64,000 nucleotides of DNA from an uncultured bacterium (GTDB lineage: Bacteria; Edwardsbacteria; AC1; EtOH8): contig CAWAAX010000006.1 in assembly GCA_963780225.1 (NCBI GenBank), positions 18,136-82,135 of the forward strand, in the 5' to 3' direction. The notes under the pieces are model-generated. The model saw only the letters and a program-made list of their open reading frames with translations. It was not told the origin of the DNA and ran no database searches. This document shows positions 1-64,000 of this stretch, one piece after another. The position numbers were made by a program, and so were the translations under genes. Each line of letters opens with the position of its first letter. Positions within the stretch are counted from its first letter, which is position 1.

Positions 1-1
1 G

Positions 2-2509
2 GGCGCAGGATCCAATCCCTATGCCGTGGCCGTAAACCCGGTGACCAACAAGATATATGTATCTAACGCAAGCAGCGGCAACGTGACTGTGATAGACGGG
101 GCTACAGATTCCACCACTACCACGGTTGCAGGAGCCAGTCCCCGGGCCGTGGCGGTGAACCCGGTGACCAACAAGATATATGTAGCCAACGCAAGCAGCG
201 ACAACCTGACTGTGATAGACGGGGCTACAAATTCCACCACTACCGTGACTGCAGGAGCCAGTCCCCAGGCCGTGGCGGTGAACCCGGTGACCAACAAGAT
301 ATATGGGGCCAATTGGAATAGCGCTAATGTAACGGTGATAGACGAAGCTCCGGTGTACGATACCGGAGTGCGGGTTGTGATAGACTCCCTGTCCGGCAAC
401 GTTACCTACCAGACCCAGCCCGTTTTGACCGGAAAAGGGGTTAACCGCTGGAGCCCAAGCAAAACCAACATGATGGGAGTGATCAACGATTTCCCGGACA
501 TCCACCATGCCTGGAACTGGTCAGCCGGGCCGTTCGACAGCACCTCTTCGGATTCCATCAGCTGGACGTACAACTGGGGAACGGATTCGTTGCGGTATGG
601 GGAAAATTACATCAATATCGTGCCGCTGGAGATGCAGGCGGGCACCACTAACAACCTGGGTCTGGGCACGCCCATGGTCGGCAACATGCTGACCTACCCG
701 GTCTATTATCTTGACAACGTGCCGCCGTCACAGGTTAACCTGATTTCTCCGGCCAATGATACTATGTCAGATGACGGTTCTTTTATTTTTGCCTGGAATA
801 GCGCCACCGATAATTATGGCATGGGTCTATATCATTTACAGGTTGCCGCCAATGACAGCTTTGCGCCATGTTATCTTGATACGTTGGTAAGCGACACTTT
901 TCTGGCGATTACACTGTCTCCAGCGGACACAATATATTACTGGCAGGTTCAAGCGGTGGACATTTGCGGCAAGGAAGGCTCATTCTCGTTAACTTGGCAG
1001 CTTGAGATCGATGTGTTAAGCCCGGCGACCCCGGCTCTGCTAACCCCGGCAGATAATTCCTGGCTGGCCTCGGATACGGCCTTCTGCATCTGGGGCGCCG
1101 TCAGTAAAACCGGCAAAGCCTCGGCAGTATATTATGTCTTAAAAGCTTATAATCTAGCAGATACTACTAATCCGGTGATCGTTGATACTACGGCTATGAC
1201 AACGGACACTTTATTGATCTCCGAAGGCCGATTCCGGTGGCAGGTAGAAGCCTATGATGAAGCCGGCAACCCTCCGGGCATCTCCGGGTTCTTCAATTTT
1301 GGATATGATACAACTTCACCGGCAGTGGCTTCTTTGTTGACCCCAGCAGACAGCTTGATAACCAATCAGAGCAATATTGGCTTTGCTTGGAATGTTTGTA
1401 CGGACAGCGTCAGCGGGCTGAAAGAATACACCCTGCAATATGCCTACGATCCGAGCTTCACTGCTGGCCTGGCCGAGATCACACTGACCGATACCAGCAT
1501 AACGCTGGTCATGGCCGATAGTAATTATTATTGGCGGGTTGTTGCCAGTGACACGGCTGGCAATATAAGTATGTCTATCGTCAGATATTTATCAATAGAT
1601 ACCTACGATCCCGCCATTCCGACCCTGCTTTCTCCGATTGATGATTACTGGACCACAGATACCACCGTGGTCTGCAGTTGGGGTGAGGTGGTCAAGATGA
1701 CCAAGGCGGCAGATGTTTTATATGTCATCCAACTGGATACATCAAATACCTTCGCATCCCCGCTGATCGAGGACACTACGGCCATTCTATCGGACGCGTT
1801 TAATCTCTCTGAAGGCCAATACTACTGGAGGGTGATGGCTTTTGACCTGGCCGGGAACTACGGGACATATTCGGACTACAGAACCTTTGGGATAGATACC
1901 ACGGCTCCGGACATCCAGTACGTCACAATCTTATCAGATGATCCCAGCGTACCATACGGGCCGTACGAAGTGGTCAGCAGTGTTTACGACCTGAGCGGGG
2001 TCAAGTCTGCTTGGATGTTCACTCAGATAAACGGTGAAAGCTGGGACAGCACGGCTATGTTCTTTGCATCAGACAGTTTGAGAGATAGCATCCCCGAACA
2101 AACGGTGGCCACCGATGAGACTTTGACCGTGAGCTATTATATCAAGGCCATTGATATGCTGGACCACCAGAGTATCAGCTCAACTTACAGTTTCAAGGCC
2201 ATCGGGCCGCTGGGGGTAACTGGGAATCCGGGCATATCGCTTCCGGCTGTTTACGCGTTGACCGGCGCCTATCCCAATCCGTCAAGAGGAAGCACAACCT
2301 TCAAATACCAACTGCCGGAAGAAACAAAGGTCAAATTAGAGATATACAACGTGGCCGGGCAGCTGATCAAAACATTTGACCAAGGGACCAAGCCAGCGGG
2401 GTATCACCAGATAAACTGGAACGACAGCAGGGCTGCGGCCGGTGTGTATTTCTATCGTCTGCGAGCCGGAAGCTTTATGGCTTCGGGCAAGCTGATTCTG
2501 CTGCGGTAA
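2..2509 (+). CDS. Large secreted surface protein (5'-partial): YVTN-type beta-propeller repeats, about five ~95-aa Ig/FN3-like repeats, C-terminal T9SS (Por_Secre_tail-like) sorting domain
   Basis: The frame is open from base 2. The N-terminus repeats 'AVAVNPVTNKIYVANASS..LTVIDGAT' (YVTN repeat). Repeated 'LLTPAD..YYW(Q/R)V.A.D' modules follow. The C-terminus 'YPNPSRGSTTFKYQLPEETKVKLEIYNVAGQLIKTF...AAGVYFYRLRAGSF..GKLILLR' matches the T9SS C-terminal sorting-domain pattern from memory. Confidence 0.6.
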   Translation, partial: GAGSNPYAVAVNPVTNKIYVSNASSGNVTVIDGATDSTTTTVAGASPRAVAVNPVTNKIYVANASSDNLTVIDGATNSTTTVTAGASPQAVAVNPVTNKIYGANWNSANVTVIDEAPVYDTGVRVVIDSLSGNVTYQTQPVLTGKGVNRWSPSKTNMMGVINDFPDIHHAWNWSAGPFDSTSSDSISWTYNWGTDSLRYGENYINIVPLEMQAGTTNNLGLGTPMVGNMLTYPVYYLDNVPPSQVNLISPANDTMSDDGSFIFAWNSATDNYGMGLYHLQVAANDSFAPCYLDTLVSDTFLAITLSPADTIYYWQVQAVDICGKEGSFSLTWQLEIDVLSPATPALLTPADNSWLASDTAFCIWGAVSKTGKASAVYYVLKAYNLADTTNPVIVDTTAMTTDTLLISEGRFRWQVEAYDEAGNPPGISGFFNFGYDTTSPAVASLLTPADSLITNQSNIGFAWNVCTDSVSGLKEYTLQYAYDPSFTAGLAEITLTDTSITLVMADSNYYWRVVASDTAGNISMSIVRYLSIDTYDPAIPTLLSPIDDYWTTDTTVVCSWGEVVKMTKAADVLYVIQLDTSNTFASPLIEDTTAILSDAFNLSEGQYYWRVMAFDLAGNYGTYSDYRTFGIDTTAPDIQYVTILSDDPSVPYGPYEVVSSVYDLSGVKSAWMFTQINGESWDSTAMFFASDSLRDSIPEQTVATDETLTVSYYIKAIDMLDHQSISSTYSFKAIGPLGVTGNPGISLPAVYALTGAYPNPSRGSTTFKYQLPEETKVKLEIYNVAGQLIKTFDQGTKPAGYHQINWNDSRAAAGVYFYRLRAGSFMASGKLILLR
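21..330 (+). repeat. Near-identical ~120-bp tandem DNA repeats (about 2.6 copies) encoding the YVTN repeats
   Basis: Units start near 21, 141 and 261 and differ at only a few positions, e.g. ccgtggcggtgaacccggtgaccaacaagatatatgt... Confidence 0.7.
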
Positions 2510-2593
2510 TGCTTTTGCAGCCTTTGGTGCGATAGGAAGGAGGATCCCCTTCAGGATAGTTCTATCTTCGTGTATCCGGGATATCCATTTTTA

Positions 2594-2646
2594 AAAGGCG
2601 TTTTGATGACCCTAAAAAAGGGTCATCAGGGCGCCTTTATCTTTTT
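2594..2646 (+). terminator. Compound hairpin plus T-run downstream of the surface-protein gene
   Basis: aaaaggcg-ttt-tgatgaccc-taaaaaa-gggtcatca-gggcgccttt, followed by tatcttttt. Confidence 0.45.
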
Positions 2647-2732
2647 GCCTGCCCTGTCCCAAAAACAACCATAAATATGGGTTTTATTTGATTGCAAAAC
2701 TCAATCCGCTGTGATAAAATTAACTTTTTAGT

Positions 2733-4964
2733 ATGCATAACTCCAACTTACATAAAATATTGCCTCTGGTACAGAGGCCGGGACGTTACACCGATAACGA
2801 ACTGAATTCCGTCCATAAAAACTGGGACCAGGCACAGGTAAAGATAGCTCTGGCCTATCCCGACCTTTACGAGATCGGGATGTCCGGCTTGGGGCTGGCC
2901 ATCCTTTATTCAGTGGTCAACCGGCTGCCGCAGGCATTGGCCGACCGCAGTTACCTGCCCTGGCCGGACATGGAAGAGGCCATGCGCAAGCAGGGTATCC
3001 CTCTGTTCGGATGGGAGACCCGGCGCGAGCTTAGGGAATTCGACGTCCTGGGCATCACCCTGCAGACCGAGCTGTGCTATGCCGGGGTGCTGAACCTGCT
3101 GGACCTGTCCGGCCTGCCGCTGTATGCTGATCAGCGAAAAGAGGAGCATCCCCTGGTGATCGGGGGCGGCTCCTGCTGCGCCAACCCGGCGCCGCTGTCA
3201 AAATTCTTTGATGCCTTCGTGATCGGAGACGGAGAGGAGGCCATCGTGGAGATCTGCGGGCAGCTGCAGGAAGCCAAAGCGAAAATCGAAAGCAGAAGGC
3301 AGAAAATCGAACGGTTGTCCCGGATCCCGGGTATCTATGTCCCCATGATCCATGATGGAACAAAAACCAAGATCCGGGCCAGGCATATCGCCTCACTGGA
3401 CATCAAAGACGCCGCCCACCCGCCGCTGGTGCCGCTGGTGGAGGTGACCCACGACCGGCTGACGGTGGAGATCGCCCGGGGCTGCACCCGGGGCTGCCGT
3501 TTCTGCCAGGCCGGGATGGTCTACCGCCCCCGGCTGGTAAGGTCCGAAGACGAGGTGGTGAAGCTGGCCAGGGAGGGCATCGCCAAAAGCGGCTGGGACG
3601 AGGTCTCGCTGCTCTCGCTTTCCTCCGGGGATTACCCGGATCTCCTGGGGCTGTTGCAGAAACTTAACGGTTGTTTTTCCAATTCCAAAGTGGCCATCTC
3701 CCTGCCGTCATTGCGGCTGGATTCCTTTGACGGGGAGATGATAGAGGCCCTGAAAAAGGTGAAGAAGACCGGACTGACCTTTGCCCCCGAGGCCGGCAGC
3801 CAGCGTCTGAGGGATGTGATCAACAAGGGGATCAGCAAAGAAGAATTATTGCGGGTGATAGCCCTGGCCAAAAAAGAGGGCTGGATGCAGGTCAAGCTGT
3901 ATTTCATGATCGGTTTGCCCACCGAGACCGAAGAGGACCTCAAGGAGTTGTGCGACCTCTGCCACCAGGCGTCAAAACTGGGGGTCAACCTTAAAGTGGC
4001 GGTCTCGCCCTTCGTGCCCAAGGCCCAGACCCCGTTCCAGTGGGAGGCCCAGGACAGCTGGGAGACGCTGTACCAGAAGATAGACCTTTTGTCCCGGGGC
4101 CTCAAGTCCCACAAGGTCCAGATGAAATGGCACGACCTGCGATCCTCCAAGCTGGAGGGACTGCTGGCCCGGGGCGGCAGCGAAACGGCGGCCCTGATAG
4201 AAAAGGCCTGGCAGAAGGGGGCCAAGCTGGACCAGTGGAGCGAGCATTTTGTCTGGGGGCGCTGGGAAGAGGCGATGCAGGAACTGGGCCTCGATCTGAA
4301 TAATTTGTGCCGGGCCAGGACCGACGAGGAAACATTGCCCTGGGATAACATTGATTACGGGGTCTCCAAGAAATTCCTGCTGCAGGAAAAGCAGAAAGCC
4401 TACCAGGAGCAGATCACTTCTGACTGCCGGGAGCAGGGATGCCACGGCTGCGGGGCGGACTGCGGGACGCAGGGAACAGGGATCAGGGATCAGATGTCAG
4501 GGGACAGGGGACAGGAGGCAGGGGACAGCTTAAAGCATAAAGCTGTCAGCTTACAGCTTGTTGATGGTTTCGGGCGCAGCGCCAAGAAGATGGCCGGGCC
4601 GGCCCCGCTGGCCAGGACCAAGTTCCGCCTGCGCTATGCCAAGGGGCCCGAGCTTCGCTTCATCTCGCACCTGGACCTGATGCGGGCCTGGCTGAGGGCC
4701 GTCAGCCGGGCGGAGCTGCCGGTGGCCTTCTCCCAGGGCTTTTCCCCGCATCCCAAAATAGCCTTTGGCCCGCCGCTGGCCCTGGGGCTGACCACCAGCG
4801 CCGATTACATGGACATCCAGCTGGACCGGCCGCTTTCTGAGGACATCGGACTGCTGATCAACCCCCATTTGCCGCCGGGGTTGAATGTGCTGGAGTCCAA
4901 GCCAATCTTCGGCAACGCAAAGTCAATCACCGAGCTGTGCGACGCCGCTGAATACCGGGTCTAA
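2733..4964 (+). CDS. B12-binding-domain radical SAM protein (TIGR03960-like) fused to a radical-SAM-associated DUF2344 (TIGR03936-like) domain; ends at an in-frame TAA
   Basis: The CxxxCxxC motif 'CTRGCRFC' sits within 'VEIARGCTRGCRFCQAGMVY'. The C-terminal part 'RFRLRYAKGPELRFISHLDLMRAWLRAVSRAELPVAFSQGFSPHPKIAFGPPLALG' is DUF2344-like. Confidence 0.7.
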   Translation: MHNSNLHKILPLVQRPGRYTDNELNSVHKNWDQAQVKIALAYPDLYEIGMSGLGLAILYSVVNRLPQALADRSYLPWPDMEEAMRKQGIPLFGWETRRELREFDVLGITLQTELCYAGVLNLLDLSGLPLYADQRKEEHPLVIGGGSCCANPAPLSKFFDAFVIGDGEEAIVEICGQLQEAKAKIESRRQKIERLSRIPGIYVPMIHDGTKTKIRARHIASLDIKDAAHPPLVPLVEVTHDRLTVEIARGCTRGCRFCQAGMVYRPRLVRSEDEVVKLAREGIAKSGWDEVSLLSLSSGDYPDLLGLLQKLNGCFSNSKVAISLPSLRLDSFDGEMIEALKKVKKTGLTFAPEAGSQRLRDVINKGISKEELLRVIALAKKEGWMQVKLYFMIGLPTETEEDLKELCDLCHQASKLGVNLKVAVSPFVPKAQTPFQWEAQDSWETLYQKIDLLSRGLKSHKVQMKWHDLRSSKLEGLLARGGSETAALIEKAWQKGAKLDQWSEHFVWGRWEEAMQELGLDLNNLCRARTDEETLPWDNIDYGVSKKFLLQEKQKAYQEQITSDCREQGCHGCGADCGTQGTGIRDQMSGDRGQEAGDSLKHKAVSLQLVDGFGRSAKKMAGPAPLARTKFRLRYAKGPELRFISHLDLMRAWLRAVSRAELPVAFSQGFSPHPKIAFGPPLALGLTTSADYMDIQLDRPLSEDIGLLINPHLPPGLNVLESKPIFGNAKSITELCDAAEYRV

Positions 4965-5285
4965 GTGATGAGACCTTCGATCCTCCGGACCGCAGTGCAG
5001 AAGGCCAGAGTGATTCTGGACGGCAAAAAGCCCTGGCCGGTCAATGTCCTGCGCAAGGACCAGCACAAGGAACTGGACCTGGCTCCCCAGATACTGGACA
5101 TCTCGGACGAGGCCGGTTCTCTTAAGATCAAAATGCGGCTGGTGGAGGGCGGGGTCAAGCTGAACGAGGCGCTGGCGGTGATACTGGAACTGCCGGAGGG
5201 CAGGATCAAGCAGCTGCTGATAGAGCGGGTAGGGATGTACCACATTACGCCACGGGAGATGCTGAGCCCCATGCGGTTTGTTTAA
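4965..5285 (+). CDS. Continuation of the DUF2344 domain, same frame as the upstream gene and separated from it only by TAA
   Basis: It starts at GTG directly after the TAA at 4962-4964 in frame 0. The sequence 'ILDGKKPWPVNVLRKD...LKIKMRLVEGGVKLNEALAVIL' resembles the C-terminal half of TIGR03936-family proteins. Confidence 0.5.
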   Translation: MMRPSILRTAVQKARVILDGKKPWPVNVLRKDQHKELDLAPQILDISDEAGSLKIKMRLVEGGVKLNEALAVILELPEGRIKQLLIERVGMYHITPREMLSPMRFV

Positions 5286-5297
5286 AGCTTTTTATTT

Positions 5298-5395
5298 AAC
5301 CACAGAAAGCACAAAGGGCACAAAAAATTTCTTTCTATATTTCTCAAGTGGTTTTTAAATCGTGATCCTATGTGATTTATGTGCATTTTGTGGTT
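5298..5395. repeat. Gene-less inverted-repeat hairpin of the CACRAAR family
   Basis: The left arm aaccacagaaagcacaaagggcacaaaa (5298-5327) is complementary to the right arm tgtgatttatgtgcattttgtggtt (5371-5395). The right arm is nearly identical to the right arm at 8836-8857. Confidence 0.6.
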
Positions 5396-5429
5396 AATTA
5401 AGGTAATCGGTAAAGGTGTTGGTTGAAAA

Positions 5430-6158
5430 ATGCGGAACATCAAACTTCTTCTTGAATACGACGGCACGGCCTTTGCCGGATGGCAGGTTCAGCCGGAGCA
5501 GCGCACGGTGCAGGGGGTGCTGGAGTCGGCCCTGTCCCAGATGACCGGGGAGAAGGTGTCGCTGACAGGCTCGGGCCGCACCGACGCCGGGGTCCACGCT
5601 TCGGGACAGGTGGCTAATTTCAGGACAGAAAAGGACATTCCCTTAAAAGCCTTCAACGAGGGCCTGAATGCATTGCTCCCAAAGGATGTGGCAGTGCTGA
5701 AGGCCGAAGAGGCCGACCCTGAATTTCATTCCCGCTTCGGCGCCAAGAGCAGGCTGTACCGCTACCAGATCATAACCCGGCGTTCGCCTCTGCTGGAGCG
5801 CTATGCCTGGAGGATCCTCTATCCGCTGAACCGGGAGGTCCTGCCGGAGCTGTGCAACGTCATTCTGGGAAAACACGATTTCACCGCCTTCGCCTCGGCC
5901 CAGGCCGAGGTGGACAATTTCAACGTGAACGTGACCCGGGCCGGCTGGAAGGATTACGGGGGCGTGCTCAGCTTTGAGATCCTGGCCGACCGCTTTCTGC
6001 ACAACATGGTGCGGATCATCGTAGGGACCATGATGGACACGGCCCGGGGGCGCCTTAAGCCGGAGGATATGAAGAAAATACTGGAGTCCAGGGACCGGAC
6101 CCTGGCCGGTAAGACCGCCCCGGCCTGCGGTCTGTGTTTGGTGAAGGTGGAGTATTGA
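5430..6158 (+). CDS. truA: tRNA pseudouridine(38-40) synthase
   Basis: 'LEYDGTAFAGWQVQ...GSGRTDAGVHASGQVANF' is the TruA signature. Confidence 0.9.
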   Translation: MRNIKLLLEYDGTAFAGWQVQPEQRTVQGVLESALSQMTGEKVSLTGSGRTDAGVHASGQVANFRTEKDIPLKAFNEGLNALLPKDVAVLKAEEADPEFHSRFGAKSRLYRYQIITRRSPLLERYAWRILYPLNREVLPELCNVILGKHDFTAFASAQAEVDNFNVNVTRAGWKDYGGVLSFEILADRFLHNMVRIIVGTMMDTARGRLKPEDMKKILESRDRTLAGKTAPACGLCLVKVEY

Positions 6159-6168
6159 GATTGGTATA

Positions 6169-6200
6169 TTATCCGCAGATTACGCAGATTGCACAGATTT
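6169..6200 (+). promoter_or_regulatory. TTATCCGCAGATT plus three 9-bp tandem CAGATTnnn repeats (DnaA-box-like core)
   Basis: ttatccgCAGATTacgCAGATTgcaCAGATTtt. Related copies lie at 11254-11277 and 23437-23459. Confidence 0.4.
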
Positions 6201-6284
6201 TATTTCCGTATCTTTCCTATAGCATGTAATTACAATGTAATTACATAAAATTATTTGATTATTTCATATTAAGACCAAAGAACC

Positions 6285-7517
6285 ATGATCAAAAGCATCA
6301 AAGGCGGCAAAGCCTGGCCGCACAAGAATTTCATCTTCGATCAGCCGATCGAAGCCTTGACGGCCCCCAAGGCGCTGGCCATCACATTATGGCACGGGGG
6401 GCGGGCCGTGGTGGCCAAGGGCGACCAGCTCAAGGCCAATGCGCAGGTGGGCTTCGATAATGCCGGACTGCCGGTGTTCACCGGGCTGGCCGGCAGGGTT
6501 ACCAGCGTGGCGGATTTTCCGGACCTGGTGGCCCGGCCCACGGAATTTGATTTCCCCCGGACCACGGTGTTCATAGAGACCGAGCCGGACCAGCCCGCCC
6601 GGGAGCCGGTGTTCGAACCCTGCCCCCGGTTCTGGAAACTTTCCAAGGCCGAACTGGCCGACCGGGTCTTTAAGGCCGGGGTGGCCGATCTGCGGAAGGA
6701 CGATCTGGAGAAGTACCTGATCTTCGACGGGCTGGACCTGGAACCGCCGTTGTCAACCAATGTCCGTCTGTTGAAGGAACGGCCCCAGGAACTTATCGAA
6801 GGCATGCGGATAGTGATGCAGATCCACAGCTCCACCCGGGCCAGGCTGGTGCTGTCATCCCGGATGAAGGCGCTGATCGCCGATCTCAAGTCTCTGCTGG
6901 CCAGCGCGGTCAACATCTCCATAGAAAAGGTCGAGCCGAAATACCCCCAGCAGAACGGAAAACTTGTCAGGCAGACTGTCTATCGGAGCCAATCCGCGGC
7001 CATCTACGGAATGGAGGCCCTGCTTAACGTCCGGCGGGCGGTGGTGCTGGGCCAGCCGCTGGCCACCAAGTTCTGCACCCTGTGCGACGACACCAAGGGC
7101 CAGAAGCGCCTGGCCGAGGTTTACATCGGCGCCAGCGCCGCCGAAACGCTTAACCTAAGGCCCCAGGATTACTCCAACCTGAAGCTGATATCCGGAGGCC
7201 TGCTCAGCGGTACCTGTCATTACAGCATCCAGCTGCCGGTGGACCGGAATACTTCCGGGCTGATGTTCTACCGCAATCCGCCGCTAAAAGAAAACCATCC
7301 CTGCATCAACTGCGGGCAGTGTCTGGCCATCTGTCCGGCGGGGCTGGCCCCGGCCCGGATATTTCCCCTGGTCCGCGACGGGCAAACTGAAGAACTGGCC
7401 CGGTTGAAGCCGGAAAACTGCCTGGAATGCGGGCTCTGCACTTTCATCTGTCCCGGAGGACTGTTGTTGTCGCACCAGATAAAAGTGGGTAAAATGATAC
7501 TGGAGGGCAAACTGTGA
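6285..7517 (+). CDS. RnfC-like protein (RnfC-type N-terminal fold plus two C-terminal 4Fe-4S clusters); the canonical NADH/FMN-binding glycine motif was not seen
   Basis: 'KVEPKYPQQNGKLV' corresponds to the RnfC 'PTKYPSGGAKQL' region. 'CINCGQCLAICPAG' and 'CLECGLCTFICPGG' are the two cluster motifs. Confidence 0.5.
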   Translation: MIKSIKGGKAWPHKNFIFDQPIEALTAPKALAITLWHGGRAVVAKGDQLKANAQVGFDNAGLPVFTGLAGRVTSVADFPDLVARPTEFDFPRTTVFIETEPDQPAREPVFEPCPRFWKLSKAELADRVFKAGVADLRKDDLEKYLIFDGLDLEPPLSTNVRLLKERPQELIEGMRIVMQIHSSTRARLVLSSRMKALIADLKSLLASAVNISIEKVEPKYPQQNGKLVRQTVYRSQSAAIYGMEALLNVRRAVVLGQPLATKFCTLCDDTKGQKRLAEVYIGASAAETLNLRPQDYSNLKLISGGLLSGTCHYSIQLPVDRNTSGLMFYRNPPLKENHPCINCGQCLAICPAGLAPARIFPLVRDGQTEELARLKPENCLECGLCTFICPGGLLLSHQIKVGKMILEGKL

Positions 7518-8368
7518 TGCTGAATGTTTCCCTGCCGCCCCATATCACCAGTCGCTATCGCTTGAAACAATGGCAGTTTCGCAGGATGGTAGCAATGATC
7601 CCTATGGTTTTCTCGGCGCTCTACCTTTTCGAAACGGGATTTTTGTACTGCCTGCTGGCCGGGCTGGCCGGCTCAATTCTCCTGCCACTGATAGTAAAAA
7701 AATGGCGCCGCAATTTTCTGGACCTGGCCGAGACCCTCTTCACCGCCTCCATAATAGCCCTGCTGATGCCTGCCGGAGTTGATTGGTATTATCCGCTTTT
7801 GGCCGGGTTGGTGATCTCGGGATCCAGGGCCTTGCTTTCGGAAAAGGACCGGCTGGCGCCGGTGAATTTCATGGCCCTGACCTTCGCTTTATTTGTGCTG
7901 GCCACCCCGGAAGGCCTGGATATGGCCTCTCTCTGGGCGGTCAACAACGGCGGCTGGGCCAAGGGGAATTTTTACTTCATGACCGGCTGGCTGCCTTTGG
8001 TCTTCAGTCTGGTCCTGTTGCTGCTGCTTACCGGGAGGCTCTATAAGATCATGATACTGCTGTTGTCCCTGTTGTCGGCCGGTGCGGTGTTTGCGCTGAC
8101 CGGACTTCCGCAGATGGGGCAGTCCGGCCTGGCCGGACTGCAGGCCCTGCTGTTTTTGGCCGGGATCCTGGCAGTTGACAATAACCATACGCCGCTGACC
8201 GGCCGGGGACAGGCCATCTACGGGCTTTTGACCGGAGCGGTCTTTGCGCTGTTTGCCCTGAAAGGCCTGCTGTACCAGGGTCTGATATTCTCGGCGTTGA
8301 CGGCCAGTCTGTTCACTCCGTTCCTGGATTGTCTGTTCACCGGGGGGTACCGCAGGACAAAAGGCTAG
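7514..8368 (+). CDS. Polytopic membrane protein, RnfD/NqrB-like
   Basis: It overlaps the upstream gene by 4 bp and has multiple hydrophobic helices. 'LFTASIIALLMPAGVDWYYPLLAGLVISG' resembles the RnfD '[23 protein letters not shown]' segment. Confidence 0.35.
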   Translation: MMLNVSLPPHITSRYRLKQWQFRRMVAMIPMVFSALYLFETGFLYCLLAGLAGSILLPLIVKKWRRNFLDLAETLFTASIIALLMPAGVDWYYPLLAGLVISGSRALLSEKDRLAPVNFMALTFALFVLATPEGLDMASLWAVNNGGWAKGNFYFMTGWLPLVFSLVLLLLLTGRLYKIMILLLSLLSAGAVFALTGLPQMGQSGLAGLQALLFLAGILAVDNNHTPLTGRGQAIYGLLTGAVFALFALKGLLYQGLIFSALTASLFTPFLDCLFTGGYRRTKG

Positions 8369-8415
8369 AAATTGTCGGGCCTGGGTGGTAAATTATGAAT
8401 CAATAAATTAATTTA

Positions 8416-8857
8416 CCACAAAAAGCACAAGGAACACATAAAATGACGGATAACGAAGTATTGCGACTATGTGATATTGTTAGGCAGACGGCCTTTGTTC
8501 TTCATACCTATTTACGGAACGGCCATTTGGAAAAGGTATATGAAAACGGATTAACCCATCGTCTTCGTAAGGCAGGAATAAAGGTCGAACAGCAGCACCC
8601 TTTAAAGGTTTTTGACGAAGATGGAACCATTCTGGGGGAGTACTTCGCAGACCTGTTAATAGAAACGGAACTTATCGTCGAACTTAAGGTCTGCAAGGCA
8701 ATAGCAGATGAGCACCTGTCCCAAGTATTCGGATATTTACGCGCCACAGGGCAGCGACATGGATTATTAATTAATTTTGGATCGCAACAAATTCAATTTA
8801 AGAAATTGGTTTTGTAGGTATGGCGTTAATTTTGCGATTTATGTGCTTCTTGTGGTT
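8416..8857. repeat. Matched inverted-repeat pair enclosing a GxxExxY gene
   Basis: The left arm ccacaaaaagcacaaggaacacataaa (8416-8442) ends 1 bp before the ATG. The right arm gatttatgtgcttcttgtggtt (8836-8857) lies 19 bp after the stop. Arm cores ccacaaRaagcaca...taaa are complementary. Confidence 0.6.
8443..8817 (+). CDS. GxxExxY family protein (PD-(D/E)XK-like small protein), paralog 1
   Basis: 'LEKVYENGL...GEYFADLLIETELIVELK...' matches the GxxExxY pattern. It is paralogous to the ORFs at 18126 and 27504. Confidence 0.8.
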   Translation: MTDNEVLRLCDIVRQTAFVLHTYLRNGHLEKVYENGLTHRLRKAGIKVEQQHPLKVFDEDGTILGEYFADLLIETELIVELKVCKAIADEHLSQVFGYLRATGQRHGLLINFGSQQIQFKKLVL

Positions 8858-8880
8858 GAATAAATATACCTTTTTACGAA

Positions 8881-8909
8881 TTGACAACCAGAGGGAAAAT
8901 TGGTAGAAT
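8881..8909 (+). promoter_or_regulatory. Sigma70-like promoter upstream of recA
   Basis: TTGACA (8881-8886), a 17-bp spacer, then TAGAAT (8904-8909). Confidence 0.55.
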
Positions 8910-8971
8910 TAAAATCCATAACTATTTATATAACAACAAATTAAATTATTGTTTACACGGAGGACAAACCA

Positions 8972-10057
8972 ATGGCAGACACAGCGGCAGAAAAATCAAA
9001 AGCTTTGGACCTGGCTCTTTCTCAGATAGAAAAGCAGTTCGGCAAAGGTTCGATAATGAAACTGGGCTCCAATTCGGCGATAGTTCCGGTGGAGGTGATC
9101 CCCACCGGGTCCATCTCGCTGGATGCGGCCCTGGGAGTGGGCGGGGTGCCCCGGGGCAGGATCGTGGAGATATACGGACCGGAGGCCTCCGGCAAGACCA
9201 CCCTGGCCCTGTCCATAGTGGCCCAGGCCCAGAAGCTGGGCGGCACCGCCGCCTACATCGACGCCGAGCATGCCATGGACCCCAAGTACGCCAAGGCCCT
9301 GGGGGTGGATATAGACAATCTCCTGGTAGCCCAGCCCGACACCGGCGAGGAGGCCCTGGAGATCACCGAGACCCTGATCCGCTCCAACGCCATGGACGTG
9401 ATAGTCATTGACTCGGTGGCGGCCCTGGTGCCCAAGGCCGAGATCGAAGGCGACATGGGAGACAGCCACATGGGCCTGCAGGCCCGGCTGATGTCCCAGG
9501 CTTTGCGCAAGATCACGGCGGTGGCCAACCGCTCCAAGACATGCATCATCTTCATCAACCAGATCCGGATGAAGATCGGGGTGATGTTCGGCAACCCCGA
9601 GACCACCCCCGGCGGCCTGGCCCTCAAGTTCCACGCCTCGATACGGATGGACATCCGGCGGATCGAGGCCATCAAGCAGGGCGAGGTCAACATCGGCAAC
9701 CGGGTGCGGGTGAAGGTGCTTAAGAACAAGGTGGCCTCGCCCTTCCGCAACGCCGAGTTCGAGATCATCTTCGGCCAGGGCATCAGCTACATCGGCGACC
9801 TGCTGGACCTGGCGGTGGAGAACAACATCATTGAAAAGAGCGGCACCTGGTTCTCCTTCAAGGGCGAGCGGCTGGGGCAGGGCCGGGAGAACGTGCGCGA
9901 GATGCTGAAGACCAACGCCGACCTGCTGGCCGACCTGGACAAGGATGTCAAGGCCAAGCTGGGGATAGCCGCGGCCGCCAAGTCCGAGGGCCCCAAGGAG
10001 GCCCGGGAGCCGGCCAAGGAAGAGGAGAAGGAGAAGGGGAGAAAAGGCAGAAAATAA
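8972..10057 (+). CDS. recA: Recombinase RecA
   Basis: '[23 protein letters not shown]...[15 protein letters not shown]' is canonical RecA. Confidence 0.97.
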
Positions 10058-10162
10058 ATTCAGAAGGCAAAATAAAATAACTTGCAATAACTGAGATTAA
10101 CCGGATGGATGTGCTAATCATTTAACATGCAGAATGTAAATTCCAAATTGTAAATCTGTAAA

Positions 10163-11224
10163 TTGAAGAATTGCATCCAGTGTCTTTTGCCGGAGAGCGC
10201 ACCGGGCATCAGCTTTGATGATTCCGGGATCTGCAACTACTGCCGGACATACAAGAAGACCGAGCTTAACGGCGAGGAGGCCCTGTTAAGGATCCTTGAC
10301 CGCCAGCGCCGCCGGGGCGGAAAGTACCAGTGCCTGGTGCCATTGAGCGGCGGCCGTGACAGCACCTTTGCCCTGCTGAAGATGGTCCGAGATTACGGTC
10401 TGACTGCTTTGGCGGTGAATTATCAGAATCCTTTTACTTCACCCGAAGCTGCTGCGAATATTCGGCAGGCCACCGAAAAACTGGGGGTGGAACTGGTGAG
10501 CTTTGGTCTAAAGCCGGGTTTGCACCAAATGACACTCAAGAAGAACCTGGAGGCCTGGCTCAAAAGGCCGTCGGCGGCGCTGGTTCCGATAATCTGCAGC
10601 GCCTGCCACAACATGTGGCTGCCGATCATGCAGATCGCCAAGAAACACGATATCCATTGCATAGTCACCGGGCGCAACCCCTACGAGGAGGTCTCGTTCA
10701 AACGCCGCCTGCTGGGGGTCAGCCCCGACGAGGACATCAGGAATGTCTATCTAAAGAACCTCGGAGGAATAGTCAAGGAGGCGGCCAAGAACCTGTCCTA
10801 TTTCTCGCCCCAAACCCTGCCGGTGATGATCAAGGGGCATTTCTTCGGCAGTCCCTATGCTTTGGGAACCAGGATCTACGGCCGCGGCATCGAAATGGCT
10901 GACCTGTTCTTTTACCTGCCCTGGAACGAATCTGAAGTCATGTCCCGGATCCAAAACGAGTTGGGCTGGCAAAGCCCCAAAGAGCAGGGCAACACCTGGC
11001 GCTTCGACTGCAGGGTTTCGCACCTGCGGGATCTGATGTACCAGAAGACCATCGGGATGACCGAGCGCCAGGAGCTTTACGCCCGGCTGATCCGCGAGGG
11101 GTTGATATCCAAACAGGAAATTGGAAACCGGCTGCCGGTGGAGAATGCCATCCATTATGACAAGATTGAGGCCCTGTTGGACGAAGTGGGCATAAGGGAC
11201 AGGTCTTACCTAAGACAGGAGTGA
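10163..11224 (+). CDS. N-acetyl sugar amidotransferase (PP-loop ATPase, WbuX/TIGR03573-like), polysaccharide biosynthesis
   Basis: It has the N-terminal Cys cluster 'CIQCLLPESAPGISFDDSGICNYC' and the PP-loop 'SGGRDS'. The start codon is TTG. Confidence 0.6.
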   Translation: MKNCIQCLLPESAPGISFDDSGICNYCRTYKKTELNGEEALLRILDRQRRRGGKYQCLVPLSGGRDSTFALLKMVRDYGLTALAVNYQNPFTSPEAAANIRQATEKLGVELVSFGLKPGLHQMTLKKNLEAWLKRPSAALVPIICSACHNMWLPIMQIAKKHDIHCIVTGRNPYEEVSFKRRLLGVSPDEDIRNVYLKNLGGIVKEAAKNLSYFSPQTLPVMIKGHFFGSPYALGTRIYGRGIEMADLFFYLPWNESEVMSRIQNELGWQSPKEQGNTWRFDCRVSHLRDLMYQKTIGMTERQELYARLIREGLISKQEIGNRLPVENAIHYDKIEALLDEVGIRDRSYLRQE

Positions 11225-11253
11225 ACCAAATCTCTTATTTACCAAGGTTGTCC

Positions 11254-11314
11254 TTATCCACAGATTAACGCAGATTGTCACCAATTATATTCATAATCAA
11301 TCTGTGTAAATCTG
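11254..11314. promoter_or_regulatory. TTATCCACAGATTAACGCAGATTG (exact DnaA-box consensus TTATCCACA) with an inverted partner CAATCTGTGTAAATCTG
   Basis: The direct copy is at 11254-11277 and the inverted partner at 11298-11314. Both lie in the amidotransferase/MIF intergenic region. Confidence 0.45.
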
Positions 11315-11417
11315 AGAAATCGTTCGGCTAACGCTCACGACAGCGTCTGCGGATTAAAAAACCACGGGGCAATTTGTCTGGATGACTTCATATGAGAACC
11401 TGAACGGAGGCGCAAAC

Positions 11418-11813
11418 ATGCCCATCATCGAAATAAAAGCCCTGCCCCAGAAACCGGAGGTCAACATCTCCGATACGCTGAAGACCATCTGCGTGCGACT
11501 GGCCGACAAGATGGGGCTGCAGCCCAAGCAGGTCTGGGCCACTTGGACCACCATCGAGCCCGGCTGCTATCTGGAAGGCGAGGCCCAGGCTAGGGTCCAG
11601 CCCTACGGAACCCATCCGCCGCTGGTGAACATGCTGGCCTTTGAAGGCAAGAGCGAAAGCGAAATAGAAACGGCCATGCTGACCATCGCCGAGGAGCTGG
11701 CCAAGCGCCTGCAGATAGATCCCGAGAACATTTTCATCAAATACGACGAGACCAGGTCCGGCCGGGTCTTCACCGGGGGGACGACCATCATCAAGACCAA
11801 ACACGGTAAATGA
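11418..11813 (+). CDS. MIF/tautomerase-superfamily protein
   Basis: Starting at ATG 11418, preceded by a GGAGG RBS, gives the N-terminus 'MPIIEIK' (Pro1). 'LQIDPENIFIKYDETRSGRVFTGGTT' resembles the MIF C-terminal segment. Confidence 0.45.
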   Translation: MPIIEIKALPQKPEVNISDTLKTICVRLADKMGLQPKQVWATWTTIEPGCYLEGEAQARVQPYGTHPPLVNMLAFEGKSESEIETAMLTIAEELAKRLQIDPENIFIKYDETRSGRVFTGGTTIIKTKHGK

Positions 11814-11829
11814 GATGCCGGGGCTTTTC

Positions 11830-11916
11830 GCCACTAAGGCACAAAGACACAAAGGGTATTAAAAATAGTACCAAGCGCGATAAATAATTTTCTTGGAGCC
11901 TTGGTGTCTTTGTGGC
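11830..11916. repeat. Gene-less inverted-repeat hairpin of the CACRAAR family
   Basis: gccactaaggcacaaagacacaaagg (11830-11855) is complementary to ccttggtgtctttgtggc (11899-11916). It uses the same octamer units (aaagacac, taaggcac) as the arms flanking the GxxExxY gene at 27504. Confidence 0.6.
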
Positions 11917-11932
11917 TAGTAAAGGTCTTAAT

Positions 11933-12406
11933 ATGAAGATCATGAACGCCAAGGCCTACGCCCTGCGGTTGATAGAACTGAAGCCCCGCAGTGTTCATGA
12001 GATCAGGGACAAGCTGGCCAAGAAGGGCATAGACAAGGCCGAGATCGAAGCGGTTATCGCTGGTCTGGAATCCATCGGCCTTTTGAACGATGAGAAATTC
12101 GCCCGGGACTGGATCGAGAACCGCCAGCATTTTAGGCCCATGGGTGTGATACGCCTGCGGCAGGAGCTTTTTGCCAAGGGGATAGACCGGGAGATAGTGG
12201 ACCAGGCCATCTCTGATTACAAAAGCAATGCGGACGAGTTGCCGGCGGCCCTGGACCTGGCCCGGAGAAAGATGAGGCTTTTCAGCAAGCTTGACGCCGA
12301 GGCCGCCAAGCGCCGTCTGGCGGGATTTCTGGCCCGAAGGGGGTACGAGGTTTCGATAGTTTCCAAGGTGTTGAAGGAACTGCTGAAGGAAAATATTTTG
12401 GAATAA
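11933..12406 (+). CDS. recX: Recombination regulator RecX
   Basis: 'AYALRLIELKPRSVHEIRDKLAKKGI...' is a RecX helical-repeat protein. The ATG at 11933 follows an AAAGG RBS. Confidence 0.8.
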   Translation: MKIMNAKAYALRLIELKPRSVHEIRDKLAKKGIDKAEIEAVIAGLESIGLLNDEKFARDWIENRQHFRPMGVIRLRQELFAKGIDREIVDQAISDYKSNADELPAALDLARRKMRLFSKLDAEAAKRRLAGFLARRGYEVSIVSKVLKELLKENILE

Positions 12407-12411
12407 AAAAG

Positions 12412-12819
12412 ATGAAAAGAACGAAGCCCATAGATCTGATTAAAATTGCAGCATCTGTCACCAAGCGCAGGCAATTAGGCGAAAATTCCGCAGGCAGTGT
12501 TGGCTGCGCATTGCTTTCTGAAAAAGGCAATGTATATACGGGCGTCTGCATTGATACAAGCTCAAGCATGGGCTTTTGCGCCGAGCACAACGCCATCGGA
12601 AGTATGGTTACCGCAGGCGAATCAAGAATAAAAATGATAGTCGCCGTCGGGAAAAACGAAAAGGGAGAGGTTTGTGTTTTACATCCCTGCGGCAGGTGCC
12701 GCGAATTCATGCACCAAATCGACGAACGCAACATGGGAACCGATGTTGTTCTTGGTAAAAACAGAACCGTAAAACTTAAAGAACTATTGCCCTACAAAGA
12801 CGATTATAGCGTGGTATAA
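12412..12819 (+). CDS. cdd: Cytidine/deoxycytidylate deaminase family protein
   Basis: It has the zinc ligand motifs 'CAEHNAI' and 'PCGRCREF'. Confidence 0.7.
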   Translation: MKRTKPIDLIKIAASVTKRRQLGENSAGSVGCALLSEKGNVYTGVCIDTSSSMGFCAEHNAIGSMVTAGESRIKMIVAVGKNEKGEVCVLHPCGRCREFMHQIDERNMGTDVVLGKNRTVKLKELLPYKDDYSVV

Positions 12820-12823
12820 CTCT

Positions 12824-13567
12824 TTGTTCAATTTGGGGCGAGTATATCAAGGAAGTCAATTGAGAATGACAGGAACTGCCATCAACCTCTGGCTCAAGAA
12901 AATTACCACTGCGCGGGACGCCGACGCTGATTCTGTCGAGCGCTACACCCCTGGCGAGGAGATCACCAACGCCATCCTGCACGGGGTGGGGCTGGGCCTG
13001 GCCCTGGCGGCCCTGGCGGTGCTGGTGGTAATGGCCAGCCTGTCCGGGAACGCCTGGCACATCGTCAGCTTCAGCATCTACGGCGCCACCCTGGTACTGC
13101 TGTATTTGTCTTCAACGCTGTATCACAGCTTTTACGCCGGCAAGGCCAAGCGGTTGTTCCGGGTCTTCGACCACTCGTCCATCTTTCTGCTGATAGCCGG
13201 GACCTACACGCCCATCACCCTGATAGCCCTGCGGGGCCGGCTGGGCTGGACGGTGTTTGGAGTGGTGTGGGGCATCGCCGTGCTGGGCATAGTGGGCAAG
13301 GCCTTCTGGACGCACAAATTCGTGTTCATGTCCACCTTGCTGTACATTGCCATGGGCTGGCTGGTGGTGGTGGTGATAAAACCGGTGCTGGAGAACCTGA
13401 ATACGACCAGCCTGGTGTTCCTGGGGGTGGGAGGGCTGTTTTACACGCTGGGGACGGTGTTTTACCTGTGGAGAAAATTGAAATACCACCACGCGGTATG
13501 GCACCTGTTCGTGCTGGCCGGGAGCATCTGTCATTTTTTCACGGTGTTGTTCATGTTGCCGAGGTGA
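12824..13567 (+). CDS. Hemolysin III / PAQR family membrane protein
   Basis: 'EEITNAILHGVGLGLA...LYLSSTLYHSF...' with seven predicted TM helices. The real start may be the downstream ATG near 12866. Confidence 0.75.
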   Translation: MFNLGRVYQGSQLRMTGTAINLWLKKITTARDADADSVERYTPGEEITNAILHGVGLGLALAALAVLVVMASLSGNAWHIVSFSIYGATLVLLYLSSTLYHSFYAGKAKRLFRVFDHSSIFLLIAGTYTPITLIALRGRLGWTVFGVVWGIAVLGIVGKAFWTHKFVFMSTLLYIAMGWLVVVVIKPVLENLNTTSLVFLGVGGLFYTLGTVFYLWRKLKYHHAVWHLFVLAGSICHFFTVLFMLPR

Positions 13568-13634
13568 AATGGTATAACGTAACAGGGTGCTAATATCCGC
13601 ATGATTTGTAACTACTTTAACAAGAGATTTTACA

Positions 13635-14276
13635 ATGTCGCCTAAAAACAATATTAACCCAACGCCTGTAACAGTTGAGAATAAAATAGAATTGCCAAAA
13701 CAAAATAATGGTATGGCATTTTGGGCTTTGGGAATTTCAGTGATATCACTTATAATAAGTAGTCTTTCCACTTATTGGATTGCGTACCCAAATTACAGTT
13801 TGAAAATTATCGATGCCAATTTATGTTTTAATGTGAAGGCCCTGTATGATACAACTTATTTAGACTCAAATTATGTGGAGTGTAAATTTTATAATGATGG
13901 CAATAGAGCTGTAACAGTAAAAGATTTTCGCTTTTACCTATCCGATAAAAATGATTCCATGTTGTTCGTTTTTCAAGATGACGTTGTTTGCCCAAAACAA
14001 ATAGAACCTGGTGATTATGCCGAAAGTATAGTAAAACTGTCTTTCATAAGGGTATATAACCCACCACCACAGCAAATCACAAAGATGAAATATCGTTTAC
14101 CTTATAAAAATTACAGCAGTTGGAAAATGTTATCCGATTCATTTCGCATGGGCCAAGCAAGTTTACCCTTAAAACGGGAAATAGAATTTAATATTAAAAT
14201 ACATTATGCCGGGAATAAAGAGCTTAAGTATAAACGATCAATTTCATGTATTTGGCCAATTCCTATAGAAGATTAA
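13635..14276 (+). CDS. Hypothetical membrane-anchored protein in an AT-rich island
   Basis: It has one N-terminal TM helix, no recognisable domain, and local base composition far more AT-rich than its neighbours. Confidence 0.4.
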   Translation: MSPKNNINPTPVTVENKIELPKQNNGMAFWALGISVISLIISSLSTYWIAYPNYSLKIIDANLCFNVKALYDTTYLDSNYVECKFYNDGNRAVTVKDFRFYLSDKNDSMLFVFQDDVVCPKQIEPGDYAESIVKLSFIRVYNPPPQQITKMKYRLPYKNYSSWKMLSDSFRMGQASLPLKREIEFNIKIHYAGNKELKYKRSISCIWPIPIED

Positions 14277-14356
14277 TTGTAGTGGGTAAACTTAGCAAAT
14301 TAATTGAATCAATTAGGTATACAGGCATTAGAAAAATATAATATTTTGGATATCAC

Positions 14357-16498
14357 ATGCAATCATCCAACCAAATACGCCAATCGTTCCTGGATTTCTT
14401 CAAATCCAAAGGCCACACCATCGTGCCATCGGCCCCGGTGGTGCCCCAGGACGACCCGACCCTGCTGTTCACCAACGCCGGGATGAACCAGTTCAAGAAG
14501 ATCTTTCTGGGAGCCGAGACCCGCGATTACAAACGAGCGGCCGACAGCCAGAAGGTCCTGCGGGTTTCGGGCAAGCACAACGACCTGGAGGAGGTGGGCA
14601 AGGACCACACCCATCACACCTTTTTTGAGATGCTGGGCAACTGGTCATTCGGCGACTATTACAAGAAGGAAGCCATCGGCTGGGCCTGGGAGCTGCTGAC
14701 CGGGGTCTGGAAACTGCCCAAAGACAGGCTTTACGCCACGGTCTACGTCACCGACGAAGAATCCTTCGGCTTCTGGAAGACCCAGACCGGCATCGACCAT
14801 TCGCACATCAGCAAGCACGGCGACAAGGACAACTTCTGGGAGATGGGCGAGACCGGGCCCTGCGGCCCCTGTTCCGAGATCCACATGGACATGGGTGAAG
14901 GCACCTGCCCCAGGGCCGGCCGGGACGGGCATGTTTGCGGCGTCAATGTTGACGGCTGCGGGCGGTTCGTGGAGATCTGGAACCTGGTCTTCATACAGTA
15001 CGACCGGGGGGCGGACGGGACCCTGAAGGAACTGCCCAGCAAACACGTGGACACCGGGATGGGTTTCGAGCGGATCGTCCGGGTGCTGCAGAACAAAGAC
15101 TCCAACTATGCCGCCGATCTTTTTGCGCCCATCATCAAGCAGACCGGGGAGCTCTGCGGCCAACAGTATTCCATTGGCCCCGAGGGCATGTCATTCCGGG
15201 TGATCGCCGACCATATCCGGGCGCTGGTGTTCACCATCGGCGACGGGGTGCTGCCCTCCAACGAGGGCCGGGGATACGTGATCCGGCGCATCCTACGGCG
15301 GGCGGCCAGGCACGGGCGCCTGCTGGGGCTCAAACAGCCGTTCCTTCACCAGCTGGCCTCCACTGTGATCGACATCATGGGCGAAGCCTATCCCGACATC
15401 AAACAGCGCCACGAGCACATCGCCATGGTCATCAAGACCGAGGAGGAGCGGTTCGGCGAGACCCTGGACCAGGGGCTTTCGCTGTTCGACCAGATCGCAT
15501 CCAAGCTGAAAACGTCCCAGGGCACCGTCATCTCAGGCCCCGACGCCTTCAAACTCTACGACACTTTCGGCTTCCCGCTGGACCTGACCCAGGTGATGGC
15601 CGAAGAACAGGGCTTGACCGTGGATTCCGAGGGCTTCAAGCAGGCCATGACCGGACAGCGGGAACGGGCCCGGGCGGCCCGGGGCGAGGTTACTTTTACC
15701 GCGGCCAAGGAAGTGGACTATCCAAATTGTGTTTTCGTGGGCTATAACAGCCTGGTGCAGAAGACGAAGGTCAACGGGATATACATCAAGGAACTGCCTA
15801 TCGATAAGGCCGAGAAGGGCCAGACCGTGGACATCACGCTGGAGAACACTCCGTTCTACGGCGAGGGCGGCGGCCAGGCCGGGGATATAGGGTTCCTGGA
15901 GAATACCAGCTGCCGGATCAAGGTGCTGAACGCCGTCAAGGCCTTTAACGGCTCCACGGTTCATCATGCCGAGATCGTCTCCGGTTCCATAAAACTCAAG
16001 GACGAGGTCACCGCCTCGGTGAACCAGCCGGCCCGCCTGAGCACCGCCCGGCACCACACCGCCACCCATCTTCTGCAGGCGGCCTTGCAGCAGATCGTGG
16101 GCAAGCACGTACAGCAGCAGGGTTCCATGGTCAGTCCGGAGCGCCTGCGCTTCGACTTCACCCATTTCGCCGGACTGGACCGGATGCAGCTGGACGAGGT
16201 GGAGCATATGGTCAACCGTAAGATCATGGACAACCTTCCTGTGGCCGACGAGCACATGAAGCTGGCCGAGGCCCAGAAGACGGGCGCCATGGCCCTGTTC
16301 GGCGAGAAATACGGGGAGGAGGTTCGGGTGATCTCCTGCGGAGACTTCTCCAAAGAACTGTGCGGCGGCACCCACGTCAAGCACAGCGGTGAGCTGGGGC
16401 TGTTTAAGATCGTCAAAGAAGAAGCCATTGCCTCCGGGGTGCGCAGGATAGAGGCCGTGGCCGGGGAGACCAGCCTACCGTCTGGTCAAGCAGGATGA
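14357..16498 (+). CDS. alaS: Alanine--tRNA ligase, N-terminal 713 aa (catalytic, tRNA-binding and editing domains); truncated by a frameshift
   Basis: 'FLDFFKSKGHTIVPSAPVVPQDDPTLLFTNAGMNQFK' is the AlaRS N-terminus. It ends at a TGA at 16496-16498 after 'IEAVAGETSLPSGQAG'. Confidence 0.9.
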   Translation: MQSSNQIRQSFLDFFKSKGHTIVPSAPVVPQDDPTLLFTNAGMNQFKKIFLGAETRDYKRAADSQKVLRVSGKHNDLEEVGKDHTHHTFFEMLGNWSFGDYYKKEAIGWAWELLTGVWKLPKDRLYATVYVTDEESFGFWKTQTGIDHSHISKHGDKDNFWEMGETGPCGPCSEIHMDMGEGTCPRAGRDGHVCGVNVDGCGRFVEIWNLVFIQYDRGADGTLKELPSKHVDTGMGFERIVRVLQNKDSNYAADLFAPIIKQTGELCGQQYSIGPEGMSFRVIADHIRALVFTIGDGVLPSNEGRGYVIRRILRRAARHGRLLGLKQPFLHQLASTVIDIMGEAYPDIKQRHEHIAMVIKTEEERFGETLDQGLSLFDQIASKLKTSQGTVISGPDAFKLYDTFGFPLDLTQVMAEEQGLTVDSEGFKQAMTGQRERARAARGEVTFTAAKEVDYPNCVFVGYNSLVQKTKVNGIYIKELPIDKAEKGQTVDITLENTPFYGEGGGQAGDIGFLENTSCRIKVLNAVKAFNGSTVHHAEIVSGSIKLKDEVTASVNQPARLSTARHHTATHLLQAALQQIVGKHVQQQGSMVSPERLRFDFTHFAGLDRMQLDEVEHMVNRKIMDNLPVADEHMKLAEAQKTGAMALFGEKYGEEVRVISCGDFSKELCGGTHVKHSGELGLFKIVKEEAIASGVRRIEAVAGETSLPSGQAG

Positions 16499-16505
16499 AC
16501 TGCTG

Positions 16506-16994
16506 GTGGCGGAGATACAGGACCGGCTGAAGGCCAACCGCGATGACATAGTTAAGAAGCTGAACGCCCAGATGGAAGAGCTGAAGGCGTTGGAGAAGGC
16601 TAAAAAGGATGCGGCCAGACTTCAACAGGGGAGTCTGGTAGAGGGGATGGTTAAAGAAGTTAAAAAGGTTCAAGACGTCCAATTGTTGGTCAAATTGCTG
16701 GATGACTTTACCCAAGACGACATGCGGGAGATGGCCGACAAACTGCGGATCAAGCTGCCGGGTGCGGTCATCATCCTGTCCAGCGTGGACGAGGGCAAGT
16801 TCGGGTTCACCATCGCGGTGGGCGACGATCTGGTCAAAGCCAAGAAGTTCCTGGCCGGGGACATCGCCAAGAAGATCGCCGCGGCCACCGGCGGCAAGGG
16901 CGGCGGCCGTCCCCAGCTGGCCCAGGTGGGCGGCAAGGACGAGGGGAAGCTGAAGGAGCAGATGGGGATGATCGAGAATATCATCTTTTCATAG
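16506..16994 (+). CDS. alaS: Alanine--tRNA ligase C-terminal (DHHA1-like) region, in the +1 frame relative to the upstream part
   Basis: 'GGKGGGRPQLAQVGGKD' is the AlaRS C-terminal motif. This frame is open from 16452 and reads '...AYRLVKQDELLVAEIQDRL', which continues the AlaRS coiled-coil. Confidence 0.8.
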   Translation: MAEIQDRLKANRDDIVKKLNAQMEELKALEKAKKDAARLQQGSLVEGMVKEVKKVQDVQLLVKLLDDFTQDDMREMADKLRIKLPGAVIILSSVDEGKFGFTIAVGDDLVKAKKFLAGDIAKKIAAATGGKGGGRPQLAQVGGKDEGKLKEQMGMIENIIFS

Positions 16995-17036
16995 CCCAGC
17001 CCTTAAGGGCTGGGCTATGAACGGGAACAAATAATC

Positions 17037-17255
17037 ATGATCACAATTCACAAACAACTCTGCGGCCAGTGCGGCCTGTGCCCGGGCGTATGCCCGGTGC
17101 AGGCCCTGGTGCTCCATGCCTGGGGCCTGGAAGTTGACGATAAAAAATGCACCGGCTGCGGGCAGTGCGTTACAGTGTGCCCCACCGGGGCTCTGACCTC
17201 ACCCTCCGCCTCTGCTGATGCTACGGCGGACGGGCGCCCCTCTCATAACTCATAA
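17037..17255 (+). CDS. 2x[4Fe-4S] ferredoxin
   Basis: 'CGQCGLCPGVCP' and 'CTGCGQCVTVCP'. Confidence 0.8.
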   Translation: MITIHKQLCGQCGLCPGVCPVQALVLHAWGLEVDDKKCTGCGQCVTVCPTGALTSPSASADATADGRPSHNS

Positions 17256-17290
17256 GGTGAGGGAGTAGTGAACAGGTCAAAAGGAGGCAA

Positions 17291-18049
17291 ATGATCTACC
17301 AACAACTGCTGAAAACCGCCAAGCAAAAGGGCTCGAATTTCCTGGTCCTTTTGGACCCCGACAAGTGCAAAAAACAGGACGCGGCCAAGATCGGCCAGGC
17401 CTTGAACGACGCCGGGGCCGATGGCATCCTGTTCGGCACCAGCCTGCTGATGTCCAACCAGATCGACGACACCATCAAGGCCTTAAAGCAGAACTTCAAA
17501 CAGCCGGTGATCATATTCCCCGGCAGCGCCTACCAGGTCTCGCCGCACGCCGATGCCATCCTGTACCTGTCGCTGGTCTCGGGCCGCAATGCGGAACTAT
17601 TGATCGGTGAGCAGGTCAAGGCCGCGCCCATGCTGAAAGCCTCGGGCCTGGAGGTGATCCCCACCGGCTACATGTTGATCGAGTCCGGCAAGCTGACCTC
17701 GGCCAACTACATGAGTCACACCATGCCCATCCCCCGGGACAAGTCCGACATCGCCATGGCCCACGCCCTGGCCGCCCGGATGCTGGGGATGAAGCTGATC
17801 TACATGGACGCCGGCAGCGGCGCCCAGCAGAGCGTCCCAGAGGAGATGATCGCCGGGGTGGCCAAATATGCCGAGCTTCCCGTTGTGGTGGGAGGCGGCA
17901 TCAAAACGCCCGAGGACGCCGGGGCCAAGGCCCGGGCCGGGGCCGCCGCGGTGGTGGTGGGGAACATTTTGGAGAAGAAGGGCAACATCAAGACGGCGGC
18001 GGATTTCGCCAGGGCTATTCACTTCAGGGCGAAAACAAACCGGGGCTAA
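17291..18049 (+). CDS. Geranylgeranylglyceryl/heptaprenylglyceryl phosphate synthase family protein (PcrB/GGGPS)
   Basis: 'LVLLDPDK...ADGILFGTS...IIFPGS...LIYMDAGSGA...VVVGGGIKT' follows the GGGPS/PcrB TIM-barrel pattern. A GGAGG RBS precedes the ATG. Confidence 0.7.
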   Translation: MIYQQLLKTAKQKGSNFLVLLDPDKCKKQDAAKIGQALNDAGADGILFGTSLLMSNQIDDTIKALKQNFKQPVIIFPGSAYQVSPHADAILYLSLVSGRNAELLIGEQVKAAPMLKASGLEVIPTGYMLIESGKLTSANYMSHTMPIPRDKSDIAMAHALAARMLGMKLIYMDAGSGAQQSVPEEMIAGVAKYAELPVVVGGGIKTPEDAGAKARAGAAAVVVGNILEKKGNIKTAADFARAIHFRAKTNRG

Positions 18050-18545
18050 CCACGGAAACACGGAATTTATGAAAACACGGAAACATATAAAATGATTTGT
18101 TTGATTACGTTAGGTGTGTTTATATATGAGTATAGTAAGATCTGACCATTTGGAATTAGAAGAATTAACAGGGAATATTATTTCTTGCGGAATAGAAGTC
18201 CATAAAAAACTAGGTCCCGGATTTCTGGAATCGCTATATGAATCTGCTTTGCTGGTAGAACTTCAAAAAAGAGGCTTGCATACCACAAGTCAAAAGGAGA
18301 TCAGGGTATTTTATGACGGATTTGAAATTGGCGTACACCGGCTGGACATTGTCGTAGAGAATAAAGTTATTGTTGAACTTAAAGCGGTCGCTGAACTTGA
18401 CCAATGCCATAAAGCACAGTTGCTGTCATATCTCAAGGCTAGTCATTTAAAAATTGGGTTACTGTTAAATTTTTCTAAAAATATTCTCCAGGTGAAAAGG
18501 ATGGCATATTGATTCCCAGAATTCCTCATTCAGTGTTTCCGTGGT
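18048..18545. repeat. Matched inverted-repeat pair enclosing a GxxExxY gene
   Basis: The left arm aaccacggaaacacggaatttatgaaaacacggaaacatataaa (18048-18091) is complementary to the right arm cagtgtttccgtggt (18531-18545). The core is accacggaaacac. Confidence 0.6.
18126..18512 (+). CDS. GxxExxY family protein, paralog 2
   Basis: 'HKKLGPGFLESLYESAL...IVVENKVIVELKAV' is paralogous to 8443 and 27504. The ORF-track start at 18114 is GTG; the ATG at 18126 is the more likely start. Confidence 0.8.
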   Translation: MSIVRSDHLELEELTGNIISCGIEVHKKLGPGFLESLYESALLVELQKRGLHTTSQKEIRVFYDGFEIGVHRLDIVVENKVIVELKAVAELDQCHKAQLLSYLKASHLKIGLLLNFSKNILQVKRMAY

Positions 18546-18577
18546 AAAATAAATATAACTAAATATAGGAGTCAGCA

Positions 18578-19312
18578 ATGAAAGGCGTCATCTTAGCCGG
18601 CGGCCTGGGATCCAGGCTGCGCCCATTGACCAGCATCACCAACAAGCACCTGCTGCCGGTATACGACCGGCCCATGATCTACTATCCCATCCAGACCCTG
18701 GTGGAGGCGGGGGTACAGGACATCATGCTGGTGACCGGCGGAAACGCGGCCGGGGACTTCTTAAGACTGCTGGGTAATGGCGAGGAATTCGGGCTTAAGC
18801 ACATCAATTACACCTACCAGAAGCGCGAGGGCGGGATCGCCGAGGCCTTGGGCCTCTGCCGGCATTTCGTGGGCAAGGACAAGGTGGTGGTGATGCTGGG
18901 CGACAACATCCTGGACGGATCCATCAAAAAGGCGGTCAGCGACTTCGACAAGCAGGAATCGGGCGCCAAGATCTTTTTAAAGACCGTGGACAACCCAAGG
19001 GAATACGGGGTGGCCGAGCTGAAGGGCCCGCTGGTCAAGAACATCATAGAGAAGCCCAAGAACCCCAAGAGCAACTACGCCGTCATCGGCATCTACATGT
19101 ATGACGCCCAGGTCTGGAACATCCTGAAAACCCTGAAGCCCTCGGGCCGGGGAGAGCTGGAGATCACCGACGTCAACAATGCCTTCATCCAGAAAGGCCA
19201 CATGACCTACGAGATCATCAAGGGCTGGTGGGGCGACGCCGGGTCGTCCATCGAGGACCTGTGGCGGGTCAACCACTACATCGGACAGAAGGCGGAGCGG
19301 GCCAAGCGATGA
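18578..19312 (+). CDS. Sugar-phosphate nucleotidyltransferase (RmlA-like short form)
   Basis: 'KGVILAGGLGSRLRPLTSITNKHLLPVYDRPMIYY' is the NTP-transferase signature. Confidence 0.8.
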   Translation: MKGVILAGGLGSRLRPLTSITNKHLLPVYDRPMIYYPIQTLVEAGVQDIMLVTGGNAAGDFLRLLGNGEEFGLKHINYTYQKREGGIAEALGLCRHFVGKDKVVVMLGDNILDGSIKKAVSDFDKQESGAKIFLKTVDNPREYGVAELKGPLVKNIIEKPKNPKSNYAVIGIYMYDAQVWNILKTLKPSGRGELEITDVNNAFIQKGHMTYEIIKGWWGDAGSSIEDLWRVNHYIGQKAERAKR

Positions 19313-20154
19313 TCCTGGTCACCGGGGCCAAGGGGATGCTGGGCACCGACCTCTGCACCGAGCTCAGCGCCCAGCACCAGGTCACCGGAGTGGACCTGGG
19401 CGATTTTGACCTGTCGCACAAGGAGGCGGTGGAGGCCATCGCCGACCTTAACCCCCAACTGGTGGTGCACTGCGCGGCCATGACCAATGTGGACGGCTGC
19501 GAGACCGATCCCGACCGGGCCTATCTGGTCAACGGGCTGGGCACCAGGCACGCGGCTTTGGCCTGCCAAAAACTGGACATCCCTCTGCTGTACATCAGCA
19601 CCGACTTCGTGTTCGACGGGACCAAGCGTGAGCCTTATTACGAATGGGACAGCCCCAATCCCCTGGGACACTACGGCCGTTCCAAGCTGGCGGGGGAGAC
19701 GGAGGTAAGATCTCTCCTTAACAAGTATTACATCGTTCGCACTTCCTGGCTCTACGGTCCAAACGGCAAGAATTTTGTGGCCAGCATCCTCAAGAAGGCA
19801 CGGGAGACGGGCCAGGTCAAAGTGGTGGACGACCAGACCGGCTCGCCCACCTACACCCGCGATCTTTGCAATGCCCTGTCAATGCTGGTTCAGAGCAACC
19901 TGTACGGGGTCTATCACCTCAGCAACTCCGGGTCCTGCAGCTGGCATCAGTTCGCCAAAGCCGCCATGCAGCACGCCGGGGTCAAGGCCGATCTGCTTCC
20001 CATCAAATCGCATGAATATCCCACCCCCACCAAACGGCCGGCCTATTCGGTGTTGAACAATTTCGCCTGGAACAAGGAGTTTAAAACACCATTAAGGCAC
20101 TGGGAAGAGGGCTTAAAGGATTACATCCGTGAAACCATGCATGTGCAATGTTGA
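19309..20154 (+). CDS. rmlD: dTDP-4-dehydrorhamnose reductase
   Basis: 'MILVTGAKGMLGTDL...YISTDFVFDG...YGRSKLAGE'. It starts 4 bp before the upstream stop (ATGA overlap). Confidence 0.85.
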   Translation: MILVTGAKGMLGTDLCTELSAQHQVTGVDLGDFDLSHKEAVEAIADLNPQLVVHCAAMTNVDGCETDPDRAYLVNGLGTRHAALACQKLDIPLLYISTDFVFDGTKREPYYEWDSPNPLGHYGRSKLAGETEVRSLLNKYYIVRTSWLYGPNGKNFVASILKKARETGQVKVVDDQTGSPTYTRDLCNALSMLVQSNLYGVYHLSNSGSCSWHQFAKAAMQHAGVKADLLPIKSHEYPTPTKRPAYSVLNNFAWNKEFKTPLRHWEEGLKDYIRETMHVQC

Positions 20155-20270
20155 AAAATGAGGGCGGCCATTTGGTAGACATGAGCCACATGATTCTTCA
20201 TAACTGAAAGGTTAGAAAATCCTGTTAATCCTGTCAAAAAATATAACCTATAAGTTCATAAATCAACGAT

Positions 20271-20858
20271 ATGAAACAAAACAAAGAGATCCAGGCCGTA
20301 AAGGCCGAGCTTTATAAAAGCTCGTTCGCCCTGCAGCAGACCGCGGTTCTGCAGGCCGCCAACATCCACCAGGCGGCGGAGATGATCCACCGGACCTTAA
20401 AGACCGGGGGAAAACTTTTGATCTGCGGCAACGGGGGCAGCGCGGCCGACAGCCAGCATGTGGCCACCGAGCTGGTGGTGCGGTTCCAGAAGGAGCGAAA
20501 GGCCCTGGCCGCTTTGGCGTTGACCACCGACACCTCGCTTCTGACCGCCGAGGCCAACGACCACGGCTTCGACACCATCTTTTCCCGCCAGGTGGAGGCC
20601 TTGGGTAAAAAGGGGGACGTGCTGCTGGCCATCAGCACCAGCGGCAATTCGGCCAATGTGCTCAAGGCGGTGCAGTCCGCCAGAAAGCTGGGACTGGCAA
20701 CAATAGGCCTGTCCGGAGGAACCGGGGGGAAACTGAAGAAGGCCTGCCACCTGTGCCTGCTGGCCCCGGGCGGCGCCACCTGCCGGATCCAGGAATGCCA
20801 CCTGGCCATGGAGCATGTTATCTGCGACCTAGTGGAAGGCTGGCTGGGTAAAAAATAA
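20271..20858 (+). CDS. gmhA: D-sedoheptulose-7-phosphate isomerase (SIS domain)
   Basis: '[18 protein letters not shown]...[10 protein letters not shown]' aligns with GmhA. Confidence 0.85.
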
Positions 20859-20899
20859 TATTGCCCAGGCACGAATAAACAATAAAATACTGATGACCC

Positions 20900-21820
20900 A
20901 TGAACAACCGCTGGAAGATATTCAAGAACCTGGACATCCGCCTGGCCTCGCTGGTGCTGGCCATGCTGATGTGGTTCCATGCCGCCACCGAGCGGGAGTA
21001 TCAGCAGAAGATCTACTGTCCGGTGCTGGTGTCCAACATTCCGTCCGGTTTTGTGCTGGCGGCCACGCCCCCCCTGGTGCCCTGCCAGATAAAGGCCAAG
21101 GGCAAGGACATGATAGTCTTCAAGCTTAATCCCCCAAGAGTGCTGGCGGATATGGCCAACCGCCAGGTGAAAAAACTGACCTTCGATCTGTCGCCGGAAC
21201 TGCTTCGATACCCCTTCAACCTGAAAGCGGTGGAGGCAGCTTTCGTGATCAGCGAGATCACGGTCAACCTGGACCGTTTGGGGCAGAAGGAGGTCCGGGT
21301 GCTGCCCGATGTCTCCGGCATTCCGGCCAGCGGTTACATCGTCTGCGACAGCACGTCCGCCGAGCCTTCGCTGGTGATCATCTCCGGGCCCCAGCGCCTG
21401 CTGGAAAAAATTGACAGTGTTTACACCTGGCCGGTTAAGGTGGACGGCAGGTCGGAGAACCAGCGGGTCCGCTGCCGGGTGGCCCCCCCCGACACCCTGT
21501 TGTTCAGGGCGGAACCGGAATCGGTGTGGGTGAAGCTTTGCTTTGAAAAGACCCAGGAGAGGTTGTATAAAAACGTACCGGTGGCGCTTTTGAACCGGGG
21601 CCAGGGTTATCTGGTCAGCTTTTCGCCGGGGACCATCGACCTGGCGGTATCCGGACCCCAGCAGGTGCTGCAGCAGGCCGAGGCCGGGCAGTTCAAGATC
21701 ACCCTGGACCTGAAGGGGCTGGCCCCGGGCCATCACCGCCTGCAGGCCGTGATCGAGCTGCCGGACAAGCTGGAGCTGATCGCCGCCGATCCCCGCGACT
21801 TTGAGGTGGACATCAAATGA
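20900..21820 (+). CDS. YbbR-like domain protein with an N-terminal TM anchor
   Basis: It has an N-terminal hydrophobic segment and repeated ~80-aa beta-rich modules typical of YbbR/CdaR-like proteins. It overlaps the tsaD start. Confidence 0.4.
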   Translation: MNNRWKIFKNLDIRLASLVLAMLMWFHAATEREYQQKIYCPVLVSNIPSGFVLAATPPLVPCQIKAKGKDMIVFKLNPPRVLADMANRQVKKLTFDLSPELLRYPFNLKAVEAAFVISEITVNLDRLGQKEVRVLPDVSGIPASGYIVCDSTSAEPSLVIISGPQRLLEKIDSVYTWPVKVDGRSENQRVRCRVAPPDTLLFRAEPESVWVKLCFEKTQERLYKNVPVALLNRGQGYLVSFSPGTIDLAVSGPQQVLQQAEAGQFKITLDLKGLAPGHHRLQAVIELPDKLELIAADPRDFEVDIK

Positions 21821-22842
21821 TGATCTTAGGGATCGAAACTTCCTGCGATGAGACGGCCGCCGCGGTGGTGCTGGACGGCAAAAAGATACTGTCCGACGTC
21901 ATCTATTCCCAGACGGTGCACCGGCAGTACGGCGGAGTGGTGCCGGAGCTGGCTTCGCGCGACCACCTGAAGAAGATCGTTCCGGTGGTCAGGGAGGCTT
22001 TGACCCAGGCCGGAATATCTCCCAGCCAAATAGACGCCGTGGCCGCCACCAGCCGGCCCGGCTTAGCCGGAGCCCTGTTAGTGGGCTTTTGTTTTGCCCG
22101 GGGGCTGGCTCAAAGCCTGGACGTTCCCTTCGTTTCGGTCAACCACGTGGAGGCCCACGCCCAGGCCGCTTTTCTGGCAGATCCGGAACTGAAGGTCCCC
22201 GCCGTGGCCCTGGTGGTCTCGGGCGGCCATACTTCGCTTTTTTACATTGATGCCGGGTTCCGGTTCTCCCTGATGGGCCAGACCCTGGACGACGCCGCCG
22301 GCGAGGCTTTTGACAAAGTGGCCAAACTTTTGGGGCTGGGTTATCCCGGCGGACCGGTCATTGAACAGAGGGCAAAGCTGTCAACTTCCGGCAGGATCAT
22401 TTTCCCCAAAGCCATGCTGGGGGCCCAAAGCCTGGATTTCTCCTTCTCGGGGCTCAAGACGGCGGTCCTGAATTACGTGCTGGATCCCAAGAACGGCGGG
22501 CGGGAGAATTTGTCCGGGGAAATGATCAACGATATCTGCAATGGTTTTCAAACGGCGGCCTGTGCGGTGCTGGTGGAAAAGCTGAAAAGGGCCTGCGACC
22601 TGGCCTGCTGCCAAAACGCCGCGGTGGCCGGCGGGGTGGCCGCCAACGGCTTTCTGCGCCAAAGCCTGGCCGGGCTGGAGCGGAGGGAAGGCCTGAAAAT
22701 AGTGATCCCCAGCGTCCGGCTCTGCACCGACAACGCGGCCATGGTGGCGGCCTGCGCTTCCAGGATGCTGGACCAGGGCCAAAAAATATCTGACAATACC
22801 GTACAAGCAAGGGTCACATGGCCGAAATATCAAAATACCTGA
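21817..22842 (+). CDS. tsaD: tRNA N6-adenosine threonylcarbamoyltransferase
   Basis: 'ILGIETSCDETAAAVV' plus Kae1/Gcp-family motifs. Confidence 0.92.
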   Translation: MMILGIETSCDETAAAVVLDGKKILSDVIYSQTVHRQYGGVVPELASRDHLKKIVPVVREALTQAGISPSQIDAVAATSRPGLAGALLVGFCFARGLAQSLDVPFVSVNHVEAHAQAAFLADPELKVPAVALVVSGGHTSLFYIDAGFRFSLMGQTLDDAAGEAFDKVAKLLGLGYPGGPVIEQRAKLSTSGRIIFPKAMLGAQSLDFSFSGLKTAVLNYVLDPKNGGRENLSGEMINDICNGFQTAACAVLVEKLKRACDLACCQNAAVAGGVAANGFLRQSLAGLERREGLKIVIPSVRLCTDNAAMVAACASRMLDQGQKISDNTVQARVTWPKYQNT

Positions 22843-23423
22843 ACTGGCCCAAACTCATCCTGGCCTCGGGCTCGCCCCGGCGCAAAAGCCTGCTGCAGGC
22901 GGTGGGGGCGGATTTCAAGGCGGTCAATCCCATGGTCGATGAGGACGGGATAGAAAATCTTACGCCTGAGACCGCGGTCAGGCAGCTGGCCAAAGAAAAG
23001 GCCCAGGAGGTCAGGGCCCGCCTTTCCCCGGCCGATCGAAAGCGCCTGATCGTGTCCGCCGACACGGTGGTGGCTTACCGGCACCATATACTAGGAAAGC
23101 CCATTGATCCAGCTGATGCAGACCGGATGCTGAAAATGCTCTCCGGCCGCTGGCACCAGGTCTATACCGGCCTGTGCCTGATATCCCCGCTTGACGGCAG
23201 GATCATCACCGGTTACGAGGTCACCAAAGTCAAATTCCGCCATTTGTCTTCAACTTATATCAACAATTACGTGGCCTCGGGCGAGCCGCTGGACAAGGCC
23301 GGGGCCTACGGGATACAGGAGCTGGGGGCCCTGATAGTGGAAAAGGTGGACGGCTGCTATTTCAACGTGGTGGGTCTGCCGCTGGTGAAGCTGGACAAGA
23401 TGATCAGGAGACTCAATCTATAA
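22818..23423 (+). CDS. maf: Maf-like nucleoside triphosphate pyrophosphatase
   Basis: 'ILASGSPRRKSLL...YRTKALGYGIQELG'-type Maf motifs. Confidence 0.85.
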   Translation: MAEISKYLNWPKLILASGSPRRKSLLQAVGADFKAVNPMVDEDGIENLTPETAVRQLAKEKAQEVRARLSPADRKRLIVSADTVVAYRHHILGKPIDPADADRMLKMLSGRWHQVYTGLCLISPLDGRIITGYEVTKVKFRHLSSTYINNYVASGEPLDKAGAYGIQELGALIVEKVDGCYFNVVGLPLVKLDKMIRRLNL

Positions 23424-23436
23424 CCGGGGACCGTTT

Positions 23437-23459
23437 TTATCCGCAGATTTAGCAGATTA
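23437..23459 (+). promoter_or_regulatory. TTATCCGCAGATTTAGCAGATTA intergenic motif, third copy
   Basis: It shares the core with 6169 and 11254 and lies between maf and mtnA. Confidence 0.35.
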
Positions 23460-23585
23460 AATAAAATAATGATTATTCGATAGTAAATACGGTTTTACAA
23501 AATAATATTTCCTGTCCTTCCTGGCTTCCTTATATGAAAATTCCCCGGTTTCTTCAGTGCTAATATATATTAAACCCTAAGGTGA

Positions 23586-24635
23586 TTGGATAACATGATC
23601 AAACCCATCGAATGGAAGAACGAAGGCATAGCGTTGATAGACCAGCGGGAGCTGCCGGGGCGGCTCAAATACCTGAACTGCAATACGGTGGAAAAGCTGG
23701 CCTGGGCCATCGAAACCCTGGCGGTGCGCGGCGCTCCGCTGATCGGCATAGCCGGGGCCTACGGCCTGGCGCTGGGGGTCAGGCATTCTTCCAAGACCAG
23801 CCTACCAAAGGATTTTGAGACCGCCTTTCAGCGGATCAAGATCACCCGGCCCACCGCGGTCAACCTGTTCTGGGCGCTGGGAAGGATGCAGCAGACATTC
23901 GATGCCCTGAACAAAAAAGGCGCCGCCTTGCCTGAGGTCAAAGAAGGGCTGCTGGCCGAAGCAATAAAAATCCAGGCCGAAGACGCCGCCACCTGCGCCC
24001 GGATCGGGAAAAACGGGAGCTCTTTGATAAAACCCGGCTCCAGCATCCTGACCCACTGCAACAGCGGGGCCCTGGCCACCGGGGGCATCGGAACCGCCCT
24101 GGGGGTGATCTTCACCGCCCACAAACAGGGCCGGATCAAAATGGTCTATGCCGGCGAGACCCGGCCCCTGCTGCAGGGCTCCCGGCTGACCGCCTGGGAA
24201 CTGAAACAGGAGAAGGTCCCGGCCACCCTGATCTGCGACAACATGGCGGCTTTTTTGATGGCCCAGAAAAAGATCGATTGCGTGATAGTGGGGGCCGACC
24301 GGATCGCCCGGAACGGCGATTTTGCCAACAAGATAGGCACTTACAGCGTGGCGGTGGCCGCCAAATACCATGGTCTGCCGTTCTACGTGGCGGCGCCGCT
24401 GTCCACCTTTGATTTCAGGATCAAGACCGGGAAGCAGATACCAATCGAACAGAGAAAACCGGAAGAGGTCAGGTCCTTCGGCCAGTCGGTCACCGCCCCG
24501 GCGGACATCGGCGTCTACAATCCGTCGTTTGACGTGACTCCTGGGAACTTGGTGACGGCTTTCATCACCGAGAAGGGAATAGTAAAGCCGCCCTATATCA
24601 AAAACATCCCGGGACTTAATTGCAACAAAAACTGA
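23586..24635 (+). CDS. mtnA: S-methyl-5-thioribose-1-phosphate isomerase (eIF-2B-like family)
   Basis: 'IEWKNEGIALIDQRELP...VRGAPLIGIAGAYGLAL...VGADRIA' is the MtnA pattern. Confidence 0.85.
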   Translation: MDNMIKPIEWKNEGIALIDQRELPGRLKYLNCNTVEKLAWAIETLAVRGAPLIGIAGAYGLALGVRHSSKTSLPKDFETAFQRIKITRPTAVNLFWALGRMQQTFDALNKKGAALPEVKEGLLAEAIKIQAEDAATCARIGKNGSSLIKPGSSILTHCNSGALATGGIGTALGVIFTAHKQGRIKMVYAGETRPLLQGSRLTAWELKQEKVPATLICDNMAAFLMAQKKIDCVIVGADRIARNGDFANKIGTYSVAVAAKYHGLPFYVAAPLSTFDFRIKTGKQIPIEQRKPEEVRSFGQSVTAPADIGVYNPSFDVTPGNLVTAFITEKGIVKPPYIKNIPGLNCNKN

Positions 24636-24677
24636 AATATTCCAGGTTCCATTGAGCCATAAACACTCTATTTCCTA

Positions 24678-24706
24678 TTGACAAATCAAACACTTCAGAA
24701 TATAAT
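24678..24706 (+). promoter_or_regulatory. Sigma70-like promoter upstream of the TPR gene
   Basis: TTGACA (24678-24683), a 17-bp spacer, then TATAAT (24701-24706). Confidence 0.5.
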
Positions 24707-24792
24707 ATAACTTAGCCTAATTGCTTAAAGTTATGACAATTTAGGTTGATAATGCTGTTCCTAAATACATTCATTTTTCATGGAGAGGGCCA

Positions 24793-26268
24793 ATGGCAAA
24801 TGAAAATTTAAAATTATCTCCGGAGATCGAACAGTTCACCCAAAAATTGGTGGCTGACCCTAAATCGCGGGTCTTTGCCCAGTTAGCCGATGCCTACCGC
24901 AAGGTTGGTATGACTGACGAAGCCATAGCCACCGCCAAAAAGGGACTGGAGCATCATCCGGCGTATGCCACCGCCCATTTGATACTGGGGCGGTGTTATC
25001 TGGAAAAACAGATGTACGCCCTGGCCCGGGAGGAATTTGAGTCCACCATCAAGAACGATCCCCAGAATCTGGTGGGGTATAAACTGTTGGCTGGTACTTA
25101 CGAAAAACAGAATATGTTTGCCGAAGCGGTAAAGTTTTACCAGATGGTGCTTGACATGGAGCCCAGCGACATAGATCTGGCCGAAAAGGTGGCCTCTTTA
25201 AAAACCAAACAGGATGAAAGGCCCCAGGCCGTTCCGGAGCCGGAACCTGTCCCCCAACCCGCCCCGGCTTTGGAGATAGTCCAAAAAGAAGCTGAGGCAG
25301 CGCCCGTTAAGGAAGAACCGGCGGCGGAAGAAAAAACTTTGGAACTGAAATCTGAAGAACCGGTAAAAAAAGAGGAAGCGGCGTTCTCGGCTGAGGCTAT
25401 ACCATTCCCCGAGGTTCTGGCTGAAACAGAATCCGAAACGATACCGGTGTTGGAAGCACCGCAACCGGAAAGCGAACCAACAGAAGAACCTCCGGTGATA
25501 AAAGAGGAAAACGCCGAAGCACCGGAGTCTATCCCAGCCGAAGCCAAAGAAAAACAGATCAAAACCGAAGTGCCTGAAACCAAGGCAGAAGAAAAATCGG
25601 AGGCTACTGTTACCCTGGCCGAGATTTATGTTCAGCAGGGTTTTTATGAAAAAGCCGTGGAGGTATACCGGGAACTGATCTCCACCGAGCCGGATAACGG
25701 GGATTACAAAGCCCGGATGGATGAACTGCTGGAAAAGGCCTATCCAGAAGCAACCCCGGGTGCAGTAACGGAAGATAAAAAAGAGACAGCCGGACTGATT
25801 CCGGAACCTGTTACCAGGCCTCAGGAGCAACCGGATATTCATGCCAAGTTAGAACCGCCTGCCCCGGAACCACCGGTCATCGCAGCCGAAGAAAAGAAGG
25901 AATTGATTCCGGAAGCACTCTCCTCTGCCAAGGCTGTAGCGGACATGTCAGCAGATATATTTGGCGGGATGTTCGACAAATTGGAACCAAAGGTTGCCGA
26001 ATCAAAGTCCTCGGAGCAGGATGATATTTTGGCCAAGGCCTTTGCCCCGGCAGAGCATTCCAATCCTATGACCCAGCTAACAGAGAAAAAATCCGAACCC
26101 CAGCCAATTCCCGAACCGGCCAAGGAAACGCCAGTGGATTTTTCAGCCTTATTCTCGGATGCTCCGAAAACTCAGGATAATCAGGATTCTGCCGAACCGG
26201 AGAAAAAAGCTGAAAGCGAGAACACAGTCAGCAGCTTTCAGTCCTGGCTGTCGTCTTTGCAAAAATAA
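24793..26268 (+). CDS. Tetratricopeptide-repeat protein with a long E/P/K-rich low-complexity linker
   Basis: TPR-like helices occupy the N-terminus, and again near 'LAEIYVQQGFYEKAVEVYRELI'. A biased E/P/K/A tract lies between them. Confidence 0.6.
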   Translation: MANENLKLSPEIEQFTQKLVADPKSRVFAQLADAYRKVGMTDEAIATAKKGLEHHPAYATAHLILGRCYLEKQMYALAREEFESTIKNDPQNLVGYKLLAGTYEKQNMFAEAVKFYQMVLDMEPSDIDLAEKVASLKTKQDERPQAVPEPEPVPQPAPALEIVQKEAEAAPVKEEPAAEEKTLELKSEEPVKKEEAAFSAEAIPFPEVLAETESETIPVLEAPQPESEPTEEPPVIKEENAEAPESIPAEAKEKQIKTEVPETKAEEKSEATVTLAEIYVQQGFYEKAVEVYRELISTEPDNGDYKARMDELLEKAYPEATPGAVTEDKKETAGLIPEPVTRPQEQPDIHAKLEPPAPEPPVIAAEEKKELIPEALSSAKAVADMSADIFGGMFDKLEPKVAESKSSEQDDILAKAFAPAEHSNPMTQLTEKKSEPQPIPEPAKETPVDFSALFSDAPKTQDNQDSAEPEKKAESENTVSSFQSWLSSLQK

Positions 26269-26385
26269 ATAATATTTCCCCAACAAAATTGGTATTCACT
26301 TCTGCATACCGCCTCAGGGCGGTATGCCTTTAAGGGCCGCCCGGAACCATAAATATCCCATCTCACTTTAAATCCCGGAGTTATT

Positions 26386-27468
26386 ATGCCAGATATCAAC
26401 CGTCAAAGGATCAACGGCATCAGAAAGGCCCTGGCCTCAAACAAGGCCGACGGCATCATCATCACTAACCTGGTCAACATCAGATACCTGGCTGGTTACA
26501 CCGGAAGCTCCGGATTGTTGTGGATATCAAAGAAGGAGTCTGTATTCTTCACTGATTTTCGCTATCAGGAACAGGTAAAACGGGAGGTGAAGGGGGCCAG
26601 GTGCGTCATCATCAAAAAAGGGCTCTGGGAGGAATTGTTCCTGAACCCCGATTTTAAAAAAGCCCAAAAGATCGGTTTTGAAAAGAACGATTTGAAATAT
26701 TACCAGTATGAACTGCTGCAGAAAGAACTGAAGAAGAAAAAACTGCTGCCGTTATCAGGCCTGACAGAGGAGCTCCGCAAGGTCAAGGTTCAGGACGAAA
26801 TAAAGAACATCGCCCGGGCCGCCGCCATCGCCGACCAGGCCTTCAGCAAGATAGTCAAAATAGTAAAACCGGGAATGACCGAGCTGGAGATAGCCTTTAA
26901 ACTGGAATCGATCATGAAGACCCTGGGGGCCAGCGCCCCTTCGTTCGACACCATAGTCGGTTCCGGGCCCAACAGCGCACTGCCCCATGCCCAGCCGTCG
27001 GTGCGGAAGATACGGAAGGGAGATTTCATCGTCTTCGATTTCGGGGCGGTTTACCGGGGCTATCATTCCGACATGACCCGGACTGTCTGCATTGGAGAAC
27101 CAAGCCCCAAGCACCTGAAGGTCTATGACACCGTGCTTAAATCCCAACTGGCCGGGCTTAAAGCCATCAAGGCCGGGATCAAGGGGATGGAGGCAGACCA
27201 GGCCGCCCGCGCAGTGATCGATGGCGCCGGCTATGCCAAGTACTTCGGCCACGGCCTTGGTCACGGGGTAGGCCTGGAGGTGCACGAGGCCCCGGGGGTG
27301 GGAAGCAAGTCGGTGAATGTATTGCCGGTAAACTCGGTAGTAACGGTGGAACCGGGGGTCTATCTGCCGGGCTGGGGCGGGGTGCGGATCGAGGATCTGG
27401 TGGCGGTCACCGCCAAGGGCTGCCGGATATTAAGCAACTCGCCCAAGGAGCTAATTGTCATCAAGTAG
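26386..27468 (+). CDS. pepP: Xaa-Pro aminopeptidase (M24 family)
   Basis: 'FGHGLGHGVGLEVHEAP' is the M24 metal-binding signature. Confidence 0.85.
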   Translation: MPDINRQRINGIRKALASNKADGIIITNLVNIRYLAGYTGSSGLLWISKKESVFFTDFRYQEQVKREVKGARCVIIKKGLWEELFLNPDFKKAQKIGFEKNDLKYYQYELLQKELKKKKLLPLSGLTEELRKVKVQDEIKNIARAAAIADQAFSKIVKIVKPGMTELEIAFKLESIMKTLGASAPSFDTIVGSGPNSALPHAQPSVRKIRKGDFIVFDFGAVYRGYHSDMTRTVCIGEPSPKHLKVYDTVLKSQLAGLKAIKAGIKGMEADQAARAVIDGAGYAKYFGHGLGHGVGLEVHEAPGVGSKSVNVLPVNSVVTVEPGVYLPGWGGVRIEDLVAVTAKGCRILSNSPKELIVIK

Positions 27469-27475
27469 TTCCTTT

Positions 27476-27922
27476 GCCACAAAGACACTAAGGCACGAAA
27501 ATCATGAATTATCAACCGCTATCAACAGTAGAAGAAGAGCGGGCAAAGAAAATCGTAGATGCCGCATATGCAGTGCATAAAAAACTGGGTCCGGGGTTGC
27601 TGGAAAAAGTATACGAGGTATGTTTTTGGCATGAATTGTCTAAACGGGAATTAAGGTACCAAAGGCAAGTTGATGTACCGATTGTTTATGACGGTATAAC
27701 GTTTGATGAAGGACTATGTTTAGATGTCCTGGTGGAAAACAGCATCATCTGTGAATTGAAAGCCGTAGATGAGATGAATCCAGTCTGGGAAGCACAAATA
27801 CTGAGCCATTTAAAACTAACTGGCAAACGCCTTGGATTTCTCATCAATTTTAATCTGTCAGTTATCAAAAACGGTATTAAACGATTTATTGTATAAACTT
27901 GGTGACTTAGTGTCTTTGTGGC
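27476..27922. repeat. Matched inverted-repeat pair enclosing a GxxExxY gene
   Basis: The left arm gccacaaagacactaaggcacgaaaatc (27476-27503) abuts the ATG. The right arm cttggtgacttagtgtctttgtggc (27898-27922) lies 2 bp after the stop. The 17-bp core gccacaaagacactaag is perfectly complementary. Confidence 0.7.
27504..27896 (+). CDS. GxxExxY family protein, paralog 3
   Basis: 'HKKLGPGLLEKVYEVCF...LDVLVENSIICELKAV' matches the GxxExxY pattern. Confidence 0.8.
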   Translation: MNYQPLSTVEEERAKKIVDAAYAVHKKLGPGLLEKVYEVCFWHELSKRELRYQRQVDVPIVYDGITFDEGLCLDVLVENSIICELKAVDEMNPVWEAQILSHLKLTGKRLGFLINFNLSVIKNGIKRFIV

Positions 27923-27971
27923 GGAAGAGTTCCATCATCAAATAATATACCCAAACTGTTAGGAGGAGAAA

Positions 27972-28529
27972 TTGGCCAGCACTGCGGATCTGAGAAATGG
28001 AATGGTACTGAACTACGAGGGACAGCTTTTTTACACGGTGGAGTTCCAGCACGTCAAACCGGGCAAGGGCGGAGCTTTTGTCCGCACCAAGCTCAAGAAC
28101 GTCAAGACCGGCGCGGTGATCGAGCGGACCTTCCGCTCCGGGGAATCCATCACCGAGGTCAGGCTGGAGCGCCGCAAGATGCAGTACTTGTATAACAGCG
28201 ACGGCATGTACATGCTGATGGACAGCGAGACCTACGAGCAGATCAGCCTGCCCAGGGAACTGTTCAAGGATATCAAGGATTTTTTAAAGGAGAATACCGA
28301 GATCCAGGTACTGCTGCACGGGGAAGCAGCTATCGGAATCGAGATCCCAACCTTTGTCCTCCTGAAAGTTGCTCATTCCGAGCCTGGATTCAAAGGGGAC
28401 ACTGCTTCCTCGGTCACCAAGCCGGCCACCCTGGAGAGCGGGCTGGTGGTCCAGGTGCCCCTGTTCATAAACGAAAATGACCTGCTGAAGATAGACACCA
28501 GAACCGGAAAGTATTTAGAGAGGGCCTAA
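27972..28529 (+). CDS. efp: Elongation factor P
   Basis: 'LRNGMVLNYEGQLFYTVEFQHVKPGKGGAFVRTKLKNVKTG' is canonical EF-P. Confidence 0.95.
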   Translation: MASTADLRNGMVLNYEGQLFYTVEFQHVKPGKGGAFVRTKLKNVKTGAVIERTFRSGESITEVRLERRKMQYLYNSDGMYMLMDSETYEQISLPRELFKDIKDFLKENTEIQVLLHGEAAIGIEIPTFVLLKVAHSEPGFKGDTASSVTKPATLESGLVVQVPLFINENDLLKIDTRTGKYLERA

Positions 28530-28530
28530 A

Positions 28531-29310
28531 ATGGATTTAAAACAAACCTTGGAGCGGATGGTCAAGGAGAATGCATCGGACCTTCATTTAAAGGCTGGCA
28601 TGCCTCCGGTTTTCAGGGTGGACGGATCATTGAAGCCGTTGAACGAGCCGCCCCTTTCCCCCGAGGAACTGAGGCAGGTGGCTCTACAGCTGATGCCCAA
28701 GGACCAGCAGCAGATCTTTGCCGAGGAGAAGGAACTGGACTTCGCCATCGGGGTGGCCGGGCTGGGGCGATTCCGGGTAAATGTTTACATGCAACGCGGT
28801 AGCGTGGCCCTGGCCCTAAGGGCTATTCCGGTTTCGGTTAAAAAAATTGACGAGCTGGCCCTGCCGCCCATCATCAAGGAATTGGCGGTAAGCCACCGGG
28901 GGATGCTGCTGGTTACCGGCACCACCGGTTCCGGCAAATCCACCACCATGGCCGCCATGATAGAGCATGTCAACGAAACCGAAAGCCGGAACATCATCAC
29001 GGTGGAAGACCCGATAGAATTTTTGTTCCGCGATAAAAAGTCCATCATCAGCCAGCGGGAGGTGGGCACCGATACCCTGTCCTTTGCCGCCGCCTTAAAA
29101 CACGTGCTGCGCCAGGACCCGGACGTGATCCTGATCGGGGAGATCCGCGATAAGACCACTTTAGGAACCGCACTTCAGGCTGCTGACACCGGTCATATGG
29201 TGATGAGCACCCTTCATACTCTGAACGCCTCGGAGACCATCAACCGGGTGATCTCCTTCTTCCCCCCCACCAGCACGAGCACATCCGGGTGCTGCTGGCC
29301 GCCACCCTGA
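28531..29310 (+). CDS. pilT: Type IV pilus retraction ATPase PilT, N-terminal 259 aa; frame lost in a poly-C tract
   Basis: It has Walker A 'GTTGSGKST' and PilT motifs. The expected continuation 'FFPPHQHEHIRVLLAATL' is read in the +1 frame after the C-run at 29262-29268. Confidence 0.85.
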   Translation: MDLKQTLERMVKENASDLHLKAGMPPVFRVDGSLKPLNEPPLSPEELRQVALQLMPKDQQQIFAEEKELDFAIGVAGLGRFRVNVYMQRGSVALALRAIPVSVKKIDELALPPIIKELAVSHRGMLLVTGTTGSGKSTTMAAMIEHVNETESRNIITVEDPIEFLFRDKKSIISQREVGTDTLSFAAALKHVLRQDPDVILIGEIRDKTTLGTALQAADTGHMVMSTLHTLNASETINRVISFFPPTSTSTSGCCWPPP

Positions 29311-29648
29311 TCGGGGTGATTAGCCTGCGCCTGCTGCCCCGGGCCGACGGCAAGGGTCGGGTGCCGGCGGTGGAGGTGATGATCAACAACGCCACGGTCA
29401 AGGAACATCTTCTGGATCCGGTCAAGACCTTGATGATCCCCCAGCTGATCTCGGAGGGCAATACCCAGTATGGGATGCAGTCCTTTGACCAGTCAATTAT
29501 GAAACATTACCGTGACGGGATGATCTCTTACGAGACCGCCCTGCAAAGCGTGACCAATGCCGATGAATTCAAGCTCCGCTTGAGGGGCATCGAGAATGCC
29601 TCCGATTCCCGGGGGTGGGATTCATTTGACGCATCGTCCAGGAGATAA
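29289..29648 (+). CDS. pilT: PilT C-terminal segment, frameshifted relative to 28531-29310
   Basis: 'VLLAATLIGVISLRLLPRADGKGRVPAVEVMINNATVKEHLLD' matches the PilT C-terminal region. Confidence 0.8.
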   Translation: MLLAATLIGVISLRLLPRADGKGRVPAVEVMINNATVKEHLLDPVKTLMIPQLISEGNTQYGMQSFDQSIMKHYRDGMISYETALQSVTNADEFKLRLRGIENASDSRGWDSFDASSRR

Positions 29649-29651
29649 AAT

Positions 29652-30377
29652 TTGAGCATCAAAATCGACGTAGCCATCATCCCAGCCGAATTGCCAGAGC
29701 AGTGGTTTTCCGGCAAGGCGGCGGTGGTGATCGACGTATTGCGGGCCTCCACTTCCATGGTGGCGGCGCTGGAAGCCGGGGCCAAGGAGATCATACCCCT
29801 GTCCAGCATAGAGGAAGCCACCAAACTGGCCGAGACCATGGGCCGGGAGACCGTGATCTTGTGCGGCGAGCGCGACGGCAACAAGATCAACGGCTTTGAT
29901 CTGGGGAATTCTCCCCTGGAGTTCACCCCGGAGAACGTCAAAGGCAAAAGCCTTTTAATGGCCACCACTAACGGCACGGTGGCTGTGGCCCGGGCCAAGG
30001 GAGCGGCGCTGATAGCGGTGGGCTGTTTGATAAACGCCAAGGCTTTGATCCCGATGCTGATAAAATCCTCAGACGAAATAGTTCTTTTATGTTCCGGCAA
30101 GCTGGGCCGCGTTTCGATGGAGGATCTGCTCTGCGCCGGATATCTGACCAAGCTGATCAAAGACCAATGTCCCAAGGCTGTGTTCAATGACAGCGCCCGG
30201 GTGGCCCGTGATGTTTACGAAAAGCACAAGGGCCATCTGACCAAGGCCGTTAAGGGAAGCGACCACGGCAGCTATCTGTCCGGCTTGGGTTACCTGACGG
30301 ATATAGAGTATGCTACCCAGCCCGATTCCAGCACTATTGTACCGGTGATGAGGGACGGAAGGATAGTCGTTGGTTAG
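29652..30377 (+). CDS. comB: 2-phosphosulfolactate phosphatase family protein
   Basis: 'AAVVIDVLRASTSMVAAL...ILCGERDG..INGFDLGNSP' is the ComB-family pattern. Confidence 0.75.
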   Translation: MSIKIDVAIIPAELPEQWFSGKAAVVIDVLRASTSMVAALEAGAKEIIPLSSIEEATKLAETMGRETVILCGERDGNKINGFDLGNSPLEFTPENVKGKSLLMATTNGTVAVARAKGAALIAVGCLINAKALIPMLIKSSDEIVLLCSGKLGRVSMEDLLCAGYLTKLIKDQCPKAVFNDSARVARDVYEKHKGHLTKAVKGSDHGSYLSGLGYLTDIEYATQPDSSTIVPVMRDGRIVVG

Positions 30378-30448
30378 GCGATTTTCTTCGTAACGATAGA
30401 AGCAGTTGTGCAAACCCATTAGTTAGACGCAAAAACTCTCTTGAAAAA

Positions 30449-31033
30449 ATGTCACTACTTTCAACCCATTTACATTTAGCAATTTTAGTATTGAACAAAA
30501 AAAAAGGTTCATTTTCTGACCATCCTTATCCTTTTTTGTTGGGCAACATTGCTCCAGATTGTGTGAATTTGAACGACAATACATTATTTTATAAAAGCCA
30601 TTTTGTAGAAGGACATGTAATTAATTGCGCAAAATTTATCGATGATTACTTGCCGCAATTCCAGTCGGAAGAAGAAATATCCTTTATATACGGCTATCAC
30701 TGCCATTTGTGGCTTGACGAATATGATAAAGCCAATAATATAGTAGAATATGGCCATCCCGAAAGTAAAAGTGTAGCAGAACAAAAAACTAATTTGCGGA
30801 ACGAAATAAAAGCAATAGATCGAGATACCATAGTAACGTTTGACAAAACGCTGTATAAGCATGATATTGCAAATTTAAAATTGCCAAATATTGAGCAATC
30901 CGTCAAACGTTATAAAGATATTCTTGAGAATGTATGCTCTTTTGAATACAATATCAGTGGAGTTACAAAGGAAACTTATCATTCCTATTTGCAAAAAGCA
31001 TGTATGGAATATTTAGCGATTTCCTGCAGCTAA
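30449..31033 (+). CDS. Hypothetical protein in an AT-rich island; possible Zn-dependent phospholipase-C-like fold
   Basis: 'STHLHLAI...FLLGNIAPD' weakly resembles the N-terminal His/Asp metal-ligand region of bacterial Zn-PLC-like proteins. Local composition is AT-rich. Confidence 0.3.
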   Translation: MSLLSTHLHLAILVLNKKKGSFSDHPYPFLLGNIAPDCVNLNDNTLFYKSHFVEGHVINCAKFIDDYLPQFQSEEEISFIYGYHCHLWLDEYDKANNIVEYGHPESKSVAEQKTNLRNEIKAIDRDTIVTFDKTLYKHDIANLKLPNIEQSVKRYKDILENVCSFEYNISGVTKETYHSYLQKACMEYLAISCS

Positions 31034-31167
31034 GGTACGTTGGCAGATAGGAGGTTTAGCAATATTTTTATTAATGTTACACCGTTTAAACGGGTTATTA
31101 TCATATGCTAAAATTCAATTCAGGAAAAATCTAATTACTTAATAAATCTTTAGGCTGACCTACTTAA

Positions 31168-33453
31168 ATGAAATCCGACCAAAAAGAAAAAAAATCTTCC
31201 CCGGAATTCAACCGGGGACAGGAGATATTCGGGGTGGCTGTCATAATTGCCGGGCTTTTTATGCTGGTCAGCCTGGTTTCTTTTTCCGGCCAGGACGGGC
31301 ACCTTTGGTCCCAGGGATGGCCCCGCCAGAACTGGGGCGGTCCGCTGGGGGACATGGCGGCCTTCGGGATGATTGGCCTGCTGGGCTATGCCGCATTGCT
31401 GATGCCTTTCTATATACTGGTCTGGGGCTGGTTCTTTGTCCGGCATAAAAAACTTTACCGGCTGCTGTGGAACAGCCTGCTAAGCCTGGCTTTTGTCAGC
31501 TTTGCGCTGGCCATGATCGCCAGACTGAACATTTCCTATTATACCGGCGATCTGGCCGAACCGGGCGGGGCCGGAGGATGGGGAATGCTGCTTTCAAACT
31601 TCATCGGCGGGCTTTTCGGACCGGTGGGTTTCTGGCTGGTGCTGGCCGGGATCTTCATCATACTGCTTTTGATTGGGACGGAGATCAATTTCCAGCACTG
31701 GCTGACGCTGGCTGTGGCCCCGGTGAAAGCCGGATTGGAGAAGGCCAAACCTAAGCCTCTGGGAATCACCTTTAAAAAGAAGCCAGCTGCATCCGAAAAA
31801 CCGGAAAAGGAAACCCTGTCACAGGCTGAAGAACCAGAACCTGTTACGCCACCGGAAAAAACCAAACCGGAGATCAAGGTCTCCACACCTCGACATAGCT
31901 CGGTGCAAGCGCCGGAGAAAAAAGCAAAAACCAAAACCCCGCCCCGGGAGGGAACGGTCTCCGAAGATTATCAGCAAAAATTCCTATCCATATTATACGA
32001 CGACCGGGATCAGGTCAAAATTGATGAGGAGGACAAGTCCTCCATCCTGCTGGAGAAACTCAAGGAGTTCGGGATCGAGGGAGAGATCACCGACCGCTAT
32101 TCCGGGCCAGTGGTCACCAGCTACGAATTCAAGCCGGCCCCGGGGGTCAAGGTCAACCAGATCGCCAATCTTTCCGATGACCTGGCCCTGGCCATGCAGG
32201 CTACCCGGATCCGGATTATCGCCCCCATCCCCGGCAAGGGGGTGGTGGGGATCGAGATCCCCAACCGGCACCGCCAGATGGTGATGCTGAAAGAACTTTT
32301 ATCATCCGATAATTATAAATCCCAGGAAGGCTGTTTGGCTTTTGCCTTGGGAAAGACCATCACCGGAGATTCCTTTTCGGCTGATCTGACCAATATGCCC
32401 CATTTGCTGATAGCCGGAGCCACCGGCAGCGGCAAGAGCGTCTGCCTTAATACCGTCATCACCAGCCTGCTGTACCGGGCCACGCCGGAGGAGCTGCATT
32501 TCATCATGATCGATCCCAAACGGATCGAGCTTTCCATCTACCGGGGCATTCCCCATCTGCAGTTCCAGTACCGGGTGCACGTCAAGGAGGGCGAGGAGCC
32601 AATAACCCGGACGGTGGAGGGCGTGGTCACAGATTCCGACGAGACCCTGCAGATATTCCGGATGGCGGTTTCGGAGATGGATGCCCGCTACAAGATGCTG
32701 GCCAAGGAAGCCTGCCGCAACATCGAGGAATACAATCATAAGTTTGAACGCAAGATGTCGTATCTGGTGATCGTGATTGACGAGCTGGCCGACCTGATGC
32801 TTTCCCGCGAGGCCTCAGAAATAGAGAACCGGATCGCCAAGCTGGCCCAGATGTCCCGAGCCGTGGGCATTCATCTGATCCTGGCCACCCAGCGGCCCTC
32901 GGTGGACGTGATCACCGGAGTGATCAAGGCCAATTTCCCGTCGCGTTTGGCCTTCCAGGTGGCCTCCCGCACCGATTCCCGCACCATCCTGGACGCCAAC
33001 GGGGCCGAAAGCCTTTTGGGCCGGGGAGACATGCTTTACATGCCGCCGGGCAAGGCCGAACCGGAAAGATTGCACGGAGCCTATATCTCCACCAAGGAAA
33101 CCAACCAGATCGTGGATTTTGTCAAATCATGGTATGGAGTGACCGAGGGCCAGGCCGGCGGCAAGGAATCTTCCGCCGCACCGGAACAGGAGAACGGATA
33201 TTCCATGGAGGTTGACCTGCCGCCGGAAGAGGGAGCGGGCCAGGACGGCCAGGATGAATTGTTTACCGAGGCCAAATCATTGGTGATCAGGCATCAGCAG
33301 GGTTCGGTGTCGCTGCTACAGAGACGTTTAAAGATCGGATATTCCCGGGCGGCCCGGTTGATAGACGAGCTGGAGACGGCTCAAGTAGTAGGCCCGTTCG
33401 ATGGAAGCAAAGCCCGCCAGGTATTAATCAAAAACGAGGAGGATGGTGAATGA
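31168..33453 (+). CDS. ftsK: DNA translocase FtsK (N-terminal TM domain, motor domain, C-terminal gamma domain)
   Basis: Walker A 'GATGSGKSV' and the gamma domain 'LVIRHQQGSVSLLQRRLKIGYSRAARLIDELE'. Confidence 0.93.
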   Translation: MKSDQKEKKSSPEFNRGQEIFGVAVIIAGLFMLVSLVSFSGQDGHLWSQGWPRQNWGGPLGDMAAFGMIGLLGYAALLMPFYILVWGWFFVRHKKLYRLLWNSLLSLAFVSFALAMIARLNISYYTGDLAEPGGAGGWGMLLSNFIGGLFGPVGFWLVLAGIFIILLLIGTEINFQHWLTLAVAPVKAGLEKAKPKPLGITFKKKPAASEKPEKETLSQAEEPEPVTPPEKTKPEIKVSTPRHSSVQAPEKKAKTKTPPREGTVSEDYQQKFLSILYDDRDQVKIDEEDKSSILLEKLKEFGIEGEITDRYSGPVVTSYEFKPAPGVKVNQIANLSDDLALAMQATRIRIIAPIPGKGVVGIEIPNRHRQMVMLKELLSSDNYKSQEGCLAFALGKTITGDSFSADLTNMPHLLIAGATGSGKSVCLNTVITSLLYRATPEELHFIMIDPKRIELSIYRGIPHLQFQYRVHVKEGEEPITRTVEGVVTDSDETLQIFRMAVSEMDARYKMLAKEACRNIEEYNHKFERKMSYLVIVIDELADLMLSREASEIENRIAKLAQMSRAVGIHLILATQRPSVDVITGVIKANFPSRLAFQVASRTDSRTILDANGAESLLGRGDMLYMPPGKAEPERLHGAYISTKETNQIVDFVKSWYGVTEGQAGGKESSAAPEQENGYSMEVDLPPEEGAGQDGQDELFTEAKSLVIRHQQGSVSLLQRRLKIGYSRAARLIDELETAQVVGPFDGSKARQVLIKNEEDGE

Positions 33454-34079
33454 GCAAAGTCCTAAAACTGGCGTTGGTGCTGGGTTTGGCCTTTAGCACT
33501 TCAGCCAGCGCCCAAAACTGCGACTCGCTGTTGTTCCAAGTACGTGCGAAATACCAGAAGATCAACGACCTCAAGGCCCATGTGGTGCAGACGGTCTGCA
33601 GCGCGGCCACAGGAACCTGCAGCCGGTACGAGGGAGAACTGGAGCTTAAGCGGCCCAACAAATTGCGAATGGACATCGCCAAACCGGACAAACAGCAGAT
33701 CATCTGCGACGGCAATACCATCTGGCTTTATTTAGTCAATGACAAACAGGTGATGAAATCCGGCCTTAAAAGTTCGCCCCAATTTTTAGTCTGGCTCAAT
33801 CCCTTAGACAAACTGTTGGCGGGCCGGGCCAAGGATGGCTGCCGAAACAATGGCGATTATTTGTTTTTCATGGAATCGGAAGAGCTGAAGGACATCATCA
33901 AAGCCTTAAAAATAGTGGTGGACCGGAAAACCCTTTTGATAATCGGGATTGAAGCGGTCGATGTCAACGGCAACAGTGCCGAATACAGTTTCAGCAAGAT
34001 CAAGGTCAATCCCGGGTTGAAAGATGCCCGTTTTAATTTCATAATCCCAAAAAATGTGGAGATAATTGAAAACCAATGA
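33450..34079 (+). CDS. LolA-like outer-membrane lipoprotein carrier
   Basis: It has a signal peptide 'LALVLGLAFSTSASAQ' and 'LKRPNKLRMD' LolA-like motifs. The ftsK-lolA order is conserved in many bacteria. Confidence 0.6.
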   Translation: MSKVLKLALVLGLAFSTSASAQNCDSLLFQVRAKYQKINDLKAHVVQTVCSAATGTCSRYEGELELKRPNKLRMDIAKPDKQQIICDGNTIWLYLVNDKQVMKSGLKSSPQFLVWLNPLDKLLAGRAKDGCRNNGDYLFFMESEELKDIIKALKIVVDRKTLLIIGIEAVDVNGNSAEYSFSKIKVNPGLKDARFNFIIPKNVEIIENQ

Positions 34080-34570
34080 GCCAGAGTTCATTCGACATAG
34101 TTTCCAAGATCGATCTTCAGGAAATGAAGAATGCGGTCCAGATGGCCCAGAAGGAGATCATCGGGCGCTTTGATTTCAAGGGCACCAACTGCCAGATAGA
34201 GATCATGGAAGACAAGTTGGTGATCCTGGCCTCGGACGAGTTCAAGCGCAAAAGCATGCTGGACATCATATTCAACAAGGTGGTCAAGCGCGGGATCTCC
34301 ATCAAATCGCTGGAGCAGAAGGAACCCCAGCCGGCCGCCAAGAATTACCTGCGCCAGGAACTGGTGTTCGTGCAGGGGATCCCCATGGACAAGGCCAAGG
34401 AGATGGTCAAACGCATCAAGGCCTCGGGGATCAAGGTCCAGGCCCAGATCCAGGACCTGCAGGTGCGGGTCACCGGCAAGGACAAGGACGACCTGCAGCA
34501 GGTGATCGCGTTGTTCCGGCAGGATGATCTGGGGCTGGCATTGCAGTTCACGAATTATAGGTCTACTTGA
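34076..34570 (+). CDS. yajQ: YajQ family (UPF0234) nucleotide/c-di-GMP-binding protein
   Basis: 'SFDIVSKIDLQEMKNAVQMAQKEIIGRFDFKG' is the YajQ signature. Confidence 0.85.
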   Translation: MSQSSFDIVSKIDLQEMKNAVQMAQKEIIGRFDFKGTNCQIEIMEDKLVILASDEFKRKSMLDIIFNKVVKRGISIKSLEQKEPQPAAKNYLRQELVFVQGIPMDKAKEMVKRIKASGIKVQAQIQDLQVRVTGKDKDDLQQVIALFRQDDLGLALQFTNYRST

Positions 34571-34870
34571 CCGCCCCCTAATCCCCCTCCGTTGCGGAGG
34601 GGGAGATAACCATCCCTCTCCACCCTTCGGCTCTGCTCAGGGCAGGCAATGGAGAGGGGTAGGCGATGCACTGAGAAAGACTGCCTTGATACACTTATGA
34701 AGTGGGAGAGGTCCCACCCGCCGGAAGGCGGGTTTTTTGTTTGACCGCCCCCTCATTCCCCACTTTCGTTTGTCAAAGTGTTCTGCCTTTCTCAGTGCAG
34801 GCTCTCCTGGCAGGAGGGGGAGGCTTGTTTTCCCTCCCCTACCAGGGGAGGGGCAGGGGAGAGGTCCAAA
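34567..34870. repeat. Cluster of GC-rich mosaic palindromic repeat modules (GACCGCCCCCT..CCCC, CTCCGTTGCGGAGGGGGAG, ATCCCTCTCCAC..GGAGAGGG, ACTTTCG..CTCAGTGCAGGC)
   Basis: The same modules recur in both orientations at 36594-36838 and 37224-37374. Confidence 0.7.
34717..34741 (+). terminator. Rho-independent terminator after yajQ
   Basis: cccgcc-ggaa-ggcggg followed by ttttttgtttg. Confidence 0.6.
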
Positions 34871-34929
34871 ATATTCCTTGATTTTGTCCCCCTTTGGTTG
34901 TATTCTTATACTAAATGTAACCATTATTT

Positions 34930-36570
34930 ATGGAGCTTTTTATGGACAACAGGCTTTACTATGGCGACAATCTTGACATTTTACAGCGGCACATAGCCGA
35001 TGAAAGCGTGGACCTTGTTTATCTTGACCCGCCGTTCAACAGCAATGCCAATTACAACGTGCTGTTTAAGGAGAAGGACGGCAGCCAGGCGGCTTCGCAG
35101 ATAAGGGCTTTTGAAGACACCTGGTCCTGGGACCAGGAAGATGAGAGCGTTTTTGCCGAAATGGTTACCAAGGGCGGCAAGGTGGCCGATTGTTTGCAGG
35201 CCTTTAGAACGTTCATGGGGCCATGCGACATGCTGGCTTATTTGGTGATGATGGCTCCGAGGTTAGTGGAGTTGAAAAGGGTGATGAAAAACACGGCCAG
35301 CATTTATCTGCATTGCGACCCCAGCGCTTCGCACTATTTGAAGATGCTGATGGATGCCGTGTTCGGGCCTGCCTATTTTAGGACAGAAATTATCTGGAAA
35401 CGAAGCAGCGCCCATAGCGACGCAAAACAAGGCAGAGCACAACATGGCAGAATACATGATGTGATACTGTTTTATACAAAAACGGATGATTGGTTTTGGA
35501 ATCATATGTTCACTTCATATGATGAGACATACACGGATACTTTCTATAAATATGTTGAACCAGGGACTGGTAGACGATACAGGCTTGACAATTTGACTGG
35601 GCCAGGCGGAGCTGCAAAGGGTAATCCGTCCTATGAAGTTATGGGCATCACTCGGTTTTGGCGGTATAGCAAAGAGAAAATGGATGAATTGATAAAGCAG
35701 GGCCGAATAATTCAAACGAAACCAGGTAATGTACCAGCCTATAAACGATATCTTGACGAAATGCCAGGTGTTACCCTACAAGATGTTTGGACTGATATTG
35801 GGCCTATAAGTTCACAAGCAACGGAAAGACTTGGTTACCCTACACAAAAACCCGAGGTGCTTCTTGAAAGAATAATTAATAGTTCTTGCCCGGAAGGTGG
35901 CCTTGTCCTTGATCCCTTCTGCGGGTGCGGCACCACCATTGCGGCGGCGCAGAAGTTAAACCGCAGTTGGATAGGCATAGACATAACCCACATGGCCATA
36001 ACCCTGATGAAGAAACGCCTGCTGGACACCTTTGGCGGAGAAGCAAAGTTCAAGGTTTTGGGTGAGCCGACCAGCCTGCCGGATGCGGCGGCTTTGGCCG
36101 AGAGCGACCAGTACCAGTTCCAGTGGTGGGCCTTGGGCCTGGTGGACGCCCGCCCGGTGGAGCAGAAGAAAGGCGCCGACAAGGGCATTGACGGCAAGAT
36201 AGTGTTTCAGGGCGATGCGCCGGGGGTGTTCGAGAACGTGGTGATCTCGGTAAAGGCCGGGCATTTGAACGCCAACCATATTAGGGACCTGCGGGGCGTG
36301 GTGGACCGGGAGAAGTCGGCCATTGGGGCGCTGATAGCAATGGAGGAGTTTACCAAGCCCATGCAGACCGAGGCGGCCACGGCGGGGTTTTATGAATCTG
36401 CCACCTGGGGCAAGAAATATCCCAAGATACAACTGCTGACCATTGAGGAACTGCTAAACGGCAGGAAGATAGAGATGCCGCCGATCAAGCAGGTGGAGGC
36501 GACCTTCAAGAAGGCCGAGAAGGTGAAGGGGGGCAAGGGCAAGCAGATGAAGATGGAAGAAAAAGTTTAG
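34930..36570 (+). CDS. Beta-class N6-adenine/N4-cytosine DNA methyltransferase fused to a C-terminal Mrr-like PD-(D/E)XK (restriction-endonuclease-like) domain
   Basis: Motif IV 'LDPPF' near the N-terminus and motif I 'FCGCGTT' about 300 aa later give the beta-class order. The C-terminal ~130 aa 'KGADKGIDGKIVF...VISVKAGH...IRDLRGVVDREKSAIGALIAMEEFTKPMQTEAATAGFY...KIQLLTIEELLNG' follow the Mrr_cat pattern (D-G-I-D-G ... x-x-K ... FT..A ... I.L...EEL). Confidence 0.7.
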   Translation: MELFMDNRLYYGDNLDILQRHIADESVDLVYLDPPFNSNANYNVLFKEKDGSQAASQIRAFEDTWSWDQEDESVFAEMVTKGGKVADCLQAFRTFMGPCDMLAYLVMMAPRLVELKRVMKNTASIYLHCDPSASHYLKMLMDAVFGPAYFRTEIIWKRSSAHSDAKQGRAQHGRIHDVILFYTKTDDWFWNHMFTSYDETYTDTFYKYVEPGTGRRYRLDNLTGPGGAAKGNPSYEVMGITRFWRYSKEKMDELIKQGRIIQTKPGNVPAYKRYLDEMPGVTLQDVWTDIGPISSQATERLGYPTQKPEVLLERIINSSCPEGGLVLDPFCGCGTTIAAAQKLNRSWIGIDITHMAITLMKKRLLDTFGGEAKFKVLGEPTSLPDAAALAESDQYQFQWWALGLVDARPVEQKKGADKGIDGKIVFQGDAPGVFENVVISVKAGHLNANHIRDLRGVVDREKSAIGALIAMEEFTKPMQTEAATAGFYESATWGKKYPKIQLLTIEELLNGRKIEMPPIKQVEATFKKAEKVKGGKGKQMKMEEKV

Positions 36571-36593
36571 GGGTTTGGTTAGAATTCCGCCCC

Positions 36594-36838
36594 AAGCTTC
36601 GGACCGCCCCCCTGCCCCCTCCGTTGCGGAGGGGGAGGGGAGTGTCCCTCTCCACATTGGAGAGGGACAAAGGGAGAGGTCAAAAGCTTCGGACCGCCCC
36701 CTCGTTCCCCCTCCGTAGCGGAGGGGGAATAGGTTGTGTGAATAGTTATGTGTTGATATGTTTGATGATGTAAATAAAACTGATGACGAAATCCCTCTCC
36801 ACAATGGAGAGGGGGAGGGGAGAGGTCGAACCAGGCCA
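36594..36838. repeat. GC-rich mosaic palindromic repeat modules between the MTase gene and the DUF559 gene
   Basis: aagcttcggaccgcccccctgccccctccgttgcggagggggag... occurs twice, and atccctctccacaatggagaggg extends into the 5' end of the DUF559 ORF. Confidence 0.7.
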
Positions 36839-37219
36839 GCCCACCCCAAGGGCAGCACCGGGATTATCAGGCTGCAAAAAGTGAAAAGCAGCAAATTAGA
36901 GTTGGCCAAATATTTCAGACAGCATATGACACTTGGCGAAAGGTGCTTCTGGAATATGACCCGCAAGAACCAGGTCAACGGTTACCGATTCAGACGCCAG
37001 CAGGTGATCCACGGCTTTGTTGCCGATTTCTACTGCAACCAGATAAACCTGGTGGTCGAGATAGACGGCGGCATCCACGAACAGCAGAAGGACTACGACA
37101 AGCTTCGCACAAAAATAATTAACCAGTACGGCATCCGGGTCATACGTTTTACCAACGAAGAAATGATGGATAAAAGCGATTGGGTGTTGGAGAAGTTGAA
37201 GGAAGCTGCGAGAAGTTGA
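36758..37219 (+). CDS. DUF559 (Vsr-like endonuclease-fold) protein; the 5' boundary is uncertain because the ORF's first ~25 codons are repeat sequence
   Basis: 'KLELAKYFRQHMTLGERCFWNMTR...GYRFRRQQVIHGFVADFYCNQINLVVEIDGGIHEQQKDYDKLRTKIINQYGIRVIRFTNEEM' is the DUF559 pattern. Confidence 0.7.
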   Translation: MFDDVNKTDDEIPLHNGEGEGRGRTRPAHPKGSTGIIRLQKVKSSKLELAKYFRQHMTLGERCFWNMTRKNQVNGYRFRRQQVIHGFVADFYCNQINLVVEIDGGIHEQQKDYDKLRTKIINQYGIRVIRFTNEEMMDKSDWVLEKLKEAARS

Positions 37220-37223
37220 TTGC

Positions 37224-37374
37224 CTAAAGCTTCGGACCGCCCCCTCGTTCCCCACTTTCGCTTGTCGTAGTGTTCTGCCTTGCTCAGTGCAGGCACTCCG
37301 TTGCGGAGGGGGAGGACAGACATCCCTCTCCACATTGGAGAGGGATAAAGGGAGAGGTCGAACCCCGCAGGACG
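37224..37374. repeat. GC-rich mosaic palindromic repeat modules downstream of the DUF559 gene
   Basis: ctaaagcttcggaccgccccctcgttccccactttcgcttgtcgtagtgttctgccttgctcagtgcaggcactccgttgcggagggggag...catccctctccacattggagagggataaagggagaggtcgaacc. Confidence 0.7.
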
Positions 37375-37482
37375 GCCCACCAACCCCCTTGCATTTTCAC
37401 CCATCATTTGCGATAATAACGCAAGCCATAATAGACGCCTTTGGCGTCTATTATGCTTTAACATTAAACCACGGAGAAGGTC

Positions 37483-37692
37483 ATGAAGAACAGCACGTTA
37501 CTCTACTGGGCCGGAGTGGTGATCTCATGTCTCAGCGCCTTTTTATTCATATTCAAGGTGCTGCCTCTGACTATAACAGACAAACCGTTGTTGATGTCCA
37601 CCACTTGCATAATCTGCATGCTGGGGGCAATACTCTGCCTGGTGGCGGCTATCTATGAACAGAACAAGGAAAAAACCGGGGGAAAAGAGTGA
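37483..37692 (+). CDS. Small two-TM membrane protein (hypothetical)
   Basis: A GGAGAAGG RBS precedes the start, and there are two hydrophobic helices. Confidence 0.35.
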   Translation: MKNSTLLYWAGVVISCLSAFLFIFKVLPLTITDKPLLMSTTCIICMLGAILCLVAAIYEQNKEKTGGKE

Positions 37693-37877
37693 AGCCCTTT
37701 GTATTCGTTTTTGTTTTGGCCGTTGCGTTAAGCCTGTCCTGCTCCCAAAAGACCGAGCATACCCAGGAAGACATCGGGCCGGTCAAGACCTACAAAACGT
37801 TGAAGGAGCGCACCGATACCATCCAGACCAAGGCCCAGCAGCATTCCAACACGCTGGATTCCATCGCCGCGGACTAA
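37689..37877 (+). CDS. Small lipoprotein (hypothetical)
   Basis: It has a signal peptide with the lipobox 'LSLSC' and overlaps the upstream small ORF by 4 bp. Confidence 0.35.
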   Translation: MKPFVFVFVLAVALSLSCSQKTEHTQEDIGPVKTYKTLKERTDTIQTKAQQHSNTLDSIAAD

Positions 37878-38300
37878 GCACCAAAACCTAAATCCTAAAC
37901 CCTAAACAAATTCCAAATCATAAGCCATAAACCCAAAACAGTTCGTTGTTTTGAGTTTGGCGAATTTATATTTGTTTAGAATTTAGATACTTGCTTCCAT
38001 CGCCGGGCAGTAGGGGCGAAGCACTAAATCCGAAATCCGAAATCCTAAACAATCCCAAATTATCAAAACCTAAAACTCAAAACTGTTTCGTACTTTGTAT
38101 TTAAACAATTAGAATTTGTTTTGAGTTTAGATACTTACTTCTATCGCAGGGCAGCAGGGGCGAAGCCCTAAATCCGAGATACGAAATCCTAAACAATCCC
38201 AAATGACCAAAACCTAAAACTCAAAACGGTTTCGTGCTTTGTATTTAATAATTAGAATTTGTTTTGAATTTAGATATTAGTATTTAGAGATTTAACCAGT
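37878..38300. repeat. Three tandem copies of a ~145-bp highly structured AT-rich repeat immediately upstream of mutL
   Basis: Units start near 37878, 38021 and 38166. Each contains the inverted repeat aaaacctaaaactcaaaac / gttttgagtttag, (g/t)aaatcc microrepeats, and a G-rich tail ctatcgcagggcagcaggggcgaag. Confidence 0.75.
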
Positions 38301-38301
38301 T

Positions 38302-40008
38302 ATGCCGATCATCGTCCTTTCCCCCGAGATAGTCAACAAGATAGCCGCCGGCGAGGTGGTGGAGCGCCCGGCCTCGGCCGCCAAGGAGCTGATGGAGAAC
38401 AGCCTTGATGCCGGGGCCCGTAGCATCGAGGTCGAGGTGAAAGCCGGAGGCCTTGAACTGCTGCGCGTCTCCGATGACGGCTCCGGCATGACCGGCGATG
38501 AGATGGAGCTGGCCCTGCAGCGCCACGCCACCAGCAAGATCAGCAGCTACGAAGACCTGCAGGATATCCACAGTTTCGGCTTTAGGGGCGAGGCCCTGCC
38601 CAGCATCGCCTCGGTCTCCCAGTTCACCATGGTCTCCCGTCCGGCCGGTTCGGACAGCGCCTGGCAGCTGGAATGCCGCGGGGGTGAAATAACATCCCGG
38701 AAACAGCAGGCCGCCCAGCCGGGCACAACCATCACGGTGGAGGAACTGTTCGCCAGCGTTCCCGCCCGCCGCAAATTCTTAAAGAGCCAGGCCACCGAAT
38801 CCCGCAAGATCGCAGAACTGTTTTTGTCTTTAGCCCTAGCCAATCCCGGAACCGGCTTCAAGCTTATCAGCGAAGGCCGGGTAACATACGATCTTAAATC
38901 CACCACCCAAGACGACCGGATCAGGGAAGTGCTGGGCGGAGAGCTTTACCGCACTTTGCTGAAGATAGACTACGGTCAAAAGCCTTTGCGGATATCCGGA
39001 TATCTCTCCGGGCCCCAAAACCTGTGGCCCAAGCGCCGGGAGCAGTACCTCTTCGTCAACGGCCGGCTGGTGTCCGACCGGCTGGCCTCGGCCGCCATCT
39101 ATCAGGGATTCGGTCCGGCCCTGGCCGGCAAGCATCCCAGTTACGTGCTTTTCCTGGAAATATCCCCGTCCCTGGTGGATGTCAATGTCCATCCCTCCAA
39201 GGTGCAGGTGCGCTTCAGCGACGAGTCTTTCGTCTTCCGCACCGTGCGGGCGGCGGTGGAGAAGGCCCTGTTCACCGACCAGCAGCGGCCGGAGACGGCG
39301 GGGGGTCTCAACACTCAAAACACAGGCTACCAGCCCTGGACCGGGCCGGAGCGGCCAGGCCAGCTGCAGATACAGGAAGCCATGGCCCTGTTTGCCTCCG
39401 GAAATCCGGAGCAGGCCGGTCTTAAGAATCTGGTGTCCATCCAGCCGGTGGTGGCCTACTGGCAGCTGCACCAGCGCTACATTCTGGCCGCCATCCGCGA
39501 CGGCCTGGTGATGATTGATCAGCACGCGGCCCACGAGCGGATACTATACGAGGAACTGCTGGCCGCCCGGGACCACAAGCGGGCCCAGCAGCTTTTGTTC
39601 CCGGTGACGGTGGAACTCTCTTCCCGGGAGATGCAGATATACCAGCAGTACCGCGAGGTCTTCGGCTCGCTGGGCTTTGATGTCAAGCAATTCAGCGGAC
39701 AGACCCTGGTGATGGAAGGCCTGCCGGTCTCCTGGGAGCAGAGCGGCGACGGGGCGGCCCTGGTGCGCGGTATTCTGGCCGACCTGGCGGATACTTCTGA
39801 CGTGAACCTGGAGCCGGCCCAGAGACTGGCCCGGTCATTCGCCTGCCGGGCCGCCGTAAAGGCCGGAAAGGCGCTGAACCAGGAAGAGATGAATCATCTG
39901 GTGGACCGGCTGTTTGCCACCAGCTCGCCCTATCTTGACCCCCATGGCCGCCCGTCGGTGATAAAATTCACACTGGAAGACCTGGAACACCGGTTCGGCC
40001 GGATATGA
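38302..40008 (+). CDS. mutL: DNA mismatch repair protein MutL
   Basis: 'IAAGEVVERPASAAKELMENSLDAG' is the GHKL ATPase N-terminus, with a MutL C-terminal dimerisation region. Confidence 0.95.
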   Translation: MPIIVLSPEIVNKIAAGEVVERPASAAKELMENSLDAGARSIEVEVKAGGLELLRVSDDGSGMTGDEMELALQRHATSKISSYEDLQDIHSFGFRGEALPSIASVSQFTMVSRPAGSDSAWQLECRGGEITSRKQQAAQPGTTITVEELFASVPARRKFLKSQATESRKIAELFLSLALANPGTGFKLISEGRVTYDLKSTTQDDRIREVLGGELYRTLLKIDYGQKPLRISGYLSGPQNLWPKRREQYLFVNGRLVSDRLASAAIYQGFGPALAGKHPSYVLFLEISPSLVDVNVHPSKVQVRFSDESFVFRTVRAAVEKALFTDQQRPETAGGLNTQNTGYQPWTGPERPGQLQIQEAMALFASGNPEQAGLKNLVSIQPVVAYWQLHQRYILAAIRDGLVMIDQHAAHERILYEELLAARDHKRAQQLLFPVTVELSSREMQIYQQYREVFGSLGFDVKQFSGQTLVMEGLPVSWEQSGDGAALVRGILADLADTSDVNLEPAQRLARSFACRAAVKAGKALNQEEMNHLVDRLFATSSPYLDPHGRPSVIKFTLEDLEHRFGRI

Positions 40009-40928
40009 AGCAGGGTCAGAACAAGGAAGTGCTGGTGCTGGCCGGGCCGACGGCTGTGGGAAAGACAGCAGTCGGCCTTGTCTTGGCTCAAAGGCTGAAG
40101 GCCCACATCATCTCGGCCGATTCCCGGCAGATATATAAATATTTGGAGATCGGCACCGCCAAGCCCACGGCAGAGGAACTTCAAAAAGCGCCTCATCACA
40201 TGACGGATATCCTGACGCCAGATCTGGCCTACAGCGCCGCAGCCTTTGCCGCCGAAGCCCGGCGGGTGATGGATGAGTTGGATAAAAAGGACCAGGCATA
40301 TATCATAATCGGTGGTTCCGGTCTTTACCTAAAGGCCCTGACCGAAGGACTGGTAGATATTCCTTCGGCCGACCAAAGCCTTCGCCGGGAACTAAAGGAC
40401 TTTTCCCAAACCAAAGGTAATCAGGCATTGCTGCAAAGGCTGGCCGAATGCGACCCGGAGACCGCCCAACGGCTAAAGCTCAACGACGAAGTGCGGATCA
40501 TCAGGGCTTTGGAGGTCTTCATGCTGACCGGAAAACCGTTGAGCCTATGGTTCCGGGAAAAGCGCCAGGGAGACGACAGGAACTATAAGCTGGTAGTGCT
40601 GGACCTGGACCGGCACGCTCTTTATCAAAGGATCGAGTCCCGGGTTGACGTTATGATGTCCATGGGCCTGCTGGATGAAGTGAAAAAGCTTATGGATCTT
40701 GGCTACGGGCCCAGTTCCCCAGGAATGCAGACGGTGGGATATCAGGAACTGATGGCTCATTTGGCGGGGAAAACAGACCTGATGGAGGCAGTCCGTCTGA
40801 TCAAAAGGAATACCAGGCATTATGCCAAACGGCAGCTTACCTGGTTCCGCAAGATGAATTATCAGCAATGGATAAACTGCCGACCAAGTGACAGCCCTGA
40901 GGATATCGCCAATAAATTATCGGTTTAA
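40005..40928 (+). CDS. miaA: tRNA dimethylallyltransferase
   Basis: P-loop 'GPTAVGKT' and 'ISADSRQIYKYLEIGTAKPT'. It is adjacent to mutL, as in many bacteria. Confidence 0.92.
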   Translation: MKQGQNKEVLVLAGPTAVGKTAVGLVLAQRLKAHIISADSRQIYKYLEIGTAKPTAEELQKAPHHMTDILTPDLAYSAAAFAAEARRVMDELDKKDQAYIIIGGSGLYLKALTEGLVDIPSADQSLRRELKDFSQTKGNQALLQRLAECDPETAQRLKLNDEVRIIRALEVFMLTGKPLSLWFREKRQGDDRNYKLVVLDLDRHALYQRIESRVDVMMSMGLLDEVKKLMDLGYGPSSPGMQTVGYQELMAHLAGKTDLMEAVRLIKRNTRHYAKRQLTWFRKMNYQQWINCRPSDSPEDIANKLSV

Positions 40929-41007
40929 CAACCGCCCTCTAACATTATACCGGCCTTGTGATTATTGATATTGACAGGGCCGTTTTTTCGTGTTATTATA
41001 AAAGTCT

Positions 41008-42279
41008 ATGAATATATTGTTGATCGGTTCGGGCGGCCGGGAACACGCCTTGGGTTGGAAGCTGGCCCAAAGCCCTCTGGTTAAAAAAATATACTGCGCT
41101 CCGGGGAATCCCGGGCTGGCGGAGCTGGGTGAATGCATTGATATCAAGGCAAACAACAACGCCGGACTGGCGGATTTTGCCCTGAAGAACAGCATCGACT
41201 TGACTGTGGTCGGCCCGGATGACTGCGCACCGGCAGGGCTAACCGATACTTTTAAAAATTACGGATTGAAGATATTCGGACCCAGCAAAAAAGCCTCGCA
41301 AATAGAGGCTTCCAAGGCCTTCTCCAAGGACCTGATGCGGAAGGCCGGTATCCCCACCGCCGATTATGCTGTTTTTGATGATCACAAAAAGGCCCTGGAT
41401 CATATTAACGGCCAAAAATATCCTCTGGTCATCAAGGCCAGCGGCCTGGCTTTGGGCAAGGGTGTGATCATCTGCCAAAATGAAGAACAGGCCAAGGCCG
41501 CTTTAAATTCGGCCATGGTGGAAAAAGCATTCGGGGCTTCAGGAAACCAAATCATAATTGAAGAATTTCTGGAAGGGCAGGAGATCTCCATTCATGCTTT
41601 TTGCGATGGCGAGAGGGCCGCTTTGTTCCCTGCTTCCCAGGACCATAAACAAGCCTTTGACGGCGACCTGGGTCCCAACACCGGCGGCATGGGAAGCTAT
41701 GCTCCGGTGGGTTGGGTGACCCCGGAGATGATGGCTGAGATAGAAAAGACCGTCGTGATGCCGGCCTTAAAAGCGTTATCCGATCTTGGCGCGCCATTCC
41801 AGGGCTGTCTGTTTCCGGGTTTGATCCGCACCTCTCAGGGCTTTAAGGTGCTGGAGTTCAACGCCCGTTTCGGCGATCCCGAGACCCAGAGCTATGTGCG
41901 TCTTCTGGAATCGGATCTGGTTGAGATACTGTTGTCCTGCGCCCAAGGCCGCCTAAAGCCTGATCAGATCAAATGGTCATCGCAAAGCGCCGTTTGCATC
42001 GTGGCTGCTTCCGGCGGATACCCCGGTAACTACCAGAAAGGCTTTGATATTTCCGGGATTGATGCGGTTCAAGAAAACCCCGGCATTAAAATATTTCAGG
42101 CCGGAACGGCTTTCTGCGATAACCGGCTGGTCACTGCCGGGGGCCGGGTGTTGGGGGTGACCTCAGTTGGTTCAAGCCTGAAAGAAGCGGTAGATACGGC
42201 ATACCGGGCTGTTTCTGAAATAAGTTTTGCAGGCATGCAATACCGCCGGGACATAGGCGCCAAAGGGCTGAAAAAATAG
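41008..42279 (+). CDS. purD: Phosphoribosylamine--glycine ligase
   Basis: 'ILLIGSGGREHALGWKL' plus an ATP-grasp domain. Confidence 0.93.
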   Translation: MNILLIGSGGREHALGWKLAQSPLVKKIYCAPGNPGLAELGECIDIKANNNAGLADFALKNSIDLTVVGPDDCAPAGLTDTFKNYGLKIFGPSKKASQIEASKAFSKDLMRKAGIPTADYAVFDDHKKALDHINGQKYPLVIKASGLALGKGVIICQNEEQAKAALNSAMVEKAFGASGNQIIIEEFLEGQEISIHAFCDGERAALFPASQDHKQAFDGDLGPNTGGMGSYAPVGWVTPEMMAEIEKTVVMPALKALSDLGAPFQGCLFPGLIRTSQGFKVLEFNARFGDPETQSYVRLLESDLVEILLSCAQGRLKPDQIKWSSQSAVCIVAASGGYPGNYQKGFDISGIDAVQENPGIKIFQAGTAFCDNRLVTAGGRVLGVTSVGSSLKEAVDTAYRAVSEISFAGMQYRRDIGAKGLKK

Positions 42280-42378
42280 GGCATTGGAAAGCAATCAGAA
42301 AACATTTTCTAAATAATGGCAGTTCACGTAACAGCAAAATATCCGGCAGGCGATTATCATTATTATCTGAGGGATAAA

Positions 42379-43107
42379 ATGAAAAAGTTGATTCTACTCC
42401 CCGCCGTCCTGGCTTTGCTTTGCTTGAACATCGGAGCCCAAACCAAAACCCTGGTGGTGGCCACCGGAGATTATCCTCCGTTTGAGTTCAAGGATGAAAA
42501 GGGGAACCTGACCGGTTACGATATTGAACTGGGACAGGAGATAGCCCGCCGGATGGAGGCGAAAATAAAATGGATCCAGCTGGATTTGAACAAACTGCTG
42601 CCGGCCCTGGATGCCGGCCAGGCTGATCTGGTGATCGCGGTACTGCATTCCACCGAGGAGCGCCGTCAGCATTATGCCTTAAGCCGGAACTATGTAAACT
42701 CGGGCCTGGTAATGGTGGTAAAAAAAGACGGAAAGAATATTAATTCCTTGAAACAGCTGAAAGGCTGCCGGGTGGCGGTCAAGGAATTGGGTACCGGAGA
42801 AAAATATGCCCAGGAGAACGCAGCTCAGCTGGGTTTTGAATATAAAAAATACGCCACCACCGATCAAAGTTTTTCTGCCTTAGGGCGGGGAGAAGTGGAT
42901 GCGGTTTTCAACGATTATTTATCTTCGCGATTCTTCCTTAAACAAAATCCTGGTTACAAGATACCCATTGTGCCCTTTGCTCCCTGTGGAATGGCGGTGG
43001 CCGCCGCCAAGGACAGGAGAACATTAATTCTGCAAGTCAACCAGATTTTGGAAGAGTTGGAACGCTCGGGTTTCCTGAAGCAATTATATCAAAAGTGGCT
43101 TTTATAA
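42379..43107 (+). CDS. Amino-acid ABC transporter substrate-binding protein (family 3 SBP)
   Basis: It has a signal peptide 'MKKLILLPAVLALLCL' and 'GYDIELGQEIARRM'. Confidence 0.7.
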   Translation: MKKLILLPAVLALLCLNIGAQTKTLVVATGDYPPFEFKDEKGNLTGYDIELGQEIARRMEAKIKWIQLDLNKLLPALDAGQADLVIAVLHSTEERRQHYALSRNYVNSGLVMVVKKDGKNINSLKQLKGCRVAVKELGTGEKYAQENAAQLGFEYKKYATTDQSFSALGRGEVDAVFNDYLSSRFFLKQNPGYKIPIVPFAPCGMAVAAAKDRRTLILQVNQILEELERSGFLKQLYQKWLL

Positions 43108-43116
43108 TTTTAAAGT

Positions 43117-46100
43117 ATGAAGCTATCTCTTAAAATAGGCCTGATCACTGCCGCAGTAGCAGGCAGCATTGCCGTAAGTGTTTCGCTTAACCATAGTTTT
43201 TGGGAAGGGAAGGCCTGGCGAACAGAACTCAGATCCCATGCTGCCACCATGGCTGACATGCTGGCTTTTACCGTTCAGGAGTCGGTGTTGAAGAACGATT
43301 TTTCGGCACTGGAACAGAATATTATAAAGTTTAGCCAGCGTCTGGAAATAGCCTATGCCGTAGTCTACGACAATTCTGCCACTCCTTTGGCCGCCACCGG
43401 CGGCACGGCAAGCCGGCAGGCCATCGAACTGTATCAGGAAAATCCCAAAAAACACAAAAGAGATGTTCACAAACATGTAATTGACGGCCAGGATATTTAT
43501 GAAATGCTGATCCCGGTCAGCGTGGATGGCCGGGATTGGGGAATGTTACAGGTGGGGTTTTATGAAAATAAAATACTGGCTATTTATCACCGCACCAATA
43601 TTTTCAATTACCTGATCCTGCTGTTGGGCCTGGGGATAAGCATGGCCGCAGGTTGGTTGGTGGCGCGGTATCTGGGGGAACCAATTGAGGCCCTGATGGA
43701 AGGCGCCGATCAATTGGTTAAAAGTAACTATGACCACCGGATAAATATAAAAAGAAAAGACGAACTGGGCCGGTTGGTATCGGCCTTCAATCAGATGGCC
43801 GGTACCATCCGGCAGGATATGGTGGAGCTGGGATCCAGAAACCTTCAGCTGCTGAAGGCACAGGAAAGACAATTATGGCTGGCCCGTATCGCCGAGCAGG
43901 TAGGCGAAGGGGTGGCGGTTACTGACCTGGAAGGAATGGTAACCTTTGTAAACCATTCCTGGGCCGATATGCATGGTTATGCTCCGGAACAGTTGCTGGG
44001 CAAGCATTTCAGCATCTTTCACTCCCATGCCCAGCTGGCGCGGGAGGTGCTGCCCTTCAACCAAAAAGTGATGGGGCAGGGCCTTAACGCCGGGATCGTC
44101 GGTCATATTAAAAAAGACCGCACGGTATTCTACACCGAAACGACCATGACCCTTCTAAAAAATTACGATGGGGAAGCAGTGGGCTTTATCGGAGTGGCGC
44201 ATGATATCACCGACCAAAAGAAAGCCCAGGAAGATCTGAAAAAAGAGCGGGATGTCATCAAAAGCATATTTGCCGCCACCCCCGACGCCGTCATCATCAC
44301 CGATCTCAACGGTAATTTTATTGAAGCTAACGACAAGGCCATAGAACTGCTGGAACTTAATTCCCGGGATGAGTTGCTGGGCAAGAATTTTTCCGCCTTT
44401 ATCGCTCCTGATGACCGGAGCCTGGCCCTTCACAATTTCCAAAAGACCCTGGATTATGGGGGAGTCAGTAATATTCAGTTGGATATAGTAACCACCAAAA
44501 ACGGACAGTTCCCGTTGGAATATTCAACCAGATTGCTATACAGCAGTGAAGGCCGGCCCACTAATCTCGTGGCAGTGGGGCGCAACATTGCTTTGCGCAA
44601 AAAATCCGAACTGGCCCTGGCCGACAGCGAACAACGCTATCGCACTCTGGCGGAATCTTCGCCTGATATCATATTTGTGGCGGATCGGGACGGAACAATC
44701 AAATATGCCAATAATAAAGCCACTTCCATCGCCGGTTTGGCCGAGGGCCAGGCCAATGGCCGCAATATATCCGAATTCTTTGAGCAAGGCATGAACGACA
44801 AGCAGAAGGAACAACTGCTTGGTGTATTCACCAGCGGCAGTACCGCCCACTATGAACTACCGACGCCCATTGGCGGACGGGAGCTGTGGCTGGAAACCTG
44901 GATGGTTCCTCTGACCGATCAGACAGGCTCAGTAACAGAGGTAATGGTATTATGCCGCGATTTAACCTCCCGCAAGCGGATGGAAGAAAAGTTATTAATT
45001 TCCGAGCAAAAATACCGGGAACTGGCCGATAGCTTGCCCCAGACGGTATTTGGATGCGACGGTAAAGGGCGTATTACCTATTTTAATAAAATCGGATATC
45101 AACAATCCGGTTATGAACCCGCTGACATAGAAAATGGTCTTAACATAACTGATCTGTTGATCCCGGAGGACAGACAAAGAGCCCTTCAGAATATTGACGG
45201 GAGGATGCAAGGCCGGCCGGGCCAAAATCAGGAATACCAAGCTTTAAGAAAAGACGGAACAACGTTTCCTATAAACATTTACACCAGTCTGGTTATTGAA
45301 GATGGTTTGATCAGTGGGTTAAGGGGCGTGATAGTTGATGTCAGCGAAATCAAGAAGAGCGAGCAGGTCCTTAAGGAAAGTGAAGCCCGGTTCAGATCAT
45401 TGGCCGAAGCCAGTCCTTCCGGGATATTTGCCTACCGGGAAAAATTCATTTATGCCAATCCTGCCTGCCAGACGCTTACCGGGTATAGCCCGGACGAATT
45501 GTTTAAAATGAATTTTTGGGAATTGATCCATCCCGACCATCGGGATATGGTAAAACAAAGGGGATTGGCCCGGCAGAGGGGAGATAACGTCCCATCCAAT
45601 TATGAGTTCAAAATGATCCGCAAGGATGGCCAGGTGCGCTGGGTTGATTTTTCCGGAACCATGACCCAGTTTGACGGCCAGCTATCAGGTTTGGGAATGA
45701 CCCTGGATATAACCGAACGCAAAGGAATAGAAGAAATCCTTCAGGCTTCCGAAGCCCAATACCGCACTACCATAGATTCCATCGGCGATGCCATCCATGT
45801 GGTGGACCGCGAGCTGAACATTCTGCTGGTCAACGCCGTCTTTAAAGAGTGGTGTCATCGTCTCGGCCTGATCAAAGAACCATCCGGTTGCAATGTGTAT
45901 GAGGTGTGTCCATTTTTAAGTCCTCAGGTGCGGCAGGAATATCAGAGTGTTTTTGAAACCGGACAGCCGTCAATCACTCAGGACGAAAATATCATTTCGG
46001 GGAAATCCCTGTTTACTGAGACCAGGAAAATACCCATTTTGGAAGGCGGCCGGACCACCAAGGTCATCACGGTGATTCGGGACATCACCGAGGAAAAGGA

Positions 46101-47979
46101 AGCAGAGCGGAAACTATCGGAATCGGAATTGAAATACCAACAGGTGCTGGAAGGTGTAGCCGAGGGCATTTATCGCACCACGCCGGAGGGAAAAATACTG
46201 CTGGCCAACCAGGCTATAGTAAAAATGTTGGGATATACAACTTTGGAAGAATTAATGAACCGGGATATCAGAAGAGAAGGGTATATCGATCCCGTTTCTC
46301 ACCTCAACTTTATAGAAGAGATGAATAAAAAAGGCCAGGTAAAGAATTGGGTTAGCGAATGGAGAAAGAAAGACGGCTCAATCATGGTGGCCAGGGAAAA
46401 TGCCCATGCGGTCAAGGATCAATCGGGTAAAATCGTTTACTATGAGGGGACGGTTGAGGATATAACGGAGCAGAAAATGGCTGAGCGGAAACTGGCTGAA
46501 TCGGAGCGCAAATACAGCCAGATATTTGAAGACATCGTGGAAGGCATTTACCGGACCACACCCGAGGGGCATGTATTGCTGGCCAACCCGGCCTTGCTGA
46601 GAATGCTGGGCTTTGAAAGCCATGAACAGTTGGTAAAGTTAAATCTGAACAAAGCAGGCTATGTAGATAGCAGCGCCCGCCGCAGGTTCAAGGAACAGAT
46701 GGAACGGGACGGTCAGGTGTTAGGTTTTGAAGCCAAATGGAAGCGTAGCGACGGTAAAATAATAGTAATCAGCGAAAACGCCCGGACGGTCAAGGACGAT
46801 CAGGGCAAGGTGCTTTATTACGAGGGCACTATTGAGGACATAACCGAAAAACAAAAAGCCGAAGAAGATCTTTTAAACGAAAAAAATAAGCTGTCCGACC
46901 TGTTCCGGGTCAGCCTGCAGGTGGCCCGGGCAGGCAACATCCAGAAAAAACTGGACCTGACCATGGATGGCATATACGGTACTGGGTTGTTTGCCAGGGC
47001 GGTGCTGGTGCTCAAAAACGAAGAGGGATGCAACAGCCATATCGCTCATTTTGGCATGACCTCCAAGGAGGTTTCAGCGATTCTAAAGTCCGGTCCGGCT
47101 CAGGCCGAAAAACTGGAAAAAATATTCAATAAAAAATTCCGCTACAGTAATTCGTATTTTATTCCCCATGATTCTCCGGGGATTGATTTTTCCATTAAAC
47201 TGATAAACAAACAATATCAGCCCATCGGAGACTGGCATCCCGAAGATGCTCTGCTGGTGCCCTTGGTGGTCAAGGACAAGCATATCGGCTATTTGACGGT
47301 GGATGAGCCGATCGACGGAAAGATCCCCAGCCTGGAGATAGTCCGGTTGTTGGAGCTGTTCTCCTATCAGGCGGCGGTGGCCATAGATAATATCAGGCTC
47401 TATAGTGATCTGGAGCGGAGTTATTACAGCACCCTTAAGGCTTTTGTAGCGGCCATGGACGCCAAAGATCCATACACCAAGGGCCATTCCGAGAATGTCC
47501 GTTACCATGCATTAACTATCGCCCGCCAGCTTAAACTTCCTGAGGAGCAGGTAAAACTGATAGATTTCAGTTCGTTACTGCACGACATAGGCAAGTTGGC
47601 CATTCGGGACGAGATATTGACTAAACCCAGCCTGCTGTCCGACCACGAATACCAGGAGATAAAACTGCATCCGGTGATCGGCAGCCGTCTGGTGGCCGAG
47701 GTGGAATCATTGATAAAGGTAGCTCCCATAATCCACAGCCATCACGAGCATTACGACGGGTCGGGATATCCCCAGGGCATCAAGGGAGACCAGATTCCCC
47801 TGGAAGCCAGGATCATTGCGGTAGCAGATGCCTTTGAAGCCATGACCTCTGACCGGCCCTACCGTAAGGCCTTCGACTTGAAGGTGGCCATCAAGCGGCT
47901 GCAGGATGCGGCCGGAACCCAGTTTGATAATGAGATCGTAAAAGTATTCATTAAACTTCACCAGGAAACCCATGGATAG
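43117..47979 (+). CDS. Giant sensor c-di-GMP phosphodiesterase: periplasmic sensor-TM-HAMP, about nine PAS/PAC domains, a GAF domain, and a C-terminal HD-GYP domain
   Basis: There are repeated PAS cores. The C-terminal 'HDIGKLAIRDEIL...HHEHYDGSGYPQG' is the HD-GYP signature. Confidence 0.8.
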   Translation: MKLSLKIGLITAAVAGSIAVSVSLNHSFWEGKAWRTELRSHAATMADMLAFTVQESVLKNDFSALEQNIIKFSQRLEIAYAVVYDNSATPLAATGGTASRQAIELYQENPKKHKRDVHKHVIDGQDIYEMLIPVSVDGRDWGMLQVGFYENKILAIYHRTNIFNYLILLLGLGISMAAGWLVARYLGEPIEALMEGADQLVKSNYDHRINIKRKDELGRLVSAFNQMAGTIRQDMVELGSRNLQLLKAQERQLWLARIAEQVGEGVAVTDLEGMVTFVNHSWADMHGYAPEQLLGKHFSIFHSHAQLAREVLPFNQKVMGQGLNAGIVGHIKKDRTVFYTETTMTLLKNYDGEAVGFIGVAHDITDQKKAQEDLKKERDVIKSIFAATPDAVIITDLNGNFIEANDKAIELLELNSRDELLGKNFSAFIAPDDRSLALHNFQKTLDYGGVSNIQLDIVTTKNGQFPLEYSTRLLYSSEGRPTNLVAVGRNIALRKKSELALADSEQRYRTLAESSPDIIFVADRDGTIKYANNKATSIAGLAEGQANGRNISEFFEQGMNDKQKEQLLGVFTSGSTAHYELPTPIGGRELWLETWMVPLTDQTGSVTEVMVLCRDLTSRKRMEEKLLISEQKYRELADSLPQTVFGCDGKGRITYFNKIGYQQSGYEPADIENGLNITDLLIPEDRQRALQNIDGRMQGRPGQNQEYQALRKDGTTFPINIYTSLVIEDGLISGLRGVIVDVSEIKKSEQVLKESEARFRSLAEASPSGIFAYREKFIYANPACQTLTGYSPDELFKMNFWELIHPDHRDMVKQRGLARQRGDNVPSNYEFKMIRKDGQVRWVDFSGTMTQFDGQLSGLGMTLDITERKGIEEILQASEAQYRTTIDSIGDAIHVVDRELNILLVNAVFKEWCHRLGLIKEPSGCNVYEVCPFLSPQVRQEYQSVFETGQPSITQDENIISGKSLFTETRKIPILEGGRTTKVITVIRDITEEKEAERKLSESELKYQQVLEGVAEGIYRTTPEGKILLANQAIVKMLGYTTLEELMNRDIRREGYIDPVSHLNFIEEMNKKGQVKNWVSEWRKKDGSIMVARENAHAVKDQSGKIVYYEGTVEDITEQKMAERKLAESERKYSQIFEDIVEGIYRTTPEGHVLLANPALLRMLGFESHEQLVKLNLNKAGYVDSSARRRFKEQMERDGQVLGFEAKWKRSDGKIIVISENARTVKDDQGKVLYYEGTIEDITEKQKAEEDLLNEKNKLSDLFRVSLQVARAGNIQKKLDLTMDGIYGTGLFARAVLVLKNEEGCNSHIAHFGMTSKEVSAILKSGPAQAEKLEKIFNKKFRYSNSYFIPHDSPGIDFSIKLINKQYQPIGDWHPEDALLVPLVVKDKHIGYLTVDEPIDGKIPSLEIVRLLELFSYQAAVAIDNIRLYSDLERSYYSTLKAFVAAMDAKDPYTKGHSENVRYHALTIARQLKLPEEQVKLIDFSSLLHDIGKLAIRDEILTKPSLLSDHEYQEIKLHPVIGSRLVAEVESLIKVAPIIHSHHEHYDGSGYPQGIKGDQIPLEARIIAVADAFEAMTSDRPYRKAFDLKVAIKRLQDAAGTQFDNEIVKVFIKLHQETHG

Positions 47980-50900
47980 AAGTAAAAATAACAAAACCGA
48001 CCCCGTTCTAAGGACCGGGCGGGTTACAAAAGCCAGATCTGTAAAAACGCCGGACCGGGGGAGTTCTTCCGGGGCCCAGAGCCTGGAAAAAAGGCTGGAG
48101 GAGATCTCGGTGCTAAGCCAGATTGCCCAATCCATGGCCCGGGTAATGAATCTGGAAGAACTTTGGCCCCGGCTACACCGCGAAGTGAGCCGTTTGCTCG
48201 ATGCCCGGAATTTTTACGTGGCTTTGTGGCACCACCGGCAGGGAAAGGCAGTAGAATTCATTTATGAGATCAAAGACGGAAAACGTCTGCCAAAATCCCA
48301 AAAATCACGGGCCCGCGGACTGACCGAACTGGTGCTGGAATCGGGTAAACCACTGCTGTTAAAACATGAAGAAATAAAAAAAAGAGGCCGTCCTCTAAAA
48401 AACGGCGACCAGCCGGCTCTTTCCTGGTTGGGAGTTCCCATTCGGATCAGGGAGCATACCATGGGAATGATAGCTGTTCAGAATTACCAGCAGACCGGAC
48501 TCTACAACCTGAACCATCAGGAATTGTTAGTATCCATTGCCGGTTATGCGGCAGTAGCTTTGGAAAATTCCCGGCTGCATACGGCCGCCCTGCAAAAAGC
48601 CAAAGAAGCCGAAGCTCTGCATCAGTTGAGCGAAGCCGCAGTAACCGATGCCAATCTGGACGAACTGCTTCAGAGGATACCTTTGTTGATCAAAGAAACC
48701 TTTGGCTATTTGACTTGCGCCATCCTGCTTTCCGATCAGGAAGACAAATACTTGTATCTTAAGGCCGCAGTGGGATATCGGGCCAAAGTAATAAGGGATA
48801 CCCGCATCGCCATCGGTCGAGAAGGAATAACCGGCTGGGTAGCATCCCAGGGAAAAACCATGTATGTTCCTGATGTCAGCAAAGAGAAACGTTATTTGGA
48901 AGTAGAGAGCAACTGCCGTTCGGAAGCAGCGTTGCCTCTCAAATTCCGGGATAAGGTCATAGGGGTATTGGATATTGAGAGTTCCCGATTGGATGGATTC
49001 AGCCCCTATGACATCCGGCTTTTGGAAAATTTTGCTAACCAGGCAGCGGCAGTCATCCAGAAAATACGGCTGGAACAACTGGCCCATCAGAAAATCAAAG
49101 AGCTCGCTACTCTATCCGATATCTTTCAGGGATTTACGGTCAGTATGGGCCTGGGTGCGTTGACCGGAGAACTGACGCGGAAAATAGGCCAGGCTATGGA
49201 AAGCGATAAATGCCTGATCGCCTTGTATGATGCCGTAAGCGGTCAGTTATCTGGACTGCCCCAGGGCTTCATGACCAAGAAACTTTCTGATAAACAAAGA
49301 AAAATATTCAGAGATAAGGACGAATTAAGCCGGGCTATGCGCTTTTATTTAGATCAGGGCGGGGCGGCCACCATGGTCTTTAAGACGGGACAGCCTTATT
49401 TTACCAACCAAGTCCGAACTGATTCCAAGATCATTCAAAAACTGGCCAAAACTTATGAGATCAATAAACTCCTGATACTACCGCTGAAATCCCGGGATAA
49501 AATGCTGGGATTGATATATGTAGCCGACAAAGAAGGTGGCCGGGATTTTGACCGCAATGACGCAAAGATGGGAGAGGTTTTAGCCAGCCAAGCTGCATTA
49601 CTTTTGGACAACGCCATGCTGTACCAGAAAATGGATATGGGTTTAAAGCAGCTAACTACCCTTTACCAGATGAGTCAGGCGGTGATCAATGCTACCGATG
49701 AGAACGAAGTGATGATGCTGAGTCTCAAAATCATCGGTGACATTATCCCCGCCGATACTATTACCCTGATGTTGATCGATCCGTCCACCGGCGATTTGGT
49801 AATTAAAGCTGCCCGGGGACTTTCGGATGAAATTGAAAAACAGCCTAGGCTCAAATCGGGCCAGGGATTGGCCGGCTGGGTAACCGAGCATATGGAGCCG
49901 GTGCTGACTGCCGACCTGGGCAGCGATCCTAGGTTTGTTTTACTGCCCCAGAAAGAGAATCTGGGCGCCTCCATCCTGGTTCCGTTGCAGGCCAAGGCCC
50001 AGCTGCTGGGAGTTTTGAACATCAATAATTTCCGGGGTAATCCCCAAGAATTTACTTTGGAACAGTTGCAGTTGGCCCAGATCATGGCAAGCAGTATTGC
50101 CATGGCACTGGAAAGGACCGAGCTGGTGATAGCCTTGGACAGCCGGGCCTCGGTTCAGAAATCACTGCTGGAAACCAGCCGCCTTTTGCTGGGTTCTCTT
50201 CAAATCGAAGATGTGCTTCCCAAGATCTCGCAGGAGATCGAGCGCTTGATTCCATTTGAGAGGCTGGCCATCTATAAGGTGGATTGGGCAACCAAAAACC
50301 TTTCACCGATGATGGCGTTGGGCCCATATCAGGATGAGATAATGGCCGATACTTCGTTTTCCATGGATACAAGCATAGTTGGGAATATTGCTCAAACCGG
50401 CCGGCCGGAGATCATCCCCGATGCTCTCCGCGATGTCCGGACCAGACATATAGCCGGAACCGACGACGACTCGGAATCCTTATTGGTGGCTCCTCTTTTG
50501 GTAAATGGACGCAGTGAGGCAATGTTGTTAATCGGGCGCCCGGTGGGTCTTGGTTTTACTTCCCGGGAATTGGAGATAGCTTCGCTGTTCGCCAACCAAG
50601 CGGCGGTAGCCTGGAAGAATGCCAGCATGTTCGGGGAAATTAACCGCAACCAGGGGGAACTTTCCGAAGCCAATAGCCGGCTTAATTTGGCGCTAAAACG
50701 ACAGATTGAGGTGAATACCGAGCTTTCCACCATGCAGTATCTTTCCAGCACCATCCTTTCGTCACTAAAACTGGAAGAGATTCTTTCGGTAATAGTGGAG
50801 GGCATCAGGACCAGCCTTGGTTTTGACCGGGTATTGATCAGCAGCGCCGAGTCTGATGGCCTTAATCTGATCCACCAGGCGGCCGCAGGAATTCCTCCGG

Positions 50901-52753
50901 AAGAGTTCCAGGAAATGCAGCAAAACAAATTACCCTTGTCCGACGTTATGCCATTAATGCGGTCAGATTTCCGGATCAGCAATTCCTTCTTAGCCCCGGC
51001 TCCGGGCCAGGAACAGGTAAAACCCAAGTCTGGAGATCATCCGAAAGATTCCGGCCTTTGGCAAGAGGGCAGCCGGATTTTAACCCCGCTCTACGCCAAG
51101 AACCGCCGGATGCTGGCGTTGATTCAGATTGAGAAACCGTCGGCTGGCAGGGTTCCCGATAAAAAGAAAATCCGGTCATTGGAAGCTTTTGCCAACACCG
51201 CAGTGCTGGCCATCGAAAACGCCACTCTGTATCTGGATGCCCAGAATCGAATTACCGAGCTTTCGGTGCTTTATGAGATCGGCACCATCATCTCCTCGGT
51301 GCTGGAAAAGCACCAGCTGCTGGAAAGCGTGGTCAACCTGATTAGAGAAAAACTTCATTACCTGAAAGTGGCCATTTTTGAAGTGGAGCCCATCACCGGC
51401 AGCCTGTTCGTTGGCGGACAGAGCGGATACGAGCAAGAGTTGGAGCAGGTCCATTTTACGGTGGGCGGCAACAGCGTGGTGGGGTGGGTGGCGGAAAAAG
51501 GGCAGCCCCTGATAATTCCGGATGTTCGTCAGGAACCGCTCTATGTGGTCGGTGATCAACGGGTGCTTTCGGAGATAGCCATTCCCATCAAACGCGAGGA
51601 GCAGGTCCTGGGGGTGATGAGCATCGAGGACGATAAGTTGGACGCTTTCGACCAATCGGATGCTCAGCTTTTATCCACTTTGGCCAACCAGGTGGCAGTG
51701 GCCATGGATAACGCCCGGTTGTATGGCCAGGCACAACACCTCTATCAGGAAGCCCAGCGCAACGTTCGCGACCTTTCGGCCCTGCATAGCGTGGGCACCA
51801 CAGTCAGCTCCACCCTGCAACTGCAGGATCTGCTGCAGCAGGTTTGCAGCATTCTTAAAGACACTTTCGGTTACGCCAAAATATCTATTCTGCTGACCGA
51901 TTTCCTGCGGGATGAACTGGAACTGATGGTCAGCCTGGGGTATCCAGATAGCGTCAAGGAGACCGGCCGGAGGGTGAAGATAGGCAGCGAAGGTATCACC
52001 GGTAAAGCCGGTCTGACCGGAGAAGCAATAATCGTCAACGATGTCAGCAAGGAACCGTCTTATATCTGTATAGACCAATGCACAAGATCGGAGATGGCGG
52101 TTCCATTAAAACTCAAAGGCCGGATCATTGGTGTGATCAACGTAGAGAGTGATGCCATTGGGGATTTTGACCGGATAGACATGAATCTGTTGAACACTTT
52201 GGCCACCCAAATATCGGTGGCGGTGGAAAACGCCAGACTGTACCAGGAAACCGAGCAGCTGGCGGTAACCGATGGCCTGACCGGAGTGAACAATCATCGT
52301 TACTTCCAAAGCTTTTTTGAGCGGGAGCTCAACCGGGCCAAACGTTACAATCATCCGTTGGCTTTGATTATGCTGGATATCGACCACTTCAAAAAATTCA
52401 ACGACAAATTCGGCCATCCGGTGGGAGACCTGGTGCTTAAAACAGTGACCGAGATACTCAAACAGCAGGCCCGGGAGGTGGATCTGGTGGCCCGTTATGG
52501 GGGTGAGGAGTTTATGTTGGTGCTTCCCGAAACCGGGAAAAAAGAAGCGGTGATGCTGGCCGAACGGATCAGGCTGGCGGTTAAAAAATATCCACTGACG
52601 GATGCTCAGAACAAGCCGCTGCCCAATATCACGGTTAGCCTAGGAGTCTCCAGTTATCCGGAGAACGGCTCGGAGAAGGAGGAGATGATTGACTATGTGG
52701 ACAAATGTCTTTATAAGGCCAAAGCCGGCGGCCGCGATCTGGTAAAGCATTAG
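47972..52753 (+). CDS. Giant sensor diguanylate cyclase: about eight to nine tandem GAF domains and a C-terminal GGDEF domain
   Basis: C-terminal 'GLTGVNNHRYF...LIMLDIDHFKKFND..GH..GD..L...RYGGEEFMLVLPET' is the GGDEF signature. It overlaps the upstream gene by 8 bp. Confidence 0.8.
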   Translation: MDRSKNNKTDPVLRTGRVTKARSVKTPDRGSSSGAQSLEKRLEEISVLSQIAQSMARVMNLEELWPRLHREVSRLLDARNFYVALWHHRQGKAVEFIYEIKDGKRLPKSQKSRARGLTELVLESGKPLLLKHEEIKKRGRPLKNGDQPALSWLGVPIRIREHTMGMIAVQNYQQTGLYNLNHQELLVSIAGYAAVALENSRLHTAALQKAKEAEALHQLSEAAVTDANLDELLQRIPLLIKETFGYLTCAILLSDQEDKYLYLKAAVGYRAKVIRDTRIAIGREGITGWVASQGKTMYVPDVSKEKRYLEVESNCRSEAALPLKFRDKVIGVLDIESSRLDGFSPYDIRLLENFANQAAAVIQKIRLEQLAHQKIKELATLSDIFQGFTVSMGLGALTGELTRKIGQAMESDKCLIALYDAVSGQLSGLPQGFMTKKLSDKQRKIFRDKDELSRAMRFYLDQGGAATMVFKTGQPYFTNQVRTDSKIIQKLAKTYEINKLLILPLKSRDKMLGLIYVADKEGGRDFDRNDAKMGEVLASQAALLLDNAMLYQKMDMGLKQLTTLYQMSQAVINATDENEVMMLSLKIIGDIIPADTITLMLIDPSTGDLVIKAARGLSDEIEKQPRLKSGQGLAGWVTEHMEPVLTADLGSDPRFVLLPQKENLGASILVPLQAKAQLLGVLNINNFRGNPQEFTLEQLQLAQIMASSIAMALERTELVIALDSRASVQKSLLETSRLLLGSLQIEDVLPKISQEIERLIPFERLAIYKVDWATKNLSPMMALGPYQDEIMADTSFSMDTSIVGNIAQTGRPEIIPDALRDVRTRHIAGTDDDSESLLVAPLLVNGRSEAMLLIGRPVGLGFTSRELEIASLFANQAAVAWKNASMFGEINRNQGELSEANSRLNLALKRQIEVNTELSTMQYLSSTILSSLKLEEILSVIVEGIRTSLGFDRVLISSAESDGLNLIHQAAAGIPPEEFQEMQQNKLPLSDVMPLMRSDFRISNSFLAPAPGQEQVKPKSGDHPKDSGLWQEGSRILTPLYAKNRRMLALIQIEKPSAGRVPDKKKIRSLEAFANTAVLAIENATLYLDAQNRITELSVLYEIGTIISSVLEKHQLLESVVNLIREKLHYLKVAIFEVEPITGSLFVGGQSGYEQELEQVHFTVGGNSVVGWVAEKGQPLIIPDVRQEPLYVVGDQRVLSEIAIPIKREEQVLGVMSIEDDKLDAFDQSDAQLLSTLANQVAVAMDNARLYGQAQHLYQEAQRNVRDLSALHSVGTTVSSTLQLQDLLQQVCSILKDTFGYAKISILLTDFLRDELELMVSLGYPDSVKETGRRVKIGSEGITGKAGLTGEAIIVNDVSKEPSYICIDQCTRSEMAVPLKLKGRIIGVINVESDAIGDFDRIDMNLLNTLATQISVAVENARLYQETEQLAVTDGLTGVNNHRYFQSFFERELNRAKRYNHPLALIMLDIDHFKKFNDKFGHPVGDLVLKTVTEILKQQAREVDLVARYGGEEFMLVLPETGKKEAVMLAERIRLAVKKYPLTDAQNKPLPNITVSLGVSSYPENGSEKEEMIDYVDKCLYKAKAGGRDLVKH

Positions 52754-53047
52754 ACAGCAATGGGAACTATTATATCCGCCGGCTCCGTCGTTCATAGCCG
52801 CCTGTAATTAGTGCTTACTATGGCGCCGGACGATTCCCGTAGATTTTAATCATGCTTCATTTTTCATTAAAATCATGAGATGTCAGCACCATCAGGGGGC
52901 AGACGAAATCGAAACCAAAATAATGGAATGCAGCCAGTTCTCCGAGGGAACAGGATACATATTTGAATTAGCGGTTCCCGGTCAAGAGCTGGCACACAAA
53001 TTATAGGTTCCCTTGGATGCGATATTTAAAAATAAGGATATAACTCA

Positions 53048-54319
53048 ATGGCTTCGTTCATCAAGCCTCATTCCCGCTGGTCTCAGGTGTGGCGGGCGTA
53101 TCTTTTTATAGGGGCCTTGCTGCTGGTGGCGGTATCGCTGGTCTACACGGTGGGGCTGATCAAAAGGCTGGAATCCGAGCCCCGGATCATGTCCCGGGTA
53201 TTTGCCCGGTTCTGCATGACCGCTGCCCTGCCTGCGCCAGCCGGAGAATCGCCCGAGACCGGTATAATATTTGAAGAAGTCATCCAGAACATCAATTTCC
53301 CGGTGGTGGTAACCGACCGCCAGGGCCTGCCCATCGCCTGGCGGGGGATTGATGTCAAAGGAACGGAGTTTGACCAGCAGGTCATTCCCCTTGAAGTGGC
53401 CGAACGCTGGGAGAAACTGACGCCCGAAGAGCCGTTCTATCAACTAAAAACGGCCATCGGAGAACTGGATCACCAGAACCAGCCGATCACCATGACCCTG
53501 GGGCAGGACACCAGCAATGTGGTCACCGTCCATTACGGCCAGCCAAGCGTGTTACGGGAACTGCGGTTCATCCCCATCATCCAGTTAGTGTTGGTGGCCC
53601 TTTTTGTCTGGATCGGTTTCATAGGCTTCCGTACCATCAAGATCAACGAAGAGAGGGCGGTGTGGGTGGGCCTGGCCAAGGAAGCGGCCCATCAACTGGG
53701 CACGCCCATCTCCTCGCTTATGGGGTGGCTGACCCTGCTCAAAGACGGAGGACATCCGCCAACCGATGTGGTACCCGAGATGGAAAAGGATCTGGCCCAC
53801 CTTAACCGGGTACTGGCCCGTTTCAACCAGATCGGCTCCACTCCCAAACTGCAGACGGTGGAAGTCACCAAGTTGACCACCGAAGCGGTGGATTATTTCC
53901 GGCGCCGGGTGGCCAACATGGGCAAGGATATTTCATTTGAGGAAGATTATCAGCAGATCTGTGAAGTAGCTTTAAACGCTGAGCTTTTCTTGTGGGCGGT
54001 GGAAAACCTGATCAAGAATGCCATCGATGCCATTGATAGTCCGGGCGGCCTGATCAAGATCAAGGTCAGCCGCAACGGCCCAAAACTGGAGATCATAGTG
54101 GAGGACAATGGCCGGGGGATCAATCCCAAGAACCAACCCAAAATATTCCGGCCGGGGTTCACCACCAAGTCGGTGGGCTGGGGGCTGGGCCTTTCCCTGG
54201 TCAAAAGGATCATCGAGGATTACCACGGGGGAAGGATCAAACTGCTGTTCAGCCGGCCCGGTATCGGCACTGCTTTTATCATAAATCTGCCCCTGCCTTC
54301 CAAATCAAAATCACTTTAA
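53048..54319 (+). CDS. Sensor histidine kinase with two TM helices and a periplasmic loop
   Basis: HisKA 'AHQLGTPISSL' and HATPase 'IVEDNGRGI...GWGLGLSLVKRI'. Confidence 0.8.
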   Translation: MASFIKPHSRWSQVWRAYLFIGALLLVAVSLVYTVGLIKRLESEPRIMSRVFARFCMTAALPAPAGESPETGIIFEEVIQNINFPVVVTDRQGLPIAWRGIDVKGTEFDQQVIPLEVAERWEKLTPEEPFYQLKTAIGELDHQNQPITMTLGQDTSNVVTVHYGQPSVLRELRFIPIIQLVLVALFVWIGFIGFRTIKINEERAVWVGLAKEAAHQLGTPISSLMGWLTLLKDGGHPPTDVVPEMEKDLAHLNRVLARFNQIGSTPKLQTVEVTKLTTEAVDYFRRRVANMGKDISFEEDYQQICEVALNAELFLWAVENLIKNAIDAIDSPGGLIKIKVSRNGPKLEIIVEDNGRGINPKNQPKIFRPGFTTKSVGWGLGLSLVKRIIEDYHGGRIKLLFSRPGIGTAFIINLPLPSKSKSL

Positions 54320-54327
54320 GGACAATA

Positions 54328-55887
54328 GTGGAAAGACCATATAAAATACTTTGGGTGGACGATGAAATTGAACTGTTGAAGTCACAGATCCTCCTGCTTC
54401 AGAACAAGGGCTTTATCGTTATCCCGGCAGCTTCGGGCGAGGAAGCGCTGATCCGGGTCAAGGAAACTGATATTGACCTGGTGCTGCTGGACGAGATGAT
54501 GCCCGGAATGGACGGTTTGGCCACATTAGCCGCCTTACGCCAGCTGAGTCCCGAGCTTCCGGCCATCATGGCCACCAAGAACGAGAAGGAGGAACTGGTG
54601 GAACAGGCCCTGGGCCATAAGATCGATGACTTTTTGCTGAAGCCGTTGAACCCGGCCCAGGTGCTGGCCTCCTGCCGGAGGGTGCTGGAATCCCGCCATT
54701 TGGTGGAGGGGCAGGCCAGCAGGGAATACCTGTCCCAGCTGAACAGCCTGCGGAATTTTGATTATCCCTCGCTGGACTGGCAGGGCTGGTGCCACCACTA
54801 CCAGATGCTGACCGAATGGGACCTGCGGTTGTCAGAACTGCCAGACCAGGGACTGCACCAGAGCCACGAGGACATCACCAGGGAGGCCAACCTGGAATTC
54901 GGGCGGTTCATAGAAGAGAATTACATCCATTGGATGCACGGCGCTTCCCGCCCGATACTTTCCCCCGACCTGGTGGAACGGTACCTGTTGCCGACCCTGA
55001 AAAACAACCAAAAATGCCTGCTGCTGGTGTTGGATTGCATGAGGCTGGATCAGTGGTTGCTGCTGGAGCCCTACTTAAAGGAGTGGTTCGACATCAAGCG
55101 GGAGCATTATTATTCCATCCTGCCCACCGCCACGCCATACTCCCGTAACGCCATCTTCAGCGGTTTGTATCCCTCGCAGCTGGCCCGGAACTATCCCCAG
55201 TACTGGGAAAAAGGAGGTCACGCCGGCGAAGCCAGCCTGAACCGCCACGAGCATCAGCTTTTGGAACTGCAACTGCAACGGCTGAAGGTACCCCATCCGT
55301 CGGATTTCCGCTATTCCAAGATATACAACATTGACGAAGGCCGTGAACTGAAGAAGGTCTTCGGCTCCTGGCAGAATGTTGCGCTGGCGGCGGTAGTGGT
55401 CAACTTCATGGATATCCTGGTCCATTCCCGGGCCGAGTCGCTGGTGCTGCAGGAGATCGCCCCGGACGAAAGGGCCTTCCGTTCCCTGACCCGCACCTGG
55501 TTCGCCAATTCCGACGTGCTGAACATCCTGCAGCAGGCGGCCAGGCAAAAAAGGCAGGTGATAGTGACCACCGACCACGGATCGCTACAGGGCCGGCGGG
55601 CCACCATCATCCAGGCCGGACGGGATACCAGCGCCAACCTTCGCTACAAGTCCGGCACCAACATATCCTGCGATCCCCGTCAGGTGCTGTGGATCAAGAA
55701 ACCGCTGGAATACATGCTGCCAGAGGATTTTACCGGCCTGCAATACCTGGTGGCCAAGGAGGATTATTATCTGGTCTATCCCACCAAGTATGAAGAATAC
55801 CGCAAGCGTTATGAAGGGACCTTTCAGCACGGCGGAATTTCGATGGAGGAGATGATCCTGCCGGTGTGCCGGTTGACCCCGAAGTGA
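54328..55887 (+). CDS. Response regulator with an N-terminal REC domain fused to a C-terminal PglZ-like (alkaline-phosphatase superfamily) domain
   Basis: REC: 'ILWVDDE..LLDEMMPGMDG..KP'. The C-terminal ~370 aa contain 'VIVTTDHGS', the PglZ-type metal-ligand motif, and there is no DNA-binding output domain. Confidence 0.65.
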   Translation: MERPYKILWVDDEIELLKSQILLLQNKGFIVIPAASGEEALIRVKETDIDLVLLDEMMPGMDGLATLAALRQLSPELPAIMATKNEKEELVEQALGHKIDDFLLKPLNPAQVLASCRRVLESRHLVEGQASREYLSQLNSLRNFDYPSLDWQGWCHHYQMLTEWDLRLSELPDQGLHQSHEDITREANLEFGRFIEENYIHWMHGASRPILSPDLVERYLLPTLKNNQKCLLLVLDCMRLDQWLLLEPYLKEWFDIKREHYYSILPTATPYSRNAIFSGLYPSQLARNYPQYWEKGGHAGEASLNRHEHQLLELQLQRLKVPHPSDFRYSKIYNIDEGRELKKVFGSWQNVALAAVVVNFMDILVHSRAESLVLQEIAPDERAFRSLTRTWFANSDVLNILQQAARQKRQVIVTTDHGSLQGRRATIIQAGRDTSANLRYKSGTNISCDPRQVLWIKKPLEYMLPEDFTGLQYLVAKEDYYLVYPTKYEEYRKRYEGTFQHGGISMEEMILPVCRLTPK

Positions 55888-55909
55888 TTTCCGCCGAATA
55901 AATCAAAAA

Positions 55910-56374
55910 ATGCATTTGATACATCTTCCATTCAATATAACCACCAGCTCCGCCGAACAGACCCAATCCTTCGGACATACGCTGGCCTCCCGTTTATTGC
56001 CCGGGGATGTGATCTGCCTGTGGGGCGACCTGGGCACCGGCAAGACCACCCTGACCCAGGGCATCTGCCGGGGTCTGCAGTCAAAGGAGATGGCGGTCAG
56101 TCCCAGTTACGGTCTGATCCACGAGTACCAGGGGATCTGCGATATCTATCACCTGGACCTGTACCGGCTGGAAAACTCAGCCCAGGCCGAAGAGATCGGC
56201 GTCACGGAATATCTTTACGGCCGGGGGATCTCCATCCTGGAATGGCCGGAGCGGATCCGCGATATCCTGCCGGAAAGCCGGCTGGATATTCATCTGACCA
56301 GGCTGGACCAGCAGACCCGGAAAATTGAGATCAAAACATCAGGAAATAACTGGAATGACAGGTTTAATAATTGA
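55910..56374 (+). CDS. tsaE: tRNA threonylcarbamoyladenosine biosynthesis ATPase TsaE
   Basis: 'GDVICLWGDLGTGKTTL'. Confidence 0.9.
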   Translation: MHLIHLPFNITTSSAEQTQSFGHTLASRLLPGDVICLWGDLGTGKTTLTQGICRGLQSKEMAVSPSYGLIHEYQGICDIYHLDLYRLENSAQAEEIGVTEYLYGRGISILEWPERIRDILPESRLDIHLTRLDQQTRKIEIKTSGNNWNDRFNN

Positions 56375-57035
56375 CACCAGCGGTCCCTGGCTGAACATGG
56401 CCGTATGCCGGGAGGATGATATTTTGGCCTCGGTATCACAGGATGCGGGCAACCAGCAGGCCGAGAGACTTCCTTTTGAACTGGGCAACATCCTGGCCAA
56501 GGCAAAGGTGAAGCTGTCTGAAGCAGACTGGCTGGCGGTAACGGCGGGGCCGGGCTCTTTTACCGGCCTGCGGGTGGGGGTATCATTTGCCCAGGGTCTG
56601 GCCATGGGCTCCGGCATCAGGCTTTTGCCGCTCAACACGCTGGATGCCATGGCCTGTCTGCCGGAGGGTTTTTCCGGAGAATTGTCTCCGATGATGGACG
56701 CCAAAAAGGGACAGGTCTACACGGCCTTATACCGGTCAGAAAACGGGACCAGCCATCCGGTCTCTTCATATCAGGTGCTGGAACCCCAAGCCTGGCTTTC
56801 CCGGCTGGCTCCCCGGACAAAAGTATTCGGCAGCGGAGCTTATGCCTACCGGGAGATGATATCACAGTCATACCCGGAACTGATGATGGATGAAGCATAT
56901 ATCAACGGCCCGGAGATCAGCGGCCTGGTCAGGCTGGCCTTAAAAAACCTCAATCAAAACAAATTTGTACCGGCCGAAGAGCTGGATGCGTTTTACATAC
57001 GCCCCTCTGATGCCGTGGTCAAACTGAATGCCTGA
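56355..57035 (+). CDS. tsaB: tRNA threonylcarbamoyladenosine biosynthesis protein TsaB
   Basis: 'MTGLIIDTS...GPGSFTGLRVGVSFAQGLA'. Confidence 0.88.
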   Translation: MTGLIIDTSGPWLNMAVCREDDILASVSQDAGNQQAERLPFELGNILAKAKVKLSEADWLAVTAGPGSFTGLRVGVSFAQGLAMGSGIRLLPLNTLDAMACLPEGFSGELSPMMDAKKGQVYTALYRSENGTSHPVSSYQVLEPQAWLSRLAPRTKVFGSGAYAYREMISQSYPELMMDEAYINGPEISGLVRLALKNLNQNKFVPAEELDAFYIRPSDAVVKLNA

Positions 57036-57492
57036 GATCAAGGTAGACCTTGAGAGAATGACGGAAGGCCATCTGTCCCAAGTATTGGCCATAGAGCAGG
57101 CCAGCTTTTCCGATCCCTGGAGCGAAGTGATGTTCCGGCAGGAACTGGAGGATGACCCGGGAAAGTACCCCGTTGTCCTGACCATGAATTCCCAGGTGAT
57201 CGGCTACGGCCTGGGCTGGATCGTGCTGGACGAGTTTCATCTGGGCAACCTGGCGGTCCGGCCGGACCTGAAGGGGCGGGGGTACGGAAGCCTGATACTG
57301 GAGCGCATGCTCAAGCTGGTTAAGAGCAAGGGCTGCCGGACGGCATCGCTGGAGGTCAGGGCCTCGAACCATACCGCCATTAACCTGTATCATAAATACA
57401 ATTTCAAAGAGATCGCCGTTCGCAAGAAGTATTATCAGGATGAGGATGCCCTGGTGCTGCTGGCCCGGCTGGATGAGGAAAAAGCATGCTGA
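57028..57492 (+). CDS. rimI: Ribosomal-protein-alanine N-acetyltransferase (GNAT)
   Basis: GNAT motifs 'LGNLAVRPDLKGRGYGSLIL'. The tsaE-tsaB-rimI gene order is the conserved arrangement. Confidence 0.85.
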   Translation: MPEIKVDLERMTEGHLSQVLAIEQASFSDPWSEVMFRQELEDDPGKYPVVLTMNSQVIGYGLGWIVLDEFHLGNLAVRPDLKGRGYGSLILERMLKLVKSKGCRTASLEVRASNHTAINLYHKYNFKEIAVRKKYYQDEDALVLLARLDEEKAC

Positions 57493-58817
57493 AAAAGGGG
57501 GATATCATTGAACTGGGACTGGACAGCATGGCTTGCGGCGGGGATGCGGTAGGACGGCACCTGGGACAAACCGTATTCGTGCCTTACGGGCTGCCCGGCG
57601 ACCAAGTGAAGGTCCGGGTGTTCGACGCCCACCAGAAATACTGCCGGGCCGTGATAATGTCCATCGTCAGCCCCGGCCCCCAGCGGATCAAGCCGGCCTG
57701 CCAGTATTTCGGGGACTGCGGCAGCTGCCAGTGGCAGATGATTGATCATCCCCGCCAGCTGGAGCACAAAAAAACAATTCTGGAACAGACCCTGGCCAGG
57801 ATCGGCGGCATCAAGGATGCCGGGATCGAAGTCCTGGCAGAAGGCTCCCCCTGGCATTACCGCAACAAGGCCCAGTATCCGGTGTCCCAGTCCAAAGGGA
57901 AACTGGTCATCGGTTATTACCGGCAGGGCAGCCACCAGGTGGTTCCGATCGAAGAATGTCCCATCATCCAGCCCGGTTTAAACCGGGTGTTCCAGCAAGC
58001 CAGGGACATCCTGTTGACCGCAAAGGTGCCGGGATATGATGAACTGACCAACAATGGGATATTGAGGCACTTGATCCTTCGTTACGGACAGTATCAGGAT
58101 AAGATATCCCTGACCCTGGTCTGCACCAAGGACAAGATACATCCGGAAGTGATAGACTCATTGTCCGCCATTCCCGGGGTCGGTTCGGTATGGCTGAACC
58201 TGAATGCCGAGCCGGGCAACACCATCCTGGGGAGAAAATGGAAACTGTTGTCCGGGGAAAACCAGATGGAGGAAGAACTGGACGGGATCAGGTACAAGCT
58301 TTCGGCCGGATCTTTCTGGCAGGTGAACCAGCTGACGGCCGGAGTGCTGTACCGCCGGATAAAAGATGAACTGCAGTTGACCAGCCGGCAGCAGGCGGTT
58401 GACCTTTATTGCGGGGCCGGAGCCATCTCCCTGCAACTGGCTTCATCGTCCGGCAAGGTGCTGGGAATAGAGTCTTCGACCCAGGCGGTGGATGACGCCA
58501 GGGACAGCGCCAAAATGAACGGGATCACCAATGCCGAGTTCATGGCCGGCCCGGCCGAAGTGCTTTTGGAAAAAGTGCAGCAGGCCGACGCGGTGGTCTG
58601 CGATCCGCCCCGCAGCGGTCTGAAGCCGGAAGTGATCCGGGAACTGACCAGGCTAAAACCTCAAAAGATAGCTTATCTTTCCTGCGATCCGGCCACTTTG
58701 GCCCGGGACCTGAAAGAGATCATGAAATCGGATTACCGGATATCAGGCCTTTATACCGCCGATATGTTCCCCCAGACCTATCACATAGAAACTCTGGCTT
58801 TATTGCAAAGGAAATAA
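57486..58817 (+). CDS. rlmD: 23S rRNA (uracil-C5)-methyltransferase RlmD/RumA family (TRAM domain, Fe-S cysteines, SAM MTase)
   Basis: TRAM N-terminus, 'CQYFGDCGSCQWQ', and 'VCDPPRSG'. Confidence 0.88.
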   Translation: MLKKGDIIELGLDSMACGGDAVGRHLGQTVFVPYGLPGDQVKVRVFDAHQKYCRAVIMSIVSPGPQRIKPACQYFGDCGSCQWQMIDHPRQLEHKKTILEQTLARIGGIKDAGIEVLAEGSPWHYRNKAQYPVSQSKGKLVIGYYRQGSHQVVPIEECPIIQPGLNRVFQQARDILLTAKVPGYDELTNNGILRHLILRYGQYQDKISLTLVCTKDKIHPEVIDSLSAIPGVGSVWLNLNAEPGNTILGRKWKLLSGENQMEEELDGIRYKLSAGSFWQVNQLTAGVLYRRIKDELQLTSRQQAVDLYCGAGAISLQLASSSGKVLGIESSTQAVDDARDSAKMNGITNAEFMAGPAEVLLEKVQQADAVVCDPPRSGLKPEVIRELTRLKPQKIAYLSCDPATLARDLKEIMKSDYRISGLYTADMFPQTYHIETLALLQRK

Positions 58818-59324
58818 ATGAAAACCGGGAATAAAAAAACGCCGCCCAGCGGCCTATTATTTTGGCCGGGGTGGCTGTTATTGCTGAGCCTGTCGGGCTG
58901 CTATTCCTTTCACAGCGGCCGACTGCCTTTCAAGACCATCGGGGTACCGGTGGCCTCCAATGCCACCGGGGATTACCGGCTGCCGGACCTGATCACCAAG
59001 TCGGTGATGACCGCCATCACCAGGGACGGCTCGGTGAAGCTGGCTGAACCAGAGAAATCAGAAGGGGTGATGGCCATAGAGATCAAAAGCTACAGCCGGG
59101 ATCCCCTCAAATACAGCGCTCAGGAAGTGGTCTCGGAATACAAGATCACCATCACGGCGGCGGTGACCGTTAAAAACGACCAAGGCAAGGTCCTCTGGGA
59201 GAACCTTGCCTTAAGCGTCTGGAGCACCTATCTTCCTGATCAGGAAGAAGAAAGCGCGGGGATCGGGAAAGCCTCGGACAAGCTGGCCGAGGAAATAGTA
59301 AGGCAGGCCTTTGAGAATTGGTGA
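58818..59324 (+). CDS. Lipoprotein, possibly LptE-like
   Basis: It has the lipobox 'LSLSGC', is 168 aa long, and has LptE-like size and composition. The assignment is weak. Confidence 0.35.
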   Translation: MKTGNKKTPPSGLLFWPGWLLLLSLSGCYSFHSGRLPFKTIGVPVASNATGDYRLPDLITKSVMTAITRDGSVKLAEPEKSEGVMAIEIKSYSRDPLKYSAQEVVSEYKITITAAVTVKNDQGKVLWENLALSVWSTYLPDQEEESAGIGKASDKLAEEIVRQAFENW

Positions 59325-59328
59325 AGGA

Positions 59329-60210
59329 TTACTGGGTGGGGAAAAAAAGGATCCGGTGGTTGTCGCAGTCCACAATATAGAGGTTTCCGCTTTCATCTAA
59401 AATAATTCCCTGGGGGTTATAAAACTGGCCTTCTCCGCTGCCGCTGTTGCCGCCGGTGCTTTGAAAAACGCCATCCAGAGAAAATTCCTGAAAACGGTCA
59501 TTGCCGGAATCGGTGACGAATATCTGTCCGTTGGAGCTCATGGCTATCCCGGAGGGAGAATCAAACTCTCCTGTATCCTCACCGTAGGACCCCCAGCTGG
59601 AAAGATATTCGCCTTGGGGCGAAAAGACGCAAATCCGGTTATTACCGGTGTCAACCACATAAAGACGGCCTTCGCCGTCAAAGACCAGGCCCCGGGGTTT
59701 GCGCAGCTGGCCTGGCTGGCTGCCGGACCGGCCGATGGTTTCCAATATCATCCCGTCTGAGTTCAAGATGTAGATCATGTCCTGCGATTGGTCGCTGAGA
59801 TAGATGTTGCCGTTGGCGGCAATGACGATCCCATAGCAGCGGGATGAGTCCGGCAGGGGCAGCTGGTACAACTGGATGCCTTCCTGGTCGGACACCAGTA
59901 TCCGGCGGTTGCCGCTGTCCACGGTGTAGATGTTGCCGTCAGGAGCAATGGTCAGCGAAACAGGGTCGTCAAAATCGGCCGAGTCCTGTCCAAAACGGCC
60001 CCAGCTTTGCAGAGGCTCAAGCTCGGGGCTGAATTTTTGGACCCGGTCATTTCCCAGCTCCGTTACATAGATGTGGCCCTGTCCGTCCAGCGCCACCCCG
60101 GCAGGGAAGGAATACTCGCCGGGGTTGTCCCCGAAATCGGCCCGGGCCCAGATCGGCAGCAACAACAGCAGGGCCAGATAATATTTGATTAATTTATTCA
60201 TCACCACCAA
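59329..60210 (-). CDS. Secreted NHL-repeat six-bladed beta-propeller protein
   Basis: It has a signal peptide and repeated 'P.GIA.D..GN.YV.D..N.R...F' NHL blades. Confidence 0.8.
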   Translation of the reverse strand: MVVMNKLIKYYLALLLLLPIWARADFGDNPGEYSFPAGVALDGQGHIYVTELGNDRVQKFSPELEPLQSWGRFGQDSADFDDPVSLTIAPDGNIYTVDSGNRRILVSDQEGIQLYQLPLPDSSRCYGIVIAANGNIYLSDQSQDMIYILNSDGMILETIGRSGSQPGQLRKPRGLVFDGEGRLYVVDTGNNRICVFSPQGEYLSSWGSYGEDTGEFDSPSGIAMSSNGQIFVTDSGNDRFQEFSLDGVFQSTGGNSGSGEGQFYNPQGIILDESGNLYIVDCDNHRILFFPTQ

Positions 60211-60231
60211 GCATAAATTAAAATCATTGTT

Positions 60232-62604
60232 TTGTCAAGTACCAATTTAAAATACGCCGAGGTGGCCCTGCCGCTGCCTGGCAGCCGTCCATTTACTTAT
60301 GAGATCCCGGAGAAAATGGGGGGCAGCCTTTGCCCGGGGATGCGGGTGCGGGTGCCTTTGGGAAGCCGGGAGATGATGGGTTATGTGGTGGCCTTGTCCG
60401 AAACCACCGGCCACAAAACCAAAGCCATACTGGAAGCTCCTGATCAGGAGCCGGTATTAAGCAAAGGCCTACTGGAACTCACCGGCTGGGCCGCTTCCTA
60501 TTACGGCTGTGCCTGGGGAGAGGCTATCAGGGCCGCCCTGCCTCCGGGACTGGATGCCAGGCAAAAGGCGCTGATCTCCGTCAGGGAAGGGGCAGTGAAT
60601 GATAATGATGATCCGGAAGGCGCGGCACTGTTACTACTACTGGAGGAGCGGGGGGAGAGCGCAGAATATTTTCTTTTTCAGCGTTTTGGCACCGGCATCA
60701 AATCGGTGATCAACCGGCTGATAGCAAAAGGATCTTTGGAAAGAAGGCTAGCCTGGCAAAAGCAGGTTACAATCAAACAACAAAGGTGGCTGGTTTTCAA
60801 TTGCCTAGCAGAACTCCCGGCCCGGGCGCTTAAACAGAGATCATTGCTGGAAAAACTAAGCCGGGAAAAGGAAATCCCCCCGGCCGAGCTTTTAACGGAC
60901 CAGTCTTCCGCCGTTGCTTTGGTGAAAAAGGGTCTGGCCCGCTGGGAGAGCCGCCAGTCGGTCAGGCTGCCTCGGACCGATTACGCCGAAACAGCCAAAG
61001 CCGAACCGGTCTTGACCGGGGAACAATCCCAGGCCCTGGAAATGATAAGCCGTGACCTGGAACAAAAAAGATTCAGGGTGAACCTGATCCACGGCGTCAC
61101 CGGAAGCGGCAAGACCGAGCTCTACCTTCAGGCCGCCCGGCAGGCTGTCAAGCTGGGGCGCTCGGTGCTGATACTGGTGCCGGAGATAGGACTGACCTCC
61201 CAGATGATATCCCGGGCCCAGTCCAAGCTGGGGCAGGTGGCCCTGTGGCACAGCGGGATGAGCCAGGGCGAAAGACTGGATGCCTGGGAAATGTTAAGGC
61301 AGGGGAAAGTGCGGGTGGTGGTGGGGACCCGTTCGGCGGTCTTCGCCCCTTTGCCGGACCTGGGACTGATAGTGGTGGACGAGGAGCACGATCCTTCATA
61401 CAAGCAATCAGACGCCCGGCCGTATTATCACGCCAGGGACCTGGCCATTGTCAGGGCCAAGGCCGAAGGGGCATCGGTGATACTGGGCTCGGCCACCCCC
61501 TCGGTGGAAAGCTATCATAAGGCCGAAGCCGGCAAATTCCGGCTGTTCCGTTGGGAAAAGAGGGCGGGAAATTCAAAGCTGCCCCGGGTGGTGCTGGTGG
61601 ACCTGAAATCCCAGTTATCCGGGCCGGGCCTGATCTCGGCCCCGCTGGAACAGGCCATCTCAGAAGCTTTGGGACAAAACAGCCAGGTAATGCTGCTTTT
61701 GAACCGGAGGGGTTTTGCCCCCTATGTCCAATGCCGGCGCTGCGGTCAGATAGTCAGCTGCCCCAACTGCAGCATCAGCCTGACCTATCATCTTAAGGGC
61801 CCCAAAATGCTCTGCCATTATTGCGGATATTCCCGCAAACCATTGGATGCCTGTCCGGCCTGCCATTCCGGCGATTTTGTTTTCAACGCCAAGGGGGTCC
61901 AGGGGCTGGAAGAGGAGCTCGGGGAAAAGTTCCCCAAAGCCGGAGTGCTGCGGATGGACGCCGATACCACCGGGCGCAAGGGGGCGCACCAGCGTTTGCT
62001 GCAGAGCTTCTACAATAAGGAAGCCATGATCCTGCTGGGAACCCAGATGATCGCCAAGGGGCATGATTTTCCGGGGGTCTCGCTGGTGGGCATCATCAAT
62101 GTGGATGACATTCTGGGCCTGCCCGATTTCAGGTCGCAGGAACGGGCCTTCCAACTGGTATCCCAGATGTCCGGGAGGGCCGGACGGGGGGACCATCCGG
62201 GGCTGGTGATTGTTCAAACCAGGCTCCCCGATAACCCGGTGATGGCCTGGGCCAAAGATCACGATTACCAGGGCTTTTGGAAACAGGAGATCAATGACAG
62301 GATGGAACACAGTTATCCGCCGTTCTCACATCTGGCCCTAATAACGATCTCAGCCGGCCAGGAACAGCCCGGGGCGAGCTTTGCCGGGGTGTTCGCTCAA
62401 AAGGCGCAAGAAGTCAAAGGGGAAGCTGAACTGCTAGGCCCGGTCCCTTCCCCAGTGTTCCGCCTTAAAGGAAGGTACCGTTGGCAGCTTTTGATTAAGG
62501 CTTCCCGGCCATCGGTTCTGCAGTCTGCGATAAGAAGCTTGGACCTCCCTCTGCCTCCGGGGGTCAAAACCATCGTGGAGATTGACCCGGTGTCGTTATT
62601 TTAA
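60232..62604 (+). CDS. priA: Primosomal protein N' (replication restart helicase PriA)
   Basis: 'YAEVALPLPGSRPFTYEIP', Walker A 'GVTGSGKTE', and the Zn-finger cysteines 'CRRCGQIVSCPNC..CHYCGYS'. Confidence 0.93.
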   Translation: MSSTNLKYAEVALPLPGSRPFTYEIPEKMGGSLCPGMRVRVPLGSREMMGYVVALSETTGHKTKAILEAPDQEPVLSKGLLELTGWAASYYGCAWGEAIRAALPPGLDARQKALISVREGAVNDNDDPEGAALLLLLEERGESAEYFLFQRFGTGIKSVINRLIAKGSLERRLAWQKQVTIKQQRWLVFNCLAELPARALKQRSLLEKLSREKEIPPAELLTDQSSAVALVKKGLARWESRQSVRLPRTDYAETAKAEPVLTGEQSQALEMISRDLEQKRFRVNLIHGVTGSGKTELYLQAARQAVKLGRSVLILVPEIGLTSQMISRAQSKLGQVALWHSGMSQGERLDAWEMLRQGKVRVVVGTRSAVFAPLPDLGLIVVDEEHDPSYKQSDARPYYHARDLAIVRAKAEGASVILGSATPSVESYHKAEAGKFRLFRWEKRAGNSKLPRVVLVDLKSQLSGPGLISAPLEQAISEALGQNSQVMLLLNRRGFAPYVQCRRCGQIVSCPNCSISLTYHLKGPKMLCHYCGYSRKPLDACPACHSGDFVFNAKGVQGLEEELGEKFPKAGVLRMDADTTGRKGAHQRLLQSFYNKEAMILLGTQMIAKGHDFPGVSLVGIINVDDILGLPDFRSQERAFQLVSQMSGRAGRGDHPGLVIVQTRLPDNPVMAWAKDHDYQGFWKQEINDRMEHSYPPFSHLALITISAGQEQPGASFAGVFAQKAQEVKGEAELLGPVPSPVFRLKGRYRWQLLIKASRPSVLQSAIRSLDLPLPPGVKTIVEIDPVSLF

Positions 62605-62631
62605 AATAGTTAAAATATTTTAAAAAAAGTC

Positions 62632-62660
62632 TTGACGGCAAATGGCGTAAATGCTATACT
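62632..62660 (+). promoter_or_regulatory. Sigma70-like promoter upstream of hup
   Basis: TTGACG (62632-62637), a 17-bp spacer, then TATACT (62655-62660). An AAAGGAGGG RBS lies at 62703-62711. Confidence 0.6.
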
Positions 62661-62720
62661 AATAGCGTTAATGAAAAACAACAGTTCTAATTTTATAAAG
62701 CGAAAGGAGGGATATCAGTA

Positions 62721-62990
62721 ATGAATAAATCGGAGTTAATCGAGATTGTTGCAAAAGAAACTTGCACCAAGGTTGAGGCAGCCAAAGCGGTCAACGGTGT
62801 GTTTGATGCCATTGCCAAAGCTTTGAAGAAAGGCGACACGGTTACTTTGGTGGGATTCGGTACCTTCTCGGTCAAGAAAAGAAAGGCCAGAATCGGACGC
62901 AATCCCCAGACCGGCAAAGAGATCAAGATTGCCGCCAAGAAGGTCCCGGCTTTCAAGGCCGGCAAAGAACTAAAGGACACAGTGAGATAA
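62721..62990 (+). CDS. hup: DNA-binding protein HU
   Basis: 'MNKSELIEIVAKETCTKVEAAKAVNGVFDAIAKALKKGDTVTLVGFGTFSVKKRKARIGRNPQTGKEIKI' is canonical HU. Confidence 0.95.
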   Translation: MNKSELIEIVAKETCTKVEAAKAVNGVFDAIAKALKKGDTVTLVGFGTFSVKKRKARIGRNPQTGKEIKIAAKKVPAFKAGKELKDTVR

Positions 62991-63656
62991 TCTCTCCAAA
63001 ACAAAAAACCCTCCCGCCTTGGCGGGAGGGTTTTTTGTTTTTATGCCGTGCCAGCGGAGGTATTCTATTTCATCAATTTCTTGGTGATGATGACAGAAAC
63101 CAGCGTCAAAACCAGCAGGGACATTACCACTATGATTATAACACTGACGAATTGTTTGGCCTGAACGCCGAAAGAATATTCCCAGACAAAACAGCAGGGC
63201 GTACCACAGGGCGATCCCGGGCAGGCCGTAAAGCAAAACCTTTTTAAAACTGTAGCCGGTCAACCCGGCGATCAAAAAGCCGAAGGAACGGCCGCCCGTT
63301 ACGGCCCGGTTCAAGGCCAGGATCAGGTTCCCATACTTAGCAAAATGGCCTTCCATCAACAGCAGCCTTGAGGGCGAAAGAAAAGGGCGGGGCTTGGCCA
63401 GAAAATAGTCCCGGCCTTTTTTGATTCCGATCCAATAAACCAGCAAGGCTCCCAAAGAACCTCCCAAAAACGCCGCCAGGAACCCGGGAAACCAGTGCAA
63501 CTGGCCTTGGCCCGCCAGTATGGCGCAAAAGATGACCACTACATCGCTGGGGGCCGGGGGAAAAATGCCTTCAAGAAAGGTGGCCGTAAATATGGTCAGG
63601 TAAGCCCACCAGCCGCCTTGGGAGGCCAGAGTATTGGCCAATTGTTCCATGCTCAT
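62970..63656 (-). CDS. DedA/SNARE-associated family membrane protein; the 3' end is uncertain because the ORF reads through the terminator hairpin
   Basis: 'LTIFTATFLEGIFPPAPSDVVVIF...' is the DedA pattern with multiple TM helices. Confidence 0.65.
   Translation of the reverse strand: MSMEQLANTLASQGGWWAYLTIFTATFLEGIFPPAPSDVVVIFCAILAGQGQLHWFPGFLAAFLGGSLGALLVYWIGIKKGRDYFLAKPRPFLSPSRLLLMEGHFAKYGNLILALNRAVTGGRSFGFLIAGLTGYSFKKVLLYGLPGIALWYALLFCLGIFFRRSGQTIRQCYNHSGNVPAGFDAGFCHHHQEIDEIEYLRWHGIKTKNPPAKAGGFFVLERLSHCVL
63009..63041. terminator. Strong bidirectional Rho-independent terminator
   Basis: ccctcccgcc-tt-ggcgggaggg, flanked by aaaaaa upstream and ttttttgttttt downstream. Confidence 0.8.
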
Positions 63657-64000
63657 TTAATGGTCTCCAGCAGACAGACTGCCTGGGCCCAGATGCCACG
63701 GCCTTTTCCAATATCGCCTAAACCTTCATTGGTGGTGGCTTTTACCGAGACTTGGGATTCCTTTATCTTAAGCGCTGATGCAATATTTTTGCGCATGGCT
63801 GTGATGTGGGGAGCCAGTTTGGGCGCTTCGGCCGCGACCATACAGTCTATGTTATTAATGATATACCCTGACTTTTGGATAAGTTTTAAAACATCCTGCA
63901 ATAATATCAGGCTGGAAATGTCTTTATACCGTTTGTTGGTGTCCGGAAAATGCTGCCCGATGTCGCCCAAGGCCGCCGCTCCCAGCAGGCTGTCGGCTAT
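63653..64000 (-). CDS. ispF: 2-C-methyl-D-erythritol 2,4-cyclodiphosphate synthase (partial; the 5' end lies beyond the window)
   Basis: 'GDIGQHFPDTNKRYKDISSLILLQ...VAAEAPKLAPH' is an IspF motif. The frame is open to the window edge. Confidence 0.8.
   Translation of the reverse strand: MADSLLGAAALGDIGQHFPDTNKRYKDISSLILLQDVLKLIQKSGYIINNIDCMVAAEAPKLAPHITAMRKNIASALKIKESQVSVKATTNEGLGDIGKGRGIWAQAVCLLETIK

Follow-up and report, generated by a model that had tools for sequence, protein, structure and literature searches.

A gene-less hairpin upstream of truA is most likely selfish DNA and probably a relic of a GxxExxY nuclease cassette

The spacer between a radical-SAM/DUF2344 gene and truA carries an inverted repeat with no coding capacity, which raises the question of whether such a hairpin is a regulatory signal or selfish DNA. 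Herein, we describe this locus within the window, that is, the whole stretch of 64,000 nucleotides that was analysed and to which all window coordinates refer. The hairpin occupies positions 5296–5397 of the plus strand. It starts 11 nt past the stop codon of the radical-SAM/DUF2344 gene, which carries a frameshift, and ends 33 nt ahead of the truA start. The left arm (5296–5325, plus strand) reads TTAACCAC AGAAAG CAC AAAGGG CAC AAAA, amounting to three 9-nt CACR units; it is followed on the same strand by a 42-nt loop (5326–5367) without an ORF and by the right arm (5368–5397), the reverse complement TTAACCACAAAATGCACATAAATCACATAG. The layout is TTAACCACAGAAAGCACAAAGGGCACAAAA, the 42-nt spacer and CTATGTGATTTATGTGCATTTTGTGGTTAA, with three tandem 9-nt units per arm, each opening with CACA and following the pattern CACRnnnnn. 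In the outermost part, TTAACCACAGAAAGCACA (5296–5313) is complementary to TGTGCATTTTGTGGTTAA (5380–5397) with two mismatches in 18, and the gap between these outer 18-mers is 66 nt. A repeat finder stretched the arms to 31 nt (5292–5322 and 5371–5401), with 77% complementarity and a separation of 48 nt. The first-pass annotation, which had reported a hairpin between a DUF2344 fragment and truA, was right about the inverted repeat and about its neighbours. It located the hairpin properly at 5298–5395, with each end 2 nt short, and its spacer of about 45 bp suits the extended 31-nt arms but not the outer 18-mers.

The plus strand of the hairpin folds at -27.6 kcal/mol (z = -3.8, none of 200 shuffles being as good), and the minus strand at -23.3 kcal/mol (z = -3.75). 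With up to three mismatches allowed, the 18-nt arm motif occurs four times in the window against an expectation of 0.04, and 0/100 shuffles reach four. An nhmmer profile of 132 arms, all of them from other phyla, finds exactly the four A-type arms within the window; its best match there is the left arm at the truA site (5296–5325, E = 1.3e-4), and the right arm is matched at 5368–5396 (E = 9e-4). For the purpose of this analysis we defined the family by at least two tandem 8–10-nt CRC-initial units, an outer end of the form (A/G)CC(A/G)C and an inverted orientation, all of which are found in 5296–5397. The hairpin also has the small size, the terminal inverted repeats and the lack of coding capacity that characterize MITEs.

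The window holds five such elements in total, two gene-less and three enclosing a GxxExxY nuclease gene, so that all three GxxExxY genes in the window are bracketed by arms (3/3). All five lie within the first 28 kb, on the same strand as the surrounding genes. A full-length element of arm type A (8412–8859, plus strand) is located between rnfD and recA and consists of a left arm at 8412–8440, a GxxExxY gene at 8443–8817 and a right arm at 8830–8859. The likeness between the truA-site arms and those flanking this gene, which had already been pointed out, amounts to 2–3 mismatches in 18. Only the arms align: the loop of the truA-site hairpin has no robust similarity to the 8443 gene, and comparing left with left and right with right arms of the 5296 and 8412 elements gave no signal, with 21–28/36 identities in every combination. 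The second gene-less hairpin, of type B (11830–11916, plus strand), is flanked by a tautomerase-like gene and recX and folds at -30 kcal/mol; its left arm (11830–11857) reads GCCAC TAAGG CAC AAAGA CAC AAAGG and its right arm spans 11890–11916. The full-length element of type C (18045–18547, plus strand) has the arms CCACGGAAACACGGAA.. and ..CAGTGTTTCCGTGG around a GxxExxY gene at 18126–18512, and the stop codon of a PcrB-like gene is at the same time the start of its left arm. Finally, a full-length element of type B (27474–27924, plus strand) sits between pepP and efp, with a left arm at 27474–27500, a GxxExxY gene at 27504–27896 and a right arm at 27897–27924; according to the repeat finder its arms are 24 nt long and 92% complementary. 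This third GxxExxY element did not appear in the earlier list.

Three types of arm can be told apart. The arms of elements 5296 and 8412 (type A) carry an AACCAC end and consist of 9-nt units; those of elements 11830 and 27474 (type B) carry a GCCAC end and consist of 8-nt units, CACAAAGA and CACTAAGG among them; and that of element 18045 (type C) is CCACGGAAACACGG. Within 28 kb, each gene-less copy can accordingly be matched with a gene-containing element of its own type. The hairpin at 11830–11916, cited in the first pass together with the truA-site copy as a sign of a gene-independent family, is real, but its arm type is a different one, the 8-nt units being common to it and 27474–27924.

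Unit length tracks the protein subfamily, both in the window and in other genomes. All A-type genes have arms with 9–10-nt units, and homologues of the B protein with 78–80% identity, found in other organisms (L212 and, from Marinimicrobia, L222), have GCCAC ends and 8-nt units. Among 59 A-type elements, protein identity was correlated with the 6-mer similarity of the arms (Mantel r = 0.37, p ≤ 0.0005), and arm similarity rose from 0.10 at 40–55% protein identity to 0.60 above 90%. The signals of the gene are themselves embedded in the arms: a Shine-Dalgarno-like AAGGA is contributed by the final unit on the left, and the stop codon falls within or next to the first right-hand unit, an arrangement shared by a TA06-like genome, Jettenia and a Pyrinomonadaceae MAG. 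Gene and arms, judged by these comparisons, diverge together and form one heritable unit. Remnants of the gene were detected in two of 75 gene-less copies. L049 (2949–3099) has a left arm, followed by the start codon with codons 1–30, joined to the right arm (hmmsearch E = 4e-9), and L137 (2886–3064) is a short hairpin retaining the C-terminal 15 codons of a GxxExxY gene; both are plainly deletion products. The loops of gene-less copies are mutually unrelated, and in the 5296 copy itself, alignments of the interior and of the arms revealed no convincing gene remnant. We would rather regard the gene-less copies as belonging to a single gene-plus-arms element, of which they are non-autonomous or deletion-derived forms. 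The suggestion that the hairpin family exists independently of the gene is contradicted by the shared arm types, the unit length, the Mantel test and the hairpins with gene fragments; its milder form, that the family also exists without the gene, is true of the window and of many phyla.

Beyond the window, a single A-type arm pattern is present in at least 119 genome blocks from more than 10 phyla, compared with about 6.5 chance matches expected over 596 Gb under a uniform base composition; the pattern had been fitted to the window's own arms. All of these blocks come from genomes other than the window's own, so that the scan is no census of that genome. The phyla comprise Acidobacteriota, Verrucomicrobiota, Latescibacterota, Gemmatimonadota, Planctomycetota, Lentisphaerota, Kiritimatiellota, Bacteroidota, Chloroflexota, Nitrospirota and some Proteobacteria, and the pattern also occurs in MAGs labelled Heliomicrobium and in one Methanosarcina. 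Matches are numerous in the closed genomes of Opitutales (OZ219851), Terriglobia (OY760650) and Latescibacterota (OZ220733). The arm consensus in these other genomes is TAACCAC(AAAAGNCAC)n. Of the 136 arms among the matches listed, 83 lie no more than 2 kb from an inverted partner; most paired arms form gene-less elements of 50–200 nt, many of them very stable (-45 to -81 kcal/mol), and gene-less copies outnumber gene-containing ones by about 20 to 1. Five matches of the arm pattern in viral contigs were rejected as hairpins, being coding Glu/Gln-rich repeats, and viral contigs yielded no relative of either the B or the C protein.

The same association emerges when the protein is taken as the starting point. 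Relatives of the 8443 protein are encoded by 532 of 600 candidate metagenome stretches, and inverted arrays of C[AG]C[AG]AAAGN units bracket about 60 of the 75 metagenome GxxExxY loci that were kept, each with at least 80 nt of flank. When metagenomes and genomes are combined, inverted repeats of C[AG]C units bracket 59–66 of about 80 subfamily-A genes. Over all loci, element lengths are bimodal (50–200 versus 400–600 nt), in a sample that is biased in that one set was picked by arm and the other by gene. With this bias, the lengths agree with the two classes that had been predicted for a census of the arm motif, short without the gene and long with it. GxxExxY is the only gene family recognised inside the elements of 400–600 nt, where the Pfam scan left out the remaining long arm pairs; in these remaining pairs no recurring ORF was found. 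The family reaches far past the window, with at least 119 blocks in other genomes, and the outcome that would have spoken against the first-pass annotation, namely no similarity beyond the window, did not occur.

All three proteins encoded by the enclosed genes in the window belong to GxxExxY (TIGR04256, E from 1e-33 to 1e-43, and PF13366). Their mutual identity is 31–42%, and the 8443 protein is 69% identical to a protein of Jettenia (Planctomycetota) versus 31% to its own paralogues. A 2012 survey listed PF13366 as of 'Unknown' function with multiple horizontal transfers (PMC3424549), and the greater closeness of the 8443 protein to a Planctomycetota protein than to its paralogues agrees with such transfers. 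D70, E80 and K82, which make up a D...ExK motif, are invariant in 46 sequences. An AlphaFold (AF2) model (pLDDT 96.5) has a Cas4/RecB/lambda-exonuclease-like core, with Cas4 SSO0001 as the top structural match (E = 1.7e-4, TM-score 0.58) and further matches to lambda-exonuclease/RecB-type nucleases. The folds of a Holliday-junction resolvase (Hjc) and of a tRNA-splicing endonuclease received far lower structural scores and were rejected. The fold search assigns the protein only in general terms to the RecB/Cas4/lambda-exonuclease nucleases. The invariant residues and the modelled core suggest that the nuclease is probably active. A PDB sequence search with the protein gave no homologue, and PADLOC and PHROGs gave no meaningful match to a defence-system or phage family. 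With more than 5,500 distinct clusters at 90% identity returned by each of two protein searches, the family is a very large one.

The best named truA matches relate the organism to candidate division TA06, and three orthologous sites were compared among syntenic loci of its relatives. The hairpin at the truA site is present in the window, in L122 and in L228 (GCA_016208585.1), with differing indels. L208 and L209, where another gene has taken the place of the upstream one, have the right arm alone; the synteny break therefore falls inside the hairpin. L125, an outgroup by recA and rnfD identity, has no hairpin at this site, and its truA begins 6 nt past the stop codon. At the rnfD/recA site, a gene-containing element is present in the window, L001, L002 and L210; in L122 and L208 the cassette is absent and an unrelated GC-rich palindrome is found instead, and L125 has a degenerate gene-less hairpin. 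Since L125 is the outgroup, parsimony fits gene loss and gene gain equally well at this site. At the recX site, the hairpin is present only in the window and is absent from L122 and L125. The pattern of presence and absence across the three sites indicates that the elements were gained, lost and eroded over periods comparable to the age of a genus or family. On this comparison, the truA copy is an old, vertically inherited and decaying relic, which entered the radical-SAM/truA spacer in an ancestor of the window's lineage. The truA-site hairpin and the recA-site cassette persist across an rnfD divergence of about 70–80% identity, a persistence that could mean some host benefit. The dinucleotide TA is frequent on both sides of the elements, but it is self-complementary and may simply be part of the repeat; the sole empty site, that of L125, is very diverged.

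Taken together, we consider the truA-site hairpin to be most likely selfish DNA rather than a regulatory signal, and probably a non-autonomous relic of a selfish nuclease cassette that belongs to a foldback/MITE-like family. A full-length member is laid out as TA, ACCAC, two to five tandem purine-rich CRC-initial units of 8–10 nt, the gene, the complementary units, GTGGT and TA, with the enclosed gene encoding a predicted GxxExxY PD-(D/E)XK nuclease of about 125 aa. Short copies can arise from it via internal deletion of the gene. The conserved repeat units would be putative binding sites for the element's own nuclease, which would cut at or near the arms and so start movement or copying, while host repair or recombination would complete the process; short copies would either be mobilised in trans or be the residue of deletions. 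A hairpin of this kind would need no host function, and the stable stem-loop in the radical-SAM-truA transcript would be a side effect. That the nuclease acts on its own arms is a tentative part of this scheme, and we would not call it probable. Some points count against the explanation as a whole. A lone PD-(D/E)XK nuclease cannot rejoin DNA, and we know of none that is established as a sole transposase. Moreover, the copies have unrelated loops and only two of 75 contain gene remnants, unlike classical MITE families.

The unrelated loops and the scarcity of gene remnants, together with the excess of gene-less copies by about 20 to 1 among the matches listed in the arm-based scan, speak for a hairpin that came first and a gene that invaded it. 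Under this alternative, the gene-less hairpins would be the primary repeat and GxxExxY would behave like a homing-endonuclease gene: its product would cleave empty hairpins, and repair guided by arm homology would then copy the gene into the loop. PD-(D/E)XK homing endonucleases do exist, I-Ssp6803I being a generally known example, and at the rnfD-recA site the outgroup L125 has a short hairpin where the window and L210 have the gene. If genes hopped between hairpins, however, neither the co-divergence of arms and proteins in the Mantel test nor the tracking of protein subfamily by unit length would be expected, although both objections are softened if the nuclease is specific for an arm type. 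The start and stop of the gene are built into the arms in several phyla, clear deletion derivatives exist, and the model leaves the spread of the empty hairpins unexplained. We regard an invading gene as unlikely, if the likeliest of the alternatives.

A further alternative is that the host keeps the stem-loop for a role in RNA, be it as an RNase III site, as an exonuclease barrier or as a decoupler of radical-SAM and truA expression. Such RNA-level roles are on record for the REP, ERIC and Correia elements. In favour of this, the stem-loop has a very high stability, the plus strand folds slightly better than the minus strand, and the truA-site copy persists in several diverged relatives. Gene-less copies lie in short spacers, about 40 nt from each neighbour, and mostly between co-directional genes, the neighbours being 33 tandem, 7 convergent and 6 divergent by a custom and crude gene caller; 16 of 19 gene-containing elements are co-oriented with both neighbours. 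This context also fits an insert living inside operons. If pairing in RNA were under selection, however, mismatches compatible with G:U would be expected to differ between strands, and they do not: sense and antisense counts were 77 and 67 over the 66 elements with a gene (p = 0.45), and 30 and 37 over the 13 without one. Nor is an arm more complementary to its own partner than to others; a test for concerted evolution of the two arms found none, with a likeness of 0.81 within elements versus 0.80 between elements. The symmetry of the G:U mismatches and the near equality of these two values indicate that it is the sequence of the arms that is conserved, even across phyla, rather than their pairing, and a mere stem would have no need of such conservation. 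The sequence after the truA-site stem is TTAATTAAGG, and a scan of 5150–5550 detected neither a U-tract terminator nor a promoter consensus. The outgroup L125 lacks the hairpin altogether, and L208 and L209 keep one arm only.

Consistent with this, Rfam searches of the window and 15 loci, in gathering and E-value modes, returned no family and only noise resembling microRNA precursors. An identity with Acido-Lenti-1 was rejected, the Rfam match in L074 falling away from the hairpins, and the pairing shows no compensatory or strand-specific (G:U) conservation of the kind expected of a structured functional RNA. From these patterns of conservation, we favour the view that the arms are terminal repeats whose recognition would take place at the DNA level, and not an RNA stem maintained by selection. 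Such a view leaves room for side effects of the stem on the transcript, and a role in RNA retained by the host appears to us rather improbable.

The hairpin could also be a REP or REPIN mobilised by a RAYT, since the logic is alike: in REPIN-RAYT systems, too, palindromes are dispersed between genes, and each repeat type has a single small gene with inverted copies of that repeat on either side. Mostly vertical inheritance at given sites and loss over time are common to the two systems. A RAYT-like gene even lies about 7–10 kb downstream of truA in L122 and L125 (NF047646, 63 bits, below the cut-off of 80). Yet the gene of a RAYT system encodes a Y1/HUH transposase, whereas the enclosed gene here encodes a 125-aa PD-(D/E)XK (RecB/Cas4-like) nuclease; no RAYT homologue or Y1 gene was found in the window, and CACR arms are missing from the flanks of the RAYT-like gene of L122. 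A passage of PMC3733652 defines REP as an imperfect palindrome of 20–40 nt with a conserved GTAG or CGTC tag; by that definition the arms described here differ, being arrays of tandem 8–10-nt units that carry neither tag and are conserved across phyla. In addition, the GxxExxY protein tree indicates horizontal transfer. The REP/RAYT reading is largely refuted, and we consider it very improbable. Although the window has frameshifts resembling assembly errors, a chance inverted repeat or assembly artefact is refuted by the shuffles, none of 100 giving four motif matches, by the orthologous hairpin in the independent assemblies L122 and L228 and by hundreds of related arms in other genomes.

The reading as a relic of a nuclease cassette can be set beside several known systems, its underlying principle being that of REPIN-RAYT or IS-MITE pairs. 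The well-known Correia/NEMIS MITEs of Neisseria are alike in having terminal inverted repeats, a length of 50–200 nt and a boundary TA, and in lying between genes within operons, forming hairpins in mRNA and having longer gene-carrying relatives. They differ in that the copies described here share only their arms, that these arms consist of tandem repeats and that the partner gene is not a DDE transposase. A classical MITE was rejected on both internal sequence (the loops are unrelated) and partner gene (a PD-(D/E)XK nuclease, with no recognised transposase). Eukaryotic foldback (FB) transposons, as they are generally known, likewise have inverted ends of tandem repeats in varying number, heterogeneous loops and coding sequence in some copies; the present elements are prokaryotic, 10–100 times smaller and encode another and much smaller protein, and the comparison implies no shared ancestry. 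Homing endonucleases of the PD-(D/E)XK type such as I-Ssp6803I are also small nucleases in selfish inserts with presence/absence polymorphism at fixed sites, but here there is no intron or intein context, repeat arrays bracket the gene, and many gene-less copies lie at unrelated loci.

The intervening sequences of 23S rRNA, with the four-helix-bundle family PF05635 (23S_rRNA_IVP), resemble the elements in that a small gene or nothing is held within stem-forming inverted repeats; RNase III excision is documented for them. In L212, a GxxExxY cassette is followed, two genes further downstream in its operon, by a PF05635 gene with purine-rich inverted repeats on both sides. The elements described here differ in lying between protein-coding genes and in both protein family and arm sequence. 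An identity of the truA-site hairpin with a 23S rRNA intervening sequence was rejected, the hairpin lying between protein-coding genes in a window without rRNA. Hairpin-bracketed 23S_rRNA_IVP genes may nevertheless represent a sister lifestyle of the GxxExxY cassettes.

A literature search by motif and family names, of incomplete coverage, found no work linking GxxExxY/PDDEXK_3 to hairpins, MITEs or REPINs, and the inverted-repeat family of CACR arms is apparently undescribed. It is possible, though we would call it doubtful at present, that GxxExxY cassettes and gene-less hairpins together constitute a new prokaryotic foldback-type mobile class spanning more than 10 bacterial phyla and Methanosarcina, in which the 8–10-nt arrays would bind a mobilising RecB/Cas4-like PD-(D/E)XK nuclease and the hairpins would be the non-autonomous population.

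For genome analysis, the hairpins mark synteny breakpoints, as in L208 and L209, where the break lies inside the truA hairpin; they yield spurious ORFs, such as 'CLLCLLWL' peptides, and place very stable stems in operon transcripts. They may also help to explain the origin of rRNA intervening sequences. Arms that bracket almost all of the genes, abundant gene-less hairpins and the co-divergence of the two point to a nuclease acting on its own flanking repeats, and GxxExxY (TIGR04256/PDDEXK_3), a large family without an assigned function, is now given a concrete and testable biology. While the truA-site hairpin alone is of moderate interest, it leads to a widespread, uncharacterised family of elements.

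Small genes enclosed by repeats also occur outside the GxxExxY cassettes, in which a PD-(D/E)XK nuclease gene lies between inverted arms of tandem units. In the region 36600-37400 of the window, a DUF559 small nuclease gene (about 36896-37219; PF04480, E = 8e-32) is bracketed by two kinds of repeat: the direct repeat AAGCTTCGGACCGCCCCC and GC-rich palindromes (CCCCCTCCGTTGCGGAGGGGG; TCCCTCTCCACATTGGAGAGGGA, three copies). This locus is the window's second instance of a small nuclease gene enclosed by repeats. In L212, a locus from another genome, the polysaccharide-export operon carries a GxxExxY cassette with B-type arms (8-nt units, GCCAC end), and two genes downstream of it a PF05635 (23S_rRNA_IVP) gene at 2700-3270 is flanked by purine-rich inverted repeats (..GGAAGATGGACGAAG / GTCTTCCGTCTTCCATC..).

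The window contains other arrays of short units. Inverted arrays of the 7-8-nt units AAACCCT, AAATCCT and AAATCCG, found at 37880-38130 as repeat finder pairs I1, I16 and I20, form a further family of tandem-unit arms, and each array is followed by ATACTT(G/A)CTTC(C/T)ATCGC(C/A)GGGCAG(T/C)AGGGG. Immediately 3' of truA, three 9-nt units, TTATCCGCAGATTACGCAGATTGCACAGATT, form a solo array (6163-6200) for which no inverted partner was seen; this array is kept in the related genome locus L122 (10765-10800), and the Opitutales locus L042 holds similar arrays (CACGGATNA). A perfect palindrome TTCATAGCCCAGCCCTT/AAGGGCTGGGCTATGAA lies 3' of alaS (16988-17021). Its near variant CCTTAGCCCAGTCCTTAAGGGCTGGGCTAAGG occupies the rnfD-recA spacer of the relatives L122 (13540-13575) and L208 (3425-3460), and in the same spacer of the window a GxxExxY element stands in its place.

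Gene content was also compared with the relatives. Between recA and a tautomerase-like gene, the window carries a WbuX-like N-acetyl sugar amidotransferase ORF of 353 aa (10163-11224; TIGR03573, E = 5e-44, under cut-off) that is missing from the syntenic loci L122, L125 (the outgroup) and L210. A RAYT-like gene sits 3' of the HlyIII gene in L122 (17114-17704) and L125 (20232-20729), matching PF01797 at E = 1e-7 and NF047646 at 63 bits, below that family's cut-off of 80; in the window its place is taken by an unrelated ORF of 213 aa (13635-14276) for which no family match was found. Local frameshifts interrupt the radical-SAM/DUF2344 gene (about 4960) and alaS (about 16495), whose orthologues are intact in L122, and reflect either assembly error or pseudogenisation. 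The first-pass annotation described a DUF2344 fragment because of the frameshift at about 4960.

A repeat roughly 200 nt long occurs in multiple copies in Terriglobia, Versatilivorator and Latescibacterota (L014, L020, L029, L062, L074, L078, L097 and others), with three copies in L078. It has a 48-nt hairpin with A-type arms (9-nt units, AACCAC end) at its centre and outer inverted repeats GAGCCTTTTGCAAAATTCGCAGCGGG, and no Rfam entry. An Acido-Lenti-1 RNA (RF01687; 39.7 bits, gathering score 37) at 4949-4994 of L074, a Terriglobia genome, bears no relation to the neighbouring hairpins. Arm-pattern matches in the giant-virus-like contigs L230-L234 are coding Glu/Gln/Thr-rich repeats (GAACCACAAGAAGCACAAGAAACACAAGAA), a source of false positives when single arms are searched. 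The CACR-arm family reaches an archaeon. In Methanosarcina sp. (L084, 5851-5910), arm units AACCACAGAAGGCACAAAAACCACAGAAACCACGGAA precede a small hairpin, ACCACGGAA..TTCCGTGGT.

Follow-up and report, generated by a model that had tools for sequence, protein, structure and literature searches.

A GxxExxY nuclease gene between arrayed inverted arms, and gene-less hairpins with related arms, in an uncultured Edwardsbacteria genome

The segment at 8416-8857 of the window (the whole 64-kb stretch of DNA analysed here, from an uncultured Edwardsbacteria bacterium) is best explained, with middling confidence on our part, as a copy of a nuclease-associated palindromic element whose family is very widespread and has MITE- or REPIN-like derivatives. 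A cassette of this family consists of two inverted arms, each an array of short units, set tightly around a single GxxExxY nuclease gene of ~125 codons. Hairpins with the same arms and no gene would be its non-autonomous form, and far outnumber the form that carries the gene.

The window has 53.7% G+C with AT-rich spacers, and nearly all of its genes are on the + strand. Cassette 1 has rnfD and recA as neighbours, and its parts are listed in Table 1 with those of the related elements. A sequence-only reading had described the left arm, CCACAAAAAGCACAAGGAACACATAAA, as abutting the start codon, and the arm does run into the ATG at 8443; the right arm, said to follow the stop, is indeed downstream of it, although it begins 18 nt past the stop codon and not directly. 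Complementarity between the two arms scores 13, where the shuffle mean is 8.05 and 14 of 1000 shuffles equal or beat the observed value. This is the weakest pairing among the three window cassettes and is moderately significant alone, so that the case for it depends chiefly on the pattern seen across the family, described below. Just past the right arm, at 8881-8909, is a strong sigma-70-like promoter (TTGACA, 17-nt spacer, TAGAAT, upstream TG), conserved in relatives, which probably belongs to recA; for the cassettes themselves no promoter was predicted.

Table 1. Cassettes and gene-less hairpins of the window (window coordinates)
Feature	Position	Strand	Description
Gene-less hairpin 1	5298-5395		Left arm 5300-5327 (three units), 46-nt loop, right arm 5374-5395
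Cassette 1, left arm	8416-8442	+	Three tandem units, CACAAAAAG / CACAAGGAA / CACATAAA, the last ending at the ATG
Cassette 1, GxxExxY gene	8443-8817	+	124 aa, predicted minimal Cas4/RecB-type PD-(D/E)XK nuclease
Cassette 1, right arm	8836-8857	+	GATTTATGTGCTTCTTGTGGTT, two units, complementary to the left arm
Gene-less hairpin 2, cassette-3 arm type	11832-11917		GCCACTAAGGCACAAAGACACAAAGG ... CCTTGGTGTCTTTGTGGC
Cassette 2	18049-18545	+	Arms ACCACGGAAACACGGAAT / ATTCAGTGTTTCCGTGGT around GxxExxY paralogue 18126-18512
Cassette 3	27476-27922	+	Arms GCCACAAAGACACTAAGGCACGAA / TTGGTGACTTAGTGTCTTTGTGGC around GxxExxY paralogue 27504-27896

The right arms of cassette 1 and gene-less hairpin 1 are identical at 20 of 22 bases, a strong match for which the earlier figure of about 22 of 24 was slightly generous. 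With up to three mismatches allowed, the right arm finds these two sites only in the 64 kb; 100 shuffles give an expectation of 0.00, which places the similarity far above random. The left-arm core that the two elements had been said to share holds at 14 of 15 bases (CCACARAAAGCACAA), and the pattern CCACAARAAGCACA with up to two mismatches has five matches in the window (0.98 expected), four of which are the four arms. Compared arm by arm, cassette 1 and gene-less hairpin 1 score 15.5 on the left and 17 on the right, cassette 3 and gene-less hairpin 2 score 13.5 and 14.5, and the remaining like-for-like comparisons (left with left, right with right) reach at most 10.5; each gene-less hairpin of the window matches one resident cassette type. 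Cassette 1 and hairpin 1 both carry a 9-10-nt unit of the type CRCAAAARG, which accompanies the GxxExxY protein clade of cassette 1 in many phyla. The orthologous cassette of the relative L003 has a left arm with 94.7% identity to that of gene-less hairpin 1. The proposal that a gene-containing and a gene-less element belong to one subfamily is thus supported by the arm scores, the unit type and the L003 arm, and also by a deletion derivative in locus L017 (below).

Hairpin 1 folds with z = -3.45. That its loop is a remnant of the 3′ end of the cassette was not supported (score 8.0, shuffle mean 8.7). The loops of the gene-less hairpins in the window contain no ORF trace, and that of hairpin 1 has no significant similarity to the cassette interior. 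As this loop lacks such similarity, and as the same arms hold unrelated cargo in locus L099, hairpin and cassette are linked through their arms, and not by a demonstrable descent of the one from the other.

The two further GxxExxY paralogues were found with tblastn and are ~35% and ~33% identical to the cassette 1 protein (31% and 30% over the full alignment). In all three cassettes the left arm is made of three tandem 8-10-nt units that start with CAC. With only 31-35% identity among the paralogues, there was no recent burst here. Other repeats in the window are of different kinds. An arm of the type CCGCAGATTACGCAGATTGCACAGATT occurs as a solo arm at 6173-6200 and in a hairpin at 11255-11318 (fold z = -4.75); this hairpin is absent in both L003 and L099, and units of its type are similar to the GACAGAT heptamers in the 23S intervening sequence of Coxiella. 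A DUF559 ORF (Vsr-like PD-(D/E)XK) at 36890-37219, within the stretch 36600-37350, is flanked by the palindromes CCCCCTCCGTTGCGGAGGGGG and TCCCTCTCCACATTGGAGAGGGA and represents a second kind of repeat-bracketed gene for a small nuclease. Three tandem hairpin units of ~115 nt, free of ORFs, lie at 37880-38280 and have heptamer-run arms (CCTAAAT / CCGAAAT / CCTAAAC ... GTTTTGAGTTTAG). Two AT-rich ORFs without hairpin arms (13635-14276 and 30449-31033) stand amid a string of genes of ~60% G+C and are probably foreign insertions; one resembles a Zn-dependent phospholipase C, and for the other Pfam gave no match.

The product of 8443-8817 matches TIGR04256 (E=2.7e-33, 114.8 bits, cut-off 35) and PF13366 (PDDEXK_3; E=8.8e-30, 103.9 bits, cut-off 22), in both cases over the full length. 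An alignment of 45 sequences shows the GxxExxY and catalytic residues G27, E30, Y33, D70, E80 and K82 to be invariant, as is Q94, with Y98 nearly so. The AlphaFold2 model (pLDDT 96.7) has a RecB-like nuclease fold and is Cas4-like. On this modelling the protein would be a minimal Cas4/RecB-type PD-(D/E)XK nuclease with an intact active site, and it appears to be functional, given the confident model, the invariant catalytic residues and the synonymous-only differences from the L001 copy. A sequence search of the PDB gave no relative. The family is large, with 26,739 clusters at 50% identity (E<=1e-3), and the one functional annotation of GxxExxY/PDDEXK_3 that our paper search found is 'Unknown' (PMC3424549). 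PADLOC defence models gave marginal matches only (the best, E=0.0016, being Cas4-like), PHROGs gave none, and phage records and a scan of viral contigs were without a GxxExxY match; plasmid records contained only seven distant matches, all on non-mobilizable plasmids. Being absent from the phage and viral sets and rare on plasmids, the family is not obviously phage- or plasmid-borne.

A scan of one genome per species yielded 80 loci with homologues 60-74% identical. The source lineages include Verrucomicrobia, Planctomycetes, Acidobacteria, Latescibacteria, Nitrospirae, Chloroflexi, Spirochaetes and Bacteroidota. Flanks of 120 nt on either side of each gene were compared for inverted repeats scoring at least 12. 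Under the stricter scheme, applied to 79 loci, flanking inverted arms were found in 64, and the mean of the shuffled controls was below 12 at every locus; under a milder mismatch penalty 70 of 80 pass, with the purine-rich arm coming first in 55. In these 55 the arms have a median length of 30 nt, and the median spacers are 10 nt between the first arm and the ATG and 3 nt between the stop and the second arm. Arms match better within an element than between loci. They are made of two to four tandem units of 8-10 bp, with the consensus GCC[A/G]CAAAAGGC[A/G]CAAAAGGC[A/G]CAAAA, also seen as (TT)GCC[A/G]CAAAA(A)GGC[A/G]CAAAAGGC[A/G]CAAAA. Arms were detected with unit-chain and regex detectors with shuffled controls, a nhmmer arm profile being too insensitive at so short a length; the unit-chain detector called 274 arms in 455 kb and 26 after shuffling. 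Tandem gene-less hairpins occur at many loci. The layout is reversed at nine loci, where the gene lies between complete hairpins and not inside one. In a Fusobacteria bacterium (ZRK30 plasmid, L220) a distant GxxExxY gene is flanked by repeats that are direct rather than inverted (CAGATTTAATCCGTGTACCTAT).

The sequence of the unit differs among protein clades, and for three clades it recurs in the cassettes of other genomes. Clade 1 has the unit CRCAAAAGG. Clade 2, found in Edwardsbacteria, Brocadiia, Ratteibacteria and others, has CAC[G/T]GAA in arms of the type ACCAC[G/T]GAAACAC[G/T]GAA, as in cassette 2. Clade 3 has the 8-nt unit CACNAAGG, and the fetched cassettes have arms of the type GCCACCAAGGCACAAAGGCAC, as in cassette 3; homologues of this third paralogue are ~80% identical, some of the entries being annotated as Deltaproteobacteria and Marinimicrobia. 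At the one locus from Bacteroides finegoldii, whose protein is 38% identical, the units are CRCRGAGGA and CACAGAGGA/CGCAGAGGA. Unit number varies as well: in the strains L214-L217, otherwise identical, the right arm downstream of the gene has two, three or four copies of the 8-nt TGTGTCTT. The agreement between clade and arm type could simply reflect joint inheritance of the gene with its arms.

The cassettes themselves are long-term residents. A cassette occupies the same rnfD-recA site in L001 (95.7% nucleotide identity), L099 (~90%) and L003 (87%), and the encoded proteins are 100%, 85% (P0003, from the L099 contig) and 74% identical to the window copy; L003 RecA is 98% identical. The window and L001 cassettes differ at four positions, all synonymous and none in the arms, and rnfD differs at 7.8% of its sites. 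Eleven Verrucomicrobia loci likewise have one insertion site in common. The shared rnfD-recA site and the shared Verrucomicrobia site point to long vertical inheritance and not to recent movement. Exact-protein look-ups for RnfD and RecA, aimed at empty sites, returned no match. Hairpins and their cargo vary among close relatives, some of which have them and others not. At 174-2480 in L099, arms orthologous to those of gene-less hairpin 1 bracket 2.25 kb of 40-47% G+C in place of the 46-nt loop of the window; this cargo is AT-rich foreign DNA and encodes a BNR-like protein and a FG-GAP protein with a type IX secretion tail.

Gene-less forms predominate. A metagenome scan with CCACARAAAGCACAARGRRCACA gave 127 matches on 115 contigs, only three of them directly followed by a GxxExxY ORF, and the 105 arms with unique flanks included ~50 in short hairpins, four in elements of cassette size and two with other cargo. 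In a soil subgroup the hairpin is a palindrome of 64 nt that has 0-4 mismatches and whose symmetry often runs unbroken through the centre; it is present at 10 or more sites with unrelated flanks (copies drawn from metagenome samples and not from one closed genome). Hairpins also enter genes in frame. The hsdM gene of L017 contains two tandem 69-nt hairpins (3946-4083), and those of L023 and L033 contain one at the same position, each copy adding 23 aa of the form ATKSAK.TKGNSVDSVPYVA; hsdM of L019, L043, L038, L046 and L058 has no hairpin at that position. Separately, in 9 of the 80 loci hsdM is the gene directly downstream of GxxExxY. Another hairpin of L017 still has, between its arms, the first ~13 codons of a GxxExxY ORF; internal deletion can thus turn a cassette into a gene-less form.

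The conserved end of the element is W-T-R-G-C-C-R-C. Among 94 elements no direct repeat exceeded chance at offsets 1-6, as a target-site duplication would, and the signal at offset 0 comes from the GC end of the element itself. Of 43 hairpins, 10-13 have palindromic flank extensions specific to the locus; in L159 (1530-1660), L119, L175 and L140 the conserved arms are directly followed, on their outer side, by inverted-repeat extensions of 13-33 nt. Flank extensions could come either from insertion into existing palindromes or from an origin by fold-back duplication. Both they and the loop-less perfect palindromes fit a step of inverted duplication at the DNA level. No transposase or recombinase was found within the cassettes, whose recurrent cargo is the PD-(D/E)XK nuclease only.

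If the family is what we propose, the nuclease would recognise, as DNA, the arrays of units typical of its own arms, and would cut at or near them. A PD-(D/E)XK nuclease by itself is unable to rejoin DNA. Host repair or replication might then copy or relocate the element, through homing into related hairpins or through fold-back inverted duplication. The arrangement would be comparable in operation to a MITE and its autonomous partner, or to a REPIN-RAYT pair, with a hydrolytic nuclease where those have a transposase: the cassette would persist by vertical descent and its gene-less hairpin derivatives would spread. Since the arms can also pair when transcribed by read-through, they probably have a further role in limiting nuclease expression or in making the insert tolerable within operons, as in the 23S rRNA intervening sequences. 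A bolder form of this proposal is offered tentatively, as possible though doubtful. GxxExxY genes with clade-specific arms would make up an unrecognised, pan-bacterial class of minimal nuclease-driven replicators, in which a 125-aa Cas4-like nuclease recognises 8-10-bp arrays; cleavage, with host fold-back or recombinational repair, would spread perfect palindromes (gene-less hairpins, in-frame insertions, possibly the ancestors of rRNA intervening sequences), and the gene would persist vertically, RAYT-like.

The arms might instead act in RNA. An element like an rRNA intervening sequence would have transcript arms that pair and are cut by RNase III, the cassette RNA being excised or silenced, so that the insertion is harmless in an operon and the nuclease is kept low. 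The Coxiella 23S intervening sequence shares the layout of the cassettes and is excised by RNase III (PMC4990558). The arms here are predicted to pair in RNA across the gene, the hairpin folds have z around -3.4, the number of units varies between strains (L214-L217), and the cassettes, for which no promoter is predicted, are mostly co-oriented with their neighbours (53/77 upstream, 57/71 downstream). The substitutions in the arms speak against this account. Over 1,660 aligned arm positions the non-Watson-Crick pairs comprise 70 G:T and 64 A:C, close to the neutral 1:1 and without the strong G:U excess of an RNA helix, and pair-specific covariation is absent; a single compensatory stepwise change among four orthologous cassettes (CACATAAA with TTTATGTG versus CACAAAAA with TTTTTGTG) is anecdotal. 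The A/G state of the CRC core agrees at 0.76-0.86 in units that do not pair and at 0.80-0.88 in units that do; agreement being equal in the two, the units evolve in concert over the whole element, which fits one recognition motif in repeated copies, as at the ends of transposons, better than it fits base pairing alone. Many gene-less copies are perfect palindromes without a loop. None of the 222 loci, totalling 1.18 Mb, contains rRNA or a conserved rRNA motif, and Rfam gave no match at the gathering threshold in the window and six loci, the sole match at E<=1 in 5200-12100 being a spurious miRNA. An RNA element would also leave the dispersal of hairpins and the clade-specific unit sequences unexplained. 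We consider it unlikely, and the evidence favours DNA ends recognised by a protein over a plain RNA stem.

The gene might also be a passenger. On that account the hairpins would be independent repeats, moved by another enzyme or maintained by the host, and the GxxExxY protein, a homing-type nuclease, would cut empty hairpins and be copied into them by repair across the arm homology. It would explain why hairpins are vastly more numerous than genes, why the gene sits exactly at the loop position with minimal spacers, and why the same arms can hold other cargo, as in the 2.25 kb of L099 and a PAS-domain ORF in L155; the nine loci of reversed layout also agree with it. The arms would provide only ~25-30 bp of homology, however, no candidate for the hairpin-moving enzyme was seen nearby, and the cassettes are stable at orthologous sites. 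That arm type follows protein clade suits homing and the element family we prefer equally. Overall, homing into independent repeats strikes us as improbable. A chance resemblance among AT-rich intergenic sequences, finally, is refuted and retains practically no probability: the intergenic DNA nearby is AT-rich and the complementarity within cassette 1 is modest, but the right-arm match has an expectation of 0 in shuffles, and 64 of 79 unrelated loci repeat the pattern, which also has three clade-specific variants.

Reading cassette 1 as a member of a nuclease-associated element family gives a large orphan protein family a candidate substrate, in the form of a near-constant and clade-specific DNA partner that is directly testable. 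If true, it would account for intergenic hairpins of a kind common both in human-gut Bacteroides and in many uncultured phyla. It bears on the origin of hairpin-bounded ORFs such as the rRNA intervening sequences, and on whether other enzyme classes have evolved partnerships like REPIN-RAYT. For annotation, it means that such hairpins may sit in frame in genes such as hsdM, or bracket foreign cargo. No description of the arms, or of a link between GxxExxY and arms, was found in Rfam or in the searchable literature (queried with GxxExxY, PF13366 and arm strings); the sole literature match to the arm strings was an unrelated paper on eye development (optic cup).

Bacterial MITEs, including the Rickettsia palindromic elements and the Neisseria Correia elements, are short multi-copy elements with inverted repeats that lie between genes and, in some cases, in frame within them. 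The gene-less hairpins are like MITEs in having terminal inverted repeats, many near-identical copies at unrelated sites and in-frame copies (hsdM), and at least one of them is a deletion derivative of the gene-carrying form (L017). They are unlike MITEs in that a target-site duplication and a DDE transposase partner are absent and the sole recurrent cargo is a 125-aa nuclease. In common with free-standing homing endonuclease genes, the cassettes have a small nuclease ORF of wide horizontal distribution, and the gene-less hairpins are possible vacant sites; in contrast to such genes, the cassettes encode a highly conserved protein and persist for long at fixed loci, and the putative target is a dispersed repeat and not a single allele. 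The protein has the RecB-like fold in common with Cas4 and the RecB family, at about half their size, and with only two cysteines (C10 and C84) it is without the four-cysteine Fe-S cluster of Cas4; with rnfD and recA as the adjoining genes, no cas gene was noticed in the vicinity.

In REPIN-RAYT systems, as with the cassettes, inverted copies of a repeat stand on both sides of one gene and hairpin doublets without a gene are dispersed in intergenic DNA; the gene descends vertically at one locus, and each gene lineage has its own repeat type (PMC3116915, PMC5581495). The enzymes differ, a RAYT being an HUH tyrosine (Y1, IS200-like) transposase and that of the cassettes a predicted hydrolytic Cas4/RecB-like nuclease; in the cassette gene Pfam and NCBIfam found only PDDEXK_3 / GxxExxY, and no HUH or Y1 transposase. 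The repeats differ as well: cassette arms are arrays of direct 8-10-bp units, while REPs are individual palindromes with a GTAG or CGTC tag. The intervening sequences of 23S rRNA (helix 25/45, e.g. in Coxiella and Leptospira) resemble the cassettes in length (~430-450 nt), in their stem of 20-28 bp, in a single small ORF in the loop and in short tandem repeats just before the ATG whose number varies by strain; that of Coxiella has about 430-444 nt, a 28-bp terminal stem, a loop ORF and three tandem heptamers just before the ATG, in strain-variable number (PMC4990558). Unlike these, the cassettes lie outside rRNA, helix 25/45 included (no conserved rRNA motif in 222 loci), their ORF encodes a PD-(D/E)XK nuclease and not the S23p four-helix-bundle protein, gene-less copies are abundant and dispersed, and the mismatch statistics are against a purely RNA-level constraint. 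In function the cassettes resemble MITEs accompanied by an autonomous partner, or REPIN-RAYT pairs; in architecture they are closest to the 23S rRNA intervening sequences. They belong to neither group.

Follow-up and report, generated by a model that had tools for sequence, protein, structure and literature searches.

Three intergenic sites in the stretch of DNA analyzed here, a 64-kb region hereafter called the window, are probably gene-less relatives of GxxExxY cassettes, i.e., copies of a small interspersed element that occurs across phyla, turns over fast and is linked to one clade of nuclease genes. The CAGATT-word element was defined by at least two nCRCAGATT words at 9-10 nt spacing, an (A/G)TCC cap and an intergenic location, with or without an inverted partner. 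Sequences fitting this definition are present at positions 6169, 11254 and 23437. The element would consist of two inverted arrays of tandem 9-10-nt words placed around a loop of arbitrary sequence, with 11254 representing a complete hairpin, and 6169 and 23437 representing half-elements. The following components were distinguished in the window:

6169-6199, + strand: half-element after truA, TTATCCGCAGATTACGCAGATTGCACAGATT; TTATCC cap, three words at 9-nt spacing; profile E = 9e-12
11254-11276, + strand: left arm of the palindromic copy, TTATCCACAGATTAACGCAGATT; cap TTATCC, words ACAGATT-aac-GCAGATT at 10-nt spacing; profile E = 1e-3
11277-11297, no strand assigned: loop of the palindromic copy; 21 nt, AT-rich, no conserved content
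11298-11314, - strand: right arm of the palindromic copy, inverted partner CAATCTGTGTAAATCTG; two words, read on the - strand as CAGATTTACACAGATTG; folds with the left arm; profile E = 0.38
11346-11358, - strand: possible distal capped unit, TTAATCCGCAGAC; profile E = 1.2
23437-23458, + strand: half-element after maf, TTATCCGCAGATTTAGCAGATT; TTATCC cap, two words at 9-nt spacing; profile E = 2e-4

The initial annotation had described a recurrent intergenic motif, and this description was borne out, with the sequences found where they had been reported. Exact matches to TTATCCRCAGATT occur three times in the window, all on the + strand and all intergenic, and the pattern CAGATT-N2-4-CAGATT has five matches, compared to 0.03 expected (100 shuffles). 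Seven of the eight CRCAGATT words of the window fall in the three array spacers, while the non-coding share is only ∼7%. The lone 7-mer GCAGATT shows no enrichment (10 observed versus 9.9 expected in the window); the signal resides in the arrays. A profile derived from 72 arms taken from other genomes picked out exactly the arrays at 6169, 11254 and 23437, the next-best matches being the inverted partner of the 11254 copy and then the unit at 11346.

The three arrays begin 11–30 nt past the stop codons of truA, a ThiI-like gene and maf. The direct-repeat copies that had been noticed after truA and maf are present, the former with three units at 9-nt spacing; they start 11 and 14 nt, respectively, past the stop codons, and both are devoid of an inverted partner. 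The 17-nt inverted partner of the 11254 copy, located 21 nt downstream, was likewise confirmed, as was the predicted hairpin: the calculated folding energy is -19 kcal/mol (z = -5.4) for the + strand and -22.3 kcal/mol (z = -4.8) for the - strand. No fold signal was obtained for the copies at 6169 and 23437 (z = +0.7 and +0.5). The terminal unit of the right arm (11298-11314) carries no TCC cap, and the capped unit at 11346-11358 may, on a weak indication, mark the right end that a longer element had before it was interrupted.

To determine the distribution of the motif, a 596-Gb collection (one genome per species) was scanned with the query TTATCCRCAGATT-N3-4-CAGATT. At least 120 genome stretches matched, compared to ∼17 expected by chance according to our own estimate for the whole collection. 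The matches listed come from about 13 phyla: Planctomycetota, Verrucomicrobiota, Acidobacteriota, Chloroflexota, Nitrospirota, Pseudomonadota, Bacteroidota, Spirochaetota, Armatimonadota, Lentisphaerota, Calditrichota, Cyanobacteriota and Abyssobacteria. The motif is also borne by at least 120 stretches of viral contigs. The spread of the family over these phyla and viral contigs supports the view, raised initially as one option, that the motif is a short interspersed repeat. A match in a giant-virus contig (L157) was discarded as a false positive, being a coding (GATTCCACA)n repeat for Asp-Ser-Thr.

The arrays repeat a word of 9-10 nt, nCRCAGATT, in 2–4 copies next to a (T/G)ATCC cap. The two bases preceding the second CAGATT, which were unconstrained in the search, are C in 93% and R in 96% of cases, and this non-random composition identifies nCRCAGATT as the unit. 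The words are spaced by 9 nt in 222 of 304 cases and by 10 nt in 79; with a period of 9–10 nt, mostly 9, the argument that they lie one helical turn apart is weak. Arrays picked without the TTATCC requirement still open with (A/G)TCC, and in the viral-contig sample, selected on TCC alone, the cap reads T-(T/G)-A-TCC. Conservation in the motif lies in TCC-RCAGATT-nCRCAGATT and not in the TTAT half of the DnaA box. The array elements are 40–110 bp long, and 91 inverted pairs and 70 solo arrays were counted among the matches listed (genome stretches and window). Across other genomes the loops between inverted arms measure 1–200 nt; some loops, e.g., that of locus L042, carry extra palindromes of other words. 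Purine/pyrimidine agreement between the arms reaches only 64–86% and the spacer base does not covary, which argues that arm pairing is not the main constraint. The word itself is conserved beyond mere pairing, which leaves open the possibility of a sequence-specific binder.

Possible traces of insertion were sought in the flanks of 116 hairpins possessing both caps. No target-site duplication of at least 3-4 bp was found: direct repeats were not in excess at k = 4–5 and only slightly so at k = 3. In the flanks of these hairpins, a palindromic TA (∼20%) was alone in being clearly over-represented; it is indistinguishable from a longer inverted repeat. Movement events with clean junctions were not observed.

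The window itself belongs to candidate division TA06, to judge from Maf homologs, and its comparison with related genomes revealed differences in the presence of the arrays. The spacer after the ThiI-like gene is 193 bp long in the window (11225-11417) and includes the hairpin, compared to a 36-bp spacer with no array in L123 (∼90% DNA identity); in L121, the array is absent and recX follows directly after the ThiI-like gene. The maf-mtnA spacer of L124-L127, whose Maf proteins are 88–90% identical, contains 486 bp of different word repeats and no CAGATT array. The truA array is orthologous in L123, with three units and changes only at the R and n positions, and the sequence downstream of it differs from the window by a ∼75-bp indel. 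This retention in two lineages could reflect a host function. CAGATT arrays turn over fast between close relatives, and such gain and loss among ∼90% identical genomes is unlike the behavior of conserved operators.

The link to a nuclease family comes from genes encoding GxxExxY proteins (TIGR04256 / PF13366), three of which lie in the window, each promoterless and placed amid co-oriented genes. Inverted arrays of 8-9-nt words enclose each of them, and the word type differs between all three. Two gene-less hairpins made of other words were also identified:

8415-8857, + strand: GxxExxY cassette with another word; gene at 8443-8817, arms at 8415-8442 and 8838-8857, inverted CACAAAAAG/CACAAGGAA
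18049-18545, + strand: GxxExxY cassette with another word; gene at 18114-18512, inverted CACGGAAA arms
27476-27922, + strand: GxxExxY cassette with another word; gene at 27504-27896, bracketed by GCCACAAAGACACTAAGGCAC / GTGACTTAGTGTCTTTGTGGC
5292-5401, + strand: gene-less hairpin upstream of truA; CACAGAAAG/CACAAAGG words; -27.6 kcal/mol, z = -3.5
11830-11916, + strand: gene-less hairpin just upstream of recX; CAC-AAAG/TAAGG words; -29.5 kcal/mol, z = -3.8

Both the cassette at 8415-8857 and the hairpin at 11830-11916 are missing from the relative L121, and the slot of L124 that matches 18049-18545 is occupied by an unrelated gene with no arms. All GxxExxY genes examined are bracketed by inverted word arrays. 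In one of them, at the Thiosymbion locus L057, the gene lies between CAGATT arms, TTATCCGCAGATTACGCAGATTTCCGCAGATT ... TCTGCGTAATCTGCGGATTA. A metagenome search with the L057 protein, in which peptide patterns outside the arms were used, yielded 30 loci. Approximately 19 of the 23 loci encoding a protein at least 56% identical to that of L057 have RCAGA(T/G) units in forward orientation upstream and in reverse orientation downstream, compared to none of the four loci at ≤50% identity, which have CAGGATT or CGAAAGA words instead. In a second clade, homologs of the gene at 27504-27896 (78–82% identity), originating from TA06, Deltaproteobacteria, Marinimicrobia and other contigs, share GCCAC-CAAGGCAC-AAAGNCAC words. 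The word type follows the GxxExxY gene across phyla, rather than the host. Protein identity of 78–82% between phyla points to recent transfer of the GxxExxY genes, and multiple transfers between divisions were noted for PDDEXK_3 in an earlier survey (PMC3424549). Identical GxxExxY proteins are accompanied by one, two or three word copies, and this variation beside an unchanged protein indicates slippage. In locus L284, a four-helix 23S_rRNA_IVP gene is likewise bracketed by word arrays.

No GxxExxY gene of the CAGATT clade was found within the 64-kb window. Among 42 loops of 60–900 nt between inverted CAGATT arrays (genome and viral loci), one, that of L057, encodes a GxxExxY protein, and no gene remnants were found in the gene-less loops of this set. 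With a single gene in 42 loops, the gene-less copies are not products of recent deletion. The viral contigs gave no GxxExxY matches for either clade. The genes adjoining the arrays are diverse, unrelated housekeeping genes; a scan against Pfam of 147 small ORFs in the vicinity of arrays likewise detected varied housekeeping genes and only one PDDEXK_3, and the idea of a common cargo gene was dropped because of this diversity.

The GxxExxY family is very large (7958 of 8000 candidates scored at E ≤ 1e-15), and its protein alignments show invariant D...ExK residues. Comparison of the protein with PDB and PADLOC matched no solved structure or defence family, and among PHROG, PDB and PADLOC there was a weak match (E = 8e-4) to an uncharacterised phage family. 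The AlphaFold model, with a pLDDT of 54, is of too low quality to be informative. The literature on GxxExxY / PF13366 amounted to a superfamily catalogue, in which the function is given as unknown.

Because arrays form the ends of GxxExxY cassettes and the word type follows the gene, we regard the copies in the window as relatives of these cassettes that lack the gene. In inverted orientation, CAGATT arrays form the ends of the promoterless cassettes of one clade, which encode GxxExxY proteins of the PD-(D/E)XK nuclease fold, and other clades use other words. The gene-less copies would then be non-autonomous or orphan derivatives of the cassettes, or their landing pads, comparable to REPINs beside RAYTs or MITEs beside transposons. 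The nuclease may act on the word arrays or on a single-stranded-DNA hairpin, copying or moving the words, whose number would be altered by slippage. The paired arms would form an intercistronic RNA stem, with the element tolerated in operons in the manner of the 23S rRNA intervening sequences excised by RNase III. The association of genes with arrays could alternatively stem from shared descent of gene and arms, or from genes homing into existing hairpins, rather than from mobilization by the nuclease.

By analogy, the systems nearest in logic appear to be REPIN-RAYT and MITEs, and the nearest in cassette architecture the 23S rRNA intervening sequences (IVS). Like REP/REPIN sequences, the CAGATT arrays are short, high-copy, intergenic palindromic repeats, often arranged as inverted hairpin doublets; in both cases gene-less copies are many and gene-containing copies few, and the cognate gene is flanked by its own repeat type, which goes with the gene. 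However, the partner here, in place of a Y1 transposase, is a GxxExxY protein of the PD-(D/E)XK fold, the arms consist of 9-nt words in tandem while a REP is a single GTAG-headed palindrome, and the CAGATT word is common to several phyla. No Y1 gene adjoins the CAGATT arrays among the neighbors scanned. A link to RAYT was rejected: the RAYT-like gene of relatives (L126:633-1244; Y1_Tnp, E = 6e-7) has another type of repeat on its flanks, the classical REP GTAGGGGCAATTCATGAATTACCCCTAC.

MITEs resemble the CAGATT elements in that they have terminal inverted repeats in common with a gene-carrying element (here the L057-clade GxxExxY cassette, with no known transposase), no coding capacity, an intergenic location and presence/absence differences between relatives. 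The CAGATT elements differ in being much smaller (40–110 bp), in having terminal repeats made of tandem words of variable number, in a gene-carrying partner that encodes no known transposase and in the lack of a detectable target-site duplication in the 116 hairpins tested. The IVS with S23p (four-helix-bundle) ORFs are also small, selfish, horizontally transferred insertions and contain a short ORF within stem-forming terminal inverted repeats, an architecture in which the GxxExxY and 23S_rRNA_IVP cassettes match. Unlike IVS, the CAGATT elements lie between protein-coding genes and not in rRNA, and the window copies have no ORF. The IVS stem is cut by RNase III and the host RNA still functions (PMC4990558).

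No window sequence matched Rfam at the gathering threshold, and the relaxed threshold gave only sub-threshold generic hairpin models. The word strings had no relevant context in the full-text literature, where they matched once in an unrelated Buchnera genome announcement or in primers. An integron attC site was also considered and rejected from reading of the sequence: the arms, built of CRCAGATT words, have no GTTRRRY core. Cyanobacterial STRR heptamers and small dispersed repeats are reportedly very short intergenic tandem words as well, nested and located at hairpin tips or arms, and are said to have a 7-nt period, compared to 9 nt in the CAGATT elements, and other words, and to have been described for one phylum. 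To our knowledge, their mobility has been suspected, the enzyme is not known and no cognate gene has been reported. The CAGATT family consists of interspersed palindromic repeats with a cognate gene, and since the defining features of REPIN-RAYT, MITEs and IVS are not all present and neither Rfam nor the literature gave a relevant match, it would be a new form of such repeats.

We tentatively suggest that GxxExxY genes (PF13366 / TIGR04256) and their clade-specific word repeats might form an undescribed class of mobile elements, comprising a small promoterless nuclease cassette inserted among the genes of operons and far commoner gene-less hairpins, spread over no fewer than 13 phyla as well as viral contigs. 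Such a class could perhaps be analogous to REPIN-RAYT and yet mechanistically distinct. A 19-nt motif that is nearly unchanged in unrelated phyla is unusual for non-coding DNA and implies a common agent, and the evidence points to the GxxExxY family as this agent. If the nuclease mobilizes or targets the words, a common unannotated intergenic component of environmental bacteria would be explained, the GxxExxY family would gain a function, and a new type of mobile element able to live in operons would be recognized. In practice, searches of such genomes for DnaA boxes, operators or terminators should be preceded by masking of the arrays.

Among the other explanations, an RNA element beneficial to the host, whose hairpin would act in the transcript as an intercistronic stabilizer, processing site or terminator and would have spread by selection and not by mobility, is rather unlikely. 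REP elements and the stems of 23S rRNA IVS (PMC4990558) do work in this way, the 11254 copy folds well on both strands, and copies lie within ∼20 nt of stop codons (median distance from cap end to stop codon of 21.5 nt in the listed genome matches) or directly before ribosome-binding sites. On the other hand, half-elements, which are unable to fold, account for two of the three window copies and for 70 of the 161 arrays and pairs among the matches listed. In the listed genome matches the cap is turned toward a start codon in 77 cases and toward a stop codon in 74, the solo arrays are equally often sense and antisense to transcription (11 each), and the intergenic contexts do not differ from the background, with no depletion in divergent spacers. 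The initial annotation had tied its interpretation to motif frequency and positional bias; array counts do exceed those of shuffled sequences, whereas a bias toward starts or stops, or in orientation, is absent. No promoter-like or terminator-like matches were found at the arrays. An intrinsic (Rho-independent) terminator was specifically rejected, since the arm is followed by GGATAA plus A/T with no T-run or U-tract past the stem, in addition to the lack of terminator-like matches and of divergent-spacer depletion. The absence of covariation at the spacer base also speaks against this explanation, and selection acting on a stem would not lead 13 phyla to one identical word.

It is very unlikely that the words arose repeatedly in AT-rich spacers through slippage of replication or the growth of palindromes, in which case neither transfer nor a dedicated enzyme would be involved and the likeness between phyla would be convergent. 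This origin would agree with the differing word copy number among near-identical loci and with the occurrence of many word types built on a common C-R-C-purine-rich pattern. However, it is hardly to be expected that 13 phyla would converge on one identical 8-nt word as well as a TCC cap, the word type tracks the GxxExxY clade from phylum to phylum, several types are present side by side in one genome, and ∼80% identical GxxExxY proteins in different phyla speak for recent transfer.

It is extremely improbable that the arrays are DnaA sites, at which a strong box, TTATCCACA, would nucleate DnaA onto weak 9-mers for transcriptional regulation or titration. The conservation of DnaA and its box throughout bacteria would account for that of the motif across phyla; TTATCC is among the two commonest caps, and the AGAT within the word resembles AGATCT, which we take to be the 'ATP-DnaA box' of E. 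coli. As in the DnaA-box clusters of oriC, datA, DARS and DnaA-regulated promoters, some caps are an exact TTATCCACA 9-mer followed by phased repeats. Among the window copies, the one at 11254 has this exact box, and the other two have TTATCCGCA, so that only one of the three is strict. In a sample of array ends not selected for TTAT, the strict TTATNCACA occurs in only 6 of 149 (4%), while the commonest ends are TGATCCGCA and TTATCCGCA; G is the majority base at box position 7, and TGATCC, TTGTCC, CTATCC and CGATCC are also common. Neither the invariant CRCAGATT core nor the inner 9-mers are DnaA boxes, and the 9-nt period leaves no spacer. The four arrays per 64 kb extrapolate, by our own reckoning, to hundreds per genome, which does not fit DnaA-box clusters, nor do the turnover among close relatives, the presence in viral contigs and the arrays flanking a clade of nuclease genes. 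A promoter position bias is absent, and the neighboring genes are unrelated. The cumulative GC skew of the window is essentially monotonic, which indicates that there is no origin within it. The proposal of binding sites for a common regulator, possibly DnaA, thus found no support. The DnaA-box look of the cap is incidental, and DnaA may still bind some copies.

An operator of a lineage-specific transcription factor, serving the downstream rnfC-like gene, tautomerase-like gene and mtnA, is scarcely credible: the three window arrays do lie on the coding strand, 85–142 nt 5' of the next start codon, but the motif stands beside unrelated genes in other phyla, is missing from the orthologous spacers of close relatives at two of the three sites and shows no overall orientation bias.

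A fourth site, at 10134-10165, had initially been regarded as a weaker relative of the motif. It contains a single ACAGATT on the - strand, was missed by the profile, folds no better than shuffled sequences and falls outside the element as defined above. This site is located in a ∼70-bp insertion that is absent from two relatives.

Three genes of the GxxExxY family (TIGR04256 / PF13366), small genes encoding a PD-(D/E)XK fold, are present in the window. All three lack a promoter, sit between housekeeping genes of the same orientation as their own and are enclosed by word arms, i.e., inverted arrays of short tandem words, in this case 8-9 nt long:

8443-8817, GxxExxY gene
18114-18512, GxxExxY gene
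27504-27896, GxxExxY gene

The word of the bracketing arrays differs among all three genes. In related genomes, the gene corresponding to 8443-8817 is missing from locus L121, and in L124 the slot of 18114-18512 is occupied by an unrelated gene. A near-consensus sigma-70-type promoter (8881-8909; TTGACA / 17 nt / TAGAAT, with TG) was noted immediately 3' of the cassette with GxxExxY gene 8443-8817, upstream of recA.

Word arms were also found closing hairpins without a gene, and their words are of the type present in the arms of the GxxExxY cassette 27476-27922:

5292-5401, gene-less hairpin of CAC-AAAG/TAAGG words upstream of truA (fold z = -3.5)
11830-11916, gene-less hairpin of CAC-AAAG/TAAGG words upstream of recX (fold z = -3.8)

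In three loci encoding an identical GxxExxY protein, the arm downstream of the gene contains two (L280), three (L282) or one (L283) copies of GTGTCTTT. This indicates that word number probably changes through slippage between strains. Word arms bracket a gene of another family in L284, where this gene and a GxxExxY cassette share an operon, the gene being located two genes 3' of the cassette:

L284:2751-3191, four-helix 23S_rRNA_IVP (PF05635) gene with word arms GGACGAAGGAAGAAGG / CTTCCGTCTTCCATCG

Matches to the CAGATT element, an intergenic array of two to four nCRCAGATT words, were identified in other loci:

L042:3640-4065, four palindromic modules nested in one another, with CAGATT arms outermost, then arms of CACGAAGGCACAAAGACAC, then arms of CACGAATG, and GTCATTGCGAGCGAAG...CTCGCAATGAC as the core

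None of the ORFs of this nested palindrome matched a known family. In L051, a 7.2-kb Oligosphaeraceae contig, the ends (70-126 and 7064-7111) are mutually inverted copies of about 120 bp containing a CAGATT hairpin with its flank. Either a larger element or misassembly could account for this. The match in a giant-virus MAG (L157:6100-6340) is an extended (GATTCCACA/GATTCTACA)n repeat in coding sequence, where it encodes Asp-Ser-Thr, and was rejected as a copy of the intergenic element.

Several other repeats were detected in the window:

37879-38290, tandem array of three ~144-bp units built from the mutually pairing short words CTAAATCCTAAACCCTAAA, AAATCCGAAATCCGAAA and GTTTTGAGTTTAGAT
36590-37410, repeated modules clustered together, namely AAGCTTCGGACCGCCCCC and three copies each of the palindrome CCCCCTCCGTTGCGGAGGGGGA and of TCCCTCTCCACATTGGAGAGGGA
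6226-6247, palindromic word in tandem, TGTAATTACA ATGTAATTACA, 5' of the rnfC-like gene
5-373, three tandem 123-bp coding repeats at the start of the window
47355-52242, eight coding repeats spaced by ~500 bp within one very large gene

A variant of the CAGATT word occurs in the ~144-bp unit, whose words are CGGATTT/AGGATTT when read on the minus strand, and the unit also contains the plant-telomere-like CCCTAAA. The word at 6226-6247, which falls within a ~75-bp stretch absent from the relative L123, may represent a further word element or act as an operator.

One slot, flanked by the HlyIII-like gene and alaS, is variable:

13635-14276, AT-rich ORF of 213 aa, without a match in Pfam

In relatives, the same slot carries a RAYT-like Y1 transposase gene (L126:633-1244; L124:694-1278), with the classical REP GTAGGGGCAATTCATGAATTACCCCTAC on both flanks and inside the gene.

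Finally, a perfect inverted repeat was found:

62998-63041, 21-bp inverted repeat AAAACAAAAAACCCTCCCGCC / GGCGGGAGGGTTTTTTGTTTT

It looks like a bidirectional intrinsic terminator, and indicates that canonical terminators are used by this genome.

Follow-up and report, generated by a model that had tools for sequence, protein, structure and literature searches.

The spacer between a tautomerase-like gene and recX, in the 64,000-nt stretch of DNA analysed here (the window), contains an imperfect inverted repeat of 87 nt at 11830-11916 that carries no gene. The question raised by this locus is what kind of element stands directly ahead of recX, and how it came there. An earlier note on the same DNA offered three readings, namely a deletion remnant, a MITE-like derivative and the empty form of an insertion site, and likened the element to the arms around a GxxExxY gene at 27504. 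Of these three readings the MITE-like derivative fits best. With a probability of roughly 0.6, we consider the element to be a MITE-like, non-autonomous and gene-less relative of the GxxExxY nuclease cassette, and to have been gained or replaced recently at this site as selfish or neutral DNA. The features on which the following analysis is based are collected in Table 1.

Table 1. Positions of the gene-less element, its upstream neighbour and the GxxExxY cassettes in the window
Feature	Position	Strand	Description
Tautomerase-superfamily gene	11418-11813		Upstream neighbour of the element; weak Tautomerase_2 match
Left arm, gene-less element	11830-11855	+	GCCAC TAAGGCAC AAAGACAC AAAGG; arm profile match 11825-11859, E 8.9e-9
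Spacer (loop), gene-less element	11856-11898	.	43 nt, AT-rich
Right arm, gene-less element	11899-11916	+	CCTTGGTGTCTTTGTGGC, i.e. CC TTGGTGTC TTTGTGGC; profile match 11920-11886(-), E 4.9e-7
Cassette left arm	27476-27501	+	GCCAC AAAGACAC TAAGGCAC GAA; profile E 1.2e-7; cassette homology begins here
GxxExxY gene	27504-27896	+	130 aa, PD-(D/E)XK fold (model); between pepP-like and efp genes
Cassette right arm	27897-27922	+	ACTTGGTGACTTAGTGTCTTTGTGGC; profile E 8.9e-8; cassette homology ends here
Second GxxExxY cassette	8415-8856	+	Left arm ACCACAAAAAGCACAAGGAACAC 8415-8437, gene 8443-8817, right arm GTGCTTCTTGTGGT 8843-8856
Third GxxExxY cassette	18049-18545	+	Left arm ACCACGGAAACAC 18049-18061, gene 18126-18512, right arm GTGTTTCCGTGGT 18533-18545

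The element follows the formula GCCAC+(NAAGRCAC)n ... (GTGYCTTN)n+GTGGC, and the reverse complement of its right arm (11899-11916) reads GCCAC AAAGACAC CAAGG. The existence of the inverted repeat is confirmed by several results. Allowing at most one mismatch, AAGRCACNAAGRCAC occurs 4 times in the 64-kb window against 0.05 expected, solely at 11836/11896 and 27482/27902; both arms are matched by the arm profile described below; and the RNA fold of 11815-11932 reaches -36.5 kcal/mol, with a z of -3.2 against shuffles. The inverted-repeat search itself returns arms at 11837-11855 and 11899-11917, 19 nt long and 89% complementary. The spacer was given as 44 bp before and is measured here as 43 nt; no ORF is found between the arms, and a weak sigma-70-like match (9/12) lies in the loop at 11859-11888. 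The pairing proposed earlier requires the unit TAAGGCAC to be bulged out. In register, none of the first four degenerate positions pairs, the letters being T, G, A, A in the left arm and A, A, C, G in the reverse complement of the right arm (0/4 match).

As for its position, the element begins 16 nt past the stop codon of the tautomerase-like gene. The downstream neighbour is recX, with three RecX domains and a likely start at ATG 11933, which is the start in the ENA gene call on an identical contig (L121). With this start, 16 nt separate the end of the right arm from the start codon and 4 nt separate it from AAAGG (11921-11925), so that the arm abuts the likely ribosome-binding site instead of overlapping the ribosome-binding region, as had been claimed; the arm overlaps recX only if GTG 11912 is taken as the start. 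The extended RNA fold pairs 11820-11828 with 11921-11929 and thereby covers the AAAGG ahead of recX.

To place the element among other sequences, an arm profile was built from 234 arms, all from other genomes. In the window this profile matches only at 11825-11859(+), 11920-11886(-), 27472-27502(+) and 27926-27893(-), with E-values from 9e-9 to 5e-7, while the next match has E 0.6. These matches show that 11830-11916 belongs to a family of CACNAAG unit-array palindromes delineated from other genomes. The element shares with this family the GCCAC...GTGGC termini, at least two NAAGRCAC units per arm in mirror orientation, a total length of about 55-200 nt, an AT-rich spacer, an intergenic location, and degenerate letters that are mostly non-complementary in register between the two arms. 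Apart from the element itself, the profile matches just the arms around the GxxExxY gene at 27504, as expected from the earlier description of a gene-less structure sharing its units with those arms. In addition, the terminal 13 nt of the right arm, GCCACAAAGACAC, are identical to both ends of the 27476-27922 cassette. For this arm type the window contains one gene-less copy and one cassette. All three GxxExxY genes of the window are enclosed by inverted repeats of the form CCAC(N5CAC)n; the units are variants in two of these, and the third cassette (18049-18545) uses a different unit.

The relation between arms and GxxExxY genes extends well beyond this genome. Eighty metagenomic GxxExxY loci were fetched, from relatives at 46-88% identity, and 72 of them have enough flank for analysis. 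A forward unit array is present within 150 nt upstream of the gene in 48 of the 72, and a reverse array within 150 nt downstream in 49; both arms are in place in 40, and the swapped arrangement is seen in 6. In distant control windows, 640-800 nt away, both arms are present in 0 of 34. This shows that the association of the arms with GxxExxY genes is general (40/72 vs 0/34), and the link to such loci proposed in the earlier note is borne out. Arm variants around these genes include CGC for CAC and units of 9 nt.

The arms also delimit what is shared between the loci. When six cassettes with unrelated flanks and proteins 72-88% identical are aligned, nucleotide homology runs from GCCAC to GTGGC, and this alignment shows the cassette boundaries to be the arms themselves. 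The contexts are diverse. A 92% identical copy in a relative is syntenic, between pepP and efp; an 88% identical copy is located in a polysaccharide operon; pepP or efp is found beside the GxxExxY gene in none of the fetched metagenomic loci; and proteins about 80% identical carry the labels Deltaproteobacteria and Marinimicrobia. The cassette of about 450 bp, arms included, thus seems to be the unit which recurs in unrelated genomic contexts. Since the homology is bounded by the arms and the contexts vary, we infer from the sequences that this cassette with its arms is the unit that moves.

The protein encoded in the cassette belongs to the GxxExxY family, PF13366/TIGR04256, and is 125-130 aa long. 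At least 7975 clusters at 90% identity match the GxxExxY query with E 1e-10 or better, and GxxExxY proteins are among the most abundant uncharacterised small-protein families in bacteria. PF13366 has been listed as 'function unknown, multiple transfers' (PMC3424549), and the searched literature, which omits most subscription journals, contains no paper on the function of GxxExxY/PF13366. The structure model is confident, with a pLDDT of 89, and displays a PD-(D/E)XK core in which D, E and K are conserved. Its structural neighbours are generic, comprising Cas4, lambda exonuclease, nuclease domains of restriction enzymes, Hjc and tRNA-splicing endonuclease. By sequence, no relative is found in the PDB, and comparison with PADLOC gives marginal Cas4-like matches only and with PHROGs none. 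In an exact-protein look-up, the GxxExxY protein of the window and recX (with both possible starts) have no record, and the look-up of the tautomerase-like protein succeeded; the latter is the source of the relatives compared below.

The exact 17-mer GCCACAAAGACACYAAG, scanned in one genome per species, is found at 120 loci or more, and a random-sequence estimate for the same collection gives about 140 chance matches; the matches are clearly not random, in that most run on into further units and many have a right arm. A right arm with a GTGGC-like terminus lies within about 400 nt of 56 of 123 seeds, and a stricter scan finds the partner arm in 50 cases, 11-350 nt downstream in all but one. 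Only one of the loci with partner arms contains a GxxExxY gene, and in the fetched DNA as a whole gene-less elements far outnumber GxxExxY genes. Among the matches listed, the record titles include Planctomycetota, Bacteroidota, Desulfobacterota, Nitrospirota, Nitrospinota, Verrucomicrobiota, Chloroflexia, Blastocatellia, Betaproteobacteria and others. The 17-mer is also present in the isolates Flavobacterium stagni, F. saliperosum and Arcicella aurantiaca, and therefore the family is not an artefact of metagenome binning.

Phages carry the arms as well. With the pattern left open at the degenerate positions, an arm is found on 64 IMG/VR contigs. Some of these have at least four elements in short spacers between phage structural genes, for example beside a tail tube gene, and at least four copies within 5-12 kb are found on contigs other than that of the window; no GxxExxY gene is found on the phage contigs with many element copies. 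Within one phage contig, constant letters and loop are the same from copy to copy, and it is the degenerate letters that vary. On the whole, the typical family member is gene-less, 55-200 nt long and situated in any kind of intergenic spacer, and many members have minimal loops of 0-15 nt. They often fill short spacers between co-directional genes, a few nucleotides past the stop codon; among 100 members with called genes on both sides, 66 lie in co-directional, 21 in divergent and 13 in convergent spacers. No target-site duplication is found, direct repeats abutting the ends being at chance level among 117 elements. In the searched literature, with most subscription journals outside it, the arm sequences appear only as unrelated primers. 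The repeat family thus crosses phyla and extends to phages, and no description of it was found in that literature, mostly of non-subscription journals.

At the tautomerase-recX spacer itself, the comparison with relatives points to recent change. In one relative, L283, the tautomerase protein is 92% and the flanking coding DNA about 94% identical to that of the window; its spacer shows no relation to the one here, starting at the tautomerase stop codon and reaching as far as about codon 5 of recX. The spacers of the relatives are too diverged to align, and the ends of the insertion are not fixed to the base. Since the flanks are so similar and the spacer unrelated, the element is a recent gain or replacement. 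The orthologous spacer lacks the element in two groups of relatives whose protein is 80% identical. In a TA06 relative at 85%, the corresponding position is occupied by another palindrome, made up of GAAAAACRC-like units, and a solitary right arm follows further on. The element is thus shown to be absent from the orthologous spacers of the relatives. The gene-bearing form shows the same turnover at the neighbouring spacer between rnfD and recA. The GxxExxY gene located there (8443-8817) remains intact both in the window and in L122, has decayed in L134 and L135, and is absent from L124.

These comparisons bear directly on the idea that the element is simply the intrinsic terminator of the tautomerase-like gene, which the earlier note had named as the finding that would overturn its reading if the hairpin were conserved as such and bore no relation to GxxExxY loci. 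The stem-loop does begin at a suitable place, just past the stop codon. Nevertheless, no T-run follows the right arm, and a terminator scan returns no site at 11830-11930; the stem is AT-rich and interrupted; and family members lie between divergent genes and inside tightly packed operons. Because the orthologous tautomerase-recX spacers lack the element, it is not a conserved terminator, and we regard a terminator as very improbable altogether.

The pairing between the arms is informative about what has been conserved in the family. Of 750 degenerate positions in paired arms, 145 are complementary, and re-dealing the right arms among elements gives 239.6 ± 12, with elements treated as independent and some of them sharing a contig. 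The mean number of complementary positions out of four, for which chance is 1.38, is 0.33 in elements of 40-60 nt, 0.67 at 60-70 nt, 0.85 at 70-90 nt, 0.97 at 90-200 nt and 1.65 at 200-900 nt, the last class being mostly gene-bearing. This shows that the deficit of complementarity is strongest where the arms are close and fades as the spacer lengthens. The fold energies agree with these counts, being -31.6 kcal/mol for real elements, -33.6 for arm chimeras and -57.9 for perfect versions. For co-directional spacers the sense strand has 87 A.C mismatches and 52 G.U pairs (p 0.004), with an enrichment of A in the 5' arm (p 3e-4). The term hairpin used in the earlier note therefore needs qualification: the inverted repeat stands, but the pairing was overstated, the arms of the family being less complementary in their degenerate letters than randomly re-paired arms.

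Because the degenerate letters are complementary below chance, the conserved feature is the AAG/CAC triplet pattern and not the stem. In our reading, selection maintains the triplet pattern and disfavours self-pairing where the arms lie close together. Close perfect palindromes are known to be unstable, and the arm pattern would fit protein recognition at the DNA level combined with palindrome instability, while it fits a selected RNA hairpin poorly. If this reading holds, the combination of constant triplets that are kept and intervening letters that are selected not to pair bears on how genomes tolerate palindromes. Two other forms of pairing were considered and rejected. Pairing shifted by one 8-nt unit does not hold as a general rule, since shifted registers remain at chance level in the family as a whole. 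The same result, together with steric grounds, led to the rejection of a pseudoknot-like arrangement in which swapped units pair crosswise.

The same data weigh against a functional RNA stem-loop in the tautomerase-recX transcript, which might act in processing or stability (e.g. as an RNase III site) or as a stabiliser of the upstream cistron, and so tune recX. Such a role would be in accordance with the fold z of -3.2 and the extended fold over AAAGG, with the frequent location of family members in short co-directional spacers just after a stop codon, and with a cassette layout like that of the Coxiella 23S intervening sequence (PMC4990558). It is nevertheless unlikely, since paired arms are less complementary than random pairs, most so when close, real elements fold no better than chimeras, and the excess of A.C over G.U is the opposite of what it predicts. 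Furthermore, 21 of the 100 elements lie between divergent genes, and the element is not conserved in relatives. Rfam gives no match at gathering thresholds over the whole window, and for the element region, with E up to 10, the best hits are plant miRNA precursor models far below thresholds (best E 0.15).

If the triplets are read by a protein, this might also be a conserved host protein, of nucleoid, replication or regulatory function, for which the element would be an array of AAG/CAC binding sites unrelated to mobility. The constant triplets kept across phyla, with intervening letters that vary even within one phage contig, and the disfavoured pairing between arms are both what such an array would show. 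We consider it quite improbable all the same: presence and absence differ among close relatives at the same locus, a horizontally moving gene cassette is bounded precisely by the arms, and the period of 8 bp differs from the helical repeat of DNA; no candidate host protein is known.

The reading which we prefer, that of a gene-less relative of the GxxExxY cassette, may be put in terms of mechanism as follows. The ends of the element, inverted arrays of 8-nt units of the form GCCAC(NAAGRCAC)2-3 ... (GTGYCTTN)2-3GTGGC, also form the terminal inverted repeats that bound a cassette of about 450 bp, in which the GxxExxY nuclease gene is the sole gene, and the gene-less form would stand to this cassette as a MITE to its transposon, or as a REP to its RAYT gene. 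The AAG.CAC.AAG.CAC triplets in mirror orientation resemble a protein-recognition pattern, and the GxxExxY nuclease, or another enzyme, may recognise the arms and move or copy the elements; mobilisation of the gene-less ones would need action in trans. A copy would have entered or replaced the tautomerase-recX spacer recently, as selfish or neutral DNA. Its effect on recX would probably be incidental, the new spacer supplying the sequence ahead of recX and the first codons, and this sequence would then be recent imported DNA and not a conserved regulatory element.

The main rival to the cassette model takes the palindrome as primary. Nuclease genes (GxxExxY, occasionally HNH-AP2) would home into its centre, and the element at 11830 would be an unoccupied target, the empty landing site of the earlier note. 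A number of results are in accordance with this. Elements with a gene are greatly outnumbered by those lacking one, and many of the latter have loops of 0-15 nt, too short to contain a remnant. In the 11830 loop, too, no remnant of a GxxExxY gene is detectable, local alignments to six cassettes giving scores at shuffle level, and the deletion remnant suggested earlier thus lacks positive support. At L023, what lies between arms of this type is not GxxExxY but an unrelated AP2+HNH_3 ORF, and this fits equally well with selfish nuclease genes that insert into pre-existing palindromes. The degenerate arm letters, moreover, are shared only at chance level by about 75% gene identity. Against this, 6-7 of 10 degenerate arm letters remain common to cassettes with 86-87% gene identity that lie in different genomic contexts, essentially in one independent comparison, and this suggests that arms and gene travel together. 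In addition, the spread of the palindromes across phyla and phages is left unexplained by homing, and the search proposed in the earlier note, for a filled site with a GxxExxY gene in the recX upstream regions of relatives, finds none in the orthologous spacer. We therefore regard the empty landing site as rather unlikely.

It is of interest to compare the element with known systems. It is like a MITE in being 87 nt long and non-coding, in having inverted repeats shared in type with a gene-bearing element of the same genome, and in that its family is interspersed in intergenic DNA with a presence or absence that varies between close relatives. Unlike in MITEs, the family shows no target-site duplication, and the element thus does not behave like a classical DDE-type MITE. 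The only product of its partner is a PD-(D/E)XK nuclease of 130 aa, which is neither a DDE enzyme nor any other known transposase, and the arm sequence is common to many phyla and consists of 8-nt unit arrays with degenerate letters that avoid complementarity. REP/BIME sequences with their RAYT genes (REPtrons) are comparable as short imperfect intergenic palindromes with a presumed mobilising gene flanked by inverted repeats. The RAYT transposases are of the Y1 (IS200/IS605-like) type, a GTAG is conserved in REPs, and REP families are species-specific. The element, by contrast, has no GTAG head, the flanked gene is PF13366 and not Y1_Tnp, and the arm sequence crosses phyla and occurs in phages.

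The layout of the cassette is most easily compared with the intervening sequences (IVSs) of 23S rRNA, of which short gene-less forms exist. The IVS of Coxiella burnetii is 428-444 nt long, with a 28-bp terminal stem, an S23p ORF and excision by RNase III (PMC4990558). The cassette, similarly, is about 447 nt long with arms of about 26 nt, and contains one small ORF of unknown function that is horizontally transferred. The differences are that the element lies between protein-coding genes, with no rRNA match in the window, and that the ORF has a PD-(D/E)XK fold here and a four-helix bundle in the IVS. Moreover, the IVS stem is nearly perfect and cut by RNase III, whereas the pairing of the element is degraded, which makes excision at the RNA level doubtful. 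Homing endonuclease genes are also alike in some respects, as small free-standing nuclease genes in unrelated contexts with gene-less 'alleles', and an HNH-AP2 gene is once found in the same arms; the putative target is however a dispersed repeat, not a conserved host gene, and no intron or intein is involved. Integron attC sites have R''/L''...L'/R' boxes with a GTTRRRY / RYYYAAC core and lie beside an integron integrase array; they were rejected here, the termini being GCCAC/GTGGC and the half-arms standing on both sides of the gene instead of forming one attC. Resemblances to DnaA boxes and Chi are only partial letter matches at the element termini, and the repeat does not fit the motifs of Hfq, CsrA or Rho sites.

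A wider generalisation is put forward tentatively, and we hold it possible though short of probable. GxxExxY proteins may be the nucleases of an unrecognised class of minimal mobile cassettes, spread across phyla and phages, which have given rise to gene-less derivatives in very large number, the element ahead of recX among them, and are bounded by triplet-recognised arms that avoid pairing. If true, this would provide a testable function for the very large and horizontally transferred GxxExxY/PF13366 family, and would delineate a class of intergenic repeats, across phyla and phages, whose members pipelines otherwise call 'hairpins' or terminators. As a minor observation, the family members have flanks rich in T at positions -4 to -1 and rich in A at +1 to +5; those of the element ahead of recX read CTTTTC / element / TAGTAA, with TAGTAAAGG directly after the right arm.

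Our analysis shows that the window has a second type of small PD-(D/E)XK gene, namely a DUF559 gene, surrounded by short repeats of three kinds (see the table). This repeat set differs from the CACNAAG-type arms, i.e. the inverted arrays of the form GCCAC(NAAGRCAC)n ... (GTGYCTTN)nGTGGC which enclose the GxxExxY gene. A palindrome in the style of those in the DUF559 region, CCCCTTCTCTTTAAAAGAGAAGGGG, is also present in the spacer between the tautomerase-like gene and recX of two relatives (L124 and L283). Taken with the DUF559 repeat set, it suggests that each kind of small solitary nuclease gene is accompanied in its travels by a separate repeat family.

Features of the window: the DUF559 gene, its repeats and the ThiI-like gene
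Feature	Location	Window coordinates	Detail
DUF559 (PF04480) gene, small PD-(D/E)XK		36758-37219	E 8e-32
Palindrome CCCTCTCCACAWTGGAGAGGG	around DUF559 gene	34583-37345	3 copies
Palindrome CCCCCTCCGTWGCGGAGGGGG	around DUF559 gene	34583-37345	3 copies
Direct repeat AAGCTTCGGACCGCCCCC	around DUF559 gene	34583-37345	3 copies
ThiI-like (PP-loop) gene	between recA and tautomerase-like gene	10163-11224	

As for the CACNAAG-type arms themselves, in a Phycisphaerae MAG (L023, 1382-2186) they hold a 253-aa ORF which is not a GxxExxY gene, and its AP2 domain (E 1e-8) and weak HNH_3 match give it a make-up like that of a homing-endonuclease-like protein. Gene-less elements are present in at least four copies on each of six putative phage contigs from IMG/VR (L183, L173, L191, L196, L149 and L156). 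One of these, L183, encodes a tail tube protein (PF18906), and the GxxExxY gene is absent from all six. The elements on these contigs begin a few nucleotides past a stop codon and run to the next gene, having a stereotyped AT-rich loop in common and varying in the degenerate letters between the constant AAG and CAC triplets of their arms. Where a copy of the GxxExxY cassette lies inside a polysaccharide operon, the called upstream epimerase gene stops 4 nt into the GxxExxY ORF (L284, 2501-2504, and equivalents), so that its stop codon sits in the cassette; the insertion appears to have reshaped the 3' end of the epimerase gene.

Near the element upstream of recX, the first few recX codons read MKIMNAKAY... 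in the window (11912-11950) versus ..SSKENVSPKAY... in L283 (700-745), the relative whose DNA is 94% identical; this places the recX start within the replaced segment. The recX gene calls of the relatives, 185-193 aa long, run through a palindrome, and the start chosen by the gene caller there looks too long. In the TA06 bacterium GCA_016208585.1 (L122, 3397-3602), the tautomerase gene and recX are not adjacent; the same post-tautomerase position is occupied by a unit-array palindrome of a different kind, CCCGCGAAAAACGCGAAAAACACGAAAAC ... TTTCGCGCTTTTTCGAGTGTTTAGCGGG, and a lone right arm, CTTAGTGTCTTGGTGGT, lies immediately before an M23 peptidase gene.

Further along, the HlyIII gene is followed in the relatives L124-L129 (5278-5868) by a 196-aa gene whose match to the Y1 transposase (PF01797) is faint, in place of which the window has an unrelated 213-aa ORF (13635-14276) without a Pfam match. 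On the other side, compared with L283, L124, L134 and L122, in all of which the tautomerase gene directly follows recA, only the window genome has the ThiI-like gene at this position. The 3' flank of this gene (window ~11250-11310) has short repeats of a CAGATT type, and similar repeats (ACAGATTAA, CACGGATTAACA) adjoin elements in several of the fetched loci.
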